In this document: piece by piece, positions 1 through 64,000 of the stretch | Layout: the number at the start of each line of letters is the position of its first letter | Numbering within the stretch: position 1 is the first letter of the stretch | Assembly (NCBI GenBank): GCA_964629975.1 | Contig: CAZVUN010000001.1 | Coordinates: 10,846-74,845 of the forward strand | Reading direction: 5' to 3' | DNA from: an uncultured Acidiferrobacteraceae bacterium | Lineage (GTDB): Bacteria > Pseudomonadota > Gammaproteobacteria > Acidiferrobacterales > Sulfurifustaceae | DNA length: 64,000 nt | The notes under the pieces: model-generated | Seen by the model: only the letters and a program-made list of their open reading frames with translations | Told to the model about the DNA's origin: nothing | Databases searched by the model: none | Program-made: the position numbers and the translations under genes

Positions 1-146
1 TCGGCCAATGCGTCATTACCTTGCTACAGGTGCAGGCCGATCACGAACGCAAAGAACAGCTCGAGCCGACCGACCCCGGCCCGCGCGCCAAGGAAACACC
101 GGACGATTCCGATGACATGCCTTATTACTGGGGAGACTGACAGACC

Positions 147-1415
147 ATGGCAAAAGCAAAAGCAATGAACGCCTTCTACGCCCAATCCGGCGGCGTGACC
201 GCGGTCATCAACGCCTCCGCCGCGGGGGTGCTCGAGACCGCGCGCAAGTATCCGAACAAGATCGCCAAGGTGTACGCCGGGCGCAATGGCATCATCGGCG
301 CGCTCACTGAAGACCTGATCGACACCAGCAAGGAATCCGCCAAGAGCATCGCCGCCCTGCGCCACACGCCCTCGGGCGCGTTCGGCTCGTGCCGCTACAA
401 GTTGAAGAGCCTCGAGGCCAACAAGCGCGAGTACGAGCGCCTGATCGAGGTCTTCAAGGCCCACAACATCGGCTACTTCTTCTACAACGGCGGCGGCGAC
501 TCGGCCGACACCTGCCTCAAGGTCTCGCAGCTCTCGGAAACGATGGGCTACCCGATCCGGGCCGTGCACGTACCGAAGACCGTGGACAACGACCTGCCGA
601 TCACCGACAACTGCCCGGGCTTCGGCTCGGTGGCCAAGTACATCGCCGTCTCGACGCGCGAGGCGAGCTTCGACGTTGCCTCGATGGCCAAGACCTCGAC
701 CAAGGTGTTCATCCTGGAAGTCATGGGCCGGCACGCCGGCTGGATCGCGGCCGCCGGCGGGCTTGCCTCCACCAAGGACACGCCGATCCCGATCGTGATC
801 CTGTTCCCGGAAGTGACCTTCGACAAGGACAAGTTCCTCGCCCAGGTCGACGCCAACGTGAAGAAGTTCGGCTACTGCACGGTGGTGGTCTCCGAAGGCG
901 TCAAGAGCGCCGACGGCAAGTTCCTCGCCGACCAGGGCCTGCGCGATGCCTTCGGCCATGCCCAGCTCGGCGGGGTGGCGCCGGTGGTGGCCTCGATCGT
1001 CAAGGAAGGCCTCGGCCTCAAGTACCACTGGGGGGTCGCCGACTACCTGCAGCGCGCCGCCCGCCACATCGCCTCCAGGGCCGACGTCGAACAGGCCTAT
1101 GCGACCGGCAAAGCCGCCGTCGAGTTCGCGCTCAAGGGCCACAATTCGGTCATGCCGACCATCGTGCGCAAGTCGAGCAAGCCGTACAAGTGGACGATCG
1201 GTATGGCGCCGCTCGCCAAGGTGGCGAATGTCGAGAAGATGATGCCGGCCGATTTCATCACCCCGGACGGCTTTGGCATCACGCCCAAGTGCCGCACCTA
1301 TCTCGAGCCGCTCATCCGGGGCGAGGACTACCCGCCCTACAAGGACGGCATGCCGCAGTACGTGCGGCTGAAGAACGTGGCGGTCAAGAAAAAGCTCGCG
1401 GAATTCAAGCTTTAG
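147..1415 (+). CDS. pfp: pyrophosphate-dependent 6-phosphofructokinase (PfkA family)
   Basis: 422-aa ORF with PFK-family motifs FFYNGGGDS, VPKTVDNDL and MGRHAGWIA. GGGGAGA lies upstream of ATG 147. An H+-PPase gene follows downstream on the same strand. Confidence 0.85.
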   Translation: MAKAKAMNAFYAQSGGVTAVINASAAGVLETARKYPNKIAKVYAGRNGIIGALTEDLIDTSKESAKSIAALRHTPSGAFGSCRYKLKSLEANKREYERLIEVFKAHNIGYFFYNGGGDSADTCLKVSQLSETMGYPIRAVHVPKTVDNDLPITDNCPGFGSVAKYIAVSTREASFDVASMAKTSTKVFILEVMGRHAGWIAAAGGLASTKDTPIPIVILFPEVTFDKDKFLAQVDANVKKFGYCTVVVSEGVKSADGKFLADQGLRDAFGHAQLGGVAPVVASIVKEGLGLKYHWGVADYLQRAARHIASRADVEQAYATGKAAVEFALKGHNSVMPTIVRKSSKPYKWTIGMAPLAKVANVEKMMPADFITPDGFGITPKCRTYLEPLIRGEDYPPYKDGMPQYVRLKNVAVKKKLAEFKL

Positions 1416-1426
1416 GCCGCCGGGGC

Positions 1427-1477
1427 GGGGCGCCAAGAAAAAGTAATCCGTGAATAAAAACGTTATCTTGGCGCCCC
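1427..1477 (+). promoter_or_regulatory. perfect 12-bp inverted repeat with AT-rich 27-nt loop between pfp and the next ORF
   Basis: GGGGCGCCAAGA (1427-1438) and TCTTGGCGCCCC (1466-1477) are exact reverse complements. The loop AAAAGTAATCCGTGAATAAAAACGTTA is strikingly AT-rich for this sequence. No T-run follows. Confidence 0.5.
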
Positions 1478-1509
1478 GGTATCTTCGGCAGTAAAAAGGC
1501 GCGCGACCA

Positions 1510-1734
1510 ATGACCCTCGACAAGGCGCGGGAAATGCTCACGGTGCAGGCGGGGTTCGGCGGGTTCTACAACGCCAATTCCGCCAAGCTGATCCTCGCCG
1601 AGGTGGCGCGCGAACACGGCCAGACGGCCGTCGATCAATTGATCCGCGAATTGCAGCTCGAGCGGATCTTCGGGTTTGTGCCGGGCAGCCGTTTTGACGG
1701 CGGCCTGGTGATGAAGCCGGGCGATACCAAGTAA
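1510..1734 (+). CDS. small hypothetical protein (74 aa) between pfp and hppA
   Basis: ORF in the gap between two co-oriented genes. Its composition looks non-repetitive and protein-like (MTLDKAREMLTVQAGFGGFYNANSAKLILAEVAREHG...). The RBS is weak. Confidence 0.45.
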   Translation: MTLDKAREMLTVQAGFGGFYNANSAKLILAEVAREHGQTAVDQLIRELQLERIFGFVPGSRFDGGLVMKPGDTK

Positions 1735-1815
1735 CAAGCAGCACGCCTGGCGCGAGCGGTACCAGCAGTGGGTGTGGGTTCGGTTCAATCCGTTTCACTA
1801 CCGGGAGGAGTAACC

Positions 1816-3870
<2,055 letters not shown>

Positions 3871-3896
3871 CAAGGGGAGAGACCAAGAAGAAGAAC

Positions 3897-3929
3897 GGGG
3901 GGCCGGCCTTGCCGGACCCTCTCTTTTTG
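3897..3929 (+). terminator. rho-independent terminator after hppA
   Basis: GGGGGGCCGGC-CTT-GCCGGACCC stem-loop followed by TCTCTTTTT. Confidence 0.6.
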
Positions 3930-3948
3930 TGGTCTAAAGTTTGCGCTT

Positions 3949-4506
3949 ATGAAGATCTGCATCGTTTCCGATTCCCACGACCGCCGCACGCGCCTCGCCG
4001 CGGCCGTGGCCGATGCCAAGGCGCTCGGCGCGCAGGCGGTGTTGCACTGCGGCGACCTCGTGGCACCCTCGACGCTGCACGCGATCCAGCCGATCGGCTT
4101 GCCGATACATCTCGTGCACGGCAACAATACCGGCGACCTGTTTCACCTCTGCCGGCTCGCGGCCAAACCCGGCAGCAACGTGCATTATTACGGTCAGGAC
4201 GCCTCGCTCGAGCTCGCCGGCCGGCGCATCTTCCTGGTGCACTATCCGCACTATGCCAAGGCCATGGCGCTGACCGGCGATTACGACCTGGTATGCAATG
4301 GCCACGAGCATCGCGCGCTGGTCGAGCGCATCCGGCACATCCGCGGTGGCGAGTGCCTGCGCGTTGATCCCGGCACGGTTGGGGGCGTGAGCGCGCCGCC
4401 GACCTACGTGCTGGGCGACCTTGCGAGCATGGCGTTCACGATTCGTTCAGTGCCGGAACCGGGGGCCGACGCCGAAACAGGCAGCCAACGCAGCGCCGCG
4501 GGCTAG
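3949..4506 (+). CDS. YfcE/MJ0936-family metallophosphoesterase
   Basis: N-terminus MKICIVSDSHD, then GDLV, GNNTGD and NGHEH metallophosphoesterase motifs. Confidence 0.8.
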   Translation: MKICIVSDSHDRRTRLAAAVADAKALGAQAVLHCGDLVAPSTLHAIQPIGLPIHLVHGNNTGDLFHLCRLAAKPGSNVHYYGQDASLELAGRRIFLVHYPHYAKAMALTGDYDLVCNGHEHRALVERIRHIRGGECLRVDPGTVGGVSAPPTYVLGDLASMAFTIRSVPEPGADAETGSQRSAAG

Positions 4507-4512
4507 ACGCGA

Positions 4513-4532
4513 GGCGCCGCGTGGGCGGCGCC
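4513..4532 (+). terminator. GC hairpin downstream of the phosphoesterase gene
   Basis: GGCGCCGC-GTGG-GCGGCGCC, an 8-bp perfect stem. The downstream T-tract is poor (GGCTTATACTT). Confidence 0.35.
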
Positions 4533-4592
4533 GGCTTATACTTGTGCTGGCGTAGCAACCCCGCCGCAACGACTGGATTCCGCGCCCCGCAG

Positions 4593-4979
4593 ATGGACGA
4601 TCGCCGCCGCCATCCTCGCGTCAGCGTCAACCGCCGCGCACTGGTGCGCGCTACCGAGGGTGCCGCGGTCAGTGCGCAGCTCGTCGACATTTCGGTCTGC
4701 GGTCTCGGCCTCCTGTATCCACGCCACGTCGCGCCAGGCGCAGCGCTCGCGGTGCAGTTCCAGCTCGGCGTGCGCGGACGGTTTGTGGACCTGGCCCTCA
4801 AGGGCGTGGTGCGCCACACGCACATCAAGGGCAACGCGCTGATGGTGGGCATCGAGTTGGTCGAGCTCAGCGCGGAGGCATACCAGACGATTAGCGCGTT
4901 CGTGCAGCAGAAGCTCGAGATCTACTCCCAGACCGCCGGCGCCAGCCCGCCGCCCGCGGCCCCGGGCGGCACGTCCTGA
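4593..4979 (+). CDS. PilZ domain protein (c-di-GMP receptor type)
   Basis: RRRHPR (RxxxR) and DISVCG (DxSxxG) motifs sit at PilZ spacing. ATG 4593 is preferred over the tool start at 4521. Confidence 0.8.
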   Translation: MDDRRRHPRVSVNRRALVRATEGAAVSAQLVDISVCGLGLLYPRHVAPGAALAVQFQLGVRGRFVDLALKGVVRHTHIKGNALMVGIELVELSAEAYQTISAFVQQKLEIYSQTAGASPPPAAPGGTS

Positions 4980-4989
4980 CGCGGTCGTG

Positions 4990-5985
4990 TCAGCCGGCCG
5001 ACGCCGCTGCCATGCCGGCCGCGTCGGCGGCGGTGCAGGGGTACATGCCGAGCTTGGCGAGCAACGCCATGTCGCTGTCGGCCGCCGGGTTGGGTGTGGT
5101 CAGCAGCCGTTCCCCGTAGAAGATCGAATTGGCGCCGGCCAGGAAGCACAGCGCCTGCAGCGCCTCGGGCATCGCCTGGCGCCCGGCGGACAACCGCACG
5201 TACGAGGCCGGCAGCACGATGCGCGCGACGGCGATGGTGCGCACGAACTCGATCGGATCGAGCGCCGGCAACTCGGCGAGCGGCGTGCCGGGGATCCGTA
5301 CCAGCATGTTGAGCGGCACGCTCTCCGGGGGCGGATCGAGCGCCGCCAGTTCGGCCAGGAACGCCGCGCGGTCGCGGCGCGCCTCGCCCATGCCGAGAAT
5401 CCCGCCACAACACACCCGCAGGCCGGCGCGGCGCACCTGCCTGAGCGTGTTCAGCCGGTCATCGTAACTGTGCGTGTGCACGACGTTGTCATAGTGCGCG
5501 CGCGAGGTGTCGAGGTTGTGGTTGTAGTAATCGAGCCCCGCGGCGCGCAGCTGCTCGGCCTGGCCATCCTTGAGCTGGCCGAGCGTGGCACAGGTCTCGA
5601 GCCCGAGCGCCTTGACCGCGCGAATCATCTCGAGCACGGGCTTCAGGTCCTTGTCCTTTGGGCCGCGCCAGGCCGCGCCCATGCAGAAGCGCGACGCGCC
5701 GTTGGCCTTGGCGGTGCGTGCCGCCGCCAGGACGCTGGCAAGATCCATCAGTGGCTCGGCCTCGACATGCGTTGCGTGGCGCACCGACTGCGAGCAATAG
5801 CCGCAGTCCTCCGAGCAGCCGCCGGTCTTGATCGACAGCAGGGTCGACAACTGCACCGCGTTGGGATCGAAGTGCGCGCGATGTACCGTCTGGGCACGGT
5901 ACAGCAGGTCGTTGAATGGCAGCTCGAACAGGGCCTCGATCTGCTCGGGACGGGCGATGTCGGTGGCGGCGGATTCGCGATGCAT
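4990..5985 (-). CDS. bioB: biotin synthase
   Basis: 331 aa with radical [14 protein letters not shown] and a BioB-like body ([18 protein letters not shown]). Confidence 0.95.
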
Positions 5986-6039
5986 GGCAACGGCTCTCGG
6001 GACAATGGCCCGCCCAACGTAGGGGAAGCATGGGCGAGT

Positions 6040-6068
6040 GTCAACCGCACCTGCGCGGCACGGTTGAC
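6040..6068. promoter_or_regulatory. candidate BirA operator (bioO-like) upstream of bioB
   Basis: GTCAACC-N15-GGTTGAC inverted repeat, 55-83 nt upstream of the bioB start. It resembles the TGTNAACC-N14-16-GGTTNACA BirA site architecture. Confidence 0.5.
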
Positions 6069-6074
6069 TACCAC

Positions 6075-6836
6075 TCAGGCGCGCGCGGTGGACTCGCGAT
6101 CGGCCCCGGTGGCGATAGCCTTCAGGCGGCTGCCGTTGAGGATGGTGATCTGGCGGCCGTGCACGCCGATGAGCCCTTCCTCCTGGAAGCGCGAGAACAA
6201 CCGGCTCACGGTCTCGAGCGCCAGCCCGAGGTAATCGCCCAGATCCTGACGCGACATGGTGAGCTTGAGCTCATTCTCGGGCAGGCCGAGCCGCGCCTGC
6301 CGGCGCGAGAAATTGAGCAGCGACGCCGCCAGTCGCTCCTCCGCGGTCATGCGTCCGAGCATCATCAACATCTGCTCATCGCGCACGATCTCGCGACTCA
6401 TGACACGGAACAACTGGTGCTGCAGGCCGGGAATCTGGTGGGCCAGCGCCTCCAGGGACTGGTAGGGGATCTCGCACACCTCGGAGACTTCCAGGGCCTC
6501 CGCACTGCACGGGTGCTGGTCGGTATTGATGGCGTCGATGCCGAGCAGCTCGCCCGGCATGTAGAAACCGGTCACCTGGGCGCGCCCGTCCTCCATGAGC
6601 CCCGTGGTCTTGAGGGTGCCAACCTTGATCGCGTAGAGCGAGCGCAGCGGATCACCGAACCGATACAGGGTCTCGCCCTTTCTCAGGGTGCGACGGCGCT
6701 TGATCAGCTTGTCCAGCGCACTCAGGTCGGGCTCCGCCAACCCGAGCGGCAGGCATAGTTCGCGCAACGAACACTCTTTGCAGGCCGCCTTGATGCTGTT
6801 GATGCTGATAATGGCGGCGGCTTCGCGCTTCTGCAT
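6075..6836 (-). CDS. fnr: FNR/ANR-type oxygen-sensing Crp-family transcriptional regulator
   Basis: N-terminal C-x2-C-x5-C ([10 protein letters not shown]) plus a central Cys in SEVCEIPY match the four FNR [4Fe-4S] ligands. The recognition helix ETVSRLF keeps the E--SR residues that read TTGAT. Confidence 0.9.
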
Positions 6837-6974
6837 GTGGTTCTCCCTGGCCGGAGCGTGATATTAACCACGATAGACAGCGAGCGTCCATCTATCCCGC
6901 GTGAAACCACCGGGATTGGGGCAATATACCTGAAACAATTGAATCGCCGGGACAAATGCCCAGACGGCGAGGCC

Positions 6975-8363
6975 CTAGATGACCTTGGAATAGCGCTGGC
7001 CTTCCTTCTCGCGCAGGTAGCGGTCGAACACCATGCAGACGTTGCGGATCAGCAGTTTGCCGGCCGGCTGCACGCGGATCCACGGGCCATCCAGCTGCAC
7101 CAGCCCGTCGCGCTGCATGCCCTCGAGCTCGGCCAGCTCCGGGGCGAAGTAATCGGCGAAGCGTATACGGAAGACCTGCTCGACCGCGTCGCGGTTGAGC
7201 ACGAAGTGGCAGATGAGCTGCGTGATCACGGCGCGGCGCAGCCGGTCGTCGGCCGACAGCTCGATGCCGCGGAACACCGCCAGCTCCCCGGCGTCGATGC
7301 GCGCGTAGTATTCGTCGAGGGTGCGCACGTTCTGCGCGTAGCTGTCGGCCACCTGGCCGATCGCGGTGATCCCCAGACCCACGAGGTCGCAGTCGGCGTG
7401 CGTCGAGTAGCCCTGGAAGTTGCGATACAGCGTGCCCTCGCGCTGCGCCACCGCCAGCTCATCCTCCGGCTTGGCGAAGTGATCCATACCGATGTACACA
7501 TAACCCGCCCGGGTCAGCCGCTCGATGGTGAGTTGCAGTATGTCGAGCTTGGCCTGCGGCGGCGGCAGGTCGGCGGCATTGATGCGCCGCTGCGGCTTGA
7601 ACAGCTCGGGCAGGTGGGCGTAGTTGAACACCGACAGCCGGTCGGGCGCGGCGGCGATGATCTTGTCGAGCGTGCGCCCGAAGCTCTCCACGGTCTGAAA
7701 CGGCAGGCCGTAGATGAGGTCCATGTTGATGGACCGGAAGCCCAGGCGCCGCGCCTCGCTGAGCACGGCGAGGGTCTGCGCCTCGCCCTGCAGGCGGTTG
7801 ACCGCCTTTTGCACCTGCGGGTCGAAGTCCTGCACCCCCATCGACAGGCGGTTGAAGCCGATGTCGCGCAGCAGCTGCAACGTGCCCGGATGCACCTCGC
7901 GCGGGTCGACCTCGATGCCGTACTCGCCCTGGTCGTCGTCGCGCAGCCGGAAGTGCTCGCGCGTCTTCTGCATGAGCGCGCGCATCTCCTCGTGCGAGAT
8001 GAAGGTCGGCGTGCCGCCGCCCCAGTGCAGCTGCTCGACCACGCGCGCGTTGTCGAACAGTTCGGCCTGCATGGCGATCTCGCGGTGCAGGCGCTCGAGA
8101 TACGGCGCCGCGCGCGTGCGGTCCTTGGTCACGACCTTGTTGCAGCCGCAGTAGTAGCAGACCGTGTCGCAGAACGGCAGATGAAAATAGAGCGACAGCG
8201 CCTTGCGCGGCGTGGCGCAGTTGCTCTGCGCCGCACACGCGCGGTACTGCGCGGGGCCGAAACCGCTGTGGAACTGCACGGCCGTGGGATAGGACGTGTA
8301 GCGCGGTCCGGACTTGTCGTAGCGGCGCAGCAGCTGCGGGTCAAAGACGAGGTGTTGATCCAT
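6975..8363 (-). CDS. hemN: oxygen-independent coproporphyrinogen III oxidase
   Basis: 462 aa with radical SAM HLPFCDTVCYYCGC and a HemN-type N-terminus (YDKSGPRYTSYPTA). Confidence 0.95.
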   Translation of the reverse strand: MDQHLVFDPQLLRRYDKSGPRYTSYPTAVQFHSGFGPAQYRACAAQSNCATPRKALSLYFHLPFCDTVCYYCGCNKVVTKDRTRAAPYLERLHREIAMQAELFDNARVVEQLHWGGGTPTFISHEEMRALMQKTREHFRLRDDDQGEYGIEVDPREVHPGTLQLLRDIGFNRLSMGVQDFDPQVQKAVNRLQGEAQTLAVLSEARRLGFRSINMDLIYGLPFQTVESFGRTLDKIIAAAPDRLSVFNYAHLPELFKPQRRINAADLPPPQAKLDILQLTIERLTRAGYVYIGMDHFAKPEDELAVAQREGTLYRNFQGYSTHADCDLVGLGITAIGQVADSYAQNVRTLDEYYARIDAGELAVFRGIELSADDRLRRAVITQLICHFVLNRDAVEQVFRIRFADYFAPELAELEGMQRDGLVQLDGPWIRVQPAGKLLIRNVCMVFDRYLREKEGQRYSKVI

Positions 8364-8380
8364 GCGTTACGGGATACGCG

Positions 8381-8409
8381 GGGACAATGCGTCCGCCCGG
8401 CATTGTCCC
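8381..8409. repeat. perfect 10-bp inverted repeat in the hemN upstream region
   Basis: GGGACAATGC-gtccgcccg-GCATTGTCCC, 18-46 nt upstream of the hemN start. It overlaps the predicted -10/TSS region. Confidence 0.5.
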
Positions 8410-8428
8410 ACAGAAACCCGCTCGAAAA

Positions 8429-8442
8429 TTGACCTCTATCAA
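8429..8442. promoter_or_regulatory. FNR box shared by divergent hemN and cytochrome c-DUF302 genes
   Basis: TTGACCTCTATCAA (one mismatch to TTGAT-N4-ATCAA). On the + strand a 22-nt gap leads to AAAAAT (8465-8470). On the - strand a 21-nt gap leads to GACAAT. Confidence 0.75.
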
Positions 8443-8505
8443 GGACCCCCGGGCGCCGGCCCGGAAAAATTGCGGCTATCCCGCTCGCGCATTAAGGAAA
8501 TTGCC

Positions 8506-9576
8506 ATGCCCCCCACCCCCCCGAGGTCCGCCGTGCCCGCGGTGCTCGGCGTAGCCGCGCTGCTCACCGGGCTTGCGGCGCCCGTGGCGCACGCGGCCCA
8601 CGACGGCGCCGCGCTCTATGCGCGGCACTGCTCCGCCTGCCACGGTCACGACGGCCACGGCGGCGTCGGCGTGCCGCTGGCGCTCGGCGACTTCCTCGCC
8701 ACGGTCGATGACGACTACCTGCGCAAGAGCATCCGTCACGGCCGCCCGGGACGCGTCATGCCGCCGTTCACGCAGCTGTCCGACGCGGAGATCAGCGCCA
8801 TCGTCAAGCACATCCGCACCTGGTACGCGGGCGAGCGCCGCCCACCGGTCAAGGTCGGCAAGGGTGACGTGGCCGCGGGCGAGAAGATCTACAAGTACAA
8901 CTGCGCCTCCTGTCACGGCGCGCAGGGTGAAGGCGGCCACGGCACCGGCGTGACCTTCTCGCGCCCGCGCGACCTGCCGGTGCTCGCACCGGCCCTGAAC
9001 AACCCCGGCTTCCACGCCTCGGCCAGCGCAGCGATGATCAAGGCGACGCTGGTGTACGGGCGCGACGGTACGCCGATGAGCTCGTTTCTCAAGCAGGGGC
9101 TGAGCGAGAAAGACATCGATGATGTGGTCGCCTACGTCATCGGCCTCGGCAAGAAGCGCCCGCCGGCGAGCGCCAAGGTGCTGGCGAGCGAGTCCGCGGT
9201 GCTGGTGCGCCCGTCCCCGCACGACCTGGCGACCACGGTGGACAAAGTGAAAGACGCGCTGGCCGCCGCCAACATGCGCCTCATTCGGGCCACCTCGGTC
9301 GAGGAGCATTTCGCCGAGAAGGGCAAGGAAAACCCCAAGCGCATCGCCCTCGATGCCTGCGACTTCAATTTCCTCAACCAGGCGCTTGCCATCGACCCGC
9401 GCGTCGGGTTGTTCCTGCCGTGCCGCATCACGGTTGCCGAGCACAACGGCAAGGTGCTGGTCATGGCGGTGAATCCCAAGCGCCTGTCCGCCATCTTCAA
9501 CAACTCCGAACTCAACAACCTGTGCGAGCAGATGTACCAGGTCTACAGCGACATCCTCGAGGAGGCGACCCTGTGA
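8506..9576 (+). CDS. periplasmic dihaem cytochrome c fused to a C-terminal DUF302 domain
   Basis: Signal peptide (AALLTGLAAPVAHA), two CxxCH sites (CSACH, CASCH) and a DUF302-like C-terminal part (ACDFNFLNQALAIDPRVGLFLPCRITV). ATG 8506 follows AAGGAAA. Confidence 0.8.
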   Translation: MPPTPPRSAVPAVLGVAALLTGLAAPVAHAAHDGAALYARHCSACHGHDGHGGVGVPLALGDFLATVDDDYLRKSIRHGRPGRVMPPFTQLSDAEISAIVKHIRTWYAGERRPPVKVGKGDVAAGEKIYKYNCASCHGAQGEGGHGTGVTFSRPRDLPVLAPALNNPGFHASASAAMIKATLVYGRDGTPMSSFLKQGLSEKDIDDVVAYVIGLGKKRPPASAKVLASESAVLVRPSPHDLATTVDKVKDALAAANMRLIRATSVEEHFAEKGKENPKRIALDACDFNFLNQALAIDPRVGLFLPCRITVAEHNGKVLVMAVNPKRLSAIFNNSELNNLCEQMYQVYSDILEEATL

Positions 9577-9584
9577 GCGCGCGC

Positions 9585-10031
9585 ATGCTTGCCGCCGTGG
9601 GCCTGGCCGCGCTGGTCGCGCTCTCGGCTGCGGCCCGGGCGGAGGAGCTGATCATGGTGCGCTCGCCGCGCCCCTTTGCCGAAGCGATCAACGCCCTGCA
9701 GATCGCGATCGAGGAACACGGCTACAAGGTCCAGCGCGTGCAGCGTGTGGACGTCGGGCTCACGCAAAGCGGCTTCAAGACCGACGCCTACCGGCTGGTG
9801 TTCTTCGGCAAGCTCGAGGAACTGCGCACCCTCGCCGACCAGCACCCGGAGCTGCTGCCGTATCTGCCGCTCAAGATCGTGATCTATGCCGAGGAGAACA
9901 CCACGCTCGCCTTCACCAACAACCCGGCGCTACTCGGAACCTTCTTCAACGACCCGGCACTGGCTGTGCACTTTCACCGCTGGGAGAAGGACGTGCGTTC
10001 GATCCTCGGTCACCTGGCGCGCGAGAACTGA
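9585..10031 (+). CDS. secreted DUF302 domain protein
   Basis: Signal peptide MLAAVGLAALVALSAAARA, then a DUF302-like body (FAEAINALQIAIEEHGYKVQRVQRVD..., LPLKIVIY). It abuts the upstream gene; an alternative GTG at 9573 overlaps that gene's stop. Confidence 0.75.
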   Translation: MLAAVGLAALVALSAAARAEELIMVRSPRPFAEAINALQIAIEEHGYKVQRVQRVDVGLTQSGFKTDAYRLVFFGKLEELRTLADQHPELLPYLPLKIVIYAEENTTLAFTNNPALLGTFFNDPALAVHFHRWEKDVRSILGHLAREN

Positions 10032-10035
10032 TCGG

Positions 10036-10683
10036 TCATTGTCGTCCTGCCGTGGATGGCGGCGGCATCGCATACCAGATGCGAGACCGGCATGCGAGTG
10101 AGCGCATCCACTCCGCCTTGGAGCGCGCCCAGCGGCGCTGCTGGGCCGCCGCGCGCAGCTCAGCGGCGCTGCCACAACCACTGCGCCGCCGCCGCTCATC
10201 CGCCAGGTCTTGCGCGGACACCGGACAGCGCTGCGCGAGGGTACGCGCGAGCGCGGTGATTAGACAGTTGCGACGCGCCTCCTCACGCCATTGTGCCTCG
10301 GTGATTGCAGCTTCGCTCAACGCCCTGGCAAGCGCGGTCTCGCCGCCGAAACGCTGACGCAACGCCGCAAGCTCATGCTCCACATCGGCTTCCGACACGA
10401 TGACGGCGAGTCGTTGCGCTTCCTGCAACTGCAACTCGCGCGACACCATCGCTCGCACTATGAGTTGCGCCGCGTCGGGGCCAGCGGCGTCATAGGCATC
10501 GTCGAACAGAGCCGGGTTGGTGGCCCGGCTCTGCAAGAGACGAATAATGAGCGCGGCGCGCGTGATGACCCTGTCGTTTACGCGCGCAACAATCTCGGGC
10601 CACGGCTGTGCCGCGATGAACGGAAGCGGGTCGCACTGCGTCGCGGGCGGGCCGCTCACCGGCCCCTCTACACTCGTTGGCAT
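10036..10683 (-). CDS. SurA-N-terminal-domain-like chaperone protein without a PPIase domain
   Basis: VNDRVITRAAL..., EADVEHELAALRQRFG and a C-terminal ..AEWMRSLACRSRIWY pattern resemble SurA/PpiD/NifM N-domain proteins. Assignment is by motif resemblance only. Confidence 0.5.
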   Translation of the reverse strand: MPTSVEGPVSGPPATQCDPLPFIAAQPWPEIVARVNDRVITRAALIIRLLQSRATNPALFDDAYDAAGPDAAQLIVRAMVSRELQLQEAQRLAVIVSEADVEHELAALRQRFGGETALARALSEAAITEAQWREEARRNCLITALARTLAQRCPVSAQDLADERRRRSGCGSAAELRAAAQQRRWARSKAEWMRSLACRSRIWYAMPPPSTAGRQ

Positions 10684-10787
10684 CTGGTTCTCCTCTCAAT
10701 GTCGGCGGTGCTGCATTGGCCGCAGGGGCCATCCGCGCTCGTTCAGGGAAACGTCGAGGATTGTGCGTGCCGACACCAAAGAGGGAA

Positions 10788-10803
10788 TGATCCAAATGGA
10801 TCA
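10788..10803. promoter_or_regulatory. perfect 16-bp palindrome, candidate operator
   Basis: TGATCCAAATGGATCA, about 105-120 nt upstream of the SurA-like gene start and just downstream of the LuxR-family gene stop. Confidence 0.35.
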
Positions 10804-10814
10804 CTCCGCGTCGA

Positions 10815-11486
10815 TTAGACAAGAGAGCGTCGAAAGGCGAGGCTAACCGCCTCGGCGCGGCTGTGGACGTCGAGCTTCTGCAGAATGCTGCGGATGTGGT
10901 TACGTACCGTGGTGCGGCTTATCTGCATGTGTTCGGCCAGCTGCTCGGTGCGCAGCCCCTCGCTCAAAAGGGCCAGCACCATGCGCTCGCGCGCCGTCAG
11001 GTCATCGCGCGGTGTCTCGCGCCCGTGGCGCGGGCCCTCAAAGCACTCGAAACGCGCAAACATCCGGCGCCGCGAAATCGGGCGCAGCACAAACACGGCC
11101 GCGGCGGGTCGAAGCCGCGCGGCCAGACTGTAGGCGCCGATATTCACCCACAAGGGGCCGGCGTGCATGCGCGGCACCGACAGATCGAAGCTTGGCACCG
11201 GCCGGTGCGCAAGCAGCGCGATGGCGATGCGGCAGTCCGGACGACACGCCGGTTTGCCGTCGAGCGTATGCCCGCACAGCACCTGGTCGCAACGCCGGTT
11301 GTTGAAGGGAAACGATTGCGGACACAAACGTAGGAACGCAGCGTTGGCGTAGACAATGCGGCGTGCGCGATCAGTGGCAAACACTGCATCGGCGCTACTG
11401 CCAAAGATGTCGGCCAGTTCCCCCATGCCCCCCGCCCCCCGACGATGGCGCGTCACCGCCCGACCGTGTGGTGTGGTGGAGAGCAC
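10815..11486 (-). CDS. PAS-domain LuxR-family (HTH) transcriptional regulator with a Cys-rich insert
   Basis: C-terminal LuxR/FixJ-type HTH (LTARERMVLALLSEGLRTEQLAEHMQISRTTVRNHIRSILQKL). N-terminal PAS-like segment (SADAVFATDRARRIVYANAAFLRL). Five Cys fall within about 30 aa. Alternative start ATG 11426. Confidence 0.75.
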   Translation of the reverse strand: MLSTTPHGRAVTRHRRGAGGMGELADIFGSSADAVFATDRARRIVYANAAFLRLCPQSFPFNNRRCDQVLCGHTLDGKPACRPDCRIAIALLAHRPVPSFDLSVPRMHAGPLWVNIGAYSLAARLRPAAAVFVLRPISRRRMFARFECFEGPRHGRETPRDDLTARERMVLALLSEGLRTEQLAEHMQISRTTVRNHIRSILQKLDVHSRAEAVSLAFRRSLV

Positions 11487-11584
11487 TATAAGATTCGCGC
11501 GGGAGCGCGGCTATAGCGTGGGGGTATCAGGAATTCTTGTGGCGCTACAGCTGGCAGCTGGGACTATTGGCGCATCGATAGATT

Positions 11585-13051
11585 TTATAATCCGAGCTCG
11601 GCCCACAACTCATCGACACGCCGGCGGACCGCCTCGCTCATCCCGATCGGCCTGCCCCATGGGCGTGTCGTCTCGCCCGGCCATTTGTTGGTCGCATCCA
11701 GGCCGAGCTTGCCGCCGAGCGAGGGTGCGGGACTGGCGAAATCGAGATAATCGATTGGCGTGTTTTCCGCCACCAGCGTATCGCGCGCGGGATCCATGCG
11801 CGTGGTCATGGCCCACACCACCTCCTTCCAGTCGCGCACGTTGATGTCGTCGTCGGTGACGATCACAAACTTCGTGTACGTGAACTGGCGCAGGTACGAC
11901 CACACACCGAACATGATGCGCCGGGCGTGCCCCGGGTAGCGCTTCTTGATCGAGACGCAGGCGACGCGGTACGAGCAGCCCTCGGGCGGCAGATAGAAGT
12001 CCACGATCTCCGGAAACTGCTTCTGCAATATCGGGATGAACACCTCGTTCAGTGCCTGTGCCAGCACCGAGGGTTCGTCCCAGGGCGAGCGGCCCATGTA
12101 GCTCGAATGGTAGATCGGGGTGGTACGGTGGCTGATGCGCTCGACGGTGAAGACCGGGAACGTATCCTGCGCGTTGTAGTAGCCGGTGTGGTCGCCGAAC
12201 GGCCCTTCGAGCGCGGTCTCGCCCGGCTGGATATGGCCTTCGAGCACGATCTCGGCGCTCGCCGGCACCGACAGCGTGCGACTGCGGTCCGGCACCACCT
12301 CGCTGCGCGCACCACGCAGCAGACCCGCGAACGTGAATTCCGAAAGCGAGTCGGGGATCGGTGTCACCGCCGCCAGCAGCGTTGCCGGATCGGCGCCGAT
12401 CGCGACCACCACCGGGAACGGCTTGCCCGGGTTCGCCTCCTGATGCTCGCGGAAATCGATTGCGCCGCCGCGGTGGTGCAGCCAGCGCATGATGACCTTG
12501 TTGCGCGAGAGCACCTGCTGGCGGTAGATGCCGATGTTCTGGCGCGCCTTGTGCGGCCCCTTGGTGATGACAAGACCGAAGGTGATCAAACGCCCGGCGT
12601 CTTCGGGCCAGCACTGCTGGATCGGAAGCATCGACAGGTCCACGTCCGGCCCTTCGACGACGTGCGCGCGGCAGGGTGCGTGGCGAACCTCCTTGGGCGG
12701 CGCGTGCAGCACCTGCCTCCACTCCGGCAGCCTCTCGAACAGCTCGCTCAAGCCCCGCGGCAATTGCGGTTCCTTCAGGAACGCGAGCATGCGCCCGACC
12801 TCGCGCAGCTCCTCGACCGATTTGCGGCCGACGGCCCGCGCGATGCGCGCCGTGGTGCCGAACAGGTTCCCGAGCAGCGCAATGCGCGAGCCCTTCGGGT
12901 GCTCGAACAGCAACGCCGGGCCGCCGGCCTTGAGCGTACGCTGACAGATCTCGGTTACCTCGAGCACCGGATCGACCGGTACGCCGATGCGCTTGAGCCC
13001 GCCGTCGGCCTCCAGCGCCCCCAGAAAATCACGCAATGTCGCGTAGCTCAT
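11585..13051 (-). CDS. ubiD: 4-hydroxy-3-polyprenylbenzoate decarboxylase
   Basis: UbiD-family sequence throughout ([26 protein letters not shown]). ATG 13051 is preferred. The tool start at 13102 is a TTG inside the FNR box. Confidence 0.93.
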
Positions 13052-13088
13052 GGGTCGTACACGGTAGGCGGTCACGGCCGGCCGCCGC

Positions 13089-13102
13089 TTGATCAAAATC
13101 AA
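13089..13102. promoter_or_regulatory. perfect FNR box between divergent ubiD and ubiT
   Basis: TTGATCAAAATCAA. On the + strand a 21-nt gap leads to CATAAT (13124-13129), with the ubiT ATG at 13138. On the - strand a 22-nt gap leads to TACCGT, with the ubiD ATG at 13051. Confidence 0.85.
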
Positions 13103-13137
13103 TTACCCCGCGCACCGGCGGGCCATAATGGCGCGCG

Positions 13138-13638
13138 ATGCCCCCTGCAATCCCCTTCGCCTTGGTAGCACCCCTGCGCCTGCCGCTCGCGCTTCTGCCC
13201 GATGCGTTACAGGCCAGGTTGTTCGCGCAGGTCGCGAACCATCTCCTGCGCGGCCAGCGGCTGGCGCGGCGCCTGCCGGCGCTCGATGGCAGATCGGTCG
13301 AGATCCATATCACCGATGCCGACGCGCACCTGCGCTTCGCCATCGAGGCCGGGCGCCTGGTCGCGAGCGGCGCGCCGCGCTGCGACGTGGTGATCCGCGG
13401 CACGCTCGCCGAGTTCTGGCAGCTGGCCACGCGCGCCGAGGATCCGGATACCCTGTTCTTCCACCGGCGACTCAGCATCGAAGGTGACACCGAGACCGGA
13501 CTGCACGTGAAGAACCTGCTCGATGCGCTCGACTATGACATCGAGGCCCACGTCCGGGCGGTGCTGGAGCAGACGCCGGCGCGCCTGCTCGCGCCACTGA
13601 TCACACCACTGCTCGCCGCACTGCGCGCCGGTCGTTAG
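13138..13638 (+). CDS. ubiT: SCP2-domain ubiquinone anaerobic biosynthesis accessory factor
   Basis: DPDTLFFHRRLSIEGDTETGLHVKNLLDAL closely parallels E. coli YhbT/UbiT as recalled (DPDTLFFQRRLVIEGDTELGLYVKNLMDAI). Confidence 0.85.
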   Translation: MPPAIPFALVAPLRLPLALLPDALQARLFAQVANHLLRGQRLARRLPALDGRSVEIHITDADAHLRFAIEAGRLVASGAPRCDVVIRGTLAEFWQLATRAEDPDTLFFHRRLSIEGDTETGLHVKNLLDALDYDIEAHVRAVLEQTPARLLAPLITPLLAALRAGR

Positions 13639-14531
13639 CCGCCGGCGCTGCCCCAGTTCATGCCCGCCTGCCCGAGCCAGTAGCCGTCGCAGCGCCCGGT
13701 CGGCATGTACGGCGCCAAACGGCTATCGGCATCCGCGACCGTGATCGCCCCGTCGGCGACGGCGCGAAACAGCTCGACAACCGCGAACGTTCCCTGCGAC
13801 TGCGGCGTGACACGCAACACCTCCACGCCGAGCGCCGCCAGGGCTTGCAGATGCCCGAGGAGGCTGTGCGTGCCGGCGGACTGCACCTGGATGCCATTCA
13901 GCACCAGGAACGGTTTGTCCTCCTGGGTCTTGAGCAGCATGCCGTCGGGATAGTCGGCGCAGCGAAAGGCGCAGTCGTCCTTGGACCGGTTGTGGGCGCG
14001 CGCCGTGAAGCAGCGCGCGGAGAACGCGAGCGGCAGGCGCCCAAAGGCAAAGACCTCGGTCTCAACCCCTTCCGGTCGCGTGGCCTGCAGGGCAGCGAGC
14101 GCCTCGCGCGACAGCTCGAGCGGCGGTACCCAGCGGCATGCGCCGCTGCCGGCAAGCACGGCGAGGCTCGCCGCGTTGTAGACGTTGAGATGCGGACCGG
14201 CGACGAAGCGCGCACGGCCGGCCAGCAGGTTGACCGCGCCCCAGTCATTGGCCTCCACCCGGAAGCGCCCGTTCTCGGCGATGCGCCGCAGTTGCGCGAG
14301 CTCCGATTCCGCCTCGAGCAGCGTGAGCGTCGACAGCACCACTTCCTTGCCGGCTGCGGCAAGCTGCTCGGCCAGCGCGATCCAGTCGCGCAGGCGCAGC
14401 GCGCGGCGCTTGGCGCACACCACCTCACCCAGATAGACGATGTCCACCGGGCTCGCCGCCGTGCGTGCGTAGAACTCGCGCACCGTCTCGCGCGTCCAGA
14501 AGTAGGGGATGGGTCCCAGTGATAACTTCAT
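13635..14531 (-). CDS. ubiV: U32-family ubiquinone anaerobic biosynthesis protein
   Basis: MKLSLGPIPYFWTRETVREFY... parallels the E. coli YhbV/UbiV N-terminus. ATG 14531 is preferred over the upstream TTG at 14546. Confidence 0.9.
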   Translation of the reverse strand: MKLSLGPIPYFWTRETVREFYARTAASPVDIVYLGEVVCAKRRALRLRDWIALAEQLAAAGKEVVLSTLTLLEAESELAQLRRIAENGRFRVEANDWGAVNLLAGRARFVAGPHLNVYNAASLAVLAGSGACRWVPPLELSREALAALQATRPEGVETEVFAFGRLPLAFSARCFTARAHNRSKDDCAFRCADYPDGMLLKTQEDKPFLVLNGIQVQSAGTHSLLGHLQALAALGVEVLRVTPQSQGTFAVVELFRAVADGAITVADADSRLAPYMPTGRCDGYWLGQAGMNWGSAGG

Positions 14532-14536
14532 CGTGG

Positions 14537-14558
14537 CAAGTGACAAGTACCAAGTGAC
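14537..14558 (-). repeat. direct repeat GTCACTTG-N6-GTCACTTG immediately upstream of the ubiV start
   Basis: + strand CAAGTGAC at 14537-14544 and 14551-14558 (period 14). The proximal copy occupies the place where an SD would be expected, and no purine-rich SD is present. Confidence 0.7.
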
Positions 14559-14609
14559 GAGTAATCGTGCGCCTGCGGCGCATTGTTTTGCCTCTTACAA
14601 ACCACTAAA

Positions 14610-14627
14610 CACTCAGCACTCAGCACT
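14610..14627. repeat. short tandem 7-mer (CACTCAG x2.6) in the ubiU-ubiV spacer
   Basis: CACTCAGCACTCAGCACT read directly. It lies in a 103-nt spacer of visibly lower GC. Confidence 0.7.
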
Positions 14628-14634
14628 GTCGTCA

Positions 14635-15666
14635 CTATTGCCATGGCCGGTGATAGGCCCCGAGGGTGTGGCAGCGGCCCTCCGCGACCTTGTCGAGCGC
14701 GCGCTGCCATTCGGGGCGGGGCACGAAGTGCGCCGGGTCGCGCCGGCAGGCATCGAGCGCCGCACGCAGCACCTGCGTGACCTGCGCGACATAGGCCGGG
14801 CTGCGCTGCCGGCCCTCGACCTTGATCGCCGCGACCCCGGCAGCGAACAGCTGTGGCAGGATCTCCAGGACGTTGAGCGCGGTCGGTTCCTCCAGCGCAT
14901 AGAACGGCTGGCCGGCCACAGGGTCGGGCCCATCGCTCGAACACCGCTCCACGGCGAACCGGCCCTTGCACAATGTGGGGTAGCCGGCCGACTGGTCGGG
15001 GGCGTAAATGTCGATCAGCACGCCGTTCAGGCGCGAACGCCGTCCACCGCCCGGCGATTCCTCCCAGCGCACACTCTTCGCCGGCGAGCACACGCCGCTG
15101 GTGTTGGGCGACTCGCCGGTGACATAGGACGACAACTGGCAGCGCCCCTCCACCATGATGCACAGGCTGCCGAAGCCGAATACCTCGACCTCCACGTTCA
15201 CGCGGTGCACGATCGCCGCCACCTGCGCAGCCGACAGCACGCGCGGCAGCACCACGCGCCGGATGCGAAAGCGCCGCGCATAGAAGTCGATAGCCTCCGG
15301 ATTCGTGGCCGAGCCCTGCACCGAAAGGTGCAGGCGCAGCTGCGGATGGCGGGCGGCCGCGTAACTGAGCAGCCCGACGTCCGCCATGATCAGCGCATCG
15401 ACCCCAAGCGCGGCCGCCAGGTCTACGGCCGCACACCAGCGGGCCCACTGGTCCGGGCGCGGGAAGGTGTTGAGCGCGACGAACACGCGCCGGCCGGCCG
15501 CGTGCGCGTAGGCGAGCGCCTCACGTGCCTCGTCGGCGTCGAAATTGAGGCCGGGAAAATTCCGCGCGTTGGTGCCGTCGCGAAAACCGATGTAGACGGC
15601 ATCGGCGCCACAATCGATTGCGGCCTTCAATGCCGGCAGGCTCCCGGCGGGACAAATGAGCTCCAT
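14635..15666 (-). CDS. ubiU: U32-family ubiquinone anaerobic biosynthesis protein
   Basis: MELICPAGSLPALKAAIDCGADAVYIGFRDGTNARNFPGLNF parallels the E. coli YhbU/UbiU N-terminus nearly residue for residue. Confidence 0.92.
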   Translation of the reverse strand: MELICPAGSLPALKAAIDCGADAVYIGFRDGTNARNFPGLNFDADEAREALAYAHAAGRRVFVALNTFPRPDQWARWCAAVDLAAALGVDALIMADVGLLSYAAARHPQLRLHLSVQGSATNPEAIDFYARRFRIRRVVLPRVLSAAQVAAIVHRVNVEVEVFGFGSLCIMVEGRCQLSSYVTGESPNTSGVCSPAKSVRWEESPGGGRRSRLNGVLIDIYAPDQSAGYPTLCKGRFAVERCSSDGPDPVAGQPFYALEEPTALNVLEILPQLFAAGVAAIKVEGRQRSPAYVAQVTQVLRAALDACRRDPAHFVPRPEWQRALDKVAEGRCHTLGAYHRPWQ

Positions 15667-15687
15667 CGATGAACGCCAGAATCAGCC

Positions 15688-15709
15688 GTAAGTGATGGGT
15701 AGTAAGTGA
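15688..15709 (-). repeat. direct repeat TCACTTAC-N6-TCACTTAC upstream of the ubiU start
   Basis: + strand GTAAGTGA at 15688-15695 and 15702-15709 (period 14). It shares the AAGTGA core with the ubiV-proximal repeat. Confidence 0.7.
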
Positions 15710-15806
15710 GGGATGGGTTCGTATAAGCGGCTTGACCTGTCGGCGCGGCCACGCATTTCTGCCGCGGACTCCGGGACCTAGAACCTGGAGCGCATCATTG
15801 CCTTCC

Positions 15807-16418
15807 CTAACCTACCTTGCCGAGCACGCGATGGCGGAAGTCGACGCCGAGCCGTGCCGCGAGCGCAGCGCACGCCGCCACGTCCACACCTTCGAGACCG
15901 TCGACGGCGCTCACGCTCACGTGCGGCACGAACTCGCGTGCCCGCGTGATGAATTCGAGCACCGCCTCGTAGGCGCCGGCCTCCTTGGGCCGGCAGTGGC
16001 GCGCGTAGGTGGTCGCGTCCTGCGCGTTGAGCGACACCGACAGGCTGTCGACGATGTCCTCCAGGTCTGGCGTCACGTCACGCCCGTGCACCCGATTGGC
16101 GAGACCGTCGGTGTTGATGCGGATCGCCTTGGCGCCGAGCTTGCGCAGGCGGGTGGCCACCTCGAGCACGTCGTAGAGGCGCAGCGTCGGCTCGCCCAGC
16201 CCGCAAAACACCACCTCCCGATACTGCCCGGGGTTCTCGGCTGCCGCCACCATCTCCTCGACCGTCGGTTCGCGCGGCAGGCGCAGGGCGTAGTCCTGCA
16301 CCGTCCAGCAGCCGTTGAACTTGGGGCAGAAGCCGCAACGCAGCGTGCAGCGGTTGGTAACGTTGAGGTACCGACCACCACGCAGGGTGTAACCGAAAAC
16401 GGGTGTGTGCATGCCCAT
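15807..16418 (-). CDS. small radical SAM protein (resembles the family annotated as TatD-associated radical SAM)
   Basis: CTLRCGFC (Cx3Cx2C) near the N-terminus, a GLGEP glycine-rich motif, about 200 aa. Start is ambiguous: ATG 16433 lies inside the predicted -10 hexamer, so 16418 or 16412 is more likely. Confidence 0.8.
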   Translation of the reverse strand: MGMHTPVFGYTLRGGRYLNVTNRCTLRCGFCPKFNGCWTVQDYALRLPREPTVEEMVAAAENPGQYREVVFCGLGEPTLRLYDVLEVATRLRKLGAKAIRINTDGLANRVHGRDVTPDLEDIVDSLSVSLNAQDATTYARHCRPKEAGAYEAVLEFITRAREFVPHVSVSAVDGLEGVDVAACAALAARLGVDFRHRVLGKVG

Positions 16419-16457
16419 GACGGTGCCGCACATTACCGGCCGCGCGCGCCGCTTGCA

Positions 16458-16471
16458 TTGATCTCAATCAA
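16458..16471. promoter_or_regulatory. perfect FNR box, class II geometry, upstream of the radical SAM gene
   Basis: TTGATCTCAATCAA. On the - strand exactly 22 nt separate it from TAATGT (16435-16430). The predicted TSS is about 5 nt before ATG 16418. Confidence 0.85.
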
Positions 16472-16564
16472 GATCGCCGCGGGCTCATTGCTTGGCGCGA
16501 CGTGGGCGCGCCACGGCACAGTGGTTGAGTGTCACGCTCAACGGCACGGCGGGCGCGCGTGCCG

Positions 16565-16972
16565 CTAACCCGGTTTGTCCTTGAGCAGGTCCTTGAGATT
16601 GGCGAACGGCTGGTTCACGGCCGCGACCCGACTGGCCGCGGCGGGCAGCGGATCCCAGCCGCGCACCAGGTGGGCGAACTTCTGATGCTCGGCATCGTGG
16701 CAGTACAGGCACAGGTTCTCCCAGTTGCTGCCGTCCGCCGGGTTGTTGTCGTGGTTGTGGTCCTTGTGGTGCACCGTGAGCTCATGCAGGTTTTCGCGCG
16801 TGAAGCTGCGGCCGCAGCGCCCGCACACCCATGGGTGCAGCTTGAGCGACTGCTCGCGATAGCCCTGCATGCGCGTGTCGCGATCCTTCACGGCGCGCGC
16901 CACGACCGCGTCCAGCCTGGCGGTATTGATTGGGTCACCCGGGCGCCGCGGGCCGCTGCGCTTTGCTGTCAT
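16565..16972 (-). CDS. yajD: HNH endonuclease family protein YajD
   Basis: HPWVCGRCGRSF...ELTVHHKDHNHDNNPADGSNWENLCLYCHDAEH parallels E. coli YajD as recalled. Confidence 0.85.
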   Translation of the reverse strand: MTAKRSGPRRPGDPINTARLDAVVARAVKDRDTRMQGYREQSLKLHPWVCGRCGRSFTRENLHELTVHHKDHNHDNNPADGSNWENLCLYCHDAEHQKFAHLVRGWDPLPAAASRVAAVNQPFANLKDLLKDKPG

Positions 16973-17082
16973 GGTATCGAGCCCTCACTCGCTGCCTGCC
17001 GACGGATCAGCGCGGACGCGAGGATCCGCTCCGCACTCCCTATATAATGCCGAAAAGCTGCCGCGCTTTGGACTCCCTTAAG

Positions 17083-17541
17083 ATGACATTACCGCCCGTG
17101 CGTCCGGGCTGCGAAGCAAGCGTGGTCTGCGACCTGACACTCTGGAGTTTGTTCGCGGGCGCGTTCGCCTCGGCCGCCCTTCTCCGGGCGGCTCGCGGGC
17201 CGTGCGGTTTCTGGCGGCGCGGCAACGGCCCTGCGATCCGTGGCTGCCTCTCGCCATCGCCCCATTCGGCAACACGCTCGGTGCGCTTACGACCTGGCTT
17301 GTTGGGCGGATTGCTGGCTCGGCGCCAGCCGCTCGATCGGCCGCGCAAGCCCGCGCAGCAGCACGCGGTCACCTGGCTGCGGCACCGGGGCAGCCCCCTA
17401 TTGCCGCTGTCGTGGCTGCCGCGCGTGGGCGACCCGCTGTGCGTTGGCGCCGGCGGGTTACGGATGCCGCTCGCCCTGGCGGGGACGTTCATCGCCGCCG
17501 CCAGGGCGGCCCGCTCCGCGGTGGTAGCGGCCGCCGCCTGA
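17083..17541 (+). pseudogene. yqaA: YqaA/DedA-related inner membrane protein gene with two compensating frameshifts
   Basis: The N- and C-terminal parts (LWSLFAGAFASAALL and VTWLRHRGSPLLPLSWLPRVGDPLC) are in one frame. The middle part (LLPGGSRAV...PWLPLAIAPFGNTLGALTTWLVGR) is in the adjacent frame. The first switch is at the CC run near 17184-17186; the second is near 17290-17310. Confidence 0.55.
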
Positions 17542-17586
17542 AGCGGTGGGGCACCTCATTCTTCAGGAAACAGCATTGCGTTCAAC

Positions 17587-19374
17587 ATGTGCGGGATCTG
17601 TGGCGAATTGAGATTTGACGGGGCGGCGCCCGACCTCGCAGCGATCGGCCGGATGACCGCGGCGCTCGCGCGCCGCGGCCCGGATCACGAAGGCGCGCAT
17701 GCCGACGGGCCGCTCGCCTTCGGCCACCGGCGCCTCGCGGTCATCGATCTGTCGGAGTCATCCGACCAGCCGATGGTCGACGGTGAGCTCAAGCTCGCCA
17801 TCGTCTTCAACGGCACCATTTACAATTACCGCGAGCTGCGCAGCGAACTGGCCGGGCTCGGCTACCACTTCTTCTCGCACGGCGACACCGAGGTCATCCT
17901 CAAGGCCTACCACGCCTGGGGCGAGGACTGCGTGGCGCGCTTCAACGGCATGTTCGCCTTCGCCGTCTGGGACGCGCACCAGCACGCGCTGTTCCTGGCG
18001 CGTGACCGCAGCGGCATCAAACCGCTGTACTACACGGCCGACGGCGCGCGCCTGCGCTTCGCTTCGACGCTGCCGGCATTGCTCGCCGGCGGCGCCGTCG
18101 ACACCTCGATCGACCCGGTGGCGCTGCACCACCAGCTCACGCTGCACGCGGTGGTGCCGGCGCCGCGCACCCTGCTCGCCGGCGTGCGCAAGCTCGCGCC
18201 GGCAACCACGCTGCGCGTCGACCACCACGGCCGGCGTCACGAGCGGCGCTACTGGACACTGCGGGCGCAGCGTCCGACGCCGGCGCGCAGCGAGCGCGAC
18301 TGGATCGAGGCAACCGACGCGGCGCTGACCCGCGCCGTCGAGCGTCAGTACCGGACCGCCGACACGCCGGTCGGCGTGCTGCTGTCGGGCGGGCTCGATT
18401 CGAGCCTGCTGGTCGGCGTGCTCGATCGGCTCGGGGCGCGCGACATCCCGACGTTCTCCATCGGCTTCGAGGCACTGAGTGAGGAAGCCGCGGATGAGTT
18501 CGAATACTCGGATGCCGTGGCGCAGCGCTTCCACACCCGCCACCGGCGCTATCGCCTGTCGAACAGCGAGATCCTGCGCCATCTCGAGGCCGCGGTGGCG
18601 GTCATGTCCGAGCCAATGGTGAGCCAGGACGTGGTCGCCTGGTACCTGCTGGCCGAGCGCGTCAAGAAGGACGTCAAGGTGGTGCTGTGCGGGCAGGGGG
18701 CCGACGAGGTGTTCGGCGGTTACTACTGGTATGCGCGCATGCACGCCGATTCGGGCTCTGATCTCGAGCGGCTGCGCCGGCACTATTTCGACCGCTCGCA
18801 TGAAGACTTCTTGCAGCTGGTCGCGCCGGCGCTGCGCGGCGCCGATCACACCGCTGCGCTCATCGAGGCGCTGCTGGCTGAACCCGGCGCCGATACGTTT
18901 TTGGACCGCGTCCTGCGTCTCGATGTCACGACGCTGATCGTCGATGATCCGGTCAAGCGCGTCGACAACATGACCATGGCCTTCGGGCTCGAGGCGCGCG
19001 TGCCATTCCTCGATCACGAGCTGATCGAACTCGCGATGCAGATGCCGCCCGAGCTCAAGCTCAAGAGCGACGGCAAGTATCCGCTCAAGGCGCTGGCGCG
19101 CGGGCTCCTGCCGGACAGCGTCATCGACCGGCCCAAGGGCTACTTCCCCATTCCGGCGCTCAAGTACATCCGCGGCCCGTTCCTCGACTTTATGCGCGCC
19201 ATCCTGACGAGTGACGCCTGCCGGCGGCGCGGCGTGTTCAATCCCGCCTACCTCGACCGCCTGCTGGCCGACCCGGACCGCGAACCGCTGACGCCGATCG
19301 GCGGCAGCACCTTGCGGCACCTGGCACTGCTCGAGCTGTGGCTGCAGCGCGTGGTGGACCCGCATCGCCAATGA
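17587..19374 (+). CDS. glutamine-hydrolysing asparagine synthase family amidotransferase (AsnO-like)
   Basis: N-terminal MCGI nucleophile, Ntn amidotransferase domain, and SGGLDSS PP-loop in the C-terminal synthetase domain; 595 aa. Confidence 0.9.
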   Translation: MCGICGELRFDGAAPDLAAIGRMTAALARRGPDHEGAHADGPLAFGHRRLAVIDLSESSDQPMVDGELKLAIVFNGTIYNYRELRSELAGLGYHFFSHGDTEVILKAYHAWGEDCVARFNGMFAFAVWDAHQHALFLARDRSGIKPLYYTADGARLRFASTLPALLAGGAVDTSIDPVALHHQLTLHAVVPAPRTLLAGVRKLAPATTLRVDHHGRRHERRYWTLRAQRPTPARSERDWIEATDAALTRAVERQYRTADTPVGVLLSGGLDSSLLVGVLDRLGARDIPTFSIGFEALSEEAADEFEYSDAVAQRFHTRHRRYRLSNSEILRHLEAAVAVMSEPMVSQDVVAWYLLAERVKKDVKVVLCGQGADEVFGGYYWYARMHADSGSDLERLRRHYFDRSHEDFLQLVAPALRGADHTAALIEALLAEPGADTFLDRVLRLDVTTLIVDDPVKRVDNMTMAFGLEARVPFLDHELIELAMQMPPELKLKSDGKYPLKALARGLLPDSVIDRPKGYFPIPALKYIRGPFLDFMRAILTSDACRRRGVFNPAYLDRLLADPDREPLTPIGGSTLRHLALLELWLQRVVDPHRQ

Positions 19375-19474
19375 TGTCGCGGCGCTTCGTGCGGCCACGC
19401 GGTCTGGGGCATCCCGATCGGCGCAGGCGGCAATATTCCCCGTTTGCACTGGGGGAAATCGATAGTTGAGCAAA

Positions 19475-19492
19475 ATACTCTGATATACTCTG
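19475..19492. repeat. direct repeat ATACTCTG-AT-ATACTCTG upstream of dsrC
   Basis: Two exact 8-mers with 10-bp period, 53-70 nt upstream of ATG 19545. The repeat contains the -10-like hexamer TATACT. Confidence 0.6.
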
Positions 19493-19544
19493 CGCCATCC
19501 TGCCAACGTGGTAGCAGGCAATTTCGAGCGGAGGAAATTTCTCA

Positions 19545-19853
19545 ATGACGACGGCAACGGCAATCGAGCTCAAGGTGGACGGCGAGGGCTTCCTCGTCAA
19601 CCGGGATGACTGGAACGAGGACATTGCGCGCGAGCTCGCACGCCGCGATGGCGTGGAGATCGACGACAAGATCATGCACTACATCAATGAAGCGCGCAGC
19701 ATGTACGACAACGACGGCGTGGTGCCGCCGATTCGCATCTTCGCCAAGGCGCAGGGCACGACCACCAAGGAGCTGTACGACGTATTCAAGAAAGGGCCGA
19801 TGAAGCTCATCTGCAAGTGGGGCGGGCTGCCGAAGCCAACCGGCTGCGTGTAG
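19545..19853 (+). CDS. dsrC: DsrC/TusE family sulfur-relay protein with both C-terminal cysteines
   Basis: C-terminus KLICKWGGLPKPTGCV has two Cys spaced by 10 residues with the penultimate Cys, as in bona fide DsrC. RBS GGAGGAAA. Confidence 0.85.
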   Translation: MTTATAIELKVDGEGFLVNRDDWNEDIARELARRDGVEIDDKIMHYINEARSMYDNDGVVPPIRIFAKAQGTTTKELYDVFKKGPMKLICKWGGLPKPTGCV

Positions 19854-19868
19854 GCACAAACGGATCCT

Positions 19869-19898
19869 CGCGTAGGCGCTCGGCGCAGCGCCTACGCG
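19869..19898. terminator. bidirectional hairpin between convergent dsrC and glcG-like genes
   Basis: CGCGTAGGCGCT-cggcgc-AGCGCCTACGCG, a perfect 12-bp stem. The right arm overlaps the glcG-like stop codon. Confidence 0.55.
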
Positions 19899-20308
19899 AT
19901 GGCCGCCACGGCGGCCTGCGCCACCTGCCCATCCTGTGGCGAGGTGACGCCGCTCACACCCACCGCGCCGACGATCGTGCCCTGCACCACGATCGGCACG
20001 CCGCCCTCTGCCGGCAGCACGCCCGGCAAACCCAGCACCGCCTGACGCCCAGCGGCCAGCACCTCGTCCCACGCCTTGGTGGGGCGTTTGAAGGCCACGG
20101 CCGCGCGCGCCTTGGCGATCGCGATCTCGACACTGCCGAACTGCGCCTCATCGAGCCGCTCGAGCGCGACGAGATGGCCACCGTCGTCGACCACGGCGAT
20201 GACCACCGGCCAGCCCTGCTTCAGCGCCTCCGCCTTGGCGGCATCGAGCGCGGTGCGTGCGGCCGCGAGCGTGAGCGCGGGTTTTGTCGACAGCAGTGTC
20301 TCGGGCAT
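19892..20308 (-). CDS. GlcG/HbpS-like (DUF336) haem-binding family protein
   Basis: 138 aa. VVDDGGHLVALERLD, AIAKARAAVAFKRPT and GGVPIVVQGTIVGAVGVSG are typical of DUF336. Confidence 0.8.
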   Translation of the reverse strand: MPETLLSTKPALTLAAARTALDAAKAEALKQGWPVVIAVVDDGGHLVALERLDEAQFGSVEIAIAKARAAVAFKRPTKAWDEVLAAGRQAVLGLPGVLPAEGGVPIVVQGTIVGAVGVSGVTSPQDGQVAQAAVAAIA

Positions 20309-20386
20309 GACCAGGCTCCTACTCGACGTATCCGATGCGCGTCATCATACTAGTGGCCCCGCCACCGACCAACGCACGCCGCGCCG

Positions 20387-20890
20387 ATGCGATTTTTCAG
20401 CCGCTGGTTCACCCCGACGCCGCCGAGCGCGACCGCCGCTGCGCAACTGCGTGCCGAGGCGGGGCGCTTCGCGGTGGCGGCGTTCGCGCACCTCGACCGC
20501 GTGCGCATTGAGCGCGAGGTGCGCCAGCAGAAGCTGGTGCTCGCCTTCTTTTTTGGCGCGATCGATGAGCTCGCGCGCCTGCGTGACCTTGACGAGGCGC
20601 AGGCGCTGGCCGCCGGCGTCATGTTTCTCAACGACTACTTCCCGGCCTCGACCCCCGAGCTCGGCAGCATCACGGAGCTGCGCCAAGAGTATGCGCAGGC
20701 ACTGCAGGCCAGAAACCTGATGCGCGAGGGTGCGGAGGCCATCAAACGCTGGCGCGCGGGCGACGGCGACGCCGCCAAGTGGCTGGCACAGTCGCTCGCC
20801 TTCGACGAGGGGAACGAGTCGAGGGCCGCGCGCCACGACTCCCGGGACGGAGGAGGTAGAGCGAAGCAGGATGCCAGAGCCGACGGATGA
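20387..20890 (+). CDS. hypothetical protein
   Basis: 167-aa ORF whose stop overlaps the next gene's ATG (ATGA at 20887). No recognisable domain. Confidence 0.4.
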   Translation: MRFFSRWFTPTPPSATAAAQLRAEAGRFAVAAFAHLDRVRIEREVRQQKLVLAFFFGAIDELARLRDLDEAQALAAGVMFLNDYFPASTPELGSITELRQEYAQALQARNLMREGAEAIKRWRAGDGDAAKWLAQSLAFDEGNESRAARHDSRDGGGRAKQDARADG

Positions 20891-21825
20891 CGCGCTCGCG
20901 GACTCGACGAACCATGACAGCGGTCATCGAGGCACGCGGCCTCCGCAAGCACTTCGATGACTATGCCGCGGTGCGCGGCATCGACCTGACCGTGCCGGCC
21001 GGGCGCTGCTTTGGCGTGCTCGGCCCCAATGGCGCCGGCAAGACCACCACGCTGCGCATGCTGCTCGGCGTCTCCCCGCCGAGCGCCGGCAGCCTCACGG
21101 TGTTTGGGATGCCGATTCAAGCCAGCGGCCGGCAGATCCGCGCGCGCATGGGTGTGGTGCCGCAGATGGACAATCTCGATCCGGACTTCACCGTGGTCGA
21201 GAACCTGCGCGTCTATGGCCACTACTTCGGCATCGCCCCGGCGGCACTCGAGGCGCGCATCGATGCGCTGCTCGCGTTCGTCAATCTCGCCGACCGCGCG
21301 GCTGCGCGCATCGGCACGCTGTCGGGCGGCATGAAGCGGCGCCTGACCATCGCGCGCGCGCTCATCAACGATCCGGAGCTGGTGGTGCTGGATGAACCGA
21401 CCACCGGCCTTGATCCGCAGGCACGCCACATGATCTGGGGCAAGCTGCGCGAGTTGCGCACGGCCGGCAAGACACTGCTGCTCACGACGCATTACATGGA
21501 AGAGGCGGAGCGCCTGTGCGATGAGGTCGTGATCATGGACCGCGGCACGATCCTGGCGCAGGGATCGCCGGCCGCGCTGATCCGCGCGCACGTCGAACCC
21601 GAGGTACTGGAGGTGCGCGGCGAACCGGCGCGCGTGCGTGCGCTGTTCAACGACACGCCGGCCGGGCGTCTCGAGGCGGTCGGCGATACCTGCTACCTGT
21701 ACACCCAGGACGCGCGCGGTGCGGTCGCGCAACTCGAGAATGCGCCGGGGCTCACCTTCCTGCACCGCCCGGCCAATCTCGAAGACGTGTTCCTCAAGCT
21801 CACCGGCCGGGACCTGCGCGACTGA
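20887..21825 (+). CDS. ABC transporter ATP-binding protein (NodI-like, ABC-2 exporter)
   Basis: Walker A GPNGAGKTT, signature LSGGMKRRL, Walker B LVVLDEPTTGLD. Alternative start ATG 20914. Confidence 0.9.
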   Translation: MTRSRTRRTMTAVIEARGLRKHFDDYAAVRGIDLTVPAGRCFGVLGPNGAGKTTTLRMLLGVSPPSAGSLTVFGMPIQASGRQIRARMGVVPQMDNLDPDFTVVENLRVYGHYFGIAPAALEARIDALLAFVNLADRAAARIGTLSGGMKRRLTIARALINDPELVVLDEPTTGLDPQARHMIWGKLRELRTAGKTLLLTTHYMEEAERLCDEVVIMDRGTILAQGSPAALIRAHVEPEVLEVRGEPARVRALFNDTPAGRLEAVGDTCYLYTQDARGAVAQLENAPGLTFLHRPANLEDVFLKLTGRDLRD

Positions 21826-22607
21826 TGCGTCTCACCGATTTCATTCCGCGCATGCACCACGCGGCCGGCGCCGTGTGGCGGCGCAATGCGCTGGTGTGGC
21901 GCAAGATGCTCGCGCCCAGCATGTTCATCAATTTCGGCGAACCGTTTCTGTACCTGCTCGGACTCGGCTACGGGCTCGGCCTGTTTATCGGCGAGATGGC
22001 CGACATGCCCTACCTCACGTTCCTTGCCTCCGGCATCCTCGCCTCCTCGGCCATGAATACCGCGAGCTTCGAGGCGATGTATTCGGTGTTCACGCGCATG
22101 GTGCCGCAGCGCACCTACGACGCGATCCTCGCCACCCCGCTCGAGGTGCAGGACATCCTCGCCGGCGAGTGGCTGTGGTCCGCGACTAAGAGCCTGATCT
22201 CGAGCAGCGCGATCCTCGCGGTCGCGGCGCTGCTCGGCGCGGTGCACGACTGGCAGGCGCTGTGGGTGCTGCCGGTGCTGTTCCTGACCGGCCTCACCTT
22301 CGCCGGTCTGGGGCTGATCATGACCGCGCTCGCCCGCGGCTACGACTTCTTCAACTATTACATGACGCTGGTGCTGACGCCGCTGTTCATCCTGTCGGGG
22401 GTGTTCTACCCGGTAAGCTCACTGCCGGCGCCTCTGCAGACCGTGGTGCAGTTCCTGCCGCTTGCCCACGCCGTCGATCTCGTGCGCCCGCTCGTTGCGG
22501 GCCAGCCGGTCACCAACGTCACTTTGCACCTGGCGGTGCTCGCGGCCTACGCGGTCGCCGGCTTCCTGATCGCCGCCGCGCTCATCCGGCGGCGACTGCT
22601 CGTATAG
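21825..22607 (+). CDS. ABC-2 type transporter permease (NodJ-like)
   Basis: Start overlaps the ATPase stop. Six predicted hydrophobic segments and an ABC-2 permease-like N-terminus (WRRNALVWRKMLAPS). Confidence 0.85.
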   Translation: MRLTDFIPRMHHAAGAVWRRNALVWRKMLAPSMFINFGEPFLYLLGLGYGLGLFIGEMADMPYLTFLASGILASSAMNTASFEAMYSVFTRMVPQRTYDAILATPLEVQDILAGEWLWSATKSLISSSAILAVAALLGAVHDWQALWVLPVLFLTGLTFAGLGLIMTALARGYDFFNYYMTLVLTPLFILSGVFYPVSSLPAPLQTVVQFLPLAHAVDLVRPLVAGQPVTNVTLHLAVLAAYAVAGFLIAAALIRRRLLV

Positions 22608-22632
22608 AAGCAGCGCGGCACCATCCGGTTCG

Positions 22633-22856
22633 ATGCCCTACCGCGACGTGCAGGAGCTTCCGCCTTCGGTGGGCCCGGCTCTGCCCGGCGGCCCCACGCG
22701 CAGGAGATCTACCTCGCCGCGTTCAACAACGCCTGGCGCGAGTACGCCGGGCGCGACGACGTGGAGAGCCTCGCCCACCGGGTCGCCTGGGCGGCGGTCA
22801 AGCGCGTGTACGTCAAGCGCGGGGACACCTGGGTTCGCAGGATCGCCGCCGATTGA
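22633..22856 (+). pseudogene. chaB: ChaB-family gene with a single-base frameshift in a C-run
   Basis: MPYRDVQELPPSVGPALPGGP is in frame 1. HAQEIYLAAFNNAWREY...HRVAWAAVKRVYVKRGDTWV continues in the -1 frame up to TGA 22854-22856. The junction is the CCCC run at 22692-22695. Confidence 0.7.
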
Positions 22857-22879
22857 CGTCGGCCGGCACCGGCGCACGC

Positions 22880-23215
22880 TCAGCGCGGCGTACGTTCCTG
22901 CTCGAGCGCGGCAATCTGGTCGAGGATGCCGGAGAAACGCCGCCCGAAATCGGTGAGCCGATATTCGACCCGCGGCGGGATCTCGGGATAAGAGGTCTTC
23001 TCGAGAATGCCAAAGCGCACCAGCTTGCGCAGGCGTTCGTTCAGGACCTTGGCGGTGAGCCCCTCGACCGCATGCTCCATCGCGCCGGGACGGTTCACCC
23101 CGCGCCGAACGAGATCAAGCACGGTGAGCGACCACTTGCAGCCCACGATGTCTTCCACCATGCGCGGCACGCTGGCCGGGCTGCTCACAGAAATTTTTCC
23201 CTGTAGCGGCTTCAT
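22880..23215 (-). CDS. HxlR-family winged-helix transcriptional regulator
   Basis: IVGCKWSLTVLDLV...GLTAKVLNERLRKLVRFGILEK...PPRVEYRLTDFG is the HxlR/DUF24 signature. Confidence 0.85.
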   Translation of the reverse strand: MKPLQGKISVSSPASVPRMVEDIVGCKWSLTVLDLVRRGVNRPGAMEHAVEGLTAKVLNERLRKLVRFGILEKTSYPEIPPRVEYRLTDFGRRFSGILDQIAALEQERTPR

Positions 23216-23317
23216 TTTCTACCGAAAAGTTCCCACGTCACCGCTTGGTGCCTGCTTACGCGCGGCACGGCATCTTCGCTAGATTCGCGCCGGTCATCAC
23301 TCATCAAGGAGCATGTC

Positions 23318-23800
23318 ATGAGAAAACGCGCATTGACCCTGGCCCTCGGGTTGCTGGCCGCCGGCCCGCTGCTTGCCGATAATGCAACGAACGTCCCCTA
23401 CCCTCAAGGCTACCGCGACTGGCACCACGTCAAGTCGATGGTAATCAATCCCGGGCACCCGCTGTACGAGGCCTTCGGCGGCATCCATCACCTCTACGCC
23501 AACGCCAAGGCGATGGCCGGCTACCCGTCCGGCAAGTTCCCGGACGGGGCGGTGATCGTGTTCGATCTGCTCGAGGCAAAAAACGCCGAGAATGCCGTGA
23601 CCGAGGGCGCGCGCAAGATCGTCGGCGTCATGCACAAGGACGCCAAGAAATATGCGGCGACCGGGGGCTGGGGCTTCGAGGGGTTCAAGGGCGGCGACAA
23701 GAATGCGCGCGCAGTCGGCGGCAACGCGGCCAAGGCCTGCTTCGAGTGCCACACCCAGCAGAAGGCGGCGGACTACGTCTTCAGCCGCCTGCGCGACTGA
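23318..23800 (+). CDS. cytochrome P460 / cytochrome c-prime-beta family haem protein
   Basis: Signal peptide, a single C-terminal CFECH haem site, and WHHVKSMV / GIHHLYAN segments typical of the P460 fold family. Confidence 0.7.
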   Translation: MRKRALTLALGLLAAGPLLADNATNVPYPQGYRDWHHVKSMVINPGHPLYEAFGGIHHLYANAKAMAGYPSGKFPDGAVIVFDLLEAKNAENAVTEGARKIVGVMHKDAKKYAATGGWGFEGFKGGDKNARAVGGNAAKACFECHTQQKAADYVFSRLRD

Positions 23801-23944
23801 GCGCGAGCCGCCGGGACAACGCGGCCGCGGCGGGGCGCGCAGGATTTCATCGCGTTTTTCGCAGCTTAGGCGAGCGCCGCTACGCCGGACAAATCCATGG
23901 AATGATTCTCATGGAGGCCCTGCGCGGGGCGCATGGCCATGTCT

Positions 23945-23958
23945 TTGACGCCCATCAA
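23945..23958. promoter_or_regulatory. FNR box upstream of hsp20
   Basis: TTGACGCCCATCAA (one mismatch). A 21-nt gap leads to TACCAT (23980-23985). The predicted leader to ATG 24061 is about 70 nt. Confidence 0.6.
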
Positions 23959-24060
23959 AGCGCGCCGTTGGCGCGCTGATACCATGTTCGCTGTCCGGTG
24001 AGTACGCGCCGGGCCGGAAGTGCATCGCCCAGCGCGTCATTCGGACAAAGGAGGTGTCCC

Positions 24061-24525
24061 ATGACGACCCAAGTCCCCGTAAAACGTCCGCCTGAGGGCC
24101 GCGGCGAATTGATGCGTCCGTTCGATCTGTTCGAGCAGATGGAACAGTGGATGGAACGCATGATGCCGTGGCGTCCGCTGCTGCCGGAGTCGCTCGCCTG
24201 GACCGGCGCGATGCCGCAGATTGACATCGTGGACCGGGAGGCGGAGCTGCTCGTGCGTTGCGCAGTACCGGGCTTCACCAAGGACGACATCGAGGTCACC
24301 ACCACCAACGACGCCGTGACCATCCGCGGCACCCGTCGCGCCGAGACCGAGGAGAAGGGCGAGTACTATCGCAAGGAGATCCGTCGCGAGGACTTCCTGC
24401 GCACGGTCCACCTGCCGGCACTCGTCGACGACACCAAGGCCAAGGCGAGCTACAAGGACGGCGTGCTCGAGCTGGTGCTGCCCAAGGTCGAAACGGCCCG
24501 CAAGCACACCCTCAAGATCGAGTAA
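24061..24525 (+). CDS. Hsp20/alpha-crystallin family small heat-shock protein
   Basis: Alpha-crystallin domain (IDIVDREAELLVRCAVPGFTKDDIEV...ASYKDGVLELVLPK). AAGGAGG precedes ATG 24061. Confidence 0.9.
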   Translation: MTTQVPVKRPPEGRGELMRPFDLFEQMEQWMERMMPWRPLLPESLAWTGAMPQIDIVDREAELLVRCAVPGFTKDDIEVTTTNDAVTIRGTRRAETEEKGEYYRKEIRREDFLRTVHLPALVDDTKAKASYKDGVLELVLPKVETARKHTLKIE

Positions 24526-24555
24526 GCGCGGATCGCGACGTCTTTGCCGCACGGC

Positions 24556-24588
24556 ACGCCCGGCACCCGCCGGGCGTTTTGTTTTTTT
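24556..24588 (+). terminator. rho-independent terminator after hsp20
   Basis: ACGCCCGGC-accc-GCCGGGCGT followed by TTTTGTTTTTTT. Confidence 0.85.
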
Positions 24589-24646
24589 CCGCCGCGTCCG
24601 TTGACCTGGCCCGCACTTGCGCAGCGCAGTGCGCCGCACGACACGC

Positions 24647-25522
24647 TCAGGCGAGCGCAAAGGCAAGCGCGATCGGGATAGCGATGAAGGCGCCGAGGTT
24701 GGCGATCAAGACCAGTGCTGCGACCCGTCCCGGCTCCTGCTGGTAGCGTTCGGCCACGAGGTAGTTCAGCACCGCCGGCGGCAGCGCGCCGAACACGAGC
24801 AGCAGGCTCGCCTGCAGCGGCGTGAGCTCGAGGAACGGCCGCACCGCGAGCACCATGGCCACGCCGGTGAGCGGGCAGACCACGGCCGCGAGCAGGCCGA
24901 TGCGCCATTCGCCCCAGTCGACCGTGGTGAGGCGCGCACCGAGCGAGAACAGCAGCAGCGGGATCGACGCCTGGCCGAGCAGCTCGATGGCCGCGGCGAG
25001 TGGCCGCGGCACGCTCCAGCCGGCCACGGCGAAGGCAATACCACCGAGCGTCGCCAGCACGATCGGCTGCTTGAGCACATCGAGCCAGTGCGCACGATGG
25101 TCCATGAGCCAGGTGCCGAGCGTGAAGTGCAGGCCGTTCTCCACGATGAACAGCACCACCGCCGCGGGCAGCGCCGCCTCGCCAAAGGCGAACACCGCGA
25201 GCGGCAGACCCATGTTGCCGGCGTTGGTGAAAATCATCGGCGGCACGAAGGTCTTGGCCGGCACGCGCGCCAGGCGTGCCACCGGGTAGGCCAGCAGGCC
25301 GGAGCCCAGCATCACGGCCACGGCGCCCGCGGCGAGCGCGCCGTAGGCGCCGAGGTTGAAGTCCTTGCCGGACAGCACGCTGAAGAGGAGCGCCGGCAAC
25401 AGCACGCTCATGTTGAGCTGGTTGGCCGCGGTCATGTCCGGGCGGCGGAAGCGGCCGTAGACGTAACCGACCGCGACGACCGCAAATACCGGAAAGACGA
25501 TGCCGAAGATGCGCAGCAGCAT
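24647..25522 (-). CDS. AEC (auxin efflux carrier) family transporter
   Basis: Polytopic membrane protein starting MLLRIFGIVFPVFAVVAVGY. Mem_trans-like organisation with two hydrophobic halves. Confidence 0.8.
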   Translation of the reverse strand: MLLRIFGIVFPVFAVVAVGYVYGRFRRPDMTAANQLNMSVLLPALLFSVLSGKDFNLGAYGALAAGAVAVMLGSGLLAYPVARLARVPAKTFVPPMIFTNAGNMGLPLAVFAFGEAALPAAVVLFIVENGLHFTLGTWLMDHRAHWLDVLKQPIVLATLGGIAFAVAGWSVPRPLAAAIELLGQASIPLLLFSLGARLTTVDWGEWRIGLLAAVVCPLTGVAMVLAVRPFLELTPLQASLLLVFGALPPAVLNYLVAERYQQEPGRVAALVLIANLGAFIAIPIALAFALA

Positions 25523-25572
25523 GGGACGCGGCAAGCGTACGCCAGTCGCCGCGCGCCGGCCACGGGTGCGCA

Positions 25573-25601
25573 TTGGCGCGGCCAACCTGGCTCCCTATAA
25601 T
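25573..25601 (+). promoter_or_regulatory. sigma70-type promoter for the lemA operon
   Basis: TTGGCG, a 17-nt spacer, then TATAAT, about 30 nt upstream of ATG 25632. Confidence 0.55.
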
Positions 25602-25631
25602 CGCGCCACGAATTCCGCTACGGAGAACACC

Positions 25632-26234
25632 ATGCGCAGGCTGATCTATGCCGTTTCGTTGTTGGTGGGGCTCACGACCCTGAGTGGCTGCGGCTACAAC
25701 ACGCTGCAGGCGACCGATGAGCAGATCACGGCGAGCTGGGCGGAGGTGCTCAACCAGTACCAGCGGCGTGCCGATCTGGTGCCGAACCTGGTCAAGGTCG
25801 TCGAGGGCTACGCCGCGCACGAAAAGGAGATCCTCACGCAGGTCACCGAGGCGCGCGCCAAGGTCGGCAGCATCCAGGTCACCCCCGAGCTGCTCAACGA
25901 CCCGCAGGCCTTCCAGCGCTTCCAGGCCGCGCAGGCGCAGATGACGAGCGCGCTCGCGCGCCTGCTGGCGGTGGCCGAGAACTACCCCAACCTCAAGGCC
26001 GACGCGGTGTTCCGCGACCTGCAGGCGCAGCTCGAGGGCACCGAGAACCGCATCGCGGTGGCGCGCAACCGCTACATCAAGGCGGTGCAGGAGTACAACG
26101 TCACGGTGCGCTCCTTCCCGTCGAACCTGACCGCCATGCTGTTCGGCTTCAAGGTGAAACCGAGCTTCACGGTCGAGAACGAAAAGGAGCTGGCCAAGCC
26201 GCCGAAGGTCGACTTCGGCACGGGCAAGAAGTAG
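25632..26234 (+). CDS. lemA: LemA family lipoprotein
   Basis: Lipobox LSGC followed by the LemA signature (GYNTLQATDEQITASWAEVLNQYQRRADLVPNLV). Confidence 0.9.
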   Translation: MRRLIYAVSLLVGLTTLSGCGYNTLQATDEQITASWAEVLNQYQRRADLVPNLVKVVEGYAAHEKEILTQVTEARAKVGSIQVTPELLNDPQAFQRFQAAQAQMTSALARLLAVAENYPNLKADAVFRDLQAQLEGTENRIAVARNRYIKAVQEYNVTVRSFPSNLTAMLFGFKVKPSFTVENEKELAKPPKVDFGTGKK

Positions 26235-26269
26235 CCGCCGCGCCGCCGACGCCCCGCTGACGGCCCGCC

Positions 26270-27112
26270 ATGCGGCTGCTCGTCTCGTGCGCCCTGCTCG
26301 CGCTGCTCGCCGCCGGGGGCGCAACGGCCGAGGTCGCGGCCCCGCCGCTCAGCGCGCGCGTCACCGACCTCACGGCAACGCTCAACGCGGCGCAGCGCGC
26401 GGCGCTCGAACAGAAGCTCAAGGCCTTCGAGGAACGCAAGGGTGCGCAGCTCGCCGTGCTGCTGGTCCCGAGCACAGCGCCGGAGACGATCGAGCAGTAC
26501 GCGATCCGCGTGGTCGATGCCTGGCAGCTCGGGCGCAAGGGTGTCGACGACGGCCTGCTGCTGCTCGTCGCCAAGGACGATCGCCGACTGCGCATCGAGG
26601 TCGGGCGCGGCCTCGAGGGCGTGGTGCCGGACGCGGTCGCCAAGCGCGTGATCGCCGAGGTGATCACGCCGTTCTTCAAGCGCGGGGATTTCTACGGCGG
26701 CCTCGAGGCCGGCGTGAATCAGCTGATCCGCATCATCGACGGCGAACCGCTGCCGCCGCCGCGCACGAAGGACGTGCGCTGGTCGGACTACGAGGACTTC
26801 CTGTGGATCGGTCTGTTCCTGGTATTCGCCTTCGGCGGCATGGCGCGCAGCTGGTTCGGGCGCCTCGCCGGCGCGGGCATCACCGGCGGGGTGGTCGGTT
26901 TCGTGTTCTGGTTCATCGCCGGCACGCTCCTCGGGGCGGCGCTGGTGGGCGTGATCGCCTTCGTCGTGGCACTGCTCATCGGCGGCGGACGCGGCGGTGG
27001 CTGGTCGAATCGCGGCGGCTTCGGCGGTGGCGGCTGGTCCGGTGGCGGCGGGGGCGGGTTCAGCGGTGGGGGCGGCGGGTTTGGAGGCGGCGGCGCCTCG
27101 GGGAGCTGGTGA
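26270..27112 (+). CDS. TPM-domain (YgcG-like) membrane protein with Gly-rich tail
   Basis: Signal peptide, TPM phosphatase-like domain (VTDLTATLNAAQRAALEQKL..., IEVGRGLEG), TM segments and a GGGW/GGGF repeat tail. Confidence 0.85.
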   Translation: MRLLVSCALLALLAAGGATAEVAAPPLSARVTDLTATLNAAQRAALEQKLKAFEERKGAQLAVLLVPSTAPETIEQYAIRVVDAWQLGRKGVDDGLLLLVAKDDRRLRIEVGRGLEGVVPDAVAKRVIAEVITPFFKRGDFYGGLEAGVNQLIRIIDGEPLPPPRTKDVRWSDYEDFLWIGLFLVFAFGGMARSWFGRLAGAGITGGVVGFVFWFIAGTLLGAALVGVIAFVVALLIGGGRGGGWSNRGGFGGGGWSGGGGGGFSGGGGGFGGGGASGSW

Positions 27113-27603
27113 TGAATTGGCGACGCGTTGTGCGGCATCTCGCGACCCCGCCGTGGCAGGTGCGACGGGTCTTTCCGCGATCGACCCTCACGGCGATCGA
27201 ACACGCGATCCACGCCTCGGAAGGCGCGCATCACGGCCAGATCTGTTTTGCGGTGGAGGCGGCGCTCGACACGGCAGCGCTGCTGCGCGGACAGAGTGCG
27301 CGCGAGCGCGCGCTCGAGGTGTTCGCGCGCCTGCGGGTGTGGGACACCGAGCACAACAACGGCGTGCTCATCTATCTGCTGCTCGCCGATCACGACGTCG
27401 AGATCCTGGCCGACCGCGGCATTCACCGCAAGGTCGGCGCCGAGGCCTGGGAGCGCATTTGCCGCGACATGGAGGCGGCATTCCGCGCCGGGCGCTTCGA
27501 GGACGGCGCGCTCGCCGGCATCCGTGCGGTGGGGGCGCTGCTCGCGCAGCACTACCCGGGCGCGGGCCGCGACGAGCTCGCCAACCGCCCGGTGCTGCTG
27601 TAG
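27112..27603 (+). CDS. TPM-domain protein (third gene of the lemA-TPM-TPM triad)
   Basis: ATG overlaps the upstream stop. ICFAVEAALD...NNGVLIYLLLADHDVEILADRGI is TPM-like. Confidence 0.75.
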   Translation: MNWRRVVRHLATPPWQVRRVFPRSTLTAIEHAIHASEGAHHGQICFAVEAALDTAALLRGQSARERALEVFARLRVWDTEHNNGVLIYLLLADHDVEILADRGIHRKVGAEAWERICRDMEAAFRAGRFEDGALAGIRAVGALLAQHYPGAGRDELANRPVLL

Positions 27604-27625
27604 GCGCGCGGACCGCGGCTGCGAC

Positions 27626-28453
27626 ATGGACCCGCGCGATGACATCCCGGCCGTAGAGCGCGCGCACTTCGTGGCCTTCGCGGCCGAGCTGATCGCGGAG
27701 TCGCGGCGCGTCATCCACGCCGCCCGCGCGCACGGTTTTGACGTGCAGCACAAACCCGACGGCAGCTGCGTGACGAGCGTCGACGTCGCGGTCGAGGCGC
27801 GCCTGCGCACGCTCATCGCGGCCCGCTTCCCGACGCACGGCATCCTCGGCGAGGAGCAGCCGCCCACGCGCCCGCAGGCGGACTTTCAGTGGATCCTCGA
27901 TCCGATCGACGGCACCGAGGACTTCGTGGCCGGCCTGCCGACATTCGGCACGATCCTCGCCCTGCATTACCGCGGCGCCCCGCTCGTCGGCGTCATTGAT
28001 CATCCCCTGCTCGCGCTCACGGTGCGCGCCGCCTGCGGCCTCGGCACGTATCGCAACGACGTGCGCGTGCGCCTCGCTGACCTGGCGAGCGACACCCCGG
28101 ACGCGGCGGTGCGCGTGATGCTGAGTGCGCGCGCCAACTTCACGCGCCACAGCGATGATGGCGCGCTGTTCGACGCGATCACGCGCCGGTTTTCCAATCA
28201 CCGCATCTACCGCAGCTGCTACAGCCACGCCTGTGTGGCGAGCGGCCAGGCCGACGTCATGATCGAGTTCGGCAACCGCCTCTGGGACCTGGCCGCCGCG
28301 CGCCTGCTCACTGAGGAGGCCGGCGGGCGCTACGAGACGGTGCAGGACATCGACGTGCCGGGCGTCGGCCGGGTGCTGGGCGCGGTGTTCGGCAAGCCCG
28401 GCGCGGTGGCACGGGTGTGCGCGCTGCTGGCGGGCGCACGCACCCCGGACTAG
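27626..28453 (+). CDS. inositol monophosphatase family protein
   Basis: WILDPIDGTEDF motif and IMPase fold-like layout. Confidence 0.85.
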   Translation: MDPRDDIPAVERAHFVAFAAELIAESRRVIHAARAHGFDVQHKPDGSCVTSVDVAVEARLRTLIAARFPTHGILGEEQPPTRPQADFQWILDPIDGTEDFVAGLPTFGTILALHYRGAPLVGVIDHPLLALTVRAACGLGTYRNDVRVRLADLASDTPDAAVRVMLSARANFTRHSDDGALFDAITRRFSNHRIYRSCYSHACVASGQADVMIEFGNRLWDLAAARLLTEEAGGRYETVQDIDVPGVGRVLGAVFGKPGAVARVCALLAGARTPD

Positions 28454-28493
28454 GCGGCGCCGCGTGGCGGCACCGGTACACGAGGACACAGCC

Positions 28494-29927
28494 ATGGAAC
28501 CGCAGAAGTCGCAGGAGATACTCGAGCGCAACCTGGAGCACATTCGCACGCTGCTCGAGCGGCATCGCATGGTCGAGCACCTCGTGCGCACCCAGGAAAC
28601 GCCGAAGCACGATCTGGTCGAGTCGCTGGTGCACCGCCAGCACCTGGCCGAGCTGCGCAACCGGCTGGCGCGCCTGCACGCCGCCGACGTGGCGTACGTG
28701 CTCGAGAACCTGCCGCCGGAGGAGCGCCGGATCGTGTGGCAGGAGGTGCGCGAACGGCGCGGTGGCGATGTGCTGGTCGAGCTCGGCGACTCGGTACGGC
28801 GGCAGATGATCGAGAGCCTGCCGCGCGAGGAACTGGTCACGGCACTCAAGCAGCTCGACGCCGATGACCTCACCTACCTCGCCGAGGAGCTGCCGCCCGA
28901 GGTGTTGAACGAGTGCCTGCAATCGCTGTCGGCCGAGGAGCGCAGCTGGCTCCAGTCGTCGATGGCCTGGCGCGACGACAGTGTCGGCGCGCTCATGAGC
29001 AACGTGATGGTGACGGTGCGCGAGCACGACACGCTCGAGGAGGTGTTGCGCCAGCTGCGCGTGCTGGAGGAACTGCCGATCCACACCGACAAGCTGTTCG
29101 TGCTCGACCGGCGCGGCCTGTTCCGCGGCGTGCTGCCGCTCACCACGATCCTGCGCCATCCGCCGCAGACACTGGTCGCCGACGTCATGGCGACCGACGT
29201 GGTGCGCTTCGGGCCGGACGACAGCGCGCGCGACGCGGCGCAGGCATTCGAACGCTACGACCTGGTGTCGGCCCCGGTGCTGAACGAACGCGGCAAGCTC
29301 GCCGGGCGGCTCACGGTCGACGTGATGATGGACTACGTGCGCGAGAAGACGAGCGACGAGCTGCTCAAGCTCGCGGGCCTCAGTCGCGAGGAGGACCTGT
29401 TCGCCTCGATCTGGGGCGGGGCGCGCAACCGCTGGCTGTGGCTTGGTCTCAATCTGGTCACGGCGTTCGTCGCCTCGCGCATCATCGGCGCGTTCGAGGC
29501 GAGCATCGTCCAGCTGGTGGCGCTCGCGGCGCTCATGCCGATCGTGGCGAGCGTCGGCGGCAACACCGGCAACCAGACCACGGCGCTGGTGATCCGCGCC
29601 ATTGCCATGGGCCAGGACACCGCGCCGAACATCCTGCGGCTGGTGCGCAGGGAACTCGGCATCAGCCTGGTCAACGGCGTGCTGCTCGGCATCGTGGTGG
29701 CGCTGTTCGCCGTGGTCTTCTATCACAACGGCGCGCTCGGGGCGGTGATCGCCGCGGCCATGCTGCTCAATCTGCTGCTGGCGGCGAGCGTCGGCCTGGC
29801 GGTGCCGATCACCCTGCACCGCCTCGGGCGCGATCCGGCGCTCGGCTCGAGCGTGCTGCTCACCGCCGCCACCGACAGCATGGGGTTCCTGATCTTCCTG
29901 GGCCTGGCCACCCTGGTGCTGCTGTAG
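28494..29927 (+). CDS. mgtE: magnesium transporter MgtE
   Basis: MgtE N-domain, tandem CBS region and C-terminal TM domain with PIVASVGGNTGNQT and ATDSMGFLIFLGLA. Confidence 0.95.
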   Translation: MEPQKSQEILERNLEHIRTLLERHRMVEHLVRTQETPKHDLVESLVHRQHLAELRNRLARLHAADVAYVLENLPPEERRIVWQEVRERRGGDVLVELGDSVRRQMIESLPREELVTALKQLDADDLTYLAEELPPEVLNECLQSLSAEERSWLQSSMAWRDDSVGALMSNVMVTVREHDTLEEVLRQLRVLEELPIHTDKLFVLDRRGLFRGVLPLTTILRHPPQTLVADVMATDVVRFGPDDSARDAAQAFERYDLVSAPVLNERGKLAGRLTVDVMMDYVREKTSDELLKLAGLSREEDLFASIWGGARNRWLWLGLNLVTAFVASRIIGAFEASIVQLVALAALMPIVASVGGNTGNQTTALVIRAIAMGQDTAPNILRLVRRELGISLVNGVLLGIVVALFAVVFYHNGALGAVIAAAMLLNLLLAASVGLAVPITLHRLGRDPALGSSVLLTAATDSMGFLIFLGLATLVLL

Positions 29928-30107
29928 CCCACCCGGCGGGTGCGGGGACCGTTTTTCGCGCAATTCCGCTGGTTTCAGCGCCCTCCGGCCGACCGGCCGT
30001 CGGGCCGCCCCTGCCTTATGGTCGGGACGACGCACCGACAGTGTTGCATTTCTGTGTCGGGTTTCCGACACTGAAAATATGCTCACATCGTCCAAGGAGG
30101 GCGCATC

Positions 30108-30317
30108 ATGAGTATCGAGCTGGTGGCTTACGTGTTGTTGGGTTGGCTGGCCATGGGTGTCGTCACCGCCCTGTTGCTTGGCCGTGTCATGCGTGAAACC
30201 GCCGAACTTCCCGTTGCCGCGACGGCCGGCGGCCGGCCGCTCGTGGCCAAGGCGCGCCGAGCGGTCCGCAAGCCCTCTGCCCGCGCCGGACATCGCGCGA
30301 CACACCGCGCCGCCTGA
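30108..30317 (+). CDS. small membrane protein (69 aa), hypothetical
   Basis: AAGGAGG 7 nt upstream of the ATG. One strong TM helix (LVAYVLLGWLAMGVVTALLLG) and a basic tail. A strong terminator follows downstream. Confidence 0.45.
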   Translation: MSIELVAYVLLGWLAMGVVTALLLGRVMRETAELPVAATAGGRPLVAKARRAVRKPSARAGHRATHRAA

Positions 30318-30379
30318 TCCCGCCCGACGCCGACCGAACTGGCTTCGGTCGATCGCGGGTTCGAGAATTGATTCAAACC

Positions 30380-30414
30380 GCGCCCGTGGCGCACGCCACG
30401 GGCGCGTCTGTTTT
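30380..30414 (+). terminator. rho-independent terminator
   Basis: GCGCCCGTGG...CCACGGGCGC (10-12 bp perfect stem) followed by GTCTGTTTT. Confidence 0.75.
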
Positions 30415-30536
30415 GGCGAGGCCCGTGCGCCGCGCGGCTGCCCCCTCCGCCGCGAGGTTAAGGTTCGCCAGCAAGCGGGCACGAACGCGAAGCGGCCGGC
30501 GGTTCGGCCACGTACGCACCATTACGCTGACGCCAC

Positions 30537-32000
30537 TCAGTAACGCACGCGCACGCGGTAACGCAATGTCTCGCGACCCTCGGCCGGGACGGTGATACGC
30601 CACTCGGCGCTGCCGGCCGCCACCCGGGTGTGGCGGTGCGTCTCCTCCAGCATCCTCCAGTCGCCCGGTACCGGTTCGCGCACCGTGACCGTGACCGGCT
30701 CCTCCTTGGCATTCTTGAGCGTGAGCTCGTAGGCGCTGTCGAACGCGTACGCGTACTTGTCCTGCTGCTCCTTCGGCAGGCGCTTGAAGTCGGTCTGGCG
30801 CTTGTCGGCGGTGACATCGAACGCATCGCCGAGCTTGAGCCGCACCCGCTCGTTCCTGGGCGTGTGGTCGATGCGGTCTTCGCCGACGAACTGCGCGCGC
30901 CCCTCGCCGTCGCGCTTGTAGACGCGCACCACGCCTTTGGGCAGCGGCAGACCGAGTCTGGCCGACTCGCGGTTCTCGAACTCGACGAACACCCCGACCT
31001 TCATCCTCTTGCCGATTTCGCCATGGCTGGCGCGGTAGTAATAGTCGGCGCCCACCAGCAGGAATTCCTTGGTCAGCGGCACGCCGCTCGCATTAAGCAG
31101 CGCGACCTGCTTGGTCTGGTTGTCGGCGATCGTGGTCGGGCGCGGGAGTGTGTACAGGTGGTACTCGAACAGCGCTTCCTGCGTCATGGCCGGCCGCGCC
31201 TCCTCGGCCACGGCACGCCTGGCCGGCGCCATCGCCGCCACGCGCAGCTCGTCGCGCACGCGGTGCACGTCGCCTGCCACCAGTTGCAGCAGCGCGTTCG
31301 GGTAGCGGGTGCCGCTCTGGTTGGTGAGCGTCACCCAGCCGTTGAGATCGAGATGCGTGTCGCGCGCATTGAGCTCGGCGACGTAGTCGGCCTTCCACGC
31401 CAGCCCGCCGGTGAGGTAACTGAGCTCTGTGGTCTGGCTGGTCGGGCCGTGGTTGTCGAGTTGCGTCACCAGCGTCGGGCGATCGCGCAGGTTGTCCGGC
31501 ACCGCGTCGAACACCAGCCGCCCGGGCACCCCGGTCTCGATGCGATCGCCGATGCGCAGCACCACGCCGTGGTTGGCCGCCAGCACCTCGGCCTGCTCCA
31601 CCGTCTCGGCGCCGGTGGTGAGATGGGTCTTGACCACGCGCACGCGCCGGCCGACATATTTTTCGAGCAGCTTGGCCGGGCTCAGCAGATCGAAATCGAA
31701 ATTCTGCTCGAGCACGCGCAACGCGCCCGGGTGCGAGACGCTGCGCAGCTGCGCGGTCTCGGGGCGCATGCGCGCGCTCACTTCGCGCAGTGCCAGGCGA
31801 TTGCCGCCGGCGACGAGCGTGACCTTGCGTACGTCCTTCACCAGCGCCAGGTCCTCGTTGTAGATGGTCACGGCGACCGCGGTCTGCTCGCTCAGTCCGC
31901 TGCGCCGTTCCGCGTCCTGGCTGAAGCCCGGGGTCACGGCGCCGAGCGCCAGTGCCGTCGCACCCGCGAGCGCGATCGGCTGCGTGCGTCTTGCCTGCAT
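30537..32000 (-). CDS. secreted DUF4139-family protein
   Basis: Signal peptide, then VTIYNEDLALVKD..., LSYLTGGLAWKADYV and GWVTLTNQSG segments typical of DUF4140/DUF4139 proteins. Confidence 0.7.
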   Translation of the reverse strand: MQARRTQPIALAGATALALGAVTPGFSQDAERRSGLSEQTAVAVTIYNEDLALVKDVRKVTLVAGGNRLALREVSARMRPETAQLRSVSHPGALRVLEQNFDFDLLSPAKLLEKYVGRRVRVVKTHLTTGAETVEQAEVLAANHGVVLRIGDRIETGVPGRLVFDAVPDNLRDRPTLVTQLDNHGPTSQTTELSYLTGGLAWKADYVAELNARDTHLDLNGWVTLTNQSGTRYPNALLQLVAGDVHRVRDELRVAAMAPARRAVAEEARPAMTQEALFEYHLYTLPRPTTIADNQTKQVALLNASGVPLTKEFLLVGADYYYRASHGEIGKRMKVGVFVEFENRESARLGLPLPKGVVRVYKRDGEGRAQFVGEDRIDHTPRNERVRLKLGDAFDVTADKRQTDFKRLPKEQQDKYAYAFDSAYELTLKNAKEEPVTVTVREPVPGDWRMLEETHRHTRVAAGSAEWRITVPAEGRETLRYRVRVRY

Positions 32001-32133
32001 GGGAAGCTCTCCTTCGGTTCGGGTTGGCGGGCGACCGGAGAACGCCGGCGGCGCGTGGCCGCGGCGCGGGTCGCCCGGTTGTGCTGTTAACGCACGGGCG
32101 CGCGCGGCGGGTTAGGCGCGCCGCGGCGATGCG

Positions 32134-32664
32134 CTACTGGCGCGAGGGTTCGAGCGTCGCGTCGAGGTTGCGGTCGTCGCAGAAGTCGAGGAAATCGGCG
32201 CGCAGCCGGCCGATTTGCAGCTCGGCCGGCACGCTGATGGTCATGTTGAGGGAAAACATCGGCGTGCCGGTATGGGCCGCGGAGTAGGTCCAGCTGCTCA
32301 TGTCCTCGATGTTGATGGCGCGCGCCGAGAAGAACTCGGCGATGTCGCGCACGATGCCGGGATGGTCCATGGCGACCACATCCACCACGTACGGCACGGT
32401 GCTCGGCTTTACCGCGCGCGGCTCGGTGTGCTTGGCATGGATGACGAGATCGAGCTTCTTGGCGATGCCCGGAACCATGGCCTCGAGCTTGGCGACCGCG
32501 CTCCAGCTGCCGGACAGCAGCATGATGACCGCGAATTCTCCGCCCAGCACCGACATGCGCGAGTCCTCGATGTTGCAGGCGGCCTCGAGGATCGCCTTGG
32601 ACAGGTCGTTGACGATACCGGGGCGATCCTTGCCAATCGCCGACAGAACGAGATACTTTTTCAT
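32134..32664 (-). CDS. tandem ACT-domain protein, glycine cleavage system regulator GcvR-like
   Basis: MKKYLVLSAIGKDRPGIVNDLSKAILEAACNIEDSRM... plus a second ACT repeat (VVAMDHPGIVRDIAEFF). The tool ORF start at 33072 is rejected as an extension. Confidence 0.7.
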   Translation of the reverse strand: MKKYLVLSAIGKDRPGIVNDLSKAILEAACNIEDSRMSVLGGEFAVIMLLSGSWSAVAKLEAMVPGIAKKLDLVIHAKHTEPRAVKPSTVPYVVDVVAMDHPGIVRDIAEFFSARAINIEDMSSWTYSAAHTGTPMFSLNMTISVPAELQIGRLRADFLDFCDDRNLDATLEPSRQ

Positions 32665-32964
32665 GCGCTCGAGTTCCTGCGAAGGATCGCGATGGTAGTG
32701 GAGATTGCCGCGCGACGCAAAAGCGCGCAGGTGCGGCCCGCGCGCGGCGCGGGCCCCGGTCGGCACAGCCCGATTGCGCCCATCCCCACGCGCCTTGACG
32801 GCGCCGCACCCGGTTGCAAGACTGTCGGCATGGCTGCATCTGCGCCTATCCGGTCCTGCCGAGATGCGCGCATGCGCGCCGTAGCGCGCGCGCTGCGTGC
32901 TGCGGCGAAGAAGAGCGGGCCGGACAGAGACTGAACGACGGATACGGCGAGACCTTTTCTTTTG

Positions 32965-33004
32965 GAAGGCCACAGGGCGCAGGTTCTGTGGCCTTCGTGT
33001 TTTT
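32965..33004 (+). terminator. orphan + strand rho-independent terminator just upstream of the DMT transporter gene
   Basis: GAAGGCCACAG-ggcgcaggtt-CTGTGGCCTTC (11-bp perfect stem) followed by GTGTTTTT. No + strand CDS lies upstream of it. Confidence 0.65.
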
Positions 33005-33020
33005 GCACGAGGAGCCAGCG

Positions 33021-33917
33021 ATGTCGGTGCCGGGGGCGTATCTGAGCGTGGTGCTGATCTGGTCGACCACACCGCTCGCCATCAAGTGGAGCGGCGAGGG
33101 GCCGGGCTTCCTGTTCGGCGCGCTCGGGCGCATGAGCCTGGCGGCGCTGCTGTGCCTGGCGCTCGTGGCGGTGCTGCGCCTCGGGCTGCCGTGGCACCGG
33201 CAGGCGCGCCGTGCCTACCTGAGCGGCGCGGTCGGCGCCTACGGTTCGATGCTGTGCGTGTACTGGGCGGCGCAGCAGCTGCCGTCCGGCGTCATCAACG
33301 TGCTGTTCGGACTGACGCCGCTGCTGACCGCGCTCATCGCGCAGCCACTGCTCGGTGAGCGCGCGCTCAGCCCGGCCAGGCTCGCCGGCATGACGCTCGG
33401 ACTGGCGGGACTGCTCATCATCTTCGGTGGCGGGCTGACGCTCGGGGCCAATGCGACCGCCGGGCTCATGGTGCTGAGCCTCGCCGTGCTGCTGCACGCG
33501 CTCAGCCTGGTGCTGGTCAAACGCCACGGTGGGGACTTGCCGAGCCTCACGGTCACAACCGGCGCGCTCGTGATCGTGACGCCGCTGTTCCTCGCCACCT
33601 GGTGGCTGTTCGACGGTGCCGTGCCGGCTGAGCTTCCAGCACGCGTGACAGCGAGCATCGTGTACCTGGGCGTGGTCGGCTCGTTGGTGGGCTTCACGCT
33701 CTACTTCTATCTGATCAAGCGGGTGACCGCGAACACCGTGGCGCTCATTTCGCTGCTCACGCCGGTGTCGGCGCTGCTGGTCGGCCAGGCCTTGAACGGC
33801 GAGCAGATCACCGCGCCGGTGTGGGCAGGCACGGCGTTCGTGCTCGCCGGGCTCGCGCTGCACCAGTGGGGCGGGCTGCTCGCGCGCCGCGTGGCGGCAC
33901 GCGCGACCGGGCGCTGA
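33021..33917 (+). CDS. DMT superfamily (EamA-like) transporter
   Basis: Ten hydrophobic segments in two EamA-like halves. GAGGAG precedes ATG 33021. Confidence 0.85.
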   Translation: MSVPGAYLSVVLIWSTTPLAIKWSGEGPGFLFGALGRMSLAALLCLALVAVLRLGLPWHRQARRAYLSGAVGAYGSMLCVYWAAQQLPSGVINVLFGLTPLLTALIAQPLLGERALSPARLAGMTLGLAGLLIIFGGGLTLGANATAGLMVLSLAVLLHALSLVLVKRHGGDLPSLTVTTGALVIVTPLFLATWWLFDGAVPAELPARVTASIVYLGVVGSLVGFTLYFYLIKRVTANTVALISLLTPVSALLVGQALNGEQITAPVWAGTAFVLAGLALHQWGGLLARRVAARATGR

Positions 33918-33968
33918 CGCCGCCCGCGACAGCGCGCTGCCGCTCGCAGCCGCAACGCTGCGGACCCG

Positions 33969-34301
33969 TCAGGTGCCGCTCAGGTAGCTCTTCGCTTCCT
34001 CGCCGGGATTGGGCAGACCCGCCACGCGCCAGGCGTTGAGGCAGGTCTGGAACAGATCGTGCACCCAGTGCCGGTCATGGTGATGGCGGCGGCACACCTG
34101 ACTCATCGCCGGCGCGACACCGGAGCGCGCGTAGTGCTCGCGCAGCGCGTGGATCACTTCCCAATGCTCGGGGCCGAGCTCGCCCACGCCTTCCCGGCGC
34201 GCGATCTCGCGCGCGAGTTCTTCGCTCCAGGCGTTGGGATCCATGAGCAGACCATCATCATCGAACCGGGGTGCGACTCGAACCGCCGTGCTGGCAGGCA
34301 C
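33969..34301 (-). CDS. DsrC/TusE-family protein lacking the C-terminal cysteines
   Basis: FDDDGLLMDPNAWSEELAREIARREGVGELGPEHWEVIHALREHY and AGLPNPG match the DsrC/TusE fold. The tail ends GEEAKSYLSGT with no Cys. Confidence 0.65.
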   Translation of the reverse strand: MPASTAVRVAPRFDDDGLLMDPNAWSEELAREIARREGVGELGPEHWEVIHALREHYARSGVAPAMSQVCRRHHHDRHWVHDLFQTCLNAWRVAGLPNPGEEAKSYLSGT

Positions 34302-34470
34302 AGGTCACCTCCTTGGCTCGCGGTCGGGGCGTCGCCGCCCAAGGCGGGCGATCGGCCCGGCCGCACGTTGGGGAACAGCAACGCGATCAGTCTTCACACG
34401 TTAGGCGCCGTACGTAGCCGCGCGCCGCGTGCGGGATTGCGCGCGCCAGCCACGCGCGGCACGGCGGCGC

Positions 34471-35538
34471 TCACCCCGGCCGGGCGCGCAGATACGGATT
34501 CGGCCACGCGACCTCGGCGCCGAGGGCGTGCGCGGCGTGCAGCGGCCAGTACGGATCGCGCAGCAGCGCGCGTGCGAGCAGCACCGCATCGGCCAGCTCG
34601 GTGGCGACGATCTGCTCGGCCTGCGCGGGATCGGTGATGAGCCCGACGGCGCCGGTGGCGATCGAGGCCTCACGCCGGATGGCGGTGGCAAACGGCACCT
34701 GGAAGCCCGGCGCGGCCGGCATCTGCGCGTGCGGCACCAGCCCACCGCTCGAGCAGTCGATCAGGTCGATGCCGATGTCTTTCAGGCGACGCGCAAGCTC
34801 GATCGACTGCGCGAGGTCCCAACCGTCCGGCATCCAGTCGGTTGCCGAGATGCGCACGAACACCGGGCGCTCGGCCGGCCACAGCTCGCGCACCGCGCGT
34901 GCCACGCGCAACGGCAGGCGCAGGCGATTGTCGAGTGTACCGCCGTAGTCGTCGCTGCGCTGGTTGGACAACGGCGAGAGGAACTCGTGCAGCAGATAGC
35001 CGTGCGCCATGTGCAGCTCCACCACCTCGAAACCGGCGGCGAGCGCGCGGCGCGCGGCAGCGGTGAACTGGGTGACGAGCGTGTCGATCTCGACGATCGT
35101 CAACGCACGCGGCACCGGGTAGCCGGGACCGAAGGCAAGCGCGCTCGGCGCCACGGTTTGCCAGCCACCCTGCCCGTGCGCGAGCGGCTTGCCGCCCTTC
35201 CACGGCAGGTCGGTCGATGCCTTGCGCCCGGCATGCGCGAGCTGGATCGCCGGCACCGCCCCGTGCGCCTTGAGGAAACTCGCGATCGGTTGGAGCGCGC
35301 GCGCCTGCACGTCCGACCAGATGCCGAGACAACCGGGCGTGATGCGGCCCTCGCCGCACACGCCGGTCGCCTCCACCATGACGAGCCCGGCGCCGCCGAC
35401 GGCCCGGCTGCCGAGGTGCACGAGATGCCAGTCGTTGGCGAGGCCATCGACCGCCGAGTACTGGCACATGGGCGAGACGAAGATGCGGTTGCGGATGTCG
35501 AGCCCGCGCAGCCGCAGCGGCGTGAAGAGTTGGACCAT
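34471..35538 (-). CDS. NADH:flavin oxidoreductase, Old Yellow Enzyme family
   Basis: MVQLFTPLRLRGLDIRNRIFVSPMCQYS..., HLGSRAVGGAGLVMVEAT and AHGYLLHEFLSPLSN are OYE signatures. Confidence 0.9.
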   Translation of the reverse strand: MVQLFTPLRLRGLDIRNRIFVSPMCQYSAVDGLANDWHLVHLGSRAVGGAGLVMVEATGVCGEGRITPGCLGIWSDVQARALQPIASFLKAHGAVPAIQLAHAGRKASTDLPWKGGKPLAHGQGGWQTVAPSALAFGPGYPVPRALTIVEIDTLVTQFTAAARRALAAGFEVVELHMAHGYLLHEFLSPLSNQRSDDYGGTLDNRLRLPLRVARAVRELWPAERPVFVRISATDWMPDGWDLAQSIELARRLKDIGIDLIDCSSGGLVPHAQMPAAPGFQVPFATAIRREASIATGAVGLITDPAQAEQIVATELADAVLLARALLRDPYWPLHAAHALGAEVAWPNPYLRARPG

Positions 35539-35622
35539 AGGCACCTTCCTTTTCCGGCGGCGGGCACGCGCCCGCGCGTGCCTGCGAGCGGCGCACTGTG
35601 ACAGACGCGCGCCACCGACTCG

Positions 35623-35636
35623 TTGATCTTCATCAA
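35623..35636. promoter_or_regulatory. perfect FNR box between the OYE reductase and DUF2845 genes
   Basis: TTGATCTTCATCAA. On the - strand a 22-nt gap leads to the weak hexamer CACAGT. No convincing -10 lies at class II distance on the + strand. Confidence 0.7.
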
Positions 35637-35701
35637 GCGCGCGATTGTGGGGCCCAACCTGCGATGCGAGAATGGCCCGACAGCCCTTGGCGATCCGCGC
35701 A

Positions 35702-36289
35702 ATGCCCCGCTTCCTCCGCTCGATCCTGCCGTACGCCGCCGGCGTGTGGCTGCTCACCGCCGCCCCCGGGGCGCAGGCGTTCTACTGCGGCGAGCAGCTC
35801 ATCGAGATCGGCGCGCCGGAGGAGGCGGTGCTGCGCAAATGCGGCGCGCCCGATCACAGCGAGGCGTGGGAGGAGGAGTGGCTGCAGAAGGCCGGCGACG
35901 CCTTCGAACGCAGCGTCAGCGTGCCGTTTGCCGAGTGGATCTACGACAGCGGTGCCAACCGCCTGCTGCGCGTGCTGCTGTTTCGCGACGGCGTGCTCAC
36001 GCACATCGAGTCGCGCACCTACGCACCGGGCAGTGGCGCGGAGTGCAGCGCGCGCATCATCGAGGTCGGCGAGACCAAGTACGAGGTGCTGCGCAAGTGC
36101 GGGCAGCCGACGGCGCGCAAGCAGGTGACCGAGAAGCACCTGGACCCGCTCGATCCGGTCAACCGGCGGCGTTATCCGGTCACCACCGAGCGCTGGACCT
36201 ACCGCAGCCAGGGCGAGGCGCTGCCGCGCGTGATCGTGTTCCGCAACCGGCGCGTGATCGAGGTCGAGGTCGGCGCCACCAGCCCCTGA
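35702..36289 (+). CDS. secreted DUF2845-like protein (two internal repeats)
   Basis: Signal peptide, then two repeats of the pattern C-x-(I/L)IE(I/V)G-x(5,6)-VLRKCG-x-P. Confidence 0.55.
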   Translation: MPRFLRSILPYAAGVWLLTAAPGAQAFYCGEQLIEIGAPEEAVLRKCGAPDHSEAWEEEWLQKAGDAFERSVSVPFAEWIYDSGANRLLRVLLFRDGVLTHIESRTYAPGSGAECSARIIEVGETKYEVLRKCGQPTARKQVTEKHLDPLDPVNRRRYPVTTERWTYRSQGEALPRVIVFRNRRVIEVEVGATSP

Positions 36290-36305
36290 CGCGACGCCCG
36301 GGCGA

Positions 36306-37061
36306 TCAGACGTAGATCATCTTGCGCGTCATGCCGCCATCGAGCGTGAAATTGGCGCCGGTCACGAAGCCGGCGTCTTGCGACAGCAGATAGGCGACGC
36401 ACGCCGCCACGTCTTCCGGCCGGCCCACGCGCCCCACCGGATGCTGCGCGTGATCGGCCGCCGACAGCGCGGCCGGTTGCGCGAGGCGCCGCTTCTTCCA
36501 CGCCGACACGTCGATCCAGCCGGGGCTCACGCAGTTGACGCGCACCTCCGGCCCCAGGCTCACGGCGAGCGCGTGGGTGAGTGCCACGAGACCGCCCTTC
36601 GAGGCGGAATAGGCCTCGGTGTTGGCCTCGGACATGAGCGCCCGCGTCGAGGCGATGTTGACGATGGCACCGCGCGTGGCGCGCAGGTGCGGCGCCGCGT
36701 GCTTGGCGCACAGCATCGCGCCGGTGAGATTGACGCCGAGCACGCGGTTCCAGTCGGCAAGGGCGAGCTCGGCGAGCGGCACGTTGTGGCCGATGCCGGC
36801 GTCGTTGACGAGCCCGTCCAGCCGGCCGAACTCCGCGAGCGCGCGGCCGATCGCGGCGTGCACCTGGAACTCGTCGGCGACGTTGGTGCGCTGAAAGCGC
36901 ACCGCGCCGAGCGCGGCGTACTCGGCCTCGGTCTCGCGCCCGGCCTCATCGTCGATCTCCGCAATCACCACCGCCCAGCCATCGCGCAGCAGGCGCTGGG
37001 CGATGGCCTTGCCGATGCCCTGCCCGCCCCCGGTGATGAGCGCGACCCGGCGCGTATCCAT
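36306..37061 (-). CDS. SDR family oxidoreductase
   Basis: TGGGQGIG cofactor motif, NDAG, and YSASK catalytic motif. Confidence 0.9.
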   Translation of the reverse strand: MDTRRVALITGGGQGIGKAIAQRLLRDGWAVVIAEIDDEAGRETEAEYAALGAVRFQRTNVADEFQVHAAIGRALAEFGRLDGLVNDAGIGHNVPLAELALADWNRVLGVNLTGAMLCAKHAAPHLRATRGAIVNIASTRALMSEANTEAYSASKGGLVALTHALAVSLGPEVRVNCVSPGWIDVSAWKKRRLAQPAALSAADHAQHPVGRVGRPEDVAACVAYLLSQDAGFVTGANFTLDGGMTRKMIYV

Positions 37062-37067
37062 CGACGG

Positions 37068-38423
37068 TCAGGCCGCCACCTTCGGCAGGTGCTTGATCGA
37101 CTCCTCGATTGCCGCCTGCGGGTACTCGTAGTCCTCGAGTTGGCCGGCGAAGTACTTGTCGTACGCCGCCATGTCGAAGTGCCCGTGGCCGGAGAGATTG
37201 AACAGGATCACGCGCGGCTCGCCCGACTGCCTGGCGACGAGCGCCTCGTCGATCGCGGCGCGCACGGCGTGGCACGATTCCGGCGCCGGGATGATGCCCT
37301 CGGCGCGCGCGAACTGCACGCCGGCCTCGAAGGTCGGCAACTGCTTCACCGCCACCGCCTCGATCAGACCCTCGTGCACCAGCTGCGACACGAGCGGCGA
37401 GTCACCGTGGTAGCGCAGCCCGCCGGCGTGGATGCCGGGCGGCATGAAGTCGTGGCCGAGCGTGTACATCTTCATGAGCGGTGTGTGCCCGACGGCATCG
37501 CCGAAATCGTAGGCGTACACGCCCTTGGTGAGCGTCGGGCAGGAGGCCGGCTCCACCGCCACCAGCCGCACCTTCTTGCCAGCGGCCTTGTCGGCGAAGA
37601 ACGGAAAGGCGATGCCGCCGAAATTCGAGCCGCCCCCGCAGCAACCGATCACGACGTCCGGGTAGTCGCCGACCTTGGCCAGCTGCTGCTTCGCCTCCAG
37701 CCCGATGATGGTCTGGTGATGCACAACGTGATTGAGCACCGAGCCGAGGGCGTAGTTCGTGTCCTTGCGCGTGGCCGCCTCCTCCACCGCCTCGGAGATC
37801 GCGATGCCGAGCGAGCCGGGGCAGTTCGGGTCCTGCGCCAGCATCCTGCGTCCGGCCTCGGTGAGATTGGTCGGGCTCGCCAGCACCTCCGCGCCCCAGG
37901 TCTGCATCATCGAGCGGCGGAACGGCTTCTGCTCATAGCTCACCTTGACCATGTACACGCGCACCTGGATGCCGAACATCTGCCCGGCGAGCGCGAGCGA
38001 GGAGCCCCACTGCCCGGCACCGGTCTCGGTGGTGAGGCGGTGAATGCCGGCCTGCTGGTTGTAATAGGCCTGCGCCACCGCGGTGTTGGGCTTGTGCGAG
38101 CCGGCCGGGCTCACGCCCTCGTACTTGTAATAGATCCTGGCCGGCGTGCCGAGCGCGGCCTCCAGCCGGTGCGCACGGTACAGCGGGCTCGGGCGCCACA
38201 GGCGCAGGATCTCGCGCACCGGCTCCGGGATCGGGATCCAGCGCTCGCCGCTCACCTCCTGCTCGATCAGCTGCGGCGGGAAGATCGCGCCGAGCGCCTG
38301 CGGCGGCACCGGCTTGCCGTCCGGCCCGAGCGGCGGCGCCGGAGGATGCGGCATGTCGGCGATGACGTTGTACCACTGCCTCGGGATGTCGGACTCGTCG
38401 AGCAGGATCTTGGTCTGCGCCAT
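37068..38423 (-). CDS. trpB: TrpB-like PLP-dependent enzyme (tryptophan synthase beta, TrpB2 type)
   Basis: TrpB2-type N-terminal extension ([13 protein letters not shown]), PLP lysine context GSHKPNTA, and GGGSNFGG loop. ATG 38423 with GGAGGAG. Confidence 0.88.
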
Positions 38424-38522
38424 GGGCTCCTCCGGGGGGCGGTTCATCGTTCGACGCAGCTTCTTTTCAGCCGCGATCGCTGTAGCGGGGAGCATAAATA
38501 GACGATCCGCCGCCCGCGCGAC

Positions 38523-38536
38523 TTGATTTCGGTCAA
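38523..38536. promoter_or_regulatory. near-consensus FNR box upstream of trpB2-SDR
   Basis: TTGATTTCGGTCAA (one mismatch). On the - strand exactly 22 nt lead to TATTTA (38500-38495). Confidence 0.5.
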
Positions 38537-38600
38537 CGCCGGGCAACGCCGACCGGCAAACCCGGGCCGCAGGCACCGGCCCGGATCAGCGGGGGCGGGG

Positions 38601-39476
38601 TCAGCTCACCCCGTGCTGCTTGAACCACGCCTGCATGCGCTTCCAGCCGTCCTCGGCCGGCTCCTTGCGAAAGCTCGGGCGATAGTCGGCATGGAAGGCA
38701 TGCGGCGCGTCCGGATAGATCACGATCTCGGAGCGGCTCTTCGCCGCCTTGAGATCGTCCTGGAACATCTCGACCACCTCGACCGGAATGCCCTGGTCGG
38801 CACCGCCGTACAGGCCGAGCACCGGCGGCTTGATCTCGGCGGCGAGATCGATCGGCTGCCTGGGATGGAGCTCGTCCTTGTCGCCGGTCAGCCGCCCGTA
38901 CCAGGCGACACCGGCCTTGAGCTTCGGGTTGTGCGCGGCGTACAGCCACACGATACGCCCGCCCCAGCAGAAGCCGGTGATGGCGAGCTTGTCGGCATTG
39001 CCGCCGTTCTGCGCGGCCCACGCGGCGGCCGCGTCCAGGTCGGCGAGCACCTGCGCGTCCGGAACCTTCGATACCACCTTCTCCAGGATCTCCTGCACGT
39101 TGGTCATCTTCGAGGTGTCGCCATAACGCGTGAAGGGCTCGGGGGCGAGCGCGAGATAGCCGAGCTTCGCGAGCCGCCGGCAGGTGTCCTTGATGTACTC
39201 GTGCACGCCGAAGATTTCCGACACCACCAGCACGGTCGGCAGGTTCGTGCCCTTCTGCGGCATGGCGCGGTAGGCGGGGATCTGCCCGTCCGGCACCGGA
39301 ATCTTCACCTCGCCGGCGAGCAGCCCCTTGTCATCGGTCCTGATCACGGTCTGCGCCGCGATCGGTTGCGTGGCCACGGCGAACCCGACACCGAGCACGG
39401 TCACCACGAACTCGCGGCGCGTGAACTCGGTCCGGGGCCTGGGACAAAGACTCGCCACGTCGGCTTCAATGCTCAT
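38601..39476 (-). CDS. Tat-exported dienelactone hydrolase family protein
   Basis: Twin-arginine signal TRREFVV and a DLH fold (GFCWGG nucleophile elbow, C-terminal AxHAF). Confidence 0.85.
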
Positions 39477-39625
39477 GCTCTGCTCCTCGTGTGGTTCATC
39501 GGCACCGGCGCGGGACGTGGCCGGCGGGCGCATCGTACTGCCGGATCGCACCGGGCACCAAGAGGCGCGCTGTCCATACCCGCGCAATCTGTGCGATCAT
39601 GGGAAACGCGGCCGGCCACGTTGTC

Positions 39626-40240
39626 ATGAATTACCTCGCGCACGCCTTTCTGTCCCAGGAATCCAGCGATGCGCTCGCCGGCGCGCTGCTCGGCGACTTC
39701 GTCAAGGGCGCAATCGACCATCGCTACCCGCCGGCGATCCGCGGCGCGATCCGGCTGCACCGCGCGATTGACCGCTACACCGACCAGCACGCCGTCGTGG
39801 AATCGAGCCGCGCGCTGGTCAGCCGCGCGCGCCGGCGCTTCGCCGGCATCCTGGTCGATGTGTTCTACGATCACTTCCTCGCGGTGCATTGGTCGCGGTT
39901 CAGCGCCACACCGCTGCCGGCCTTCACCCGCCGGGTATATGCCGCGCTGCAGCCGCAGATCGCGAGCTATCCCGAGCGCCTGCAACGCGTCTTGCCGCAC
40001 ATGGCGCGCGAGGACTGGCTTGCCTCCTATGCCGGGCTCGACGCGGTCGACGCCGCACTGAACGGCATCGCACGGCGCTTGCACCGCTTTGCGCGCGCCC
40101 GTGTGCTCACCGACGCGGTGTGCGAGCTGCGCGACAACTACGACGACCTCGAGCGCCAGTTCCTCGCCTTCTTCCCCCAGCTCATCGAATACGCACACGC
40201 TTTCAAGGGAAACGGCGCGATGCGCGCCGCGGCGGCCTAG
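39626..40240 (+). CDS. acpH: acyl carrier protein phosphodiesterase
   Basis: MNYLAHAFLS...GDFVKG...HRAIDRYTD...DVFYDHFL parallels E. coli AcpH. Confidence 0.8.
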   Translation: MNYLAHAFLSQESSDALAGALLGDFVKGAIDHRYPPAIRGAIRLHRAIDRYTDQHAVVESSRALVSRARRRFAGILVDVFYDHFLAVHWSRFSATPLPAFTRRVYAALQPQIASYPERLQRVLPHMAREDWLASYAGLDAVDAALNGIARRLHRFARARVLTDAVCELRDNYDDLERQFLAFFPQLIEYAHAFKGNGAMRAAAA

Positions 40241-40337
40241 CCGGACACGCAACGCCGCCATAGAATGGTTCGCGCGGCGCCCGCGTCCCGGTACCGCGCC
40301 CATCCACACGCACGCGCCCGCGTGCAAGGAGTCCCGC

Positions 40338-40862
40338 ATGAACGGCACTGCCCAGACATTCGCAATCGCGCTGCTGCTGACGTCGTTTGCGACGGCGGCC
40401 GGGGAGGCCACCGTCACCATGAACAGAATCGACGCCAGCGGCGTCGGCGCCGCCATCGGCACGATCGCGCTCGCCGACAGCCCCCAGGGTCTCGTCATCA
40501 AACCGGCACTCACCGGTCTGCCGCCCGGCGATCACGGCTTTCACGTGCACGAGAACCCCGACTGCGGCGCGAAGGAGAAGGACGGCAAGAGGGTCGCCGG
40601 GCTTGCGGCCGGCGGTCACTACGATCCCACCAGGAGCGGCAAGCACGAGGGCCCCAAGGGCCACGGCCATCTCGGCGACCTGCCGGTGCTGGTGGTCGCG
40701 GCCAACGGCAGCGCCACGGCGCAGATGACCGCCCCGCGCCTCAAGCTCGCCGACCTCAAGGGCCGCTCGCTCATGATTCACGAAGGCGGCGACAACTACG
40801 CGGATCAGCCCAAGGCCCTGGGCGGCGGCGGTGGCCGCATCGCCTGCGGCCTCATCAAATAG
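40338..40862 (+). CDS. sodC: periplasmic Cu,Zn superoxide dismutase
   Basis: GFHVHENPDC, GGHYDP, GHLGDLP and GGGGGRIACG motifs with a signal peptide. Confidence 0.95.
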   Translation: MNGTAQTFAIALLLTSFATAAGEATVTMNRIDASGVGAAIGTIALADSPQGLVIKPALTGLPPGDHGFHVHENPDCGAKEKDGKRVAGLAAGGHYDPTRSGKHEGPKGHGHLGDLPVLVVAANGSATAQMTAPRLKLADLKGRSLMIHEGGDNYADQPKALGGGGGRIACGLIK

Positions 40863-40890
40863 GCCGCGCACCACGGCGCAGCGCAGCGCA

Positions 40891-40920
40891 CGGGGGTCGA
40901 TCGACCCCCGTTTGTCCTTT
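40891..40920 (+). terminator. rho-independent terminator after sodC
   Basis: Palindrome CGGGGGTCGATCGACCCCCG followed by TTTGTCCTTT. Confidence 0.7.
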
Positions 40921-40987
40921 CGGTGACCGCCGCCGGGCAGTGGCCGCGGCCGCCGCCACGGTATAGGATCGGGCCGGTCGCGTCGCC

Positions 40988-41434
40988 ATGCACCGCCACG
41001 CCGAACAACGCCTGCTGCCGTACCCGCGCGAGCAGGTCTACCGCGTCGTCGCGGACGTCGAGCGTTATCCGGAATTCGTACCGGGCTGGCGCAGCGTGCG
41101 CATTCTGCAACGCGCCGGCGAGGTTGCGGACGTCGAGCAGGCGATCGGGCTTGGCGCCTTGCGCTTTAAGTTCCAGTCGCGCGCGATCTTTAGCGCGCCC
41201 TCGAGCGTCCGCATCCAGACCGACCAGGGACCGTTCCGCGCCTTCGCGCTCACCTGGCGCTTCGAGCCGGAGCAGCCGCTCGCCTGCCGCGTGCACTTCG
41301 AGCTCGCCTTCGAGATGCGCTCGCGGCTCTTCGATCGCGCCGCCGCCGCCACCTTCGGTGAGGTCGCGCGCCAGGTAGTGAACGCCTTCGAGGAGCGCAT
41401 CCGGCGCCTGCACGGTCCGACCGCGCATGGCTAG
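40988..41434 (+). CDS. ratA: SRPBCC/START-fold protein, RatA/Coq10-like
   Basis: LLPYPREQVYRVVADVERYPEFVPGW is the polyketide_cyc2/RatA N-terminal signature; 148 aa. Confidence 0.75.
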   Translation: MHRHAEQRLLPYPREQVYRVVADVERYPEFVPGWRSVRILQRAGEVADVEQAIGLGALRFKFQSRAIFSAPSSVRIQTDQGPFRAFALTWRFEPEQPLACRVHFELAFEMRSRLFDRAAAATFGEVARQVVNAFEERIRRLHGPTAHG

Positions 41435-42354
41435 TGCGCCTGCGGCGCAACCTCGGCAAGCAGCGCGGCGCGCAGCGCCGCATCCTCCAGGCGCCCGAGA
41501 AACCACTGCAGGGCGCGCCCCTTGTGGCTGGTGCGCCAGGCAATCGACAGCGGCGAATCGCTCTGGTTTTCCACCACCTGGCGCAGCACCAGCCGCCCGG
41601 CCGCGATCTCCGCCGGCGCCATGTGCGCGGGAATGTAACCGACGCCGAGTCCGGCGGCCTGCGCGGCGATCTTGGCGCGCATGGTCGGCACCGTGAACAC
41701 GTCCTGCCCGGAGATCAGGCCGGCGGTGCGCGGCGGCAGGTTGCGCGAGCTGTCGGCGGCCGCGACCGCGCAGTACTGCATGATCTGCTCCGGGGCGAGC
41801 GGCTCGGGCAGCGCGGCGAGCGGATGATGCGGGGCAATGGCGAACACGAACCGCAGCACCCCGAGCGGGCGCGTGCTGTAGCCGCCACCGACCGGGCCCT
41901 CGCTCGGCGCGCCAATCACGAGATCGGCGCGCCCGCTCGCCAGCGCATCCCAGGTGCCGCCGAACACCTCGCTCGCCAGGCGCAGGCGCGTGCCGCACTG
42001 GCTGGCGTAGAACGCCTCGCACAGCGGGAAGAGCCGCTCGATCGGGATGACATCATCGACCGCGATGCGCAGCTCCACCTCGTAACCGGTGGCGACACGC
42101 TTGGCGCGCGCCTCGAGTTCGGCCGCCGCATCGAGCAGCCGGCGGCCCTCGCGCAGGAGCTCGCGCCCGGCCTCGGTCAACTGCGCGCGATGTCCGCTGC
42201 GGTCGAAGATCAGGATGCCGAGGTCCTCTTCGAGCTTCTGCACCGCGTAGGTGATGGCCGACGGCACCCGGTGCAGTTCCTCGGCGGCGGCCGCGAAGCT
42301 GCCCTTGCGCTCGATGGCATCCAGCACGATCAGGGCATCGAGCGTCAGGCGCAC
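41431..42354 (-). CDS. LysR family transcriptional regulator
   Basis: N-terminal HTH (LIVLDAIERKGSFAAAAEELHRVPSAITYAVQKLE) and a LysR substrate-binding domain. Confidence 0.9.
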   Translation of the reverse strand: MRLTLDALIVLDAIERKGSFAAAAEELHRVPSAITYAVQKLEEDLGILIFDRSGHRAQLTEAGRELLREGRRLLDAAAELEARAKRVATGYEVELRIAVDDVIPIERLFPLCEAFYASQCGTRLRLASEVFGGTWDALASGRADLVIGAPSEGPVGGGYSTRPLGVLRFVFAIAPHHPLAALPEPLAPEQIMQYCAVAAADSSRNLPPRTAGLISGQDVFTVPTMRAKIAAQAAGLGVGYIPAHMAPAEIAAGRLVLRQVVENQSDSPLSIAWRTSHKGRALQWFLGRLEDAALRAALLAEVAPQAH

Positions 42355-42489
42355 GGCATTGTCTCCGAGAAGTGCGGGTGATTATTCGGTGCGCGGGAAA
42401 CTACTGCAAGCGCGCTCGCGCGAAGCATCCGCCCGCATCGCGCAGGAGCACTGGCGCCTTTTGGCCGCCCTGCCGCGGCGCCGAGCCGC

Positions 42490-42876
42490 TCAGGGCGCGC
42501 CGCAGGGAAAGAGCTCGATGTCGGCCGGCTCGTGAGCCTCACGCCCGGTGAGCGCGGACAGCGACCGGCAACCCTGCGCCCAGCACAGCGTGTAGTCCCC
42601 GGCCACACCCGAATGGGCGAGGCGCAGCCGCGCCAGCGGTTCTGTGCGCGGGTGGTATTCCCAGGCGCCGGCGCGGTAACGCGTGCCCGGCGGCACTTCC
42701 ATGCCGGCGCCGCTGCCGTGCACGCGCGCGGCGAGGAGCTCGAGCCGATCCGCGCGGATCGCGTAGTCCTCTTCCCAGCGGATTCTCTCCACCGAATGGG
42801 TCCAGGCGAGCGTGAAGCGCTCGGCCGGCACGGTCGCCACCAGCAGCGATGCCACACTCAGGCACAGCCCGATCAT
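42490..42876 (-). CDS. DUF1850-family protein associated with TAXI-TRAP transporters
   Basis: FTLAWTHSVERIRWEEDY motif. The start overlaps the TRAP permease stop. Confidence 0.65.
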   Translation of the reverse strand: MIGLCLSVASLLVATVPAERFTLAWTHSVERIRWEEDYAIRADRLELLAARVHGSGAGMEVPPGTRYRAGAWEYHPRTEPLARLRLAHSGVAGDYTLCWAQGCRSLSALTGREAHEPADIELFPCGAP

Positions 42877-44939
42877 GCGCGCGGTGCGCGACTGCGCCGC
42901 CACTGCCAGAGCAGGAATGCCGCGGCCAGGGCCAAGCCGATCTCGTCGGTGATGGGCAGCGTCACCACCAGCAGGAACGCGCCTGCCGCCGCGACCATGC
43001 GCTCCGCCCAGTGGAGCGGCGCCCACAGGTAACCGATCGCGGCCGCGCCCCAGAGCCCGACCGCGAGCAGTGCCTTGGCAGTCACGTAGGCAACGGCGAG
43101 CGGGCTTGCGGTCTGCAGCAGCAGCGCCGGGTCATAGACCATCAGGTACGGCACCACGAAGCCCGCGGCCGCCAGGCGCAGGCACAGCAAGCCGATGCGC
43201 ATCGGCGGGGCCTTGGCGATGGCCGAGGCGGCAAACGCCGCAAGCGCCACCGGCGGGGTGAGGTCGGCCATGATGCCGAAGTAGAACACGAACATGTGCG
43301 AGGCGAGCAGCGGCACGCCCATCTTGAGCAGCGCCGGGGCGGCCACGGCGCTGGTGATGATGTAGTTGGGAATGGTCGGCACACCCATGCCGAGCACGAG
43401 ACTCGTGACCATGGTGAGCGCGAGCGCCGCCAGCAGGTAGCCGCCGGAGAGGTTGACGATGGTGCTGGCGATCGCGCTTGCCAGCCCGGTGAGCGTGAGG
43501 ATGCCGACGATCACGCCCACGATCGCGCACGCCACACCGATCGACACCGCGCCGAGCGCGCCCTCGATGAGCCCGCGCACCGTCACCTGCAGGGTCTCGC
43601 GCCCGCCCCTGAGAAACAGGTTGACCGCGACCAGTGCCCCGATCAACACGAACACGATGTGCACGCCGAGCCGGAAGAAGCTCGCCGCCATGACACCGAG
43701 CGCGACCCAGAACAGCACGCGCAGGCCGTAGACCCCGATGCGACCGGCGATCGGCCGCCCGAGGATGATGGCGGCGGTGAGCGCGAGCCCCATCATGCCC
43801 GCGAACAGCGGCGTAAATCCGCTGAGCAGCAGATACACGAGTGCGGCGAGCGGCACGAGCAGCGGCCACTGCTCGCGCAGGGCGCGGCGCATGTCCGGAA
43901 GCTCCGCGCGCGGCAGGCCGTGCAGCCCGACGCGCCCGGCCTCCAAGTGCACCATCCAGAATACCGTGACGAAATACAGCAGTGCCGGGATCGCCGCCGC
44001 GCGCGCAATCTCCGCGTACGGCACGTCGATGGTCTCGGCCATGATGAAGGCCACCGCCCCCATCACCGGCGGCATGATCTGCCCGCCCATACTGGAAGTG
44101 GCCTCGACCGCCCCGGCGAACTCGGCCGAATAGCCGTAGCGCTTCATGAGACCGATGGTGAACTGCCCGCCCATCACCACGTTCGCTACCCCCGAGCCGT
44201 TGATGGTGCCGAACAGCGCCGAGGAGATCACCGACACCTTGCCCGGCCCGCCGCGCTGCCGCCCGACCAGGCCGAGCGCGATGTCGTTGAAGAACTGGAT
44301 CATGCCGGCCTGCTCGAGCAGCGCCCCGAACAGGATGAACAGGAAGATGTAGGTCGCCGACACCAGGGTCGGCGTGCCGTAGATGCCCTCGGTGCCGAGG
44401 TAGAGCTGGTTCACCACCTGATCGAAACCGTAGCCGCGGTGCGCGAGCGCCCCGGGCAGGAATTCGCCCGCCAGCCCGTAGAGCACGAACGCCCCGCAGA
44501 TCATCGGCAGCGCCAGGCCCATGGCGCGGCGCGCCGCCTCGAACAGCAGCACCAGCACCGCCGTGCCGGCCACCAGGTCGACGTGGTTCGGCTCACCGGA
44601 GCGCTGGATGAGTTCGGTCTCGAATATCCAGTGATAGGTGCCGAGCGCGAAGGCGACCGCGCCGAGCAGCCAGTCGTACCACGGGATGCGTGCATGCGGG
44701 CTGCGCTTGCGTGCCGGATAGAGCACAAAGGCGAGCAGCAGCAGGAACGCGACGTGCATCGAGCGCAGCACGATGCTCGACACCGGCGAGAAGGCGGCGT
44801 TGTAGACCTGCCAGGCGCAGAAGGCGAGCGCGATGGCCCCGATCAGGCGCCGGGGAAGGCCGGGCGGGCGGCGCTGGTGCTCATACGCCCCGACCGCGAC
44901 GGCTTCGGCCGGCGGCGCGCTCTCGGCGACGGCGCTCAC
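42873..44939 (-). CDS. TRAP transporter fused permease (TAXI-type)
   Basis: 688-aa polytopic protein downstream of a TAXI solute receptor. DctQM-fusion-like. Confidence 0.88.
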   Translation of the reverse strand: MSAVAESAPPAEAVAVGAYEHQRRPPGLPRRLIGAIALAFCAWQVYNAAFSPVSSIVLRSMHVAFLLLLAFVLYPARKRSPHARIPWYDWLLGAVAFALGTYHWIFETELIQRSGEPNHVDLVAGTAVLVLLFEAARRAMGLALPMICGAFVLYGLAGEFLPGALAHRGYGFDQVVNQLYLGTEGIYGTPTLVSATYIFLFILFGALLEQAGMIQFFNDIALGLVGRQRGGPGKVSVISSALFGTINGSGVANVVMGGQFTIGLMKRYGYSAEFAGAVEATSSMGGQIMPPVMGAVAFIMAETIDVPYAEIARAAAIPALLYFVTVFWMVHLEAGRVGLHGLPRAELPDMRRALREQWPLLVPLAALVYLLLSGFTPLFAGMMGLALTAAIILGRPIAGRIGVYGLRVLFWVALGVMAASFFRLGVHIVFVLIGALVAVNLFLRGGRETLQVTVRGLIEGALGAVSIGVACAIVGVIVGILTLTGLASAIASTIVNLSGGYLLAALALTMVTSLVLGMGVPTIPNYIITSAVAAPALLKMGVPLLASHMFVFYFGIMADLTPPVALAAFAASAIAKAPPMRIGLLCLRLAAAGFVVPYLMVYDPALLLQTASPLAVAYVTAKALLAVGLWGAAAIGYLWAPLHWAERMVAAAGAFLLVVTLPITDEIGLALAAAFLLWQWRRSRAPRA

Positions 44940-44967
44940 GACGGCGCGGCGGGCGGCGACGCGCCGG

Positions 44968-45921
44968 TTACTTGATCAGGCCGACCTCGCGGTAATACTT
45001 CTCGGCGCCCGGGTGCAGCGGGATCGGCATGTCGGCCGCGGCCTTCTCGCGCTTGATGGCCTTGGCGGCGGCGTGCGCCGCCACCAGCTGGTCGAGGTTT
45101 TCATACATCGCCTTGGTCATCTTGTAGACCGTATCGGCGCTCACGCCCTCGTGGGTGACGAGGAAATTGATGACCGAGGCGGTCGGCACCTCGGCGCTCT
45201 GGCCCTTATAGGTATTGGCGGGGATGGTGCCGGCGATGTAGGCGGCATCACCGATCTTAGCAATCACCTCCGCCGGCACCGGCACGAACACCACATCGAC
45301 GCTGTTGGCGAGATCGCGCAGCGCCGGGTTGCCGAGGCCCGCCGATTGCAGGGTGACGTCGATCTGGCGGTTCTTGAGCAGCTCCACCGACTGGTCGTAG
45401 GGCAGGTACTCGACCTTGGCGAAGTCGCCGTACTTGATGCCGGCAGCGCCGAGCACCGCGCGCGCGTTGAGCTCGGTGCCGGATTTCGCCGCGCCCACCG
45501 AGATGCGCTTGCCCTTCAGATCGGCGAGCGTCCTGATGCCGGCGTCGGCGCGCGCCACGATCTGGATGTAGTTCGGATACATCGCGCTGATGCCACGCAG
45601 CTTCTTGAGCGGCTGCTTGAAGCCCGCCTCCTCGTTGCCGGCCCAGGCGAGCGACAGCGAATCGCCCAAGGTGAGCGCCACCTCGCCGCGCCCGGCCTGC
45701 AGCAGGTTCAGATTCTCGACCGAGGCCTTGGTCGCCTGCACCGAGATCTTGGCCCCGGGCAGCACCTTGCCGTAGACGTTGGACAACGCCACGCCGATCG
45801 GATAGTAAATCCCGCTGGTGCCACCGGTCAGGATATTGATGAACTGCTGGGCCAGTGCCGGCGTGGCGATCGCCACCGTGGCGGCCACTGTGATCAGGAT
45901 CTTCGCGTATCTGCGGGTCAT
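44968..45921 (-). CDS. TAXI-family TRAP transporter solute-binding protein
   Basis: Signal peptide, then ILTGGTSGIYYPIGVALS, which is the TAXI signature. GGAGGAGAG precedes ATG 45921. Confidence 0.9.
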   Translation of the reverse strand: MTRRYAKILITVAATVAIATPALAQQFINILTGGTSGIYYPIGVALSNVYGKVLPGAKISVQATKASVENLNLLQAGRGEVALTLGDSLSLAWAGNEEAGFKQPLKKLRGISAMYPNYIQIVARADAGIRTLADLKGKRISVGAAKSGTELNARAVLGAAGIKYGDFAKVEYLPYDQSVELLKNRQIDVTLQSAGLGNPALRDLANSVDVVFVPVPAEVIAKIGDAAYIAGTIPANTYKGQSAEVPTASVINFLVTHEGVSADTVYKMTKAMYENLDQLVAAHAAAKAIKREKAAADMPIPLHPGAEKYYREVGLIK

Positions 45922-46218
45922 GGCTCTCCTCCAGGACGGGTTCTGGAGCCGGCCGTTGTTGGTTGCAGAAATAACCGGCCCCGGGGCGGATGGTAGCGAA
46001 CGGCCCCGCACGGGGCAAAATCAGGCCCCTTGCCTCCCGCATGACGAAACCGATGCAAGTGCCGTGTTGCCGCCCCTCGCTTGCCCTTGGCGAGCGTACG
46101 GGAATGGCCCGGGTCGTTCAGCCGGTCTGAACGAGTCGGCCAGATTTTTCCGCTTTTTTCCGCCGCATCCGGCCGCATAGGATAGCGCGTCGCCGGGAAA
46201 TCCCCCCACGGAGGCAAC

Positions 46219-46917
46219 ATGATCACGCTGCGCCGAGGCTCGGAACGCGGCCACGCCAACCACGGCTGGCTGGACAGCTACCATACATTCTCGTTTGCCG
46301 ATTACCACGACCCCGAGCACATGGGCGTGTCGGTGCTGCGCGTGATCAACGAGGACCGGGTCGCGCCCGGCGCGGGCTTTCCGACCCACGGCCACCGCGA
46401 CATGGAGATCGTGAGCTATGTGCTGGACGGTGCGCTCGAACACAAGGACTCGATGGGCAACGGCTCGGTCATCCGCCCGGGCGACGTGCAGCGCATGAGT
46501 GCCGGCACCGGCGTGCGCCACAGCGAATACAACGCCTCGGAGGAGGAGCCGGTGCATTTCCTGCAGATCTGGATCCTGCCCAAGACCCGCGGCATCTCGC
46601 CCGGCTACGAGCAGAAACACTTCGAACCGGCCGCGCTCGACGGGCGGCTGCGCGTGATCGCCTCGCCCGACGGGCGCGAGGGTTCGGTGACCATCCACCA
46701 GGACGCCTGGCTGTACGCCAGCCGGCTCGACAACGGCGCGGCCGTGCGCCACGCGCTCGCGCCCGGGCGGCGCGCCTACGTGCACGTGGCGCGCGGCGAG
46801 GTCGAGGTCAACGGCACGCGCCTTCGCGCGGGCGACGGCGCGCGCCTCGAGCAGGAAGCGGCGGTCGAGCTCAGCCGCGGGCGTGGCGCCGAGGTACTGG
46901 TGTTCGATCTGCCCTGA
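46219..46917 (+). CDS. pirin family protein (YhhW-like)
   Basis: [29 protein letters not shown] bicupin metal-site motif. Confidence 0.9.
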
Positions 46918-46956
46918 ATCTTTTCAACCCTACGCATCTTGCAAGCAGCACATGCA

Positions 46957-47549
46957 ATGACGAACGTTGCCGTGGTGTATCACAGCGGTTATGGCCATAC
47001 CGCACGGCTGGCACAGGCCGTGGCCGATGGCGCGAAGAGCGTCGCCGGTGTGACGAGCCAGCTCATCTCGGTGGCCGACACATCGACAGGCACTGGGACG
47101 ATCTCGCGCGCGCCGACGCCATCGTCTTCGGCGCGCCGACCTACATGGGCAGCGTGTCGGCGCCGTTCAAGGCCTTCATGGACGCAGCCTCCAAGGTCTG
47201 GTTCGAGCAGAAGTGGAAGAACAAGCTCGCCACCGGCTTCACCAACTCAGGCTCCGCGAGCGGCGACAAGTTGAACTCGCTCATCCAGCTCGCCGTGTTC
47301 GCCGCGCAGCAGGGCATGCTGTGGGTAAGCACCGGCATGATGCCCGGTGCCAACACCACCAAGAGCAAGCCGGATGCGGTCAACCGACTCGGCAGCTACC
47401 TCGGCGTGATGGCGCAATCCTTCGTCGATGCCGCCCCCGCCATCGCCCCGCCCCCGGCCGATCTCGAAACCGCACGCCTGCTCGGGGTGCGGGTGGCCGA
47501 GGTCGCGGCGCGCTGGGTGTGCGGCGAGCCGCAGGCGCGCGCGGCCTGA
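46957..47549 (+). pseudogene. flavodoxin-like NAD(P)H:quinone oxidoreductase gene (WrbA-related) with a frameshift
   Basis: MTNVAVVYHSGYGHTARLAQAVADGAKSV...LISVAD is in one frame. IDRHWDDLARADAIVFGAPTYMGSVSAPFKAFMDA... continues in the -1 frame. The junction is around 47077-47084 (GACACATC). Confidence 0.7.
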
Positions 47550-47555
47550 TCGGCG

Positions 47556-48125
47556 ATGACGGCGCCCGCGGCACACTACACGCGCACCGCGCTCGCCCTG
47601 CACTGGGTGAGCGCGGCCCTGATCGTGGTGGCCTTCGGCATCGGCGCCTACGCCGTGGAGCTCGCGCTCTCGCCGACCAAGCTCAAGCTGTACGCGTGGC
47701 ACAAGTGGATCGGCGTGACCGTGTTCCTGCTGGCGCTCGTGCGCCTCGCGTGGCGGCTCCGCCACCCGGCCCCGGCCCTGCCGCCCGCGATGGCGCGCTG
47801 GGAGCGGTTCGTGGCGCATGGCACGCACGCGGCCATCTACCTGCTGCTGCTGGCGCTGCCGGTGAGCGGCTGGCTGATGAGCTCGGCGGCCGGCTTCCCG
47901 GTGGTGTACTTCGGCGTGCTGCCGCTGCCGGACCTGGTGGCGAAGAACAAGGAGCTCGCCGACACGCTCAAGGGCGTGCACTATGTGCTCAACAAGACCC
48001 TGCTGGTGCTGGTGCTGGTGCATGTCGGCGCCGCACTCAAGCACCGCTTCATCGATCGCGATGACGTGCTGCAGCGCATGACCACCTGGCGCGCCGCGCG
48101 CGCCACGACGGAGACCCGCGGATGA
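47556..48125 (+). CDS. cybB: cytochrome b561 family protein
   Basis: ALHWVSA, WHKWIG and HxxxxY..LP..G patterns, with C-terminal ALKHRFIDRDDVLQRM. Confidence 0.85.
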   Translation: MTAPAAHYTRTALALHWVSAALIVVAFGIGAYAVELALSPTKLKLYAWHKWIGVTVFLLALVRLAWRLRHPAPALPPAMARWERFVAHGTHAAIYLLLLALPVSGWLMSSAAGFPVVYFGVLPLPDLVAKNKELADTLKGVHYVLNKTLLVLVLVHVGAALKHRFIDRDDVLQRMTTWRAARATTETRG

Positions 48126-48670
48126 AACCCACCACCCTACTTCTGGCCGCCGCGCTCGTTGCCACCCCGGTGCTGGCCGGCATCGATACCGCGCAAAGCC
48201 AGGTGAAGTTCGTGTTCAAGCAGATGAACGTGCCGGTCGAGGGTGCGTTCAAACGCTTCACCGCCAACGTGCGCTTCGACGCCAAGCAGCCGGACAGGAG
48301 TCGCGCCGAGATCGAGATCGACCTCGACAGCATCGATACCGGCAGCCCCGATGCCGATAACGAGGCCAGGCGCAAGGCCTGGTTCGACACCGCCAACCAT
48401 CCCAAGGCGCGCTTCAGCTCAAAAAGCGTGCGCCGCCTGGCCGCCGACCGCTACGAGGTCAGCGGGCCGATCACCATCAAGGGCCGCACGCACGAGGTCA
48501 CAGTGCCGGTGCGCGTGCAGCGCAGCGCCAGCGCCACCACCTACGAGGGCAGCTTCGCCCTCAAGCGCCTCGCATTCGCCATCGGCGAAGGCCCGTGGGC
48601 CGACACCGACACGGTCGCCGACGAGGTACAGGTCCAGTTCCGTATCGTGCAGCGCGGCGCCACGCCCTGA
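48122..48670 (+). CDS. yceI: YceI family periplasmic protein
   Basis: Signal peptide, SQVKFVFKQMNVPVEGAFKRF and ITIKGRTHEV. The start overlaps the cybB stop. Confidence 0.85.
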   Translation: MKPTTLLLAAALVATPVLAGIDTAQSQVKFVFKQMNVPVEGAFKRFTANVRFDAKQPDRSRAEIEIDLDSIDTGSPDADNEARRKAWFDTANHPKARFSSKSVRRLAADRYEVSGPITIKGRTHEVTVPVRVQRSASATTYEGSFALKRLAFAIGEGPWADTDTVADEVQVQFRIVQRGATP

Positions 48671-48716
48671 GTTGCACGTCCTCACTCAACCCCGATCAAC
48701 CATGCAAGGAGCCCAC

Positions 48717-49286
48717 ATGTCCGTTCGTACCAGTGTCTTCGCCCTCACCGCCCTCGTCGCCGGCACCGCGGTCGCCGCGCCCGAGACCTACATCGTCGAT
48801 CCGACCCACACCTTTCCAAGCTTCGAGGTGAGCCATCTCGGTTTCTCCACGCAGCGCGGGCGGTTCAACACCACGAGCGGCAAGATCGTGCTCGACCGCA
48901 CCGCCCAGACCGCGCGGGTCGACATCACCATCGATGCCAAGTCGATCAGCACCGGCCTCGCCAAGCTCGAGGAGCACCTGCGGGCCGAGGACTTCCTCGA
49001 CGTCGCCAAGCACCCGACCATTCGCTTCAAGTCCACACGCGCGCGCTTCGCCGATGGCAAGCTCGTCGGACTCGATGGCGACCTGACCATGCGCGGGGTG
49101 ACGCGGCCGGTGAGCCTGACCGTCACCTCGTTCTACTGCGGCGAGAATCCGTTTGCCAAGAAGCCGGCCTGTGGCGCGGACGCGGTCGGCTCGCTCAAGC
49201 GTTCCAACTATGGCATCAACTACGCGCTGCCGGCGGTGGGCGACGAGGTCAAGCTCCTGATCCAGGTCGAGGCGCACAAGCAGTAG
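48717..49286 (+). CDS. yceI: YceI family periplasmic protein (second copy)
   Basis: YIVDPTHTFPSFEVSHLGFSTQRGRF and LTMRGVTRPV. AAGGAG precedes ATG 48717. Confidence 0.85.
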   Translation: MSVRTSVFALTALVAGTAVAAPETYIVDPTHTFPSFEVSHLGFSTQRGRFNTTSGKIVLDRTAQTARVDITIDAKSISTGLAKLEEHLRAEDFLDVAKHPTIRFKSTRARFADGKLVGLDGDLTMRGVTRPVSLTVTSFYCGENPFAKKPACGADAVGSLKRSNYGINYALPAVGDEVKLLIQVEAHKQ

Positions 49287-49319
49287 GCACCGTGGCCCAA
49301 CCCCGCACCGCCGCACGGC

Positions 49320-49330
49320 GGGGGGGGGGG
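49320..49330. repeat. G11 homopolymer tract in the yceI-yqjG intergenic region
   Basis: Eleven consecutive G read directly, followed by CCCC, 29 nt upstream of ATG 49359. The CCCCGC (49301-49306) and GCGGGG (49319-49324) stem overlaps it. Confidence 0.9.
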
Positions 49331-49358
49331 CCCCGCGACGAAGACCGGACCCGCACGC

Positions 49359-50345
49359 ATGGCACGGCTGTTGAACGGCAAGCTGCAAGGCCACTGGCGC
49401 GATGTCACGCAGCGCGACGGCGAGTTCGTGCGCGCGGTGAGCCCGTTCCGCGACTGGGTAAGCGCCGACGGGGCCTGCGGTTTCAAGGCCGAACCCGGCC
49501 GCTACCATCTGTACGTGTCGCTCGCCTGCCCGTGGGCGCATCGCACGCTCATCCTGCGCGCGCTCAAGGGCCTGCAGGACGTGATCCCGGTCACGGTCGT
49601 CGACCCGGTGTCCGGCCCGCACGGCTGGCGCTTCGCGGACGGCCCGGGCAGCACGCCCGACCCGCTGTACGGCAGCGCCTACCTGCATGAGCTGTACACG
49701 CGGGCACAAAGCGACTTCACCGGGCTCGTGACCGTGCCGCTGCTGTGGGACAGGCAGCGCGCGACCATCGTCAACAACGAATCGCCCGAGATCATGCGCA
49801 TGCTGAACGCGGCGTTCGACGCGTTCACGCCAGTCAGGGACGACTACTACCCGGCGGCGCTGCGCGGCGAGATCGACGCGATCAACGCCTACGTCTACGA
49901 GCGCATCAACAACGGCGTGTACCGCTGCGGCTTCGCCACCAGCCAGGCGGCCTACGCGCGCGCCTTCGATGCCTTGTTCGGCGCGCTCGATGCGCTCGAG
50001 GAGCGGCTCGCGCATTCGCGCTATCTGGTCGGCAACACGCTCACCGAGGCCGACTGGCGCCTGTTTCCGACGCTGCTGCGCTTCGATGCGGTGTACGTAG
50101 GTCTTTTCAAGTGCAACCGCCAGCGCATCGCCGACTATCCCAGCCTGTCCGGCTACCTGCGCGACCTCTATCAGCATCCCGGCATCGCCGCGACCGTGGA
50201 CTTCACGCACATTAAGCGCCACTACTTCGAGAGCCTGCGCGACCTCAACCCGAGCGGCATCGTGCCGCGCGGCCCGGCGCTCGACCTCAACGCCGCGCAC
50301 GGACGCGAAGCACTCGGCCCCTGCCAGATCGCGCAACGCCCATGA
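49359..50345 (+). CDS. yqjG: glutathionyl-hydroquinone reductase (Xi-class GST, YqjG-like)
   Basis: GRYHLYVSLACPWAHR active-site context and a GST C-terminal domain. Confidence 0.85.
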   Translation: MARLLNGKLQGHWRDVTQRDGEFVRAVSPFRDWVSADGACGFKAEPGRYHLYVSLACPWAHRTLILRALKGLQDVIPVTVVDPVSGPHGWRFADGPGSTPDPLYGSAYLHELYTRAQSDFTGLVTVPLLWDRQRATIVNNESPEIMRMLNAAFDAFTPVRDDYYPAALRGEIDAINAYVYERINNGVYRCGFATSQAAYARAFDALFGALDALEERLAHSRYLVGNTLTEADWRLFPTLLRFDAVYVGLFKCNRQRIADYPSLSGYLRDLYQHPGIAATVDFTHIKRHYFESLRDLNPSGIVPRGPALDLNAAHGREALGPCQIAQRP

Positions 50346-51220
50346 CGACCTGCTACGCCAACGAGCGCCGTGTCGAGTCGCTCGTCGTCGCCGAGCACAC
50401 CCTCGAGGGCGGCGGCTTTCCCGTCAGGCGCCCGTTCCCGACGCGCGCGCTGGCGCAGGTCGATCCCTTCCTGCTGCTCGATCACCTGGGGCCGGTGACC
50501 TGGGGGCCGGGCGAGGGCATCGGCGCGCCCGACCATCCGCACCGCGGCTTCGAGACCGTGACCTACCTGTTGTCCGGCGGCTTCCAGCACAAGGACTCGG
50601 CCGGCCATGCCGGCAGGCTCGGCCCCGGTGACGTGCAGTGGATGACCGCCGGCCGCGGCGTGGTGCATTCCGAGCTCCCCTCGGATGAGTTCATGCGTGA
50701 CGGCGGCGTGATGCACGGCTTTCAGGTCTGGGTGAACCTGCCGGCGCGCGACAAGATGATCGCGCCGCACTACCAGGAAATCCCGGCGGCGCGCATCCCG
50801 ACGGCCACGAGCGCCGACGGCAAGGTCGCGGTGCGCGTGATCGCCGGCGCGGCGCTCGGCCGCTCGGCGGTGATCGAGACACGCACGCCCATCGTCTTCC
50901 TGCATTACACGCTCGCCGCGGGCGGCGCGACGGTGCAGGACCTGGCGCTCGACCACAACGCCCTGGTGTACGTGATCGCGGGCGAGGCGCGGGTCGGCGC
51001 CACGCGCCGCGCCACCCGCGCGGGCGAGCTCGCCGTGCTCGGTCCTGGCGCGAGCGTCGCGCTCGCCTCGGAGCGTGGCGCCGATCTGCTGCTGCTCGCC
51101 GGCGCGCCGCTCAACGAGCCGGTCGTGCGCCACGGGCCGTTCGTGATGAACACGCGCGAAGAGATCGAGCAGGCCTTGCGCGATTACCGGGCCGGACGGC
51201 TCGGCCGTATCGACTTCTGA
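50342..51220 (+). CDS. pirin family protein (second copy)
   Basis: HPHRGFETVTYLLSGGFQHKDSAG motif. The start overlaps the yqjG stop. Confidence 0.9.
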   Translation: MTTCYANERRVESLVVAEHTLEGGGFPVRRPFPTRALAQVDPFLLLDHLGPVTWGPGEGIGAPDHPHRGFETVTYLLSGGFQHKDSAGHAGRLGPGDVQWMTAGRGVVHSELPSDEFMRDGGVMHGFQVWVNLPARDKMIAPHYQEIPAARIPTATSADGKVAVRVIAGAALGRSAVIETRTPIVFLHYTLAAGGATVQDLALDHNALVYVIAGEARVGATRRATRAGELAVLGPGASVALASERGADLLLLAGAPLNEPVVRHGPFVMNTREEIEQALRDYRAGRLGRIDF

Positions 51221-51225
51221 ACGCC

Positions 51226-52020
51226 ATGCCGGGCGCACGCATGCCGGCGCTGTTTTTCGGGCACGGCAGCCCGATGAACACGCTCGCGCGCAATCGCTAC
51301 ACCGACGCCTGGCGGGCAATCGGCGCGGCGTTGCCGCGACCGAAGGCGGTGCTCGCAATCTCGGCCCACTGGGTCACGCGCGGCGTTGCCGTGACGGCGA
51401 TGGCCACGCCACGCACGATCCATGACTTCGGTGGCTTCCCGCGCGAACTGTTCGAGGTGCAATATCCGGCGCCCGGCGACCCGCAACTCGCCGAGCGTGT
51501 GCGCGCGCTGCTCGCGCCGGTCGCGGTGCAGCTCGATCAGGACTGGGGCCTCGATCATGGCACCTGGTCGGTGCTCGCGCATGTTTTTCCGGACGCCGAG
51601 GTACCGGTGGTACAACTGAGCCTCGACGCCACGCAAGCCCCACGCGGGCACTACCAGCTCGCGGCGCGGCTGGCGCCGTTGCGCGATGCGGGCGTGCTGA
51701 TTCTTGGTAGCGGCAACGTGGTGCACAACCTCGGCAGCATGCGCTGGAGCGAGGACACGCCGCCCTACGGCTGGGCCACGCGCTTCAACGACCGGGTCCG
51801 TACCGCGCTCGCGGACGGCGACCACGACACGCTCATCGACTACGACGCGCTCGGCGACGACGCGCGCCTGAGCGCGCCCACACCCGAGCACTACCTGCCG
51901 CTGCTGTACGTCGTGGCGCAGCAACAGGCGGGCGAGGCGCTCACCCTGCCCGTCGATGGCATCGAGTACGGCTCGATCGGCATGCTGGCGGTGGCGGTCG
52001 GCGAAGCGCACGATCGGTAG
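51226..52020 (+). CDS. ygiD: class III extradiol dioxygenase (4,5-DOPA dioxygenase, YgiD-like)
   Basis: MPALFFGHGSPMN, ISAHW, DWGLDHGTWSVL. Alternative start ATG 51241. Confidence 0.85.
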   Translation: MPGARMPALFFGHGSPMNTLARNRYTDAWRAIGAALPRPKAVLAISAHWVTRGVAVTAMATPRTIHDFGGFPRELFEVQYPAPGDPQLAERVRALLAPVAVQLDQDWGLDHGTWSVLAHVFPDAEVPVVQLSLDATQAPRGHYQLAARLAPLRDAGVLILGSGNVVHNLGSMRWSEDTPPYGWATRFNDRVRTALADGDHDTLIDYDALGDDARLSAPTPEHYLPLLYVVAQQQAGEALTLPVDGIEYGSIGMLAVAVGEAHDR

Positions 52021-52101
52021 CGGCATTGCGCGGGCGGCCGGATTGCCACGCGGCGCGGCTGCGCTACCATGCCGGGGTCTCGGTAGCGGAACCCGCCCAC
52101 C

Positions 52102-53034
52102 ATGCATCCACGACTGTCCCGCACAACCGTTGGCCTCGGCCTGATCGGCGCGCTCGCCACGCTCAGCACGCCCGCCACCGCCCTCGAAACGCAGCGCATC
52201 ACCGACAAGGTCTATGCGCTCGTCGGCGAGCTCGGCCAGCGCTCGTCCACCAATTTCGGCAACAATGCCACCTTCGGCGTGATCATCACGTCCGCCGGCG
52301 TGGTGCTGCTCGACCCGGGCGGCAGCTTTGAGGGCGCGCGCCAGGTCGAACAGGCCATCCGGCGCATCACCGATAAGCCGGTGGTGCTGGTCATAAACAC
52401 CGGCGGGCAGGATCATCGCTGGCTCGGCAACGGCTACTTCAAGGCCAAGGGCGCGCGCCTGCTCGCGAGCCGCGCCGCGGTCGCCGACCAGCGTGCCCGG
52501 GCGAGCGATCAGTACAACATGCTGGCACAGCTGATCGGCGAGAAGGCGCTAGCCGGCACCGAGGCGGTGCATGCCGAGGAAACCTTCGAGACGCGCCATA
52601 CGCTCACACTGGGCGATGCGCGCCTTGAGCTGTACCAGCCCGGCGCGGCGCACACGCCCGGCGACACGATCGTCTGGCTGCCCGCCGAGCGCATCGCCTT
52701 CGCCGGTGACATCGTCTACGTCGAGCGCCTGCTGGGCGTGGGCGCGATGTCGAACAGCCGCTCGTGGCTGAAGGCGTTCGAGGCGCTGCGCGCGCTCAAT
52801 CCGCGCATCGTGGTGCCGGGGCACGGCCACGCCGTGCCGCTCGCGACCGCCACGGCCGACACCTATGACTACCTGGTGTTCCTGCGCCAGGCGGTGCGTG
52901 CCCACCTCGAGGCCGGCCGCGGCATCGAGGATATTGGCCGCATCGATCAGTCGCGCTTCGCGCGCCTGCAGGCCTACGCCGAGCTCAAGGACCGCAACGC
53001 CCAGCAGCTGTTCCAGGAGATGGAGTGGGAGTGA
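52102..53034 (+). CDS. secreted MBL-fold protein with a degenerate first metal motif
   Basis: Signal peptide. AHTPGD and PGHGH are present, but the HxHxDH position reads TGGQDH. Confidence 0.7.
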   Translation: MHPRLSRTTVGLGLIGALATLSTPATALETQRITDKVYALVGELGQRSSTNFGNNATFGVIITSAGVVLLDPGGSFEGARQVEQAIRRITDKPVVLVINTGGQDHRWLGNGYFKAKGARLLASRAAVADQRARASDQYNMLAQLIGEKALAGTEAVHAEETFETRHTLTLGDARLELYQPGAAHTPGDTIVWLPAERIAFAGDIVYVERLLGVGAMSNSRSWLKAFEALRALNPRIVVPGHGHAVPLATATADTYDYLVFLRQAVRAHLEAGRGIEDIGRIDQSRFARLQAYAELKDRNAQQLFQEMEWE

Positions 53035-53051
53035 GGCGCGCGCACGCACCG

Positions 53052-54593
53052 ATGAGCCAGCGCCTCGATCGTCGCACGTTCTTGCGCACGCTCGGTGCCG
53101 CGGCACTTGCCCCGGCGCTCGGGAGCGCGGGCTGTGCAACGACCGCGCGCTTCACGTCCGATCCCTTCACGCTCGGCGTCGCCTCCGGCGCACCGCTGCC
53201 CGATGGCGTCGTGCTGTGGACGCGGCTCGCCCCCGACCCGCTCGCCGGCGGCGGACTCGAGCCACTGCCGGTGGCGGTGCGCTGGGAGGTCGCGGAGGAT
53301 GAGGCGTTTCGTCACAGCGTGCGCCGCGGCAGCGCCATCGCCGATCCAGCCTTTGCGCACAGCGTGCACGTCGAGGTCGAGGGACTTGCGCCGGACCGCT
53401 GGTATTTCTATCGCTTCAGCACCGGCGAGTTCGTGAGCCCGATCGGGCGTACCCGTACCGCGCCGCTGCCGCAGGCCGCGCGGTCGTGGCGCTTCGCCTT
53501 CGCCTCGTGCCAGCAGTACGAACAGGGCTACTACGCCGCGCACCGCCACATGGCCGAGGAGGACCTGGATCTCGTCGTGTTCCTCGGCGACTACATCTAC
53601 GAATCGTCCTGGGGCAGGCAGCATGTACGCAAGCACGAAGGCCCGGAGCCGCGCACGCTCGCGCAATACCGCAACCGCTACGCGCGCTACAAGACCGATC
53701 CCGATCTGCAGCGCTGCCACGCGCGCTTCCCGTGGATCGTCACCTGGGACGATCACGAGGTGCAGAACGACTACGCCAACGACCGCTCCCAGGATCTCGA
53801 CCCCGATTTCCTCGTGCGCCGCGCCGCCGCCTACCAGGCGTACTACGAGCACATGCCGCTGCGCCGCGCGAGCCGCCCGCACGGGCCGGCCATGCGCCTG
53901 TACGGGCACTACGACTTCGGCCGGCTGGCGCGCTTCTACCTGCTCGACGGCCGCCAATACCGCACGCCGCAGCCCTGCCCCAAGCCGGGGCGCGGCGGCG
54001 GCAACCTCGTCAACGGCTGCCCCGAACGGCTCGCCCCGGAGCGCACCTTCCTCGGCTTCGAACAGGAGCGCTGGCTCGCCGCGCGCCTGGCGGACTCCGC
54101 GGCGCGCTGGAACGTGCTCGCGCAGCCCACGCTCATGTGCCCGATCAACCGCGGCACGCACGAGGAACCCCGCTTCTGGAGCGATGGCTGGGACGGTTAC
54201 CCGGCGGCGCGCGCACGGCTGCTGGCCACGCTCGCCGAGCGCCAAACCGCCAACCCCCTCGTGATCGGCGGCGACGTGCACGCCTATTGGGTGTGCGACC
54301 TCGCCACCGATTTCGACGATGCGCGCGCGTCGCTCGTGGCCACCGAGATCTGCGGCACCTCGATCAGCTCGCAGGGCTGGCCGCAGGAGCGCACCGAGGC
54401 CTGGCGCACACGCAACCCGCGCGTGCGCTACGCGCGCAGCGACCGGCGCGGCTACGTGACGGTCGAGCTCGGTGAACACGCCGCGCACGTGCGATTGCGC
54501 GCCATCGACAGCGAGAAGCGCCCCGAGGCGGGCATCGAGACGCTCGCGAGCTTCGTGGTGGTGGACGGGCAGCCCGGGGCGCAACGCGCGTAA
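53052..54593 (+). CDS. phoD: Tat-exported alkaline phosphatase PhoD
   Basis: Twin-arginine signal (DRRTFLRTLG), GVASGAPLPDGVVLWTR, and WDDHEVQNDY. Confidence 0.9.
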   Translation: MSQRLDRRTFLRTLGAAALAPALGSAGCATTARFTSDPFTLGVASGAPLPDGVVLWTRLAPDPLAGGGLEPLPVAVRWEVAEDEAFRHSVRRGSAIADPAFAHSVHVEVEGLAPDRWYFYRFSTGEFVSPIGRTRTAPLPQAARSWRFAFASCQQYEQGYYAAHRHMAEEDLDLVVFLGDYIYESSWGRQHVRKHEGPEPRTLAQYRNRYARYKTDPDLQRCHARFPWIVTWDDHEVQNDYANDRSQDLDPDFLVRRAAAYQAYYEHMPLRRASRPHGPAMRLYGHYDFGRLARFYLLDGRQYRTPQPCPKPGRGGGNLVNGCPERLAPERTFLGFEQERWLAARLADSAARWNVLAQPTLMCPINRGTHEEPRFWSDGWDGYPAARARLLATLAERQTANPLVIGGDVHAYWVCDLATDFDDARASLVATEICGTSISSQGWPQERTEAWRTRNPRVRYARSDRRGYVTVELGEHAAHVRLRAIDSEKRPEAGIETLASFVVVDGQPGAQRA

Positions 54594-54697
54594 GGCGGCC
54601 GTGCCCGGCAGGCGCTGCGCGCATGAGCGCACCAGCGGCAAGCCCCAGTACATGACGGACGGCGCGCCGCGCAAGACCGGCGCGCGGCAGGCGCCGC

Positions 54698-56056
54698 TTA
54701 CTGCACCACCAGATTGGTCGGCGCGCGCGGGCGTGCGCGCGCGGGTGCGCCCTTGAAACCGGCGACGATCTTCCAGCCCGGGTTGTCCGCCCGCCCCTCG
54801 GCTTCATAGGCGCCGACGTCGTAGGGGCCGGTGCGCGCGCTGCCGTTGAAGTCGAGCGGCGCGGCGTATGCGCCGTCGGCCTGGCCGAGAAGCGCTGAGG
54901 TTGCGGTCGGCCAGTAGTTCATGGCGGCACTGTCCTGGAAGGTGGCGGCGAGCGTGCCGCCGGCGCGCAGCGCGCTGCCGTCGAGCGTGACGCCGGACAG
55001 CGCGCCGCTCACGTAGTTGGCGCGCAGCGTCGCGCCACTCAGACCGCTCGCGTTGATCGCGCTCGCGCCGGGGCAGTAGACGGCGTTGTTGGCGAGTACC
55101 ATGTCGGTCGCGCCCGACCAGCGGATATAGAGGCACTCGCCGTGGCCGACGATGGTGTTGTGAGCGATCGTGACGTTGCGCATCTGTGCAACCTGGGCGT
55201 GCGGCGCGGCGGTGATGCCGACATCGGAATTGAGGATGATGTTGTTGCGCACCACGGCGTCGGCCACGACCTGGATCGCCTCGCCGCAGCTCCACATCAC
55301 ATTGCCCTCGACCGTGTTGACGCTCGCGCCCCCGCCATAGACGAAGATGCACGGATAGCGCCGGCCGAGGGTGGTGTCGTGGATCACGTTGTCGCGCACC
55401 ACGTTGCCGTAGGAGCCGGCCTTGATCTCGATGCCGTCGTTGCCGCCGTCGCTCGTGCCGCGCAGGTGATGGATGTAGTTGCCCTCGATGACGCTGTTCG
55501 TCATGCGGCAGGAATCGTTATTGCAGCCGAGGTACATGCCCTCGCCCTCGGTGGCGCCGGAGGTATCGAGGCCGGTGTGGTGGATGTGGTTGCGGCGGAT
55601 GAGGAAGGCGTCGGTATTGCCGCTGTTGAGCGTGATGGCGTTGTTGCCGGTGTCGAAGACCTCGTTGTCCTCGAAGGTGATGTGGTGCCCGCCGATGAAG
55701 CGCACGCCCGAGCTGCCGCCCTGCAAGCGCAGGCCGCGGATGACCAGATAAGAGGAATTGACGATCTCGATGTTGTTCTGCGCGTAGTCCGGGCGCGTGA
55801 GCAGCGGCGACTCGCCCGCGGCGGCGCGGATGACGATGGGCTGGGTGGCGGTGCCGTTGGCGGTGATCGCGCGCCGCCCGGTCTGCGAGTAGGTTCCGCC
55901 GTGCAGCACCAGTTCGTCGCCGGGCTGCAGGGTGTTCGCGACGCTCTCGAACTCCTCGCTGCTGGCGGCGATGGCGGGGCGGATCTCGATCACCGCCGCC
56001 TCGGCGGCGCCGGCCAGGGCGAGTGTCGCCCCGATGCATAGGATGCGCGCGTTCAT
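54698..56056 (-). CDS. secreted right-handed parallel beta-helix repeat protein (polysaccharide lyase/epimerase-like)
   Basis: Signal peptide MNARILCIGATLALAGAAEA and repeated NxxI/V...N beta-helix turns (NNAITL, IRRNHIHH, IEGNYIHH, VRDNVIHD, VRNNIILN, IAHNTIVG). The tool ORF extension to 57013 is rejected. Confidence 0.75.
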   Translation of the reverse strand: MNARILCIGATLALAGAAEAAVIEIRPAIAASSEEFESVANTLQPGDELVLHGGTYSQTGRRAITANGTATQPIVIRAAAGESPLLTRPDYAQNNIEIVNSSYLVIRGLRLQGGSSGVRFIGGHHITFEDNEVFDTGNNAITLNSGNTDAFLIRRNHIHHTGLDTSGATEGEGMYLGCNNDSCRMTNSVIEGNYIHHLRGTSDGGNDGIEIKAGSYGNVVRDNVIHDTTLGRRYPCIFVYGGGASVNTVEGNVMWSCGEAIQVVADAVVRNNIILNSDVGITAAPHAQVAQMRNVTIAHNTIVGHGECLYIRWSGATDMVLANNAVYCPGASAINASGLSGATLRANYVSGALSGVTLDGSALRAGGTLAATFQDSAAMNYWPTATSALLGQADGAYAAPLDFNGSARTGPYDVGAYEAEGRADNPGWKIVAGFKGAPARARPRAPTNLVVQ

Positions 56057-56085
56057 GCCTGCCTCGCTTGCCTGCCGCCGGACGC

Positions 56086-56718
56086 TCAGGGGACGGTCTT
56101 GCTGCCGAGATTGGAGAAGTCGCTTTCCGCGCCGCTCGTGACGGCCGCGGTCACGGCGAAGTGATGCGTGCCCGGCGGCAGGTTGTTGACGGTATATGTG
56201 AGCTCGTTGGCGCCCACGCTGGCGATGCGCTGCAGACTCTGGGGCGAGGTCCCGTGATAGATGTTGAAGCCGGCGAGATCGGTGAGCGGCGAGTCGTCCT
56301 CGTTGGTCGTCGGCGCCACCCACGACAGGGTCGCGCTGCCGCTGCCCGCGGCCAGCACCGTCACCGTGACCGAGTGGCTCGTGCTGCCGCCGGCGCCGCT
56401 GCACGCGAGGGTGAAGGTACTGGTGGCGCTGAGCGCACCGCTGCTCTGCGTGCCGGCGGTCGCCTTGCTCCCGGACCAGGCGCCACTGGCGGCGCACGCC
56501 GTGGCGTTGGTCGACGACCACGTCAGGGTCGCGGACGCACCGTGCACGACCGACATGGGGTTGGCCGCCAGTTCGACGGTGGGCGCGGGTGTGCCGGGCG
56601 CGCTGCCGCCGCTCGGCGTTGCGTTGCTGCACCCGCCCGCCGCAAGAATGAGCAACGCACCAAGCGCACTCGGCGTCAGCGCCGTCCGCCGTTCGGCCTT
56701 GCCAAGGCTTTGCTGCAT
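56086..56718 (-). CDS. lipoprotein with Ig-like and fibronectin type III-like domains
   Basis: Lipobox LAAGGC. LTWSSTNATAC...FTLAC is an Ig-like module. SATLSWVAPTTNEDDSPLTDLAGFNIYHG is FN3-like. Confidence 0.6.
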   Translation of the reverse strand: MQQSLGKAERRTALTPSALGALLILAAGGCSNATPSGGSAPGTPAPTVELAANPMSVVHGASATLTWSSTNATACAASGAWSGSKATAGTQSSGALSATSTFTLACSGAGGSTSHSVTVTVLAAGSGSATLSWVAPTTNEDDSPLTDLAGFNIYHGTSPQSLQRIASVGANELTYTVNNLPPGTHHFAVTAAVTSGAESDFSNLGSKTVP

Positions 56719-57031
56719 ACCGTCCCCGGAAGACTCGTGCCCGCCTGTCCGCTCGCCGTCGCCGCTGCCCGACGCCGAAGAGGCGGGCGTGGCGACACAC
56801 TTTGTCTGCCCGGGCGCGCGGCTGTCCAGGGCTGCGGGCGGCGTCGCGGATCAATGCACGAAGATCGCAGACGAGCGGTCGCCGTTGCGGGCCGCGGCCG
56901 CTACGGGCCAGGAGCGGCGGCGCGCATGCGGGCATGTCTCTAAGGTAGGCGGAGAAATGGACCGCGGCCCCGTGGCCGGGCGGCGCCAGGCATCGAAGCG
57001 CGGCCGCTGCCATGCGCTATGATGGCGCAGC

Positions 57032-58267
57032 ATGTCCGTCCCCGCCTCCATTGGCATGGCGTTTCCTGCGGCGCTGCGGCGCGCGGCCGGCGTCTTGGCG
57101 GTGGTGCAGTTGCTGTTCTTCACCACCTGGATCGTCTACGTCGTGTATCTCGGCGGTTTGCTTGATAAGGTCGGGCTGGGGCGCGCGTTCCTGCCCGCGA
57201 TCATCCTCGCCGACCAGGTCCTGTTCGCGTTCGCCGATGTCGCCATGGGCGCGTGGGCCGATCGCATCGAGCGCAATCTGCGTCGGCTCGCACCCTTTGT
57301 GGTCGGCGTGAACCTGGTGTCGTGCGTGCTGTTCGTGACGCTGCCGTGGCTGGCGGGCGCGGGCACGCCCGGCCAGGTGCCGCTGCTCCTCGCCATCGGA
57401 TTGTGGGTGGTGACCGCGTCGGTGTTGCGCGCACCGGCGTTCGCGCTGCTGGCGAAGCATGCGGCACGCCCGGCGCTGCCGTGGCTCGGGGCGCTCAACC
57501 TGTGCGGGCTCGCCGTCGGCGGGGCACTCGCGCCCTATCTCGGATTGGCGCTCGCGGGTGTCGACCCGCGCCTGCCGTTCCTGCTCGCCGGGCTCGCGCT
57601 CGCGGCCGCCGGGCTCGCCCTCGGCTGGGCGCAGCGGGTGCGCGAACGCGCGGGTGCGTCGATCCCGGAGGCGCCCGCCACCCGACCGCGCCCCGAGCGG
57701 CTGCCGCTGCTGCTGCTCGCGAGCCTCGCGCTCGCCGGCGGCTTCCAGCTGCACTTGTTCCTCAATTCCCCCGCCCTCTACCAGCAGTTCGCGCCGAGCA
57801 ACCAGCTCGTGTGGCTGTTGCCGGTGTTCTGGGTCGGCGCGAGCCTGCTGACCTTCCCGGCCGCGCTCGCGGCGCAGCGCTACGGCGCCGACGCATTGCT
57901 TGCGCTCAGCGCCGCGACCGGCGTCGCGGCCATGGCCGCGTGCGCGCTGGCGCCGAACCTGGCGGTACTCGTGGCGGCGCAGTTCCTGGCCGGCGGTGCG
58001 TGGGGCGCGTTCTTTCAGGCCGGCCTCGCGGCTGCGTCGGGCTGGGGCGCGCGCGGCAGGGAAGGTCTGTTTCTCGGTTTGTGGTTTGCGATGCTGTCGC
58101 TCGCCACGCTCGCGCGTGCCGCACTCAGCGTCGCCGGCCTGAAGTACAGCGGCGCCGCCAGCACCGGCATCGTGGTCGCGCTGTGGGCGGCGGGCGCGCT
58201 GCTTGCGCTGCTGTTGTGGCGCCAGCTCCGGCGTGCGCCCGACACCGCGGACACGGTACGCGCGTGA
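57032..58267 (+). CDS. MFS-type membrane transporter
   Basis: About 12 hydrophobic segments in two halves; 411 aa. Confidence 0.75.
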   Translation: MSVPASIGMAFPAALRRAAGVLAVVQLLFFTTWIVYVVYLGGLLDKVGLGRAFLPAIILADQVLFAFADVAMGAWADRIERNLRRLAPFVVGVNLVSCVLFVTLPWLAGAGTPGQVPLLLAIGLWVVTASVLRAPAFALLAKHAARPALPWLGALNLCGLAVGGALAPYLGLALAGVDPRLPFLLAGLALAAAGLALGWAQRVRERAGASIPEAPATRPRPERLPLLLLASLALAGGFQLHLFLNSPALYQQFAPSNQLVWLLPVFWVGASLLTFPAALAAQRYGADALLALSAATGVAAMAACALAPNLAVLVAAQFLAGGAWGAFFQAGLAAASGWGARGREGLFLGLWFAMLSLATLARAALSVAGLKYSGAASTGIVVALWAAGALLALLLWRQLRRAPDTADTVRA

Positions 58268-58821
58268 TGCTGCGCAACACGGCCCAAAGTTACGGCGTGT
58301 TGGCCCGCGCCCTGCACTGGCTCATGGCGCTGCTCATCTTCGCGCTGCTCGGGCTCGGCCTGTACATGACCGGCCTGCCGGACGGCGATCCGAAGTGGGG
58401 CTGGTATGACCTGCACAAGTCGCTCGGCGTCGTGGTGTTTGCCTTGCTGCTCGTGCGCCTCCTGTGGCGCCGGATGTCACCGCCACCGCCGCTGCCCGCG
58501 ACACTTCACCCCCATGAGCAGTTGCTGGCGCACGCCGGGCACGCGCTCATCTACGTGGCGATACTGCTGCTGCCGCTAACCGGCTACCTCGATTCGGCGT
58601 GGGGCGGGTTCCACCTGTCGTTGTTCGGGTGGTTCGACATCCCGCTCGCCTTCGGTAAGGACCAGGCGAAGTTCGAGATCACAGTGGCGGTGCACCGCTG
58701 GACCGCCTACACGCTGATGGCGCTGCTCGGCGCGCACATCGCCGCCGCCCTCAAGCATCACTTCCTCGACCGCGACGATGTCCTGCGGCGCATGACCGTG
58801 GATGACGCCCGTCGGGCGTAG
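58267..58821 (+). CDS. cytochrome b561 family protein (second copy)
   Basis: ALHWLMA, LHKSLG, LLPLTGY and ALKHHFLDRDDVLRRM. The ATG overlaps the MFS stop (TGATG). Confidence 0.85.
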   Translation: MLRNTAQSYGVLARALHWLMALLIFALLGLGLYMTGLPDGDPKWGWYDLHKSLGVVVFALLLVRLLWRRMSPPPPLPATLHPHEQLLAHAGHALIYVAILLLPLTGYLDSAWGGFHLSLFGWFDIPLAFGKDQAKFEITVAVHRWTAYTLMALLGAHIAAALKHHFLDRDDVLRRMTVDDARRA

Positions 58822-58880
58822 CCCCGTGATCGCGCGGCCCGGCTGCCGTGCGCATTGATCGGGGCGTGTCCCCGCTTTGA

Positions 58881-59124
58881 TTAATGACCCAGCACCAGGT
58901 ATGCGGCTGGGGTGTGAGCAGGGTGTCAGGCTGGTCGAGCGCATTGGCCCGGTAACTCGACCAGCGGTATTTCGAGGCATGGATGTCGCCCGCAGGCGTC
59001 GGTCAGCCCTTCTCGCAACCGGCCATGGTCCTCATCGGTAACAAAGATCGGGCAACGGTTGTTGCCGCGCGGGATGACATGCTTAGGGATAACCGGGCAG
59101 GAGGTGGCAGGGCAGGTGGGGCAT
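58881..59124 (-). pseudogene. decayed REP-associated tyrosine transposase (IS200/RAYT-like) remnant
   Basis: Minus-strand fragments lie in different frames: MPHLPCHLLPGYP, KHVIPRGNNRCPIFVTDEDHGRL, DIHA directly joined to KYRWSSYRANAL...LLTPQP, then YLVLGH-stop. The HUH/catalytic Tyr core between IHA and YRWSSY is missing. Confidence 0.55.
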
Positions 59125-59319
59125 CACCACCGGGCTCACCATTTTGATGAGCTTGGCGATGCCGCGCCACGGCTGTTCGAGCGGGACTTCGCTGCCTTGA
59201 AGACACTCGCCGCCGGCGTCAAGGAAGCGGATGAATGGGTCAAAGCCCTTCACAGGATGGGCGCATGGTCCGTTACCGTCCGCCGCGCCCGCCCTCAGCC
59301 GGCTGCTGCTGTCGCACGC

Positions 59320-60126
59320 CTAATCGTCGGCGCTGCTGGCTGGCGCAGCGCCGCGCGCGGTGCGGTGAAAACCGCGCTTCGAGGCCAGGAGGAAATCGGC
59401 GAGCTGCTGCGTGTGCGGGGTGCCGAGCGCGCGCAGGTCCGCCGCAATCTCGGCGGGCGGCCGGTGGGCATCGAACAACACGTGAAAGGCGCGCTTGAGC
59501 GCGGCGCGCTCCGCGCCGCTCAGCCCCGCGCGCCGCAGCCCGACCGTGTTGAGGCCCCGCACCACGGCGGGCACGCCATCGGTGATCATGAACGGCAGCG
59601 CATCCTGCGTGATCTTGCTGTTGCCGCCGATCATCGCGAGGCTGCCGATGCGCACGAACTGGTGCACCATCACGCCGCCGGAGAGGAAGGCGCGGCTCGC
59701 GACTCGCACGTGCCCGCCCAGGCCGCTCGCAGGCGCGATCACGATGTCGTCAGCGAGCTGGCAGTCGTGCCCGACGTGCACGCTCACCATCAGGTAGTTG
59801 TTGTTGCCGAGGCGCGTCTCGCCTTCCTTGCTGCCGCGGTTGATGGTGACGAACTCGCGCAGCGTGTTGCCGTTGCCGAGCACCGCCCAGGTTTCCTTAT
59901 CGCGAAAGCCCTTGTCCTGCGGCAGGCCGCCGAACACCACGTGCTCGTGCAGCATATTGTCGTCTCCGATGCGGCTGCGCGCCTTGATGACACTGTGCGC
60001 GCCGATGCGGTTGTTGTTGCCGATCACGACGTCGTCTTCGATGACCGCAAACGGCCCGATGACGTTGCCGTCGCCGAGGCGCGCGTGCGGCGACACCGCG
60101 GCCGTGGGATGGATGGTGTTGCTCAT
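59320..60126 (-). CDS. lpxA: LpxA-family acyl-ACP:UDP-GlcNAc O-acyltransferase paralogue (outside an lpx cluster)
   Basis: Left-handed beta-helix hexapeptide repeats, HVGHDC catalytic His context, and a C-terminal helical domain (GLRRAGLS...LKRAF). Colinear with E. coli LpxA as recalled. Confidence 0.8.
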   Translation of the reverse strand: MSNTIHPTAAVSPHARLGDGNVIGPFAVIEDDVVIGNNNRIGAHSVIKARSRIGDDNMLHEHVVFGGLPQDKGFRDKETWAVLGNGNTLREFVTINRGSKEGETRLGNNNYLMVSVHVGHDCQLADDIVIAPASGLGGHVRVASRAFLSGGVMVHQFVRIGSLAMIGGNSKITQDALPFMITDGVPAVVRGLNTVGLRRAGLSGAERAALKRAFHVLFDAHRPPAEIAADLRALGTPHTQQLADFLLASKRGFHRTARGAAPASSADD

Positions 60127-60169
60127 GCGCTCTGTGTCGTGTCGTTGTCGCGTGGCCGGTCGCGGCGTG

Positions 60170-61078
60170 CTACCGGCAGCGGTCGCGCGACTGCGGCGCG
60201 CACACCCGTCCGTCGATCCAGATCGCCTTGTCGAGCTGCGCGCCGGCGAGGCGCGCGCCATCGAGCCGCGCACCGCGCAGGTCAGCATAGCGCAGATCGG
60301 CGCCACTGAGATCGGCGGTGGCGAGCTGCGCGTCGCGCAGCACCGCGCCACGCAGGCTGGCGCCGGCCAGCACGGCCTGATCGAGGCGCGCCGCGCCCAG
60401 GTCGGCGTAGCTCAGGTCAGCGGCGCGCAGATCCGCGCGGCGCAGGTCGGCGCCGGTCAGGCGCGCGTTGTTGGCGATGGCGCGCTCGAGGCGCGCGCCG
60501 GCGAGCACGGCGCCGGCGTGATCGCAGTGGTTCCAGTTGACGCGCGGCGCGGGCGGCGCCGCGCAGTCGCGTGTCGACTCGAGCGCGAAGTCCGAGCCGT
60601 ACCATACCGCCACGCCGATCAGTGCCAGCATCACCCCCGCACCGAGGGCGAGCGTCTTGCGCCGGCTCGGCAGCTCCAGGCGCACCAGCAGGGAATCGCG
60701 CGAGCGCACGCGCTGGGCGCGATGCGCGAGCTGCTCGATCGGCTCGCGCTGGCGGCGCTCGCCGCGGCGCAGCTCGCGGATCGCCTCCGACACCGGGCGG
60801 CCGGTGCGCCGGTCGGTGAGGCGCTCGTCGGCATGCAGGCGCGCGAGCTCCAGACGCCGTTGATTCTCCGGCGTCGGCGGGCTGCGCAGCACCTCGGGCA
60901 CGAGCTGCGGCACCTGCGCCAGTGGCGCCCAGGTCGCGCGATCGTGGCTCACCTCGTCGCTCGGGCGCAGCCGCCCGAGCAGCAGGTAGTCGGAGATCAC
61001 GCGGCTCGGGAACGGTCCGCGCACGGTGTCGCCGCGGCGCGTGAACCAGAGCTCATAGTGGCCAGGCTTGTCAGTCAC
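60170..61078 (-). CDS. GYF_2-domain / single-TM / pentapeptide-repeat protein
   Basis: N-terminal YELWFTRRGDTVRGPFPSRVISDYLLLGRL...TWAPLAQVPQL, one TM (LALGAGVMLALIGVAVW), and C-terminal A(D/N)LxxADL pentapeptide repeats. Confidence 0.8.
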   Translation of the reverse strand: MTDKPGHYELWFTRRGDTVRGPFPSRVISDYLLLGRLRPSDEVSHDRATWAPLAQVPQLVPEVLRSPPTPENQRRLELARLHADERLTDRRTGRPVSEAIRELRRGERRQREPIEQLAHRAQRVRSRDSLLVRLELPSRRKTLALGAGVMLALIGVAVWYGSDFALESTRDCAAPPAPRVNWNHCDHAGAVLAGARLERAIANNARLTGADLRRADLRAADLSYADLGAARLDQAVLAGASLRGAVLRDAQLATADLSGADLRYADLRGARLDGARLAGAQLDKAIWIDGRVCAPQSRDRCR

Positions 61079-61204
61079 TGCCCGAATTCCCGCACGTTGC
61101 CAGTGTTCACAGCATAGTACGGCCGGCGCCGCGCTGGGCGCGTGCGCCGGCGCGCCCTAGAATAGGCGTACACCCCAGCCGTGCGCCGTCATTCCGTCAC
61201 CCCG

Positions 61205-62083
61205 ATGCGCCTTGCCACTGTTCGCCTCGATCAACGACCGCACCTCGCACTGGTCGCGGACGATGCGCTGTACCTGCCGGCTGCTGACAGCGGCTGGCCC
61301 GAGTCGATGCTGGGGATGATCGAGGCCGGCCCCGCGGTATGGCGGCGGTATGCCGACGCGCAGGGGCGACTCGCGCAGGGCGCGCGGCGCCTGGCACACG
61401 ACGCCGTCGAATGGCTCGCGCCGATTCCGCGCCCGCGCAAGAACATCATGTGCCTCGGCTGGAACTACGCCGCGCATGTCGCCGAGAGCGCGCAGGCGAG
61501 CGGCCGCCAGGCCGAGGCGCCCACCGACCCGATCGTGTTCACCAAGGCGGTCACCAGCGTCACCGGCCCGTTCGCCGATGTGCCGGCGCAGCCGCAGGTG
61601 ACGCAGCAGCTCGACTGGGAGGTCGAGCTCGGCGTGATCATCGGCGTCGGCGGACGCGGCATCGCACGCCGCCACGCGCTCGAGCACGTGTTCGGCTACA
61701 CCGTGATCAACGACCTGTCGGCGCGCGACCTGCAGTTCCGCCACAAGCAGTTCTTTCTCGGCAAGAGCCTGGATGGCAGCTGCCCGATGGGCCCGGTGAT
61801 CGTCACGCGCGAGGAGATCCCGGACCCGCAGAATCTGCGGCTGCGCGCGCGCGTCAACGGCGTGCTCAAGCAGGATGACAACACCCGCCACATGGTGTTC
61901 GACGTGGCCACGATCGTGAGCGTGCTGTCGGCCGGCATGACACTCGAACCCGGCGACATCATCGCCACCGGCACGCCGAGCGGTGTCGGCTTCGCGCGCA
62001 CCCCGCCCGAGTTCCTGCGCGCCGGTGACGTGGTCGAGTGCGAGATCGCGGGCATCGGTGGGCTGCGCAACCGCATCGTCTGA
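61205..62083 (+). CDS. fumarylacetoacetate hydrolase family protein
   Basis: KNIMCLGWNY, DWEVELGVIIG, INDLSARD and GDIIATGTPSGVG motifs. Confidence 0.9.
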   Translation: MRLATVRLDQRPHLALVADDALYLPAADSGWPESMLGMIEAGPAVWRRYADAQGRLAQGARRLAHDAVEWLAPIPRPRKNIMCLGWNYAAHVAESAQASGRQAEAPTDPIVFTKAVTSVTGPFADVPAQPQVTQQLDWEVELGVIIGVGGRGIARRHALEHVFGYTVINDLSARDLQFRHKQFFLGKSLDGSCPMGPVIVTREEIPDPQNLRLRARVNGVLKQDDNTRHMVFDVATIVSVLSAGMTLEPGDIIATGTPSGVGFARTPPEFLRAGDVVECEIAGIGGLRNRIV

Positions 62084-62102
62084 GGGCGCGGCCGCCCGTT
62101 GC

Positions 62103-63527
62103 GTGCTGGTGTTCGGCGCGAGCGGCTACATCGGCTCGCACCTGGTGCCGCGCCTGGTGGCGCACGGCGTGCGCGTGCGTGCCGCCGCGCGCAACCGCGC
62201 GCTGCTCGAGGCGCGCGGCTGGCGTGACGTGGAGCTCGTCGCCGCCGATGCGCTCAAACCGGACACGCTGCCGGCGGCCCTTGCCGGCATCGACGTGGCC
62301 TATTACCTGGTGCATTCGATGGCCGCGGGGCGCGCCTTTGGCCGGCTCGACATCGAGGCGGCGGACAATTTCGCGCGCGCCGCGCAGGCCGCCGGGGTAC
62401 GGCGCATCGTCTACCTCGGGGGCATTGCCCCGTCCGACGCGCGCTCCGAGCACCTGACCTCGCGCGTCGGCACGGGCGAGCGCTTGCGCCGCGGCGGCGT
62501 GCCGGTCACGGAGATTCGCGCCGGCATCATCGTCGGGCCGGGCTCGGCGGCGTTCGAGGTGATGCGCGATCTCGTCTACCACCTGCCGCTCATGGTCACG
62601 CCGCGCTGGGTGCGTTCCAAGTCCCCGCCGATCGCGCTCGACAACCTGCTCGAGTACCTGGTGCGGGTGCCGGAGATCGCGGCCACCGCCGGTCAGACCT
62701 ATGACGCGGCCGGGCCGGAGCTGCTGTCGTACGAGGAAATGATGCTGCAGCTCGGCGAGTTCATCGGGCGACGTCCACGCATCATCCCGGTGCCGGTCCT
62801 GACGCCGAGGCTGTCGTCGTACTAGTTGCGACTCATCACCGCGGTGCCGACCAACATTGCGCGCGCCCTGATCGAAGGGCTGCGGCACGACATCGTGGCC
62901 GATGATCGGGCGCTGCGCGCGCTCGTTCCGCAGAAGCTGCTGACCTTTCGCGAGGCGGTGCAGGCCGCGTTCGACGCCGAGCGGCGCCACGCCGTGGTAT
63001 CGCGCTGGGTGGAGGGCGTGTTCATGCTGCGCGACTACAATCCGGCCTACGCCTTCTACGCCAGGAAGGCGAGCGGCAGCGCCGTGACGCGCGCCGCGCC
63101 AGCGGCGGTGTGGGCGCAGGTTGCCGCGATCGGCGGCGCCAACCGCTACTACTACGCCAACTGGCTGTGGTGGCTGCGCGAGGCGATCGACTGGCTGGTG
63201 GGCGGCGCCGGGCGAAGTCACGGACGGCGCGACCCGCAGACGGTGCGCGTCGGCGACGTGATCGATTCCTGGCGCGTGATCGGCGTGGAGCCGCAGCGGC
63301 GGCTGACCCTGCAATTCGGCATGAAGGCGCCAGGCGCCGGGGTGTTCGAGTTCGAGATCAGTCCGCAGGCGAGCGGCTTGACGCGCGTGACCGCCACCGC
63401 CTACTGGCATCCGGCCGGCATCTGGGGGCTGCTCTACTGGTACGCCATGATGCCGGCGCATCGGTTCGTGTTCCGCGGCCTGGCCCGCGCCATCTGCCGG
63501 CGCGCCGAGGCGGCGGCAGCGCGGTAG
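62103..63527 (+). pseudogene. NAD(P)-binding (atypical SDR) plus DUF2867 fusion gene interrupted by an in-frame TAG
   Basis: VLVFGASGYIGSHLV Rossmann N-terminus. The reading frame is continuous through TAG 62823-62825 (..TPRLSSY*LRLITAVPTNIARALIEGL..) into a DUF2867-like C-terminal half. The start codon is uncertain (GTG 62103). Confidence 0.65.
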
Positions 63528-63635
63528 GCGCGCGGCCGGACGGCCTTCGGCCGGCCCCGGAGGGCGCGCTTGATGCCGGTCAATGCGCGCCGCCGGCGAT
63601 GCGCGCAGGGTGGCGGGGACTGCCGGAGCCCACCC

Positions 63636-64000
63636 ATGGATGCCAAGACGCGCGACCTGATCCTGGAACTGCTCGCCAGCCACAACGTACTGCACCTGGG
63701 CACGCTGCGCGGCGACGGCTATCCGCAGGTCACCACCGTGGAATACGCGAGCGACGGCCTGACCATTTACGTCGCCACCGACAAGGACAGCCAGAAGGCC
63801 TACAACATCCGCCATCACGACAAGGTATCGCTCGCCATCGACCGCGACTACGCCGACTGGCACCAGATCCGCGGCCTGTCGATGGCGGCGAGCGCCGAGG
63901 TGCTGAGCGATCCGGACGAGATCGCCCACGCGCTCGCCTGTCTTGCCGCCAAGTTTCCGGCCCAGGCGAGCCTGTTTGATCCCGAGACGGCAGGTGACAT
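63636..64000 (+). CDS. pyridoxamine 5-prime-phosphate oxidase family protein (3-prime partial)
   Basis: Open from ATG 63636 to the window end: MDAKTRDLILELLASHNVLHLGTLRGDGYPQVTTVEYASDGLTIYVATDKDSQKAYNI... is a PNPOx-like split barrel. Confidence 0.6.
   Translation, partial: MDAKTRDLILELLASHNVLHLGTLRGDGYPQVTTVEYASDGLTIYVATDKDSQKAYNIRHHDKVSLAIDRDYADWHQIRGLSMAASAEVLSDPDEIAHALACLAAKFPAQASLFDPETAGD

Follow-up and report, generated by a model that had tools for sequence, protein, structure and literature searches.

A stand-alone TIGR04038 radical SAM gene at the head of a candidate FNR-type operon with ubiU and ubiV

Why should a gene for a radical SAM protein (rSAM) stand ahead of ubiU and ubiV, behind an FNR-type box? 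UbiU and UbiV hydroxylate the ubiquinone ring without O2, and a radical SAM enzyme that regularly heads their operon makes an evident candidate for a part in this, one that could be tested at little cost. The work that defined UbiT, UbiU and UbiV in E. coli and looked at them in P. aeruginosa names no radical SAM partner (Pelosi 2019, PMC6747719), nor does a survey of 1566 ubiTUV loci report a gene of this kind (PMC11707229); the preliminary description of this DNA likewise gives the pathway as described with UbiTUV only. The window, that is, the whole 64 kb stretch of DNA that was analysed, contained the following features.

6978..8363, minus strand: hemN, O2-independent coproporphyrinogen III oxidase, in the anaerobic gene neighbourhood of rSAM-ubiUV
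8429-8442: FNR-like box near hemN, 1 mismatch (pattern search)
11585..13053, minus strand: ubiD, 4-hydroxy-3-polyprenylbenzoate decarboxylase (NF008175, 798.9 bits, cut-off 788); start likely ATG 13053
13089-13102, no strand: perfect palindromic FNR box TTGATCAAAATCAA between divergent ubiT and ubiD, 36 nt before the ubiT ATG
13138..13638, plus strand: ubiT, SCP2-domain accessory factor (NF047962, 133.6 bits, cut-off 46.9)
13635..14531 (or 14546), minus strand: ubiV (NF047965, 405.3 bits, cut-off 275)
14532..14634, minus strand: ubiU-ubiV spacer, 103 nt (ORF coordinates)
14635..15666, minus strand: ubiU, U32-family, O2-independent ubiquinone hydroxylase subunit (NF047963, 529.9 bits, cut-off 440)
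15667..15806, minus strand: rSAM-ubiU spacer, 140 nt (ORF coordinates)
15807..16418, minus strand: radical SAM gene, first cistron, 203 aa (TIGR04038, 238.8 bits, cut-off 129.7; PF04055)
16435-16430, minus strand: -10-like hexamer TAATGT, separated from the upstream TTGATTGAGATCAA box by exactly 22 nt
16458..16471, minus strand: perfect FNR/ANR-type box, TTGATTGAGATCAA on the coding strand, centre 16464.5 (pattern search, 0 mismatches)
16565..16972, minus strand: yajD-family HNH gene, a conserved upstream neighbour outside the FNR-driven unit

The rSAM gene, ubiU and ubiV were found in this order on the minus strand, and NCBIfam profile searches confirmed the families of the three co-oriented genes named in the preliminary description; the coordinates of both junctions agree with it as well. 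An O2-independent ubiquinone locus is recognised by equivalogs of UbiU, UbiV and UbiT and by a distance below 500 bp from ubiU to the ubiV that follows it. Here, all three equivalogs scored above their cut-offs, and ubiV followed ubiU after 103 nt. The UbiU translation contained four Cys with CX6CX16C... spacing. ubiT was convergent with ubiV, the stop codons overlapping by 4 nt, and divergent from ubiD, with which it shares the FNR box between them. The TTGATCAAAATCAA box was followed after 22 nt by ATAATG on the ubiT side and after 22 nt by TACCGT on the ubiD side. The earlier reports of a perfect box of its own ahead of ubiT, and of a perfect box, 22 nt and TAATGT ahead of rSAM, were both borne out. 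In the window as a whole, we found eight FNR boxes with at most one mismatch, compared with 0.27 expected, and none of 100 shuffles reached eight.

A class II FNR promoter consists of a TTGAT-N4-ATCAA box and a -10 hexamer, with the box centre near -41.5. The sequence upstream of rSAM showed this predicted geometry, with a perfect box (read as TTGATCTCAATCAA by the pattern search), 22 nt and TAATGT. The radical SAM ORF as first called (15807..16433, minus strand) has a longer start, ATG 16433, which falls within the -10 hexamer of this promoter. In the closest relative (L001), sequence comparison revealed that the ATG 16418 start and the box/-10 geometry are kept; the box is conserved, and TAAGGT lies at the same spacing from it. 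The true start is almost certainly ATG 16418, giving 203 aa. Transcription is predicted to start near 16423-16424, and, with translation from ATG 16418, the leader would thus be only ~5 nt, leaving the operon almost leaderless. In most other loci, the box centres were 41-66 nt before the predicted starts. The sister of the window's rSAM (L002) has an identical FNR box and no ubiUV within 10 kb.

The preliminary description likened rSAM, as a ~200-aa Cx3Cx2C protein, to a TatD-associated family, and the profile search placed it in that family: the TIGR04038 match spans profile positions 3-190 of 192 (NCBIfam, full-length, above the curated cut-off), and PF04055 matched with 51 bits (cut-off 29.5). 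Like TIGR04038 members, rSAM is ~200 aa long and has the CX3CX2C motif (CTLRCGFC), an invariant VFCGxGEP and NTDG/SxSLNA; C24, C28, C31 and CGLGEP (CGxGEP) were invariant. Unlike the TatD-associated proteins, it is neither fused to nor beside TatD, and it stands behind an FNR box heading ubiUV, in a monophyletic stand-alone proteobacterial clade. The AlphaFold2 model (pLDDT 83.6) gave structural matches to radical SAM cores only, and sequence and model together show the hallmarks of the superfamily, namely CX3CX2C, a SAM motif of the GGE-like kind and a partial TIM-barrel. Among structural neighbours of matching size, PFL-AE ranked first (3c8f; TM 0.65/0.55), with a sequence identity of only 18%. 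The glycyl-radical-enzyme activases (PflA, NrdG) share this similarly minimal partial-barrel core, and some rSAM orthologues lie upstream of nrdD. As a glycyl-radical-enzyme activase, rSAM was rejected, as no activase model was present among its 12 NCBIfam matches (E ≤ 1e-3); as the sole NrdG beside nrdD, it was rejected because the nrdD-linked loci have an NrdG (TIGR02495) of their own. MoaA (GTP 3',8-cyclase) was also rejected: the score was 35.6 bits, where the cut-off is 284, and the 203 aa include no C-terminal domain, which in MoaA carries a second cluster.

Of 80 species genomes (rSAM-anchored loci), 49 showed the arrangement rSAM-(yhcC/mnmL)-ubiU-ubiV, as did 42 of the 67 UbiU-anchored loci from metagenomes, including dozens of sulfur-oxidising Gammaproteobacteria; in the other 25 close UbiU-anchored loci, rSAM was absent from the ubiUV operon. 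The synteny is thus strongly conserved and real, and, as our literature search found no paper linking the TIGR04038 family with ubiUV, it has apparently not been reported before. Within the single monophyletic rSAM clade (80 loci), the contexts were ubiUV in 49, nrdD in eight, hemN in six and others in the rest, the hemN- or nrdD-nrdG-adjacent orthologues being interleaved among the ubiUV-linked ones. Linkage to ubiUV (~61-64%) was far commoner than linkage to any other anaerobic gene and was spread over the whole clade, a breadth that also fits a functional tie and counts against regarding rSAM as a module split off from elsewhere. In Oxalobacter, rSAM lies beside nrdDG, and ubiquinone hydroxylation falls to UbiTUV alone (ISME J 2024 Table S1). 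As Oxalobacter keeps UbiTUV despite the relocated rSAM, we found no genome with rSAM and without UbiUV; this likewise counts against a split-off module.

Compared with published ubiUV/ubiT loci, the window is similar in that ubiV comes right after ubiU, ubiT is encoded close by on the opposite strand and there are boxes of the FNR type. In contrast, its FNR site lies ~800 nt upstream of ubiU, before an extra radical SAM cistron, and the clade often adds one or two radical SAM genes (TIGR04038, TIGR01212) 5' of ubiU. The TIGR01212 gene, yhcC/mnmL, lay between rSAM and ubiU in 24 of the 49 syntenic genome loci and stood alone upstream of ubiUV, with no rSAM, in 16 of the 67 UbiU-anchored loci; none was found in the window. 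YhcC acts in tRNA modification under anoxia, where it is FNR-activated and replaces the O2-dependent MnmC oxidase (PMC13228596). It resembles rSAM as a radical SAM enzyme with FNR-type regulation and the same position upstream of ubiU in sister lineages, but it has an Elp3-like fold and ~315 aa, and the window's rSAM has no TIGR01212 match. Since this tRNA enzyme is encoded in the same operon, operon membership does not imply a ubiquinone function.

As the preliminary description had stated, no tatD lies nearby: tblastn with four TatD domains found no TatD-like coding sequence in the 64 kb window, nor did the 80 related loci with their 10-kb flanks yield a TatD/YcfH gene. The nearest rSAM relatives outside the clade (~50% identity) are C-terminal fusions to a YcfH-type TatD hydrolase. 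Among the best 150 of the 50%-identity representatives, 72 proteins had at least 420 aa, and all seven tested proteins of this size were TatD+rSAM fusions; such fusions number at least 7997, and TIGR04038-type cluster representatives ~1200. They sit in housekeeping tmk-holB-PSP1-metG contexts. In particular, the closest fusion (P0123) is 54% identical to rSAM, has a TatD domain 45% identical to YcfH and occupies the E. coli ycfH position, and at least one MAG with a YcfH-rSAM fusion shares the E. coli fab-mltG-tmk-holB gene order. Most of the fusions come from anaerobes that do not belong to the classes making ubiquinone. Only Alpha-, Beta- and Gammaproteobacteria have ubiquinone (Pelosi 2019, PMC6747719), which leaves out the named sources, Desulfuromonadales and Nitrospirae. 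Counting against a YcfH partnership of the stand-alone protein, the fusions all belong to other lineages, with no TatD near the 80 loci.

We consider it moderately probable that rSAM represents a radical SAM module that partnered YcfH, was split off and came under an FNR promoter, within an operon of O2-independent substitute enzymes. It would be a minimal [4Fe-4S]/SAM radical enzyme, encoded by the promoter-proximal cistron of an almost leaderless rSAM-ubiU-ubiV operon that FNR/ANR would activate. In strict anaerobes and at least one MAG, the same module forms the C-terminal part of the housekeeping TatD hydrolase of YcfH type; in the gammaproteobacterial clade, it is separate from YcfH and stands behind an oxygen-sensing promoter, which would restrict the oxygen-labile enzyme to anoxia. 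There, it would share its promoter with O2-independent substitutes, UbiUV and often YhcC/MnmL; in other lineages, HemN or NrdDG are its neighbours. The data establish the family of rSAM, the operon-like layout, the conserved FNR box and the fusion to YcfH orthologues; we infer a continuing partnership of rSAM with YcfH, probably on a nucleic-acid-type substrate, and a tie to ubiUV that is regulatory rather than catalytic.

Mere adjacency, with rSAM transcribed alone and ubiUV from an unrecognised promoter in the 140-nt gap, would be compatible with the width of this gap (the median from rSAM to ubiU among related loci is 32 nt, and to mnmL 2 nt), with a promoter scan that covered the sigma-70 consensus only, and with the L002 rSAM, which can be monocistronic behind the same box. 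However, neither internal gap of the window contained a sigma-70-like promoter or an FNR box, in line with the earlier claim that the sole recognisable promoter lies upstream of rSAM. The rSAM-ubiU spacer showed no terminator, no Rfam match and no stable structure (z = +0.59), and the ubiU-ubiV spacer no more than a weak hairpin lacking a proper T-tract. Elsewhere, the gaps narrow to 6-32 nt, or to between -4 and 8 nt with mnmL, overlaps included. FNR-like boxes preceded rSAM in 34 of 78 loci, compared with ~1 expected; the 53 internal gaps had none, although most other Pseudomonadota have FNR sites ahead of ubiU (PMC11707229). Judged from sequence, these results support rSAM-ubiU-ubiV behaving as one FNR-type operon with rSAM promoter-proximal, and we regard separate transcription as very improbable.

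Within such an operon, rSAM could serve ubiquinone synthesis itself. The maturation of prenylated FMN uses O2 in vitro, and an rSAM that helped UbiD anaerobically, through O2-independent oxidative maturation of this cofactor, would explain its clustering with both ubiD and ubiUV: ubiD is in the same island behind the common ubiT/ubiD box, is kept beside ubiT in many loci, and comes directly after rSAM in L051 and upstream in L044. Nevertheless, direct rSAM-ubiD adjacency was seen in only 1-2 loci, the conserved ubiUV-ubiT-ubiD block accounts for the ubiD linkage, the fused relatives have no UbiD link in their housekeeping contexts, and E. coli is not known to need the TIGR04038 family to mature UbiD anaerobically; this role therefore seems highly unlikely. 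A dedicated accessory acting in radical initiation, in Fe-S or cofactor maturation of UbiU/UbiV, or in an extra ring modification is doubtful, albeit less remote. The rSAM gene is the conserved first cistron, the sole FNR box for ubiUV lies upstream of it, its orthologues are very strongly conserved (57-80% identity across orders), and lineages with a relocated rSAM, such as Oxalobacter, keep UbiTUV, all of which would suit an accessory. Against this, neither the E. coli and P. aeruginosa work (PMC6747719) nor the 1566-locus survey (PMC11707229) mentions rSAM, it is missing from the operon in 25 of the 67 close UbiU loci, and the tRNA enzyme YhcC/MnmL is equally tightly linked, so that linkage alone is not diagnostic. 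Of the preliminary description, the FNR co-regulation and the operon are supported; its step to a UbiU/V-specific accessory role is not, given orthologues that move from ubiUV to hemN or nrdDG contexts, YhcC/MnmL, and closest relatives that are YcfH fusions with named sources outside the ubiquinone-making classes. We also find it improbable that the stand-alone TIGR04038 rSAM became a lineage-specific fourth pathway component (UbiU/UbiV initiator or maturase, or UbiD prenyl-FMN activator) recruited from the YcfH-linked module.

For the reading of rSAM as a captured YcfH-partner module, YhcC/MnmL may by analogy offer a model, that of an O2-independent substitute, and rSAM may likewise take the place of an O2-dependent reaction under anoxia. 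The published FNR survey scanned 450 nt upstream of ubiU (PMC11707229); the site described here, ~800 nt upstream, lies beyond that scan, and surveys of this range will therefore miss the promoter in these lineages. For YcfH, an enigmatic housekeeping hydrolase, the findings also hint at a function partly tied to oxygen. With its split from YcfH and its place behind FNR boxes in facultative anaerobes, and with its company of UbiUV, YhcC/MnmL, HemN and NrdDG, the large and uncharacterised TatD(YcfH)-associated radical SAM family thus gains its first physiological handle, anoxia.

The preliminary description had placed a small radical SAM protein with a Cx3Cx2C motif before ubiU and ubiV. This protein (rSAM, 203 aa) matched TIGR04038 above the cut-off, and on the basis of this profile match it was shown to be a bona fide member of the family, for which the NCBIfam name is "TatD family nuclease-associated radical SAM protein". 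The genes of the locus are listed below.

Genes of the rSAM-ubiUV locus (window coordinates)
15807..16433, minus strand: radical SAM ORF; CTLRCGFC = Cx3Cx2C; TIGR04038, 238.8 bits (cut-off 129.7); Pfam PF04055
14635..15666, minus strand: ubiU; NF047963, 530 bits (cut-off 440)
13635..14531, minus strand: ubiV; NF047965, 405 bits (cut-off 275)
13138..13638, plus strand: ubiT, convergent with ubiV
11585..13053, minus strand: ubiD, divergent from ubiT
16565..16972: yajD-type HNH gene, upstream of rSAM
6978..8363: hemN

The stop codons of ubiV (minus) and ubiT (plus) overlapped by 4 nt at 13635-13638, and there is therefore no room for a terminator between these genes. In agreement with the earlier statement that tatD is absent, no TatD-like sequence was found anywhere in the 64 kb window, and none was present near rSAM in 80 related loci.

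The promoter of rSAM was found as previously described, with a perfect box, TTGATTGAGATCAA (16471-16458, coding strand), separated by exactly 22 nt from the hexamer TAATGT at 16435-16430. A pattern search revealed eight FNR-type boxes with at most one mismatch in the window, versus 0.27 expected. The first ATG of the ORF (16433) was located within the -10 hexamer TAATGT, and the conserved rSAM start was ATG 16418, which gives the 203-aa protein. In the closest relative, L001, both the box and the CCGTCATGG start were retained, and a hexamer, here TAAGGT, again followed the box after 22 nt. Because of the conserved start and the box/-10 geometry, we infer that the rSAM transcript has a leader of only about 5 nt from the predicted transcription start. 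An equivalent layout was present at ubiT, which has its own perfect FNR box, as had been noted (box 13089-13102, 22 nt, ATAATG, ATG at 13138). Within 13051-13140, this palindromic box was nearly equidistant from the ATGs of the divergently oriented ubiT (about 42.5 nt) and ubiD (about 44.5 nt), and 22 nt on either side led to a -10-like ATAATG (ubiT side) or TACCGT (ubiD side). The arrangement suggests a bidirectional FNR promoter giving rise to two nearly leaderless mRNAs.

Neither the 140-nt rSAM-ubiU gap nor the 103-nt ubiU-ubiV gap contained a sigma-70-like site, an FNR box or a proper terminator, which upheld the view that the sole recognisable promoter of the three genes lies ahead of rSAM. 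The two gaps had no Rfam match and no unusual stability (fold z-score +0.59), and a riboswitch, attenuator or terminator within them was rejected on these grounds. AT-rich direct repeats were observed before the starts of ubiU (15688-15709, minus strand; TCACTTAC-N6-TCACTTAC) and ubiV (14536-14557, minus strand; TCACTTGG-N6-TCACTTGC), both of which lacked a recognisable Shine-Dalgarno sequence; the repeats were not conserved in L001. Further FNR-type boxes were present in the window at 8429-8442 (one mismatch, 66 nt upstream of hemN), 23945-23958, 35623-35636 (perfect; flanking ORFs without an NCBIfam match), 38523-38536 and 63570-63583, and a small heat-shock gene of the Hsp20 family (23998-24525) had an FNR-type box about 40 nt upstream. 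Together, these additional boxes suggest a dense FNR/ANR regulon in the window.

To describe the genomic context of rSAM, relatives were scanned with one genome per species, and the best 80 of 287 were kept. The sources named in the records were Acidiferrobacterales, Sulfuricaulis and Sulfurifustaceae, Ca. Muproteobacteria, Ectothiorhodospira, Thioalkalivibrio, Thiohalomonas and Oxalobacter, and several of the MAG taxon labels were doubtful.

Genes downstream of rSAM among the best 80 of 287 loci
25 loci: ubiU-ubiV directly
24 loci: TIGR01212 YhcC/MnmL-type radical SAM gene (mnmL), then ubiU-ubiV
6 loci: hemN
8 loci: nrdD with its own nrdG
Remaining loci: scattered other genes or contig ends

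Conserved synteny with ubiUV was thus evident in the first two classes. In a quick neighbour-joining tree, built without support values, the stand-alone proteins formed one clade relative to TatD-fused representatives; the ubiUV context occurred across this whole clade, with hemN, nrdD and other contexts interleaved. The sister of the window's gene (L002) had an identical FNR box and no ubiUV within 10 kb.

We also anchored the comparison on UbiU in metagenomes, where 67 of the closest 80 UbiU loci had enough upstream sequence. rSAM preceded ubiU in an operon in 42 of the 67 (27 directly, 15 via mnmL), mnmL-ubiUV occurred without rSAM in 16, and neither gene was present in nine. The rSAM-ubiU gap had a median of 32 nt (n=25) and the rSAM-mnmL gap a median of 2 nt (n=25, range -4 to 24). 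In 34/78 loci, the 250 nt preceding the predicted rSAM start codon contained an FNR-like box, TTGAT-N4-(A/G)TCAA, versus about one expected from the background rate of 0.013 per 250 nt; most box centres lay 41-66 nt ahead of this codon. The same box occurred in 0/53 gaps between rSAM and the next gene, and therefore the oxygen-responsive ubiUV promoter would lie in front of rSAM in these lineages. At the level of sequence, these comparisons show rSAM at the head of a conserved FNR-type operon with ubiUV; mere adjacency of these genes, with no co-transcription, is a minor rival that we regard as highly improbable.

Several individual loci showed additional features. Contigs L003, L005, L067 and L076 were labelled as Bacteroidota, Ca. 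Methylomirabilis, Oscillospiraceae and Acidobacteriota MAGs, respectively. L003 and L005 carried the same rSAM-ubiUV block as Sulfuricaulis/Muproteobacteria loci, and L067 had the rSAM-nrdD layout of Oxalobacter; these three contigs are likely to be mis-binned, horizontal transfer being the less likely explanation. L076 carried neither block, and its rSAM grouped with the gammaproteobacterial clade. Two Thiohalomonadaceae-like loci (L074:10740-12971 and L079:7822-10074) had a CopA/CcoI-type copper P-type ATPase gene after rSAM; genes of this class are often associated with micro-oxic respiration. In the Ectothiorhodospira loci L028, L032, L037 and L040, a second UbiU-like U32-family paralogue was located about 2-4 kb upstream of rSAM on the opposite strand, close to the rSAM-mnmL-ubiUV operon; a TrhP/RlhA-type RNA hydroxylase is one possible identity for this paralogue.

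The gene between rSAM and ubiU scored 354-378 bits against TIGR01212 (cut-off 180) and belongs to the YhcC/MnmL family. This YhcC/MnmL-type gene immediately preceded ubiU in many Ectothiorhodospira-, Thioalkalivibrio- and Thiohalomonas-like genomes, whether or not a TIGR04038 gene was also present (L028, L018, L038, L073, L054 and 20 others; metagenome loci L113, L133, L139, L143, L146, L151, L157 and L162). It was often translationally coupled to the TIGR04038 gene, and when first in the operon it had an FNR-like box about 100 nt upstream. In E. coli, YhcC is FNR-activated (2026 preprint, PMC13228596), and YhcC/MnmL is an anaerobic tRNA mnm5s2U enzyme.

The wider family was examined by an exhaustive search, which gave 1195 relatives among 50%-identity representatives. 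Among the best 150 of these, 72 were at least 420 aa long with rSAM at the C-terminus, and an N-terminal PF01026 TatD domain was present in all seven tested proteins of this length. A fusion profile search returned at least 7997 proteins, with Desulfuromonadales, Desulfuromusa, other Deltaproteobacteria and Nitrospirae as named sources. The context tmk-holB-PSP1-metG-[TatD-rSAM] was found in two of three fusions looked up, the third being elsewhere. The closest fused representative, P0123, was 54% identical to the window's rSAM; its gene order, fabG-acpP-fabF-yceG-tmk-holB-PSP1-[fusion], placed it where E. coli K-12 has ycfH, and its TatD domain was 45% identical to YcfH, the E. coli housekeeping hydrolase, over the full length. 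The domain fusions argue that the radical SAM module originally partnered a housekeeping YcfH-type hydrolase and not a ubiquinone enzyme.

The AlphaFold2 model of rSAM revealed a minimal partial-barrel radical SAM core (pLDDT 83.6, pTM 0.82). Foldseek against the PDB returned generic cores only (ThiH, PFL-activase, NosL, MoaA, SkfB and others; TM about 0.6, 13-20% identity) and gave no specific functional lead; the best size-matched neighbour was PFL-activase 3c8f (TM 0.65/0.55). A PDB sequence search yielded RlmN alone, at an uninformative E of about 3e-3. Beyond the cluster cysteines, only Cys72 (VFCGxGEP) was invariant in the stand-alone proteins and the fusions alike; the cysteines in CRP and AAC were not invariant among the fusions, and a second, auxiliary Fe-S cluster is therefore not indicated. 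A role as glycyl-radical activase for NrdD was rejected because nrdD-linked loci carry their own NrdG and no activase model matched.

The preliminary description had suggested that rSAM is an accessory specific to UbiUV. The proposed co-regulation with ubiUV stood, as a conserved FNR-type operon; the specific role we consider doubtful. In its favour, ubiUV linkage is by far the commonest context of rSAM, and in Oxalobacter, where rSAM has moved beside nrdDG, UbiTUV is still the sole means of ubiquinone hydroxylation (ISME J 2024 Table S1, PMC11707229). However, equally tight linkage to ubiUV was seen for the TIGR01212 gene, whose function lies outside ubiquinone synthesis. A role with UbiD/prenyl-FMN, another minor rival, appears remote.

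The literature agreed with the earlier statement that the O2-independent pathway is described without a radical SAM partner: a survey of 1566 ubiTUV loci, in which the 450 nt preceding ubiU and ubiT were scanned, mentions no radical SAM gene (PMC11707229), and neither does Pelosi 2019 (PMC6747719). In the literature searched, no paper named TIGR04038, and none beyond one general review linked a radical SAM gene to ubiUV. Both TIGR04038 as a family and the ubiTUV/FNR system are already known; there appears to be no earlier report of the conserved rSAM-(yhcC)-ubiUV operon or of this clade's splitting of the YcfH-rSAM fusion.

What the recurrent neighbours UbiUV, YhcC, HemN and NrdDG have in common is that each can replace an oxygen-dependent enzyme without needing oxygen, and they are grouped behind FNR-type promoters. 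We somewhat favour the reading that rSAM is the radical SAM module of a YcfH partnership: facultative anaerobes would have separated it from ycfH, placed it under oxygen-sensing control and co-transcribed it with other anaerobic substitute enzymes. TatD-family enzymes have been described as DNA-repair enzymes with 3'-5' exonuclease and AP endonuclease activity (PMC4176340, PMC10085689), and the TatD link suggests that the substrate of rSAM may be of a nucleic-acid type.

Follow-up and report, generated by a model that had tools for sequence, protein, structure and literature searches.

What are the short direct repeats that precede both ubiU and ubiV at this locus, and do they control the two genes together? 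The question concerns a 64,000-nt window (the whole stretch of DNA that was analysed) from an Acidiferrobacteraceae-like Gammaproteobacteria genome, here called G000, whose assembly comprises 3.14 Mb and is 97.9% complete; its relatives are labelled G001, G003, and so on. On the minus strand, a gene for a TatD-associated radical SAM protein (rSAM) is followed by ubiU and then ubiV, with ubiT convergent to ubiV and ubiD beyond ubiT, these last two being divergent (Table 1). An earlier note, made from the letters alone, had described exact 8-mer pairs with 6-nt gaps and a TCACTT core in front of both ubi genes, and had read them as a shared cis element. Its anatomy proved accurate. On the minus strand, the ubiV-proximal repeat is followed by ccacg and then by the ubiV ATG (14531-14529), so that it ends 5 nt from the start codon, and 21 nt separate the ubiU-proximal repeat, 21-43 nt upstream, from the ubiU ATG (15666-15664). 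Both lie in non-coding DNA, within spacers that are unusually long and lower in GC than the genome (0.68), and neither start codon has a GGAG, GAGG, or AGGA within 20 nt, which agrees with the missing Shine-Dalgarno sequences that had been reported.

Table 1. Coordinates of the genes, spacers, repeats, and palindromes at the locus (window positions; repeat copies are given in coding-strand order).
Feature	Positions	Strand	Remarks
FNR/CRP-type palindrome	16458..16471		perfect TTGAT-N4-ATCAA; upstream of the rSAM-ubiU-ubiV string
TatD-associated radical SAM gene (rSAM)	15807..16433	-	first in the string
rSAM-ubiU spacer	15667-15806	-	140 nt; GC 0.59
ubiU-proximal repeat	15688..15709	-	TCACTTAC-taccca-TCACTTAC; copies 15709-15702 and 15695-15688
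ubiU	14635..15666	-	UbiU NCBIfam equivalog, 529.9 bits
5' arm	14600..14640	-	last ubiU codons and stop (CAATAG), TGACGAC, then heptamers
ubiU-ubiV spacer	14532-14634	-	103 nt; GC 0.51
Tip mini-hairpin	14569..14581	-	GCGCC-GCA-GGCGC; GC-rich; same clamp type as GCGCGC-N3-GCGCGC in other G000 elements
ubiV-proximal repeat	14537..14558	-	GTCACTTG-gtactt-GTCACTTG; copies 14558-14551 and 14544-14537
ubiV	13635..14531	-	UbiV NCBIfam equivalog, 405.4 bits
ubiT	13138-13638	+	convergent to ubiV
FNR/CRP-type palindrome	13089..13102		perfect TTGAT-N4-ATCAA; between divergent ubiD and ubiT

The earlier note had also proposed a genome search for direct pairs of this kind. TCACTT occurs 289 times on the two strands of the genome, from which 0.013 pairs would be expected at any given spacing. 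TCACTT-N8-TCACTT was found exactly twice, on the same strand and both times at ubiU/ubiV, while 28 of the 29 other spacings in the range 0-29 had no pair and the remaining one had a single pair. Both 20-mers can be written as TCACTT-nn-TAC-nnn-TCACTT, with the central TAC in common and 15/20 positions identical. From these pair statistics, together with the common TAC, we conclude that the two repeats are real and related to each other. Their position, in apparently transcribed spacers adjoining two start codons without a Shine-Dalgarno sequence, makes a role at the RNA level plausible.

Within the ubiU-ubiV spacer, the repeat proved to be one half of a larger structure. It consists of the alternating heptamers TCACTTG, GTACTTG, and TCACTTG, and these are complementary, G-U pairs included, to an array at the ubiU end of the spacer (AGTGCTG, AGTGCTG, AGTGTTT, and AGTGGTT on the coding strand, 14627-14600). 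This array repeats with period 7 at 18/21 positions, a score that no random window reached. It is also the CACTCAG tandem that the earlier note had correctly recorded and had taken for a separate feature; it is the other arm of the inverted repeat to which the ubiV-proximal repeat belongs. Because the ubiV-proximal repeat complements a period-7 arm, its supposed 14-bp period amounts to two alternating 7-nt units, and the true period there is 7. The whole spacer is thus one gene-less, heptamer-armed hairpin of roughly 100 nt, with complementary inverted arrays of at least three tandem 7-nt units (three of them in the 3' arm) forming one long stem around the GC-rich tip. The G-rich arm is 5' (14 G and 4 C) and the C-rich arm is 3' (5 G and 7 C).

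The spacer was predicted to fold at -41.6 kcal/mol in the sense direction (z -2.9; 3/200 shuffles equally good) and at only -27.9 kcal/mol in the antisense direction. Folding a 223-nt stretch around it left the predicted hairpin in place, with 35 pairs (9 of them G-U) and an unpaired probability of 0.06 for the 3' arm. In this prediction the stem extends past the spacer into ubiU: C14640 and A14639 of the last ubiU codon pair with G14537 and U14538, A14636 and G14635 of the ubiU stop codon pair with U14539 and C14540, and the helix is prolonged by UGGCA at the ubiU end pairing with a UGCCA that ends 3 nt from the ubiV AUG. This modelled pairing between the final ubiU codons and the nucleotides immediately 5' of the ubiV AUG suggests that translational coupling of the two genes has been preserved.

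The spacer between rSAM and ubiU gave a fainter picture. Its repeat showed a 14-nt period only (11/14), with no period-7 signal, and in a 7-nt register it reads CCCTCAC, TTACTAC, and CCATCAC, which fits NNNTCAC. The distal repeat copy is predicted to pair with GUAGGUUAGGGA at the rSAM stop codon, and the fold of this spacer was no better than that of shuffled sequence (z -0.8). At the same position, G001, a relative of the same genus, has a clear hairpin, with GTGATTC, GTGACTC, and GTGGATC in its 5' arm and GATTCAC, TAGTCAC, and GTATCAC in its 3' arm. NNNTCAC arrays were found there in G013 and G018 too, so that a TCAC core with a 7-nt period precedes ubiU in four genomes, G000 included. Judging from this comparison, the rSAM-ubiU spacer probably holds a decayed element of the same hairpin kind.

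Hairpins with heptamer arms were found at about 20 sites in G000, in intergenic positions within unrelated housekeeping operons (beyond the window, genes were called only roughly, from open reading frames and GC3). They have a common architecture, in which a G-rich heptamer array is followed by a clamp of the GCGCGC-N3-GCGCGC type and then by a complementary C-rich array. The units vary by site (AATGTTG, GGTCTCG, AAAGAGA, GAGTGYR, GGTTTCN, and AGTGNNN / NNNCACT), and period-7 arrays had a GC content of 0.53, compared with about 0.8 for arrays of other periods. CACT shows an excess of spacings of 7, 14, and 21 nt in the genome; besides the ubi locus, CACT-type units occur at rtcB|archease, beside secE, upstream of rpsJ, before a nirJ-like radical SAM gene, and in a che operon, and further elements lie at pth|ychF, at hisI|hisE, and between molybdopterin oxidoreductase subunits. 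Since CACT-type units and the same architecture recur at unrelated operons, the repeats do not define a ubi regulon. The proposal of a shared cis element therefore stands as far as the relatedness and non-randomness of the two repeats go, and falls as regards a control element peculiar to ubi, the family being genome-wide.

Orientation was nearly uniform, the G-rich arm being 5' in 17/19 cassettes (elements with a gene between the arms, described below) and in 18/19 gene-less hairpins, or 35/38 sites. The advantage of sense over antisense folding was not consistent (an 8 to 5 split over 13 G000 sites, and mixed in the relatives), for which reason we make no general claim of selection at the RNA level. 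A hairpin's cognate arm ranked first in 11/20 duplex-energy comparisons, the energies being inflated by long loops. The elements have inverted arms as MITEs do, but the unit sequence varies among their copies, a trait also unlike a simple cut-and-paste element, and no flanking target-site duplication was seen around them by eye.

The family is tied to one kind of gene. All three TIGR02436 genes of G000, two of them confirmed as PF05635 (the four-helix-bundle family of 23S rRNA intervening sequences), are enclosed by heptamer-armed hairpins; their units are AAAGAGA, GGTCTCG, and AATGTTG, and each of these unit families also has gene-less copies in the genome. Among 40 relatives surveyed, 12 genomes carried such four-helix-bundle genes, at 23 loci. 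Arrays scoring at least 14/21 stood on both flanks at 19/23 of these loci, against 2.4% of random 170-nt windows reaching at least 14/21 on any one flank, the relatives being kin and not independent samples. The heptamer repeats are thereby linked to PF05635 genes in this genome, and we found no account of inverted heptamer arrays tied to PF05635 genes in the literature searched.

Protein clades followed unit families, the nearest neighbour having the same unit in 15/19 cases. A GTGA/TCAC clade comprised G001, G003, and G019, and a GCAAGTN/NNACTTG clade comprised G018, G022, and G030; the ubi repeats of G000 resemble both unit families. In four relatives, G003 (both spacers), G006, G013, and G001, the gene-less arrays at the ubi locus have the same unit as a cassette of that genome. 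In G000 itself, at 97.9% completeness, we found no four-helix-bundle cassette whose units are of the TCAC or ACTTG type. The nearest such cassettes are in G001 and in three other genera, and the G000 site orthologous to the TCAC-type cassette of G001, upstream of an epimerase gene, is empty. The exact 21-mer TCACTTGGTACTTGTCACTTG was found in six metagenome contigs, each time within longer heptamer arrays, and no four-helix-bundle gene was found near it in those six contigs.

The ubi spacers have turned over among relatives. Across 30 related-genome loci, ubiU and ubiV overlap as ATGA in 8, leaving no spacer, and about 11 have short-tandem-unit arrays or hairpins with different unit sequences; both states were found inside a single genus. 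In the relative from the same genus, whose UbiU is 91% identical, the ubiU-ubiV spacer contains AGCTTGA-type units and lacks TCACTT. Comparison of related upstream regions, as suggested in the earlier note, thus went against conservation of the motif at the ubiU-ubiV junction. At 80 named loci, ubiU and ubiV overlapped or abutted, leaving no spacer, in 6; the spacer measured 1-30 nt in 47 and more than 30 nt in 27, some of these last holding hairpins with 9-nt units. In L003 the repeat unit, TTGAAAC, is identical to the 7 nt with which ubiV begins. A metagenome scan for length variants of the exact ubiU-ubiV spacer found none.

Taken together, these observations point to the ubi repeats being the start-side arms of two copies of the hairpin family that lie within the operon, one of which couples translation of ubiU and ubiV; we regard this explanation as probable. 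The full-size elements have a PF05635 gene (Avd-like, of the 23S rRNA intervening-sequence type) in the loop, and both ubi copies are gene-less, the ubiU-ubiV copy intact and the rSAM-ubiU copy probably decayed. The rSAM, ubiU, and ubiV genes would form one transcription unit, probably read from an FNR-type promoter, and because both copies lie inside it its transcript would include them. At the mRNA level, about 35 pairs would make up a stem that closes over the ubiU stop codon and ends 3 nt short of the ubiV AUG. It would take the place of the ancestral ATGA overlap and keep the ubiU stop near the ubiV start; a ribosome finishing ubiU may melt the base of the stem and so expose the ubiV AUG, in front of which there is no Shine-Dalgarno sequence. 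Coupling of the two subunits of the UbiU-UbiV heterodimer (Pelosi 2019; PMC6747719) would be kept in this way. The locus is in effect a natural experiment, in which the normally ATGA-overlapping genes of a 1:1 heterodimer now stand apart, with a 103-nt hairpin but no ribosome-binding site between them, and both remain intact, and it permits testing of how insertions into operons stay harmless or turn useful.

Several known systems resemble parts of this arrangement. Intergenic heptanucleotide repeats have been described in many bacteria and left unexplained (PMC4679880, PMC4692102, PMC2700814), among them GGGAATC in Xanthomonas (PMC4692102), the Geobacter elements (PMC2700814), and the TAACTGA repeats of Beggiatoaceae, which abut start codons without ribosome-binding sites (PMC4679880). 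With these, with the repeats of Mrazek (2007), and with the STRR of heterocystous cyanobacteria, the G000 arrays share 7-nt units in few tandem copies, a strictly intergenic placement that is mostly between same-strand genes, and often a position just upstream of a start codon, where a ribosome-binding site would be. They differ in forming complementary inverted pairs with a GC-rich tip, in using many units per genome, and in being tied to PF05635 genes.

The closest precedent is the PF05635-bearing intervening sequence of 23S rRNA. That of Coxiella burnetii is 428 nt long, contains an S23p open reading frame, and is excised by RNase III (PMC4990558). The full-size elements are similar in enclosing a PF05635 gene within a long stem of flanking repeats and, as it appears, within a host transcript. 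In contrast, the G000 elements are inserted between protein-coding genes and not in a 23S helix, their arms are tandem heptamers, and the ubi copies have no open reading frame. G000 has an RNase III gene (rnc), and the ubi stem is long enough for an RNase III substrate; by analogy, cutting of this stem by RNase III is a putative further step.

Palindromic intergenic elements such as Correia/NEMIS of Neisseria, ERIC, and REP/BIME share transcripts with adjacent genes and can influence the processing or stability of the mRNA. They too are hairpin-forming and scattered between the genes of operons. Their copies are near-identical to a consensus, whereas the G000 family keeps its architecture and varies its unit sequence.

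How do other explanations fare against that of operon-borne hairpin copies? A regulator specific to ubi, which would bind DNA at the 14-bp-spaced TCACTT repeats before ubiU and ubiV, would explain why the N8 pair is confined to these two sites in the genome and why a TCAC core with a 7-nt period precedes ubiU in G000, G001, G013, and G018. We find it hardly credible, given that neither spacer contains a promoter-like (sigma-70-like) site, that the motif is not conserved at orthologous loci (the ubiU-ubiV spacer of the same-genus relative lacks it, and in many relatives there is no such spacer), and that units of these types also border four-helix-bundle genes and sit in unrelated operons. FNR-type boxes are present besides: the window holds three perfect TTGAT-N4-ATCAA palindromes where 0.03 would be expected, two of them placed as listed in Table 1. 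In E. coli, ubiTUV is reportedly under Fnr control (Arias-Cartin 2023). These boxes are simpler and better candidates for oxygen control than the repeats and could account for anaerobic control. FNR-type sites lie near the ubiT / ubiU-ubiV cluster of E. coli too, and the genes there are the same (PMC6747719); the present locus differs in gene order, the radical SAM gene coming first and ubiT being convergent, and in its long, repeat-filled spacers. For ubiquinone biology, this removes a false lead and makes the box pair, and not the repeats, the likely means of oxygen control. A phase-variable switch, with gain or loss of heptamers altering stem length or spacing and thereby turning ubiV translation up or down, is more conceivable and still very unlikely. 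Unit number and sequence do vary among close relatives, and tandem repeats in 5' leaders are established drivers of phase variation (PMC4679880, PMC12721329). However, just 3-4 imperfect units make a poor substrate for slippage, the metagenome scan produced no variant alleles, and the genes are housekeeping ones.

Two further explanations take the whole family into account. The arrays could be functionless by-products of slippage and quasi-palindrome correction, 7-nt simple sequence repeats with neither mobile ancestry nor a role. Among long simple sequence repeats, heptanucleotides rank first in frequency in many bacteria (Mrazek 2007, summarised by PMC4679880), the units vary between sites and genomes, and TTGAAAC in L003 looks as if it had been seeded locally from ubiV. 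We nevertheless consider this unlikely, as it leaves unexplained the three-part architecture with its GC-rich tip and fixed polarity, the identical unit families at distant sites and in other genera, and the tight association with one gene family. Alternatively, the arrays may be cognate RNA or DNA sites of the PF05635 proteins, in a post-transcriptional network acting on genes without Shine-Dalgarno sequences, including ubiU and ubiV. The co-occurrence of protein clades and unit families, the match between gene-less arrays and the resident cassette's unit in four relatives, and the frequent position of arrays against start codons in the Shine-Dalgarno's place, as in MacGregor's TAACTGA repeats (PMC4679880), would all fit. 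We rate such a network as likewise unlikely: no cassette with the ubi unit was found in G000, the target genes have nothing in common, and the link between clade and unit would follow without any binding if gene and arms are inherited together as one mobile unit. The explanation by hairpin copies within the operon is accordingly the one we retain. A broader and decidedly doubtful version of it would make the heptamer hairpins a mobile class whose four-helix-bundle protein recognises its own unit, and whose gene-less copies seize downstream initiation by bridging stop and start codons. If true, genes such as ubiV, ychF, and hisE would be translated across a hairpin bridge, with no need of Shine-Dalgarno pairing, and the excess of bacterial 7-nt repeats, which has long lacked an explanation, would gain an origin and a function.

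Some other candidates were considered for the spacers and set aside. Sigma-70 and sigma-54 elements had the wrong spacing and none was found in the spacers, and the NarL heptamer TACCCAT and omega-repressor heptads (WATCACW) were weighed by eye and rejected, as was mimicry of the 16S anti-Shine-Dalgarno sequence, which fits some unit families only. A search of positions 12500-17500 against Rfam 15, at E values up to 10, gave best matches with E of at least 1.9, far under the gathering scores and none of them in the spacers. For a reverse transcriptase as a conceivable agent of the family's spread, the G000 genome contains two partial RVT_1 matches.

Among the relatives, ubiV begins with a TTG codon in three loci (L002, L003 and L012), and these are exactly the relatives in which a CTTG-type heptamer array enters the open reading frame; no TTG start was found among relatives without such an array. 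In L003, the array unit TTGAAAC is identical to the first 7 nt of ubiV. Where ubiU and ubiV overlap, ubiV starts with ATG in all relatives. The CTTG-type array seems either to have overwritten the start of the ubiV gene or to have been seeded by it.

Six unrelated metagenome contigs (L138-L143) contain the 21-mer of the ubiV repeat as an exact match, within longer TCACTTG / GTACTTG arrays. Hairpins are present in the ubiU-ubiV spacers of Thiohalomonadaceae-like genomes (L043, L052, L062 and L072), with arms built from tandem units of ~9 nt, not 7 (e.g. AAAGACGCA).

Four-helix-bundle cassettes, in which the gene is enclosed by two inverted heptamer arrays, were found at shared sites. One with AATGTTG arms lies between the genes for molybdopterin oxidoreductase subunits B and C in both the genome of the window (G000 C59:8341-8838) and a relative (L123, genome G006), such that insertion site and unit are both kept across two different genera. 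In seven genomes (L031, L116, L118, L120, L127, L129 and L133), a cassette lies between rpsU and a tRNA gene. Three different unit families are represented among these cassettes, and the copy in G000 (C19:127-438) contains an in-frame TAG.

The radical SAM gene preceding ubiU occupies the same position in ~17 of 30 related loci, and, given this shared arrangement, the anaerobic ubiquinone genes may have in it a conserved partner that is still unstudied. The window contains three perfect FNR/CRP-type palindromes, against 0.03 expected, two of which flank the ubi cluster.

Features around the ubi cluster and elsewhere in the window
Feature	Window position	Motif or family	Remark
FNR/CRP-type palindrome, perfect	13089-13102	TTGAT-N4-ATCAA	
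TatD-associated radical SAM gene	15807-16433	TIGR04038	immediately 5' of ubiU
FNR/CRP-type palindrome, perfect	16458-16471	TTGAT-N4-ATCAA	
FNR/CRP-type palindrome, perfect	35623-35636	TTGAT-N4-ATCAA	

Elsewhere in G000, heptamer arrays continue without a break into the start codon of ychF (GAGACATG; C175:2448-2512) and into that of hisE (CCCGATG; C130:6945-7056), neither of which has a Shine-Dalgarno sequence.
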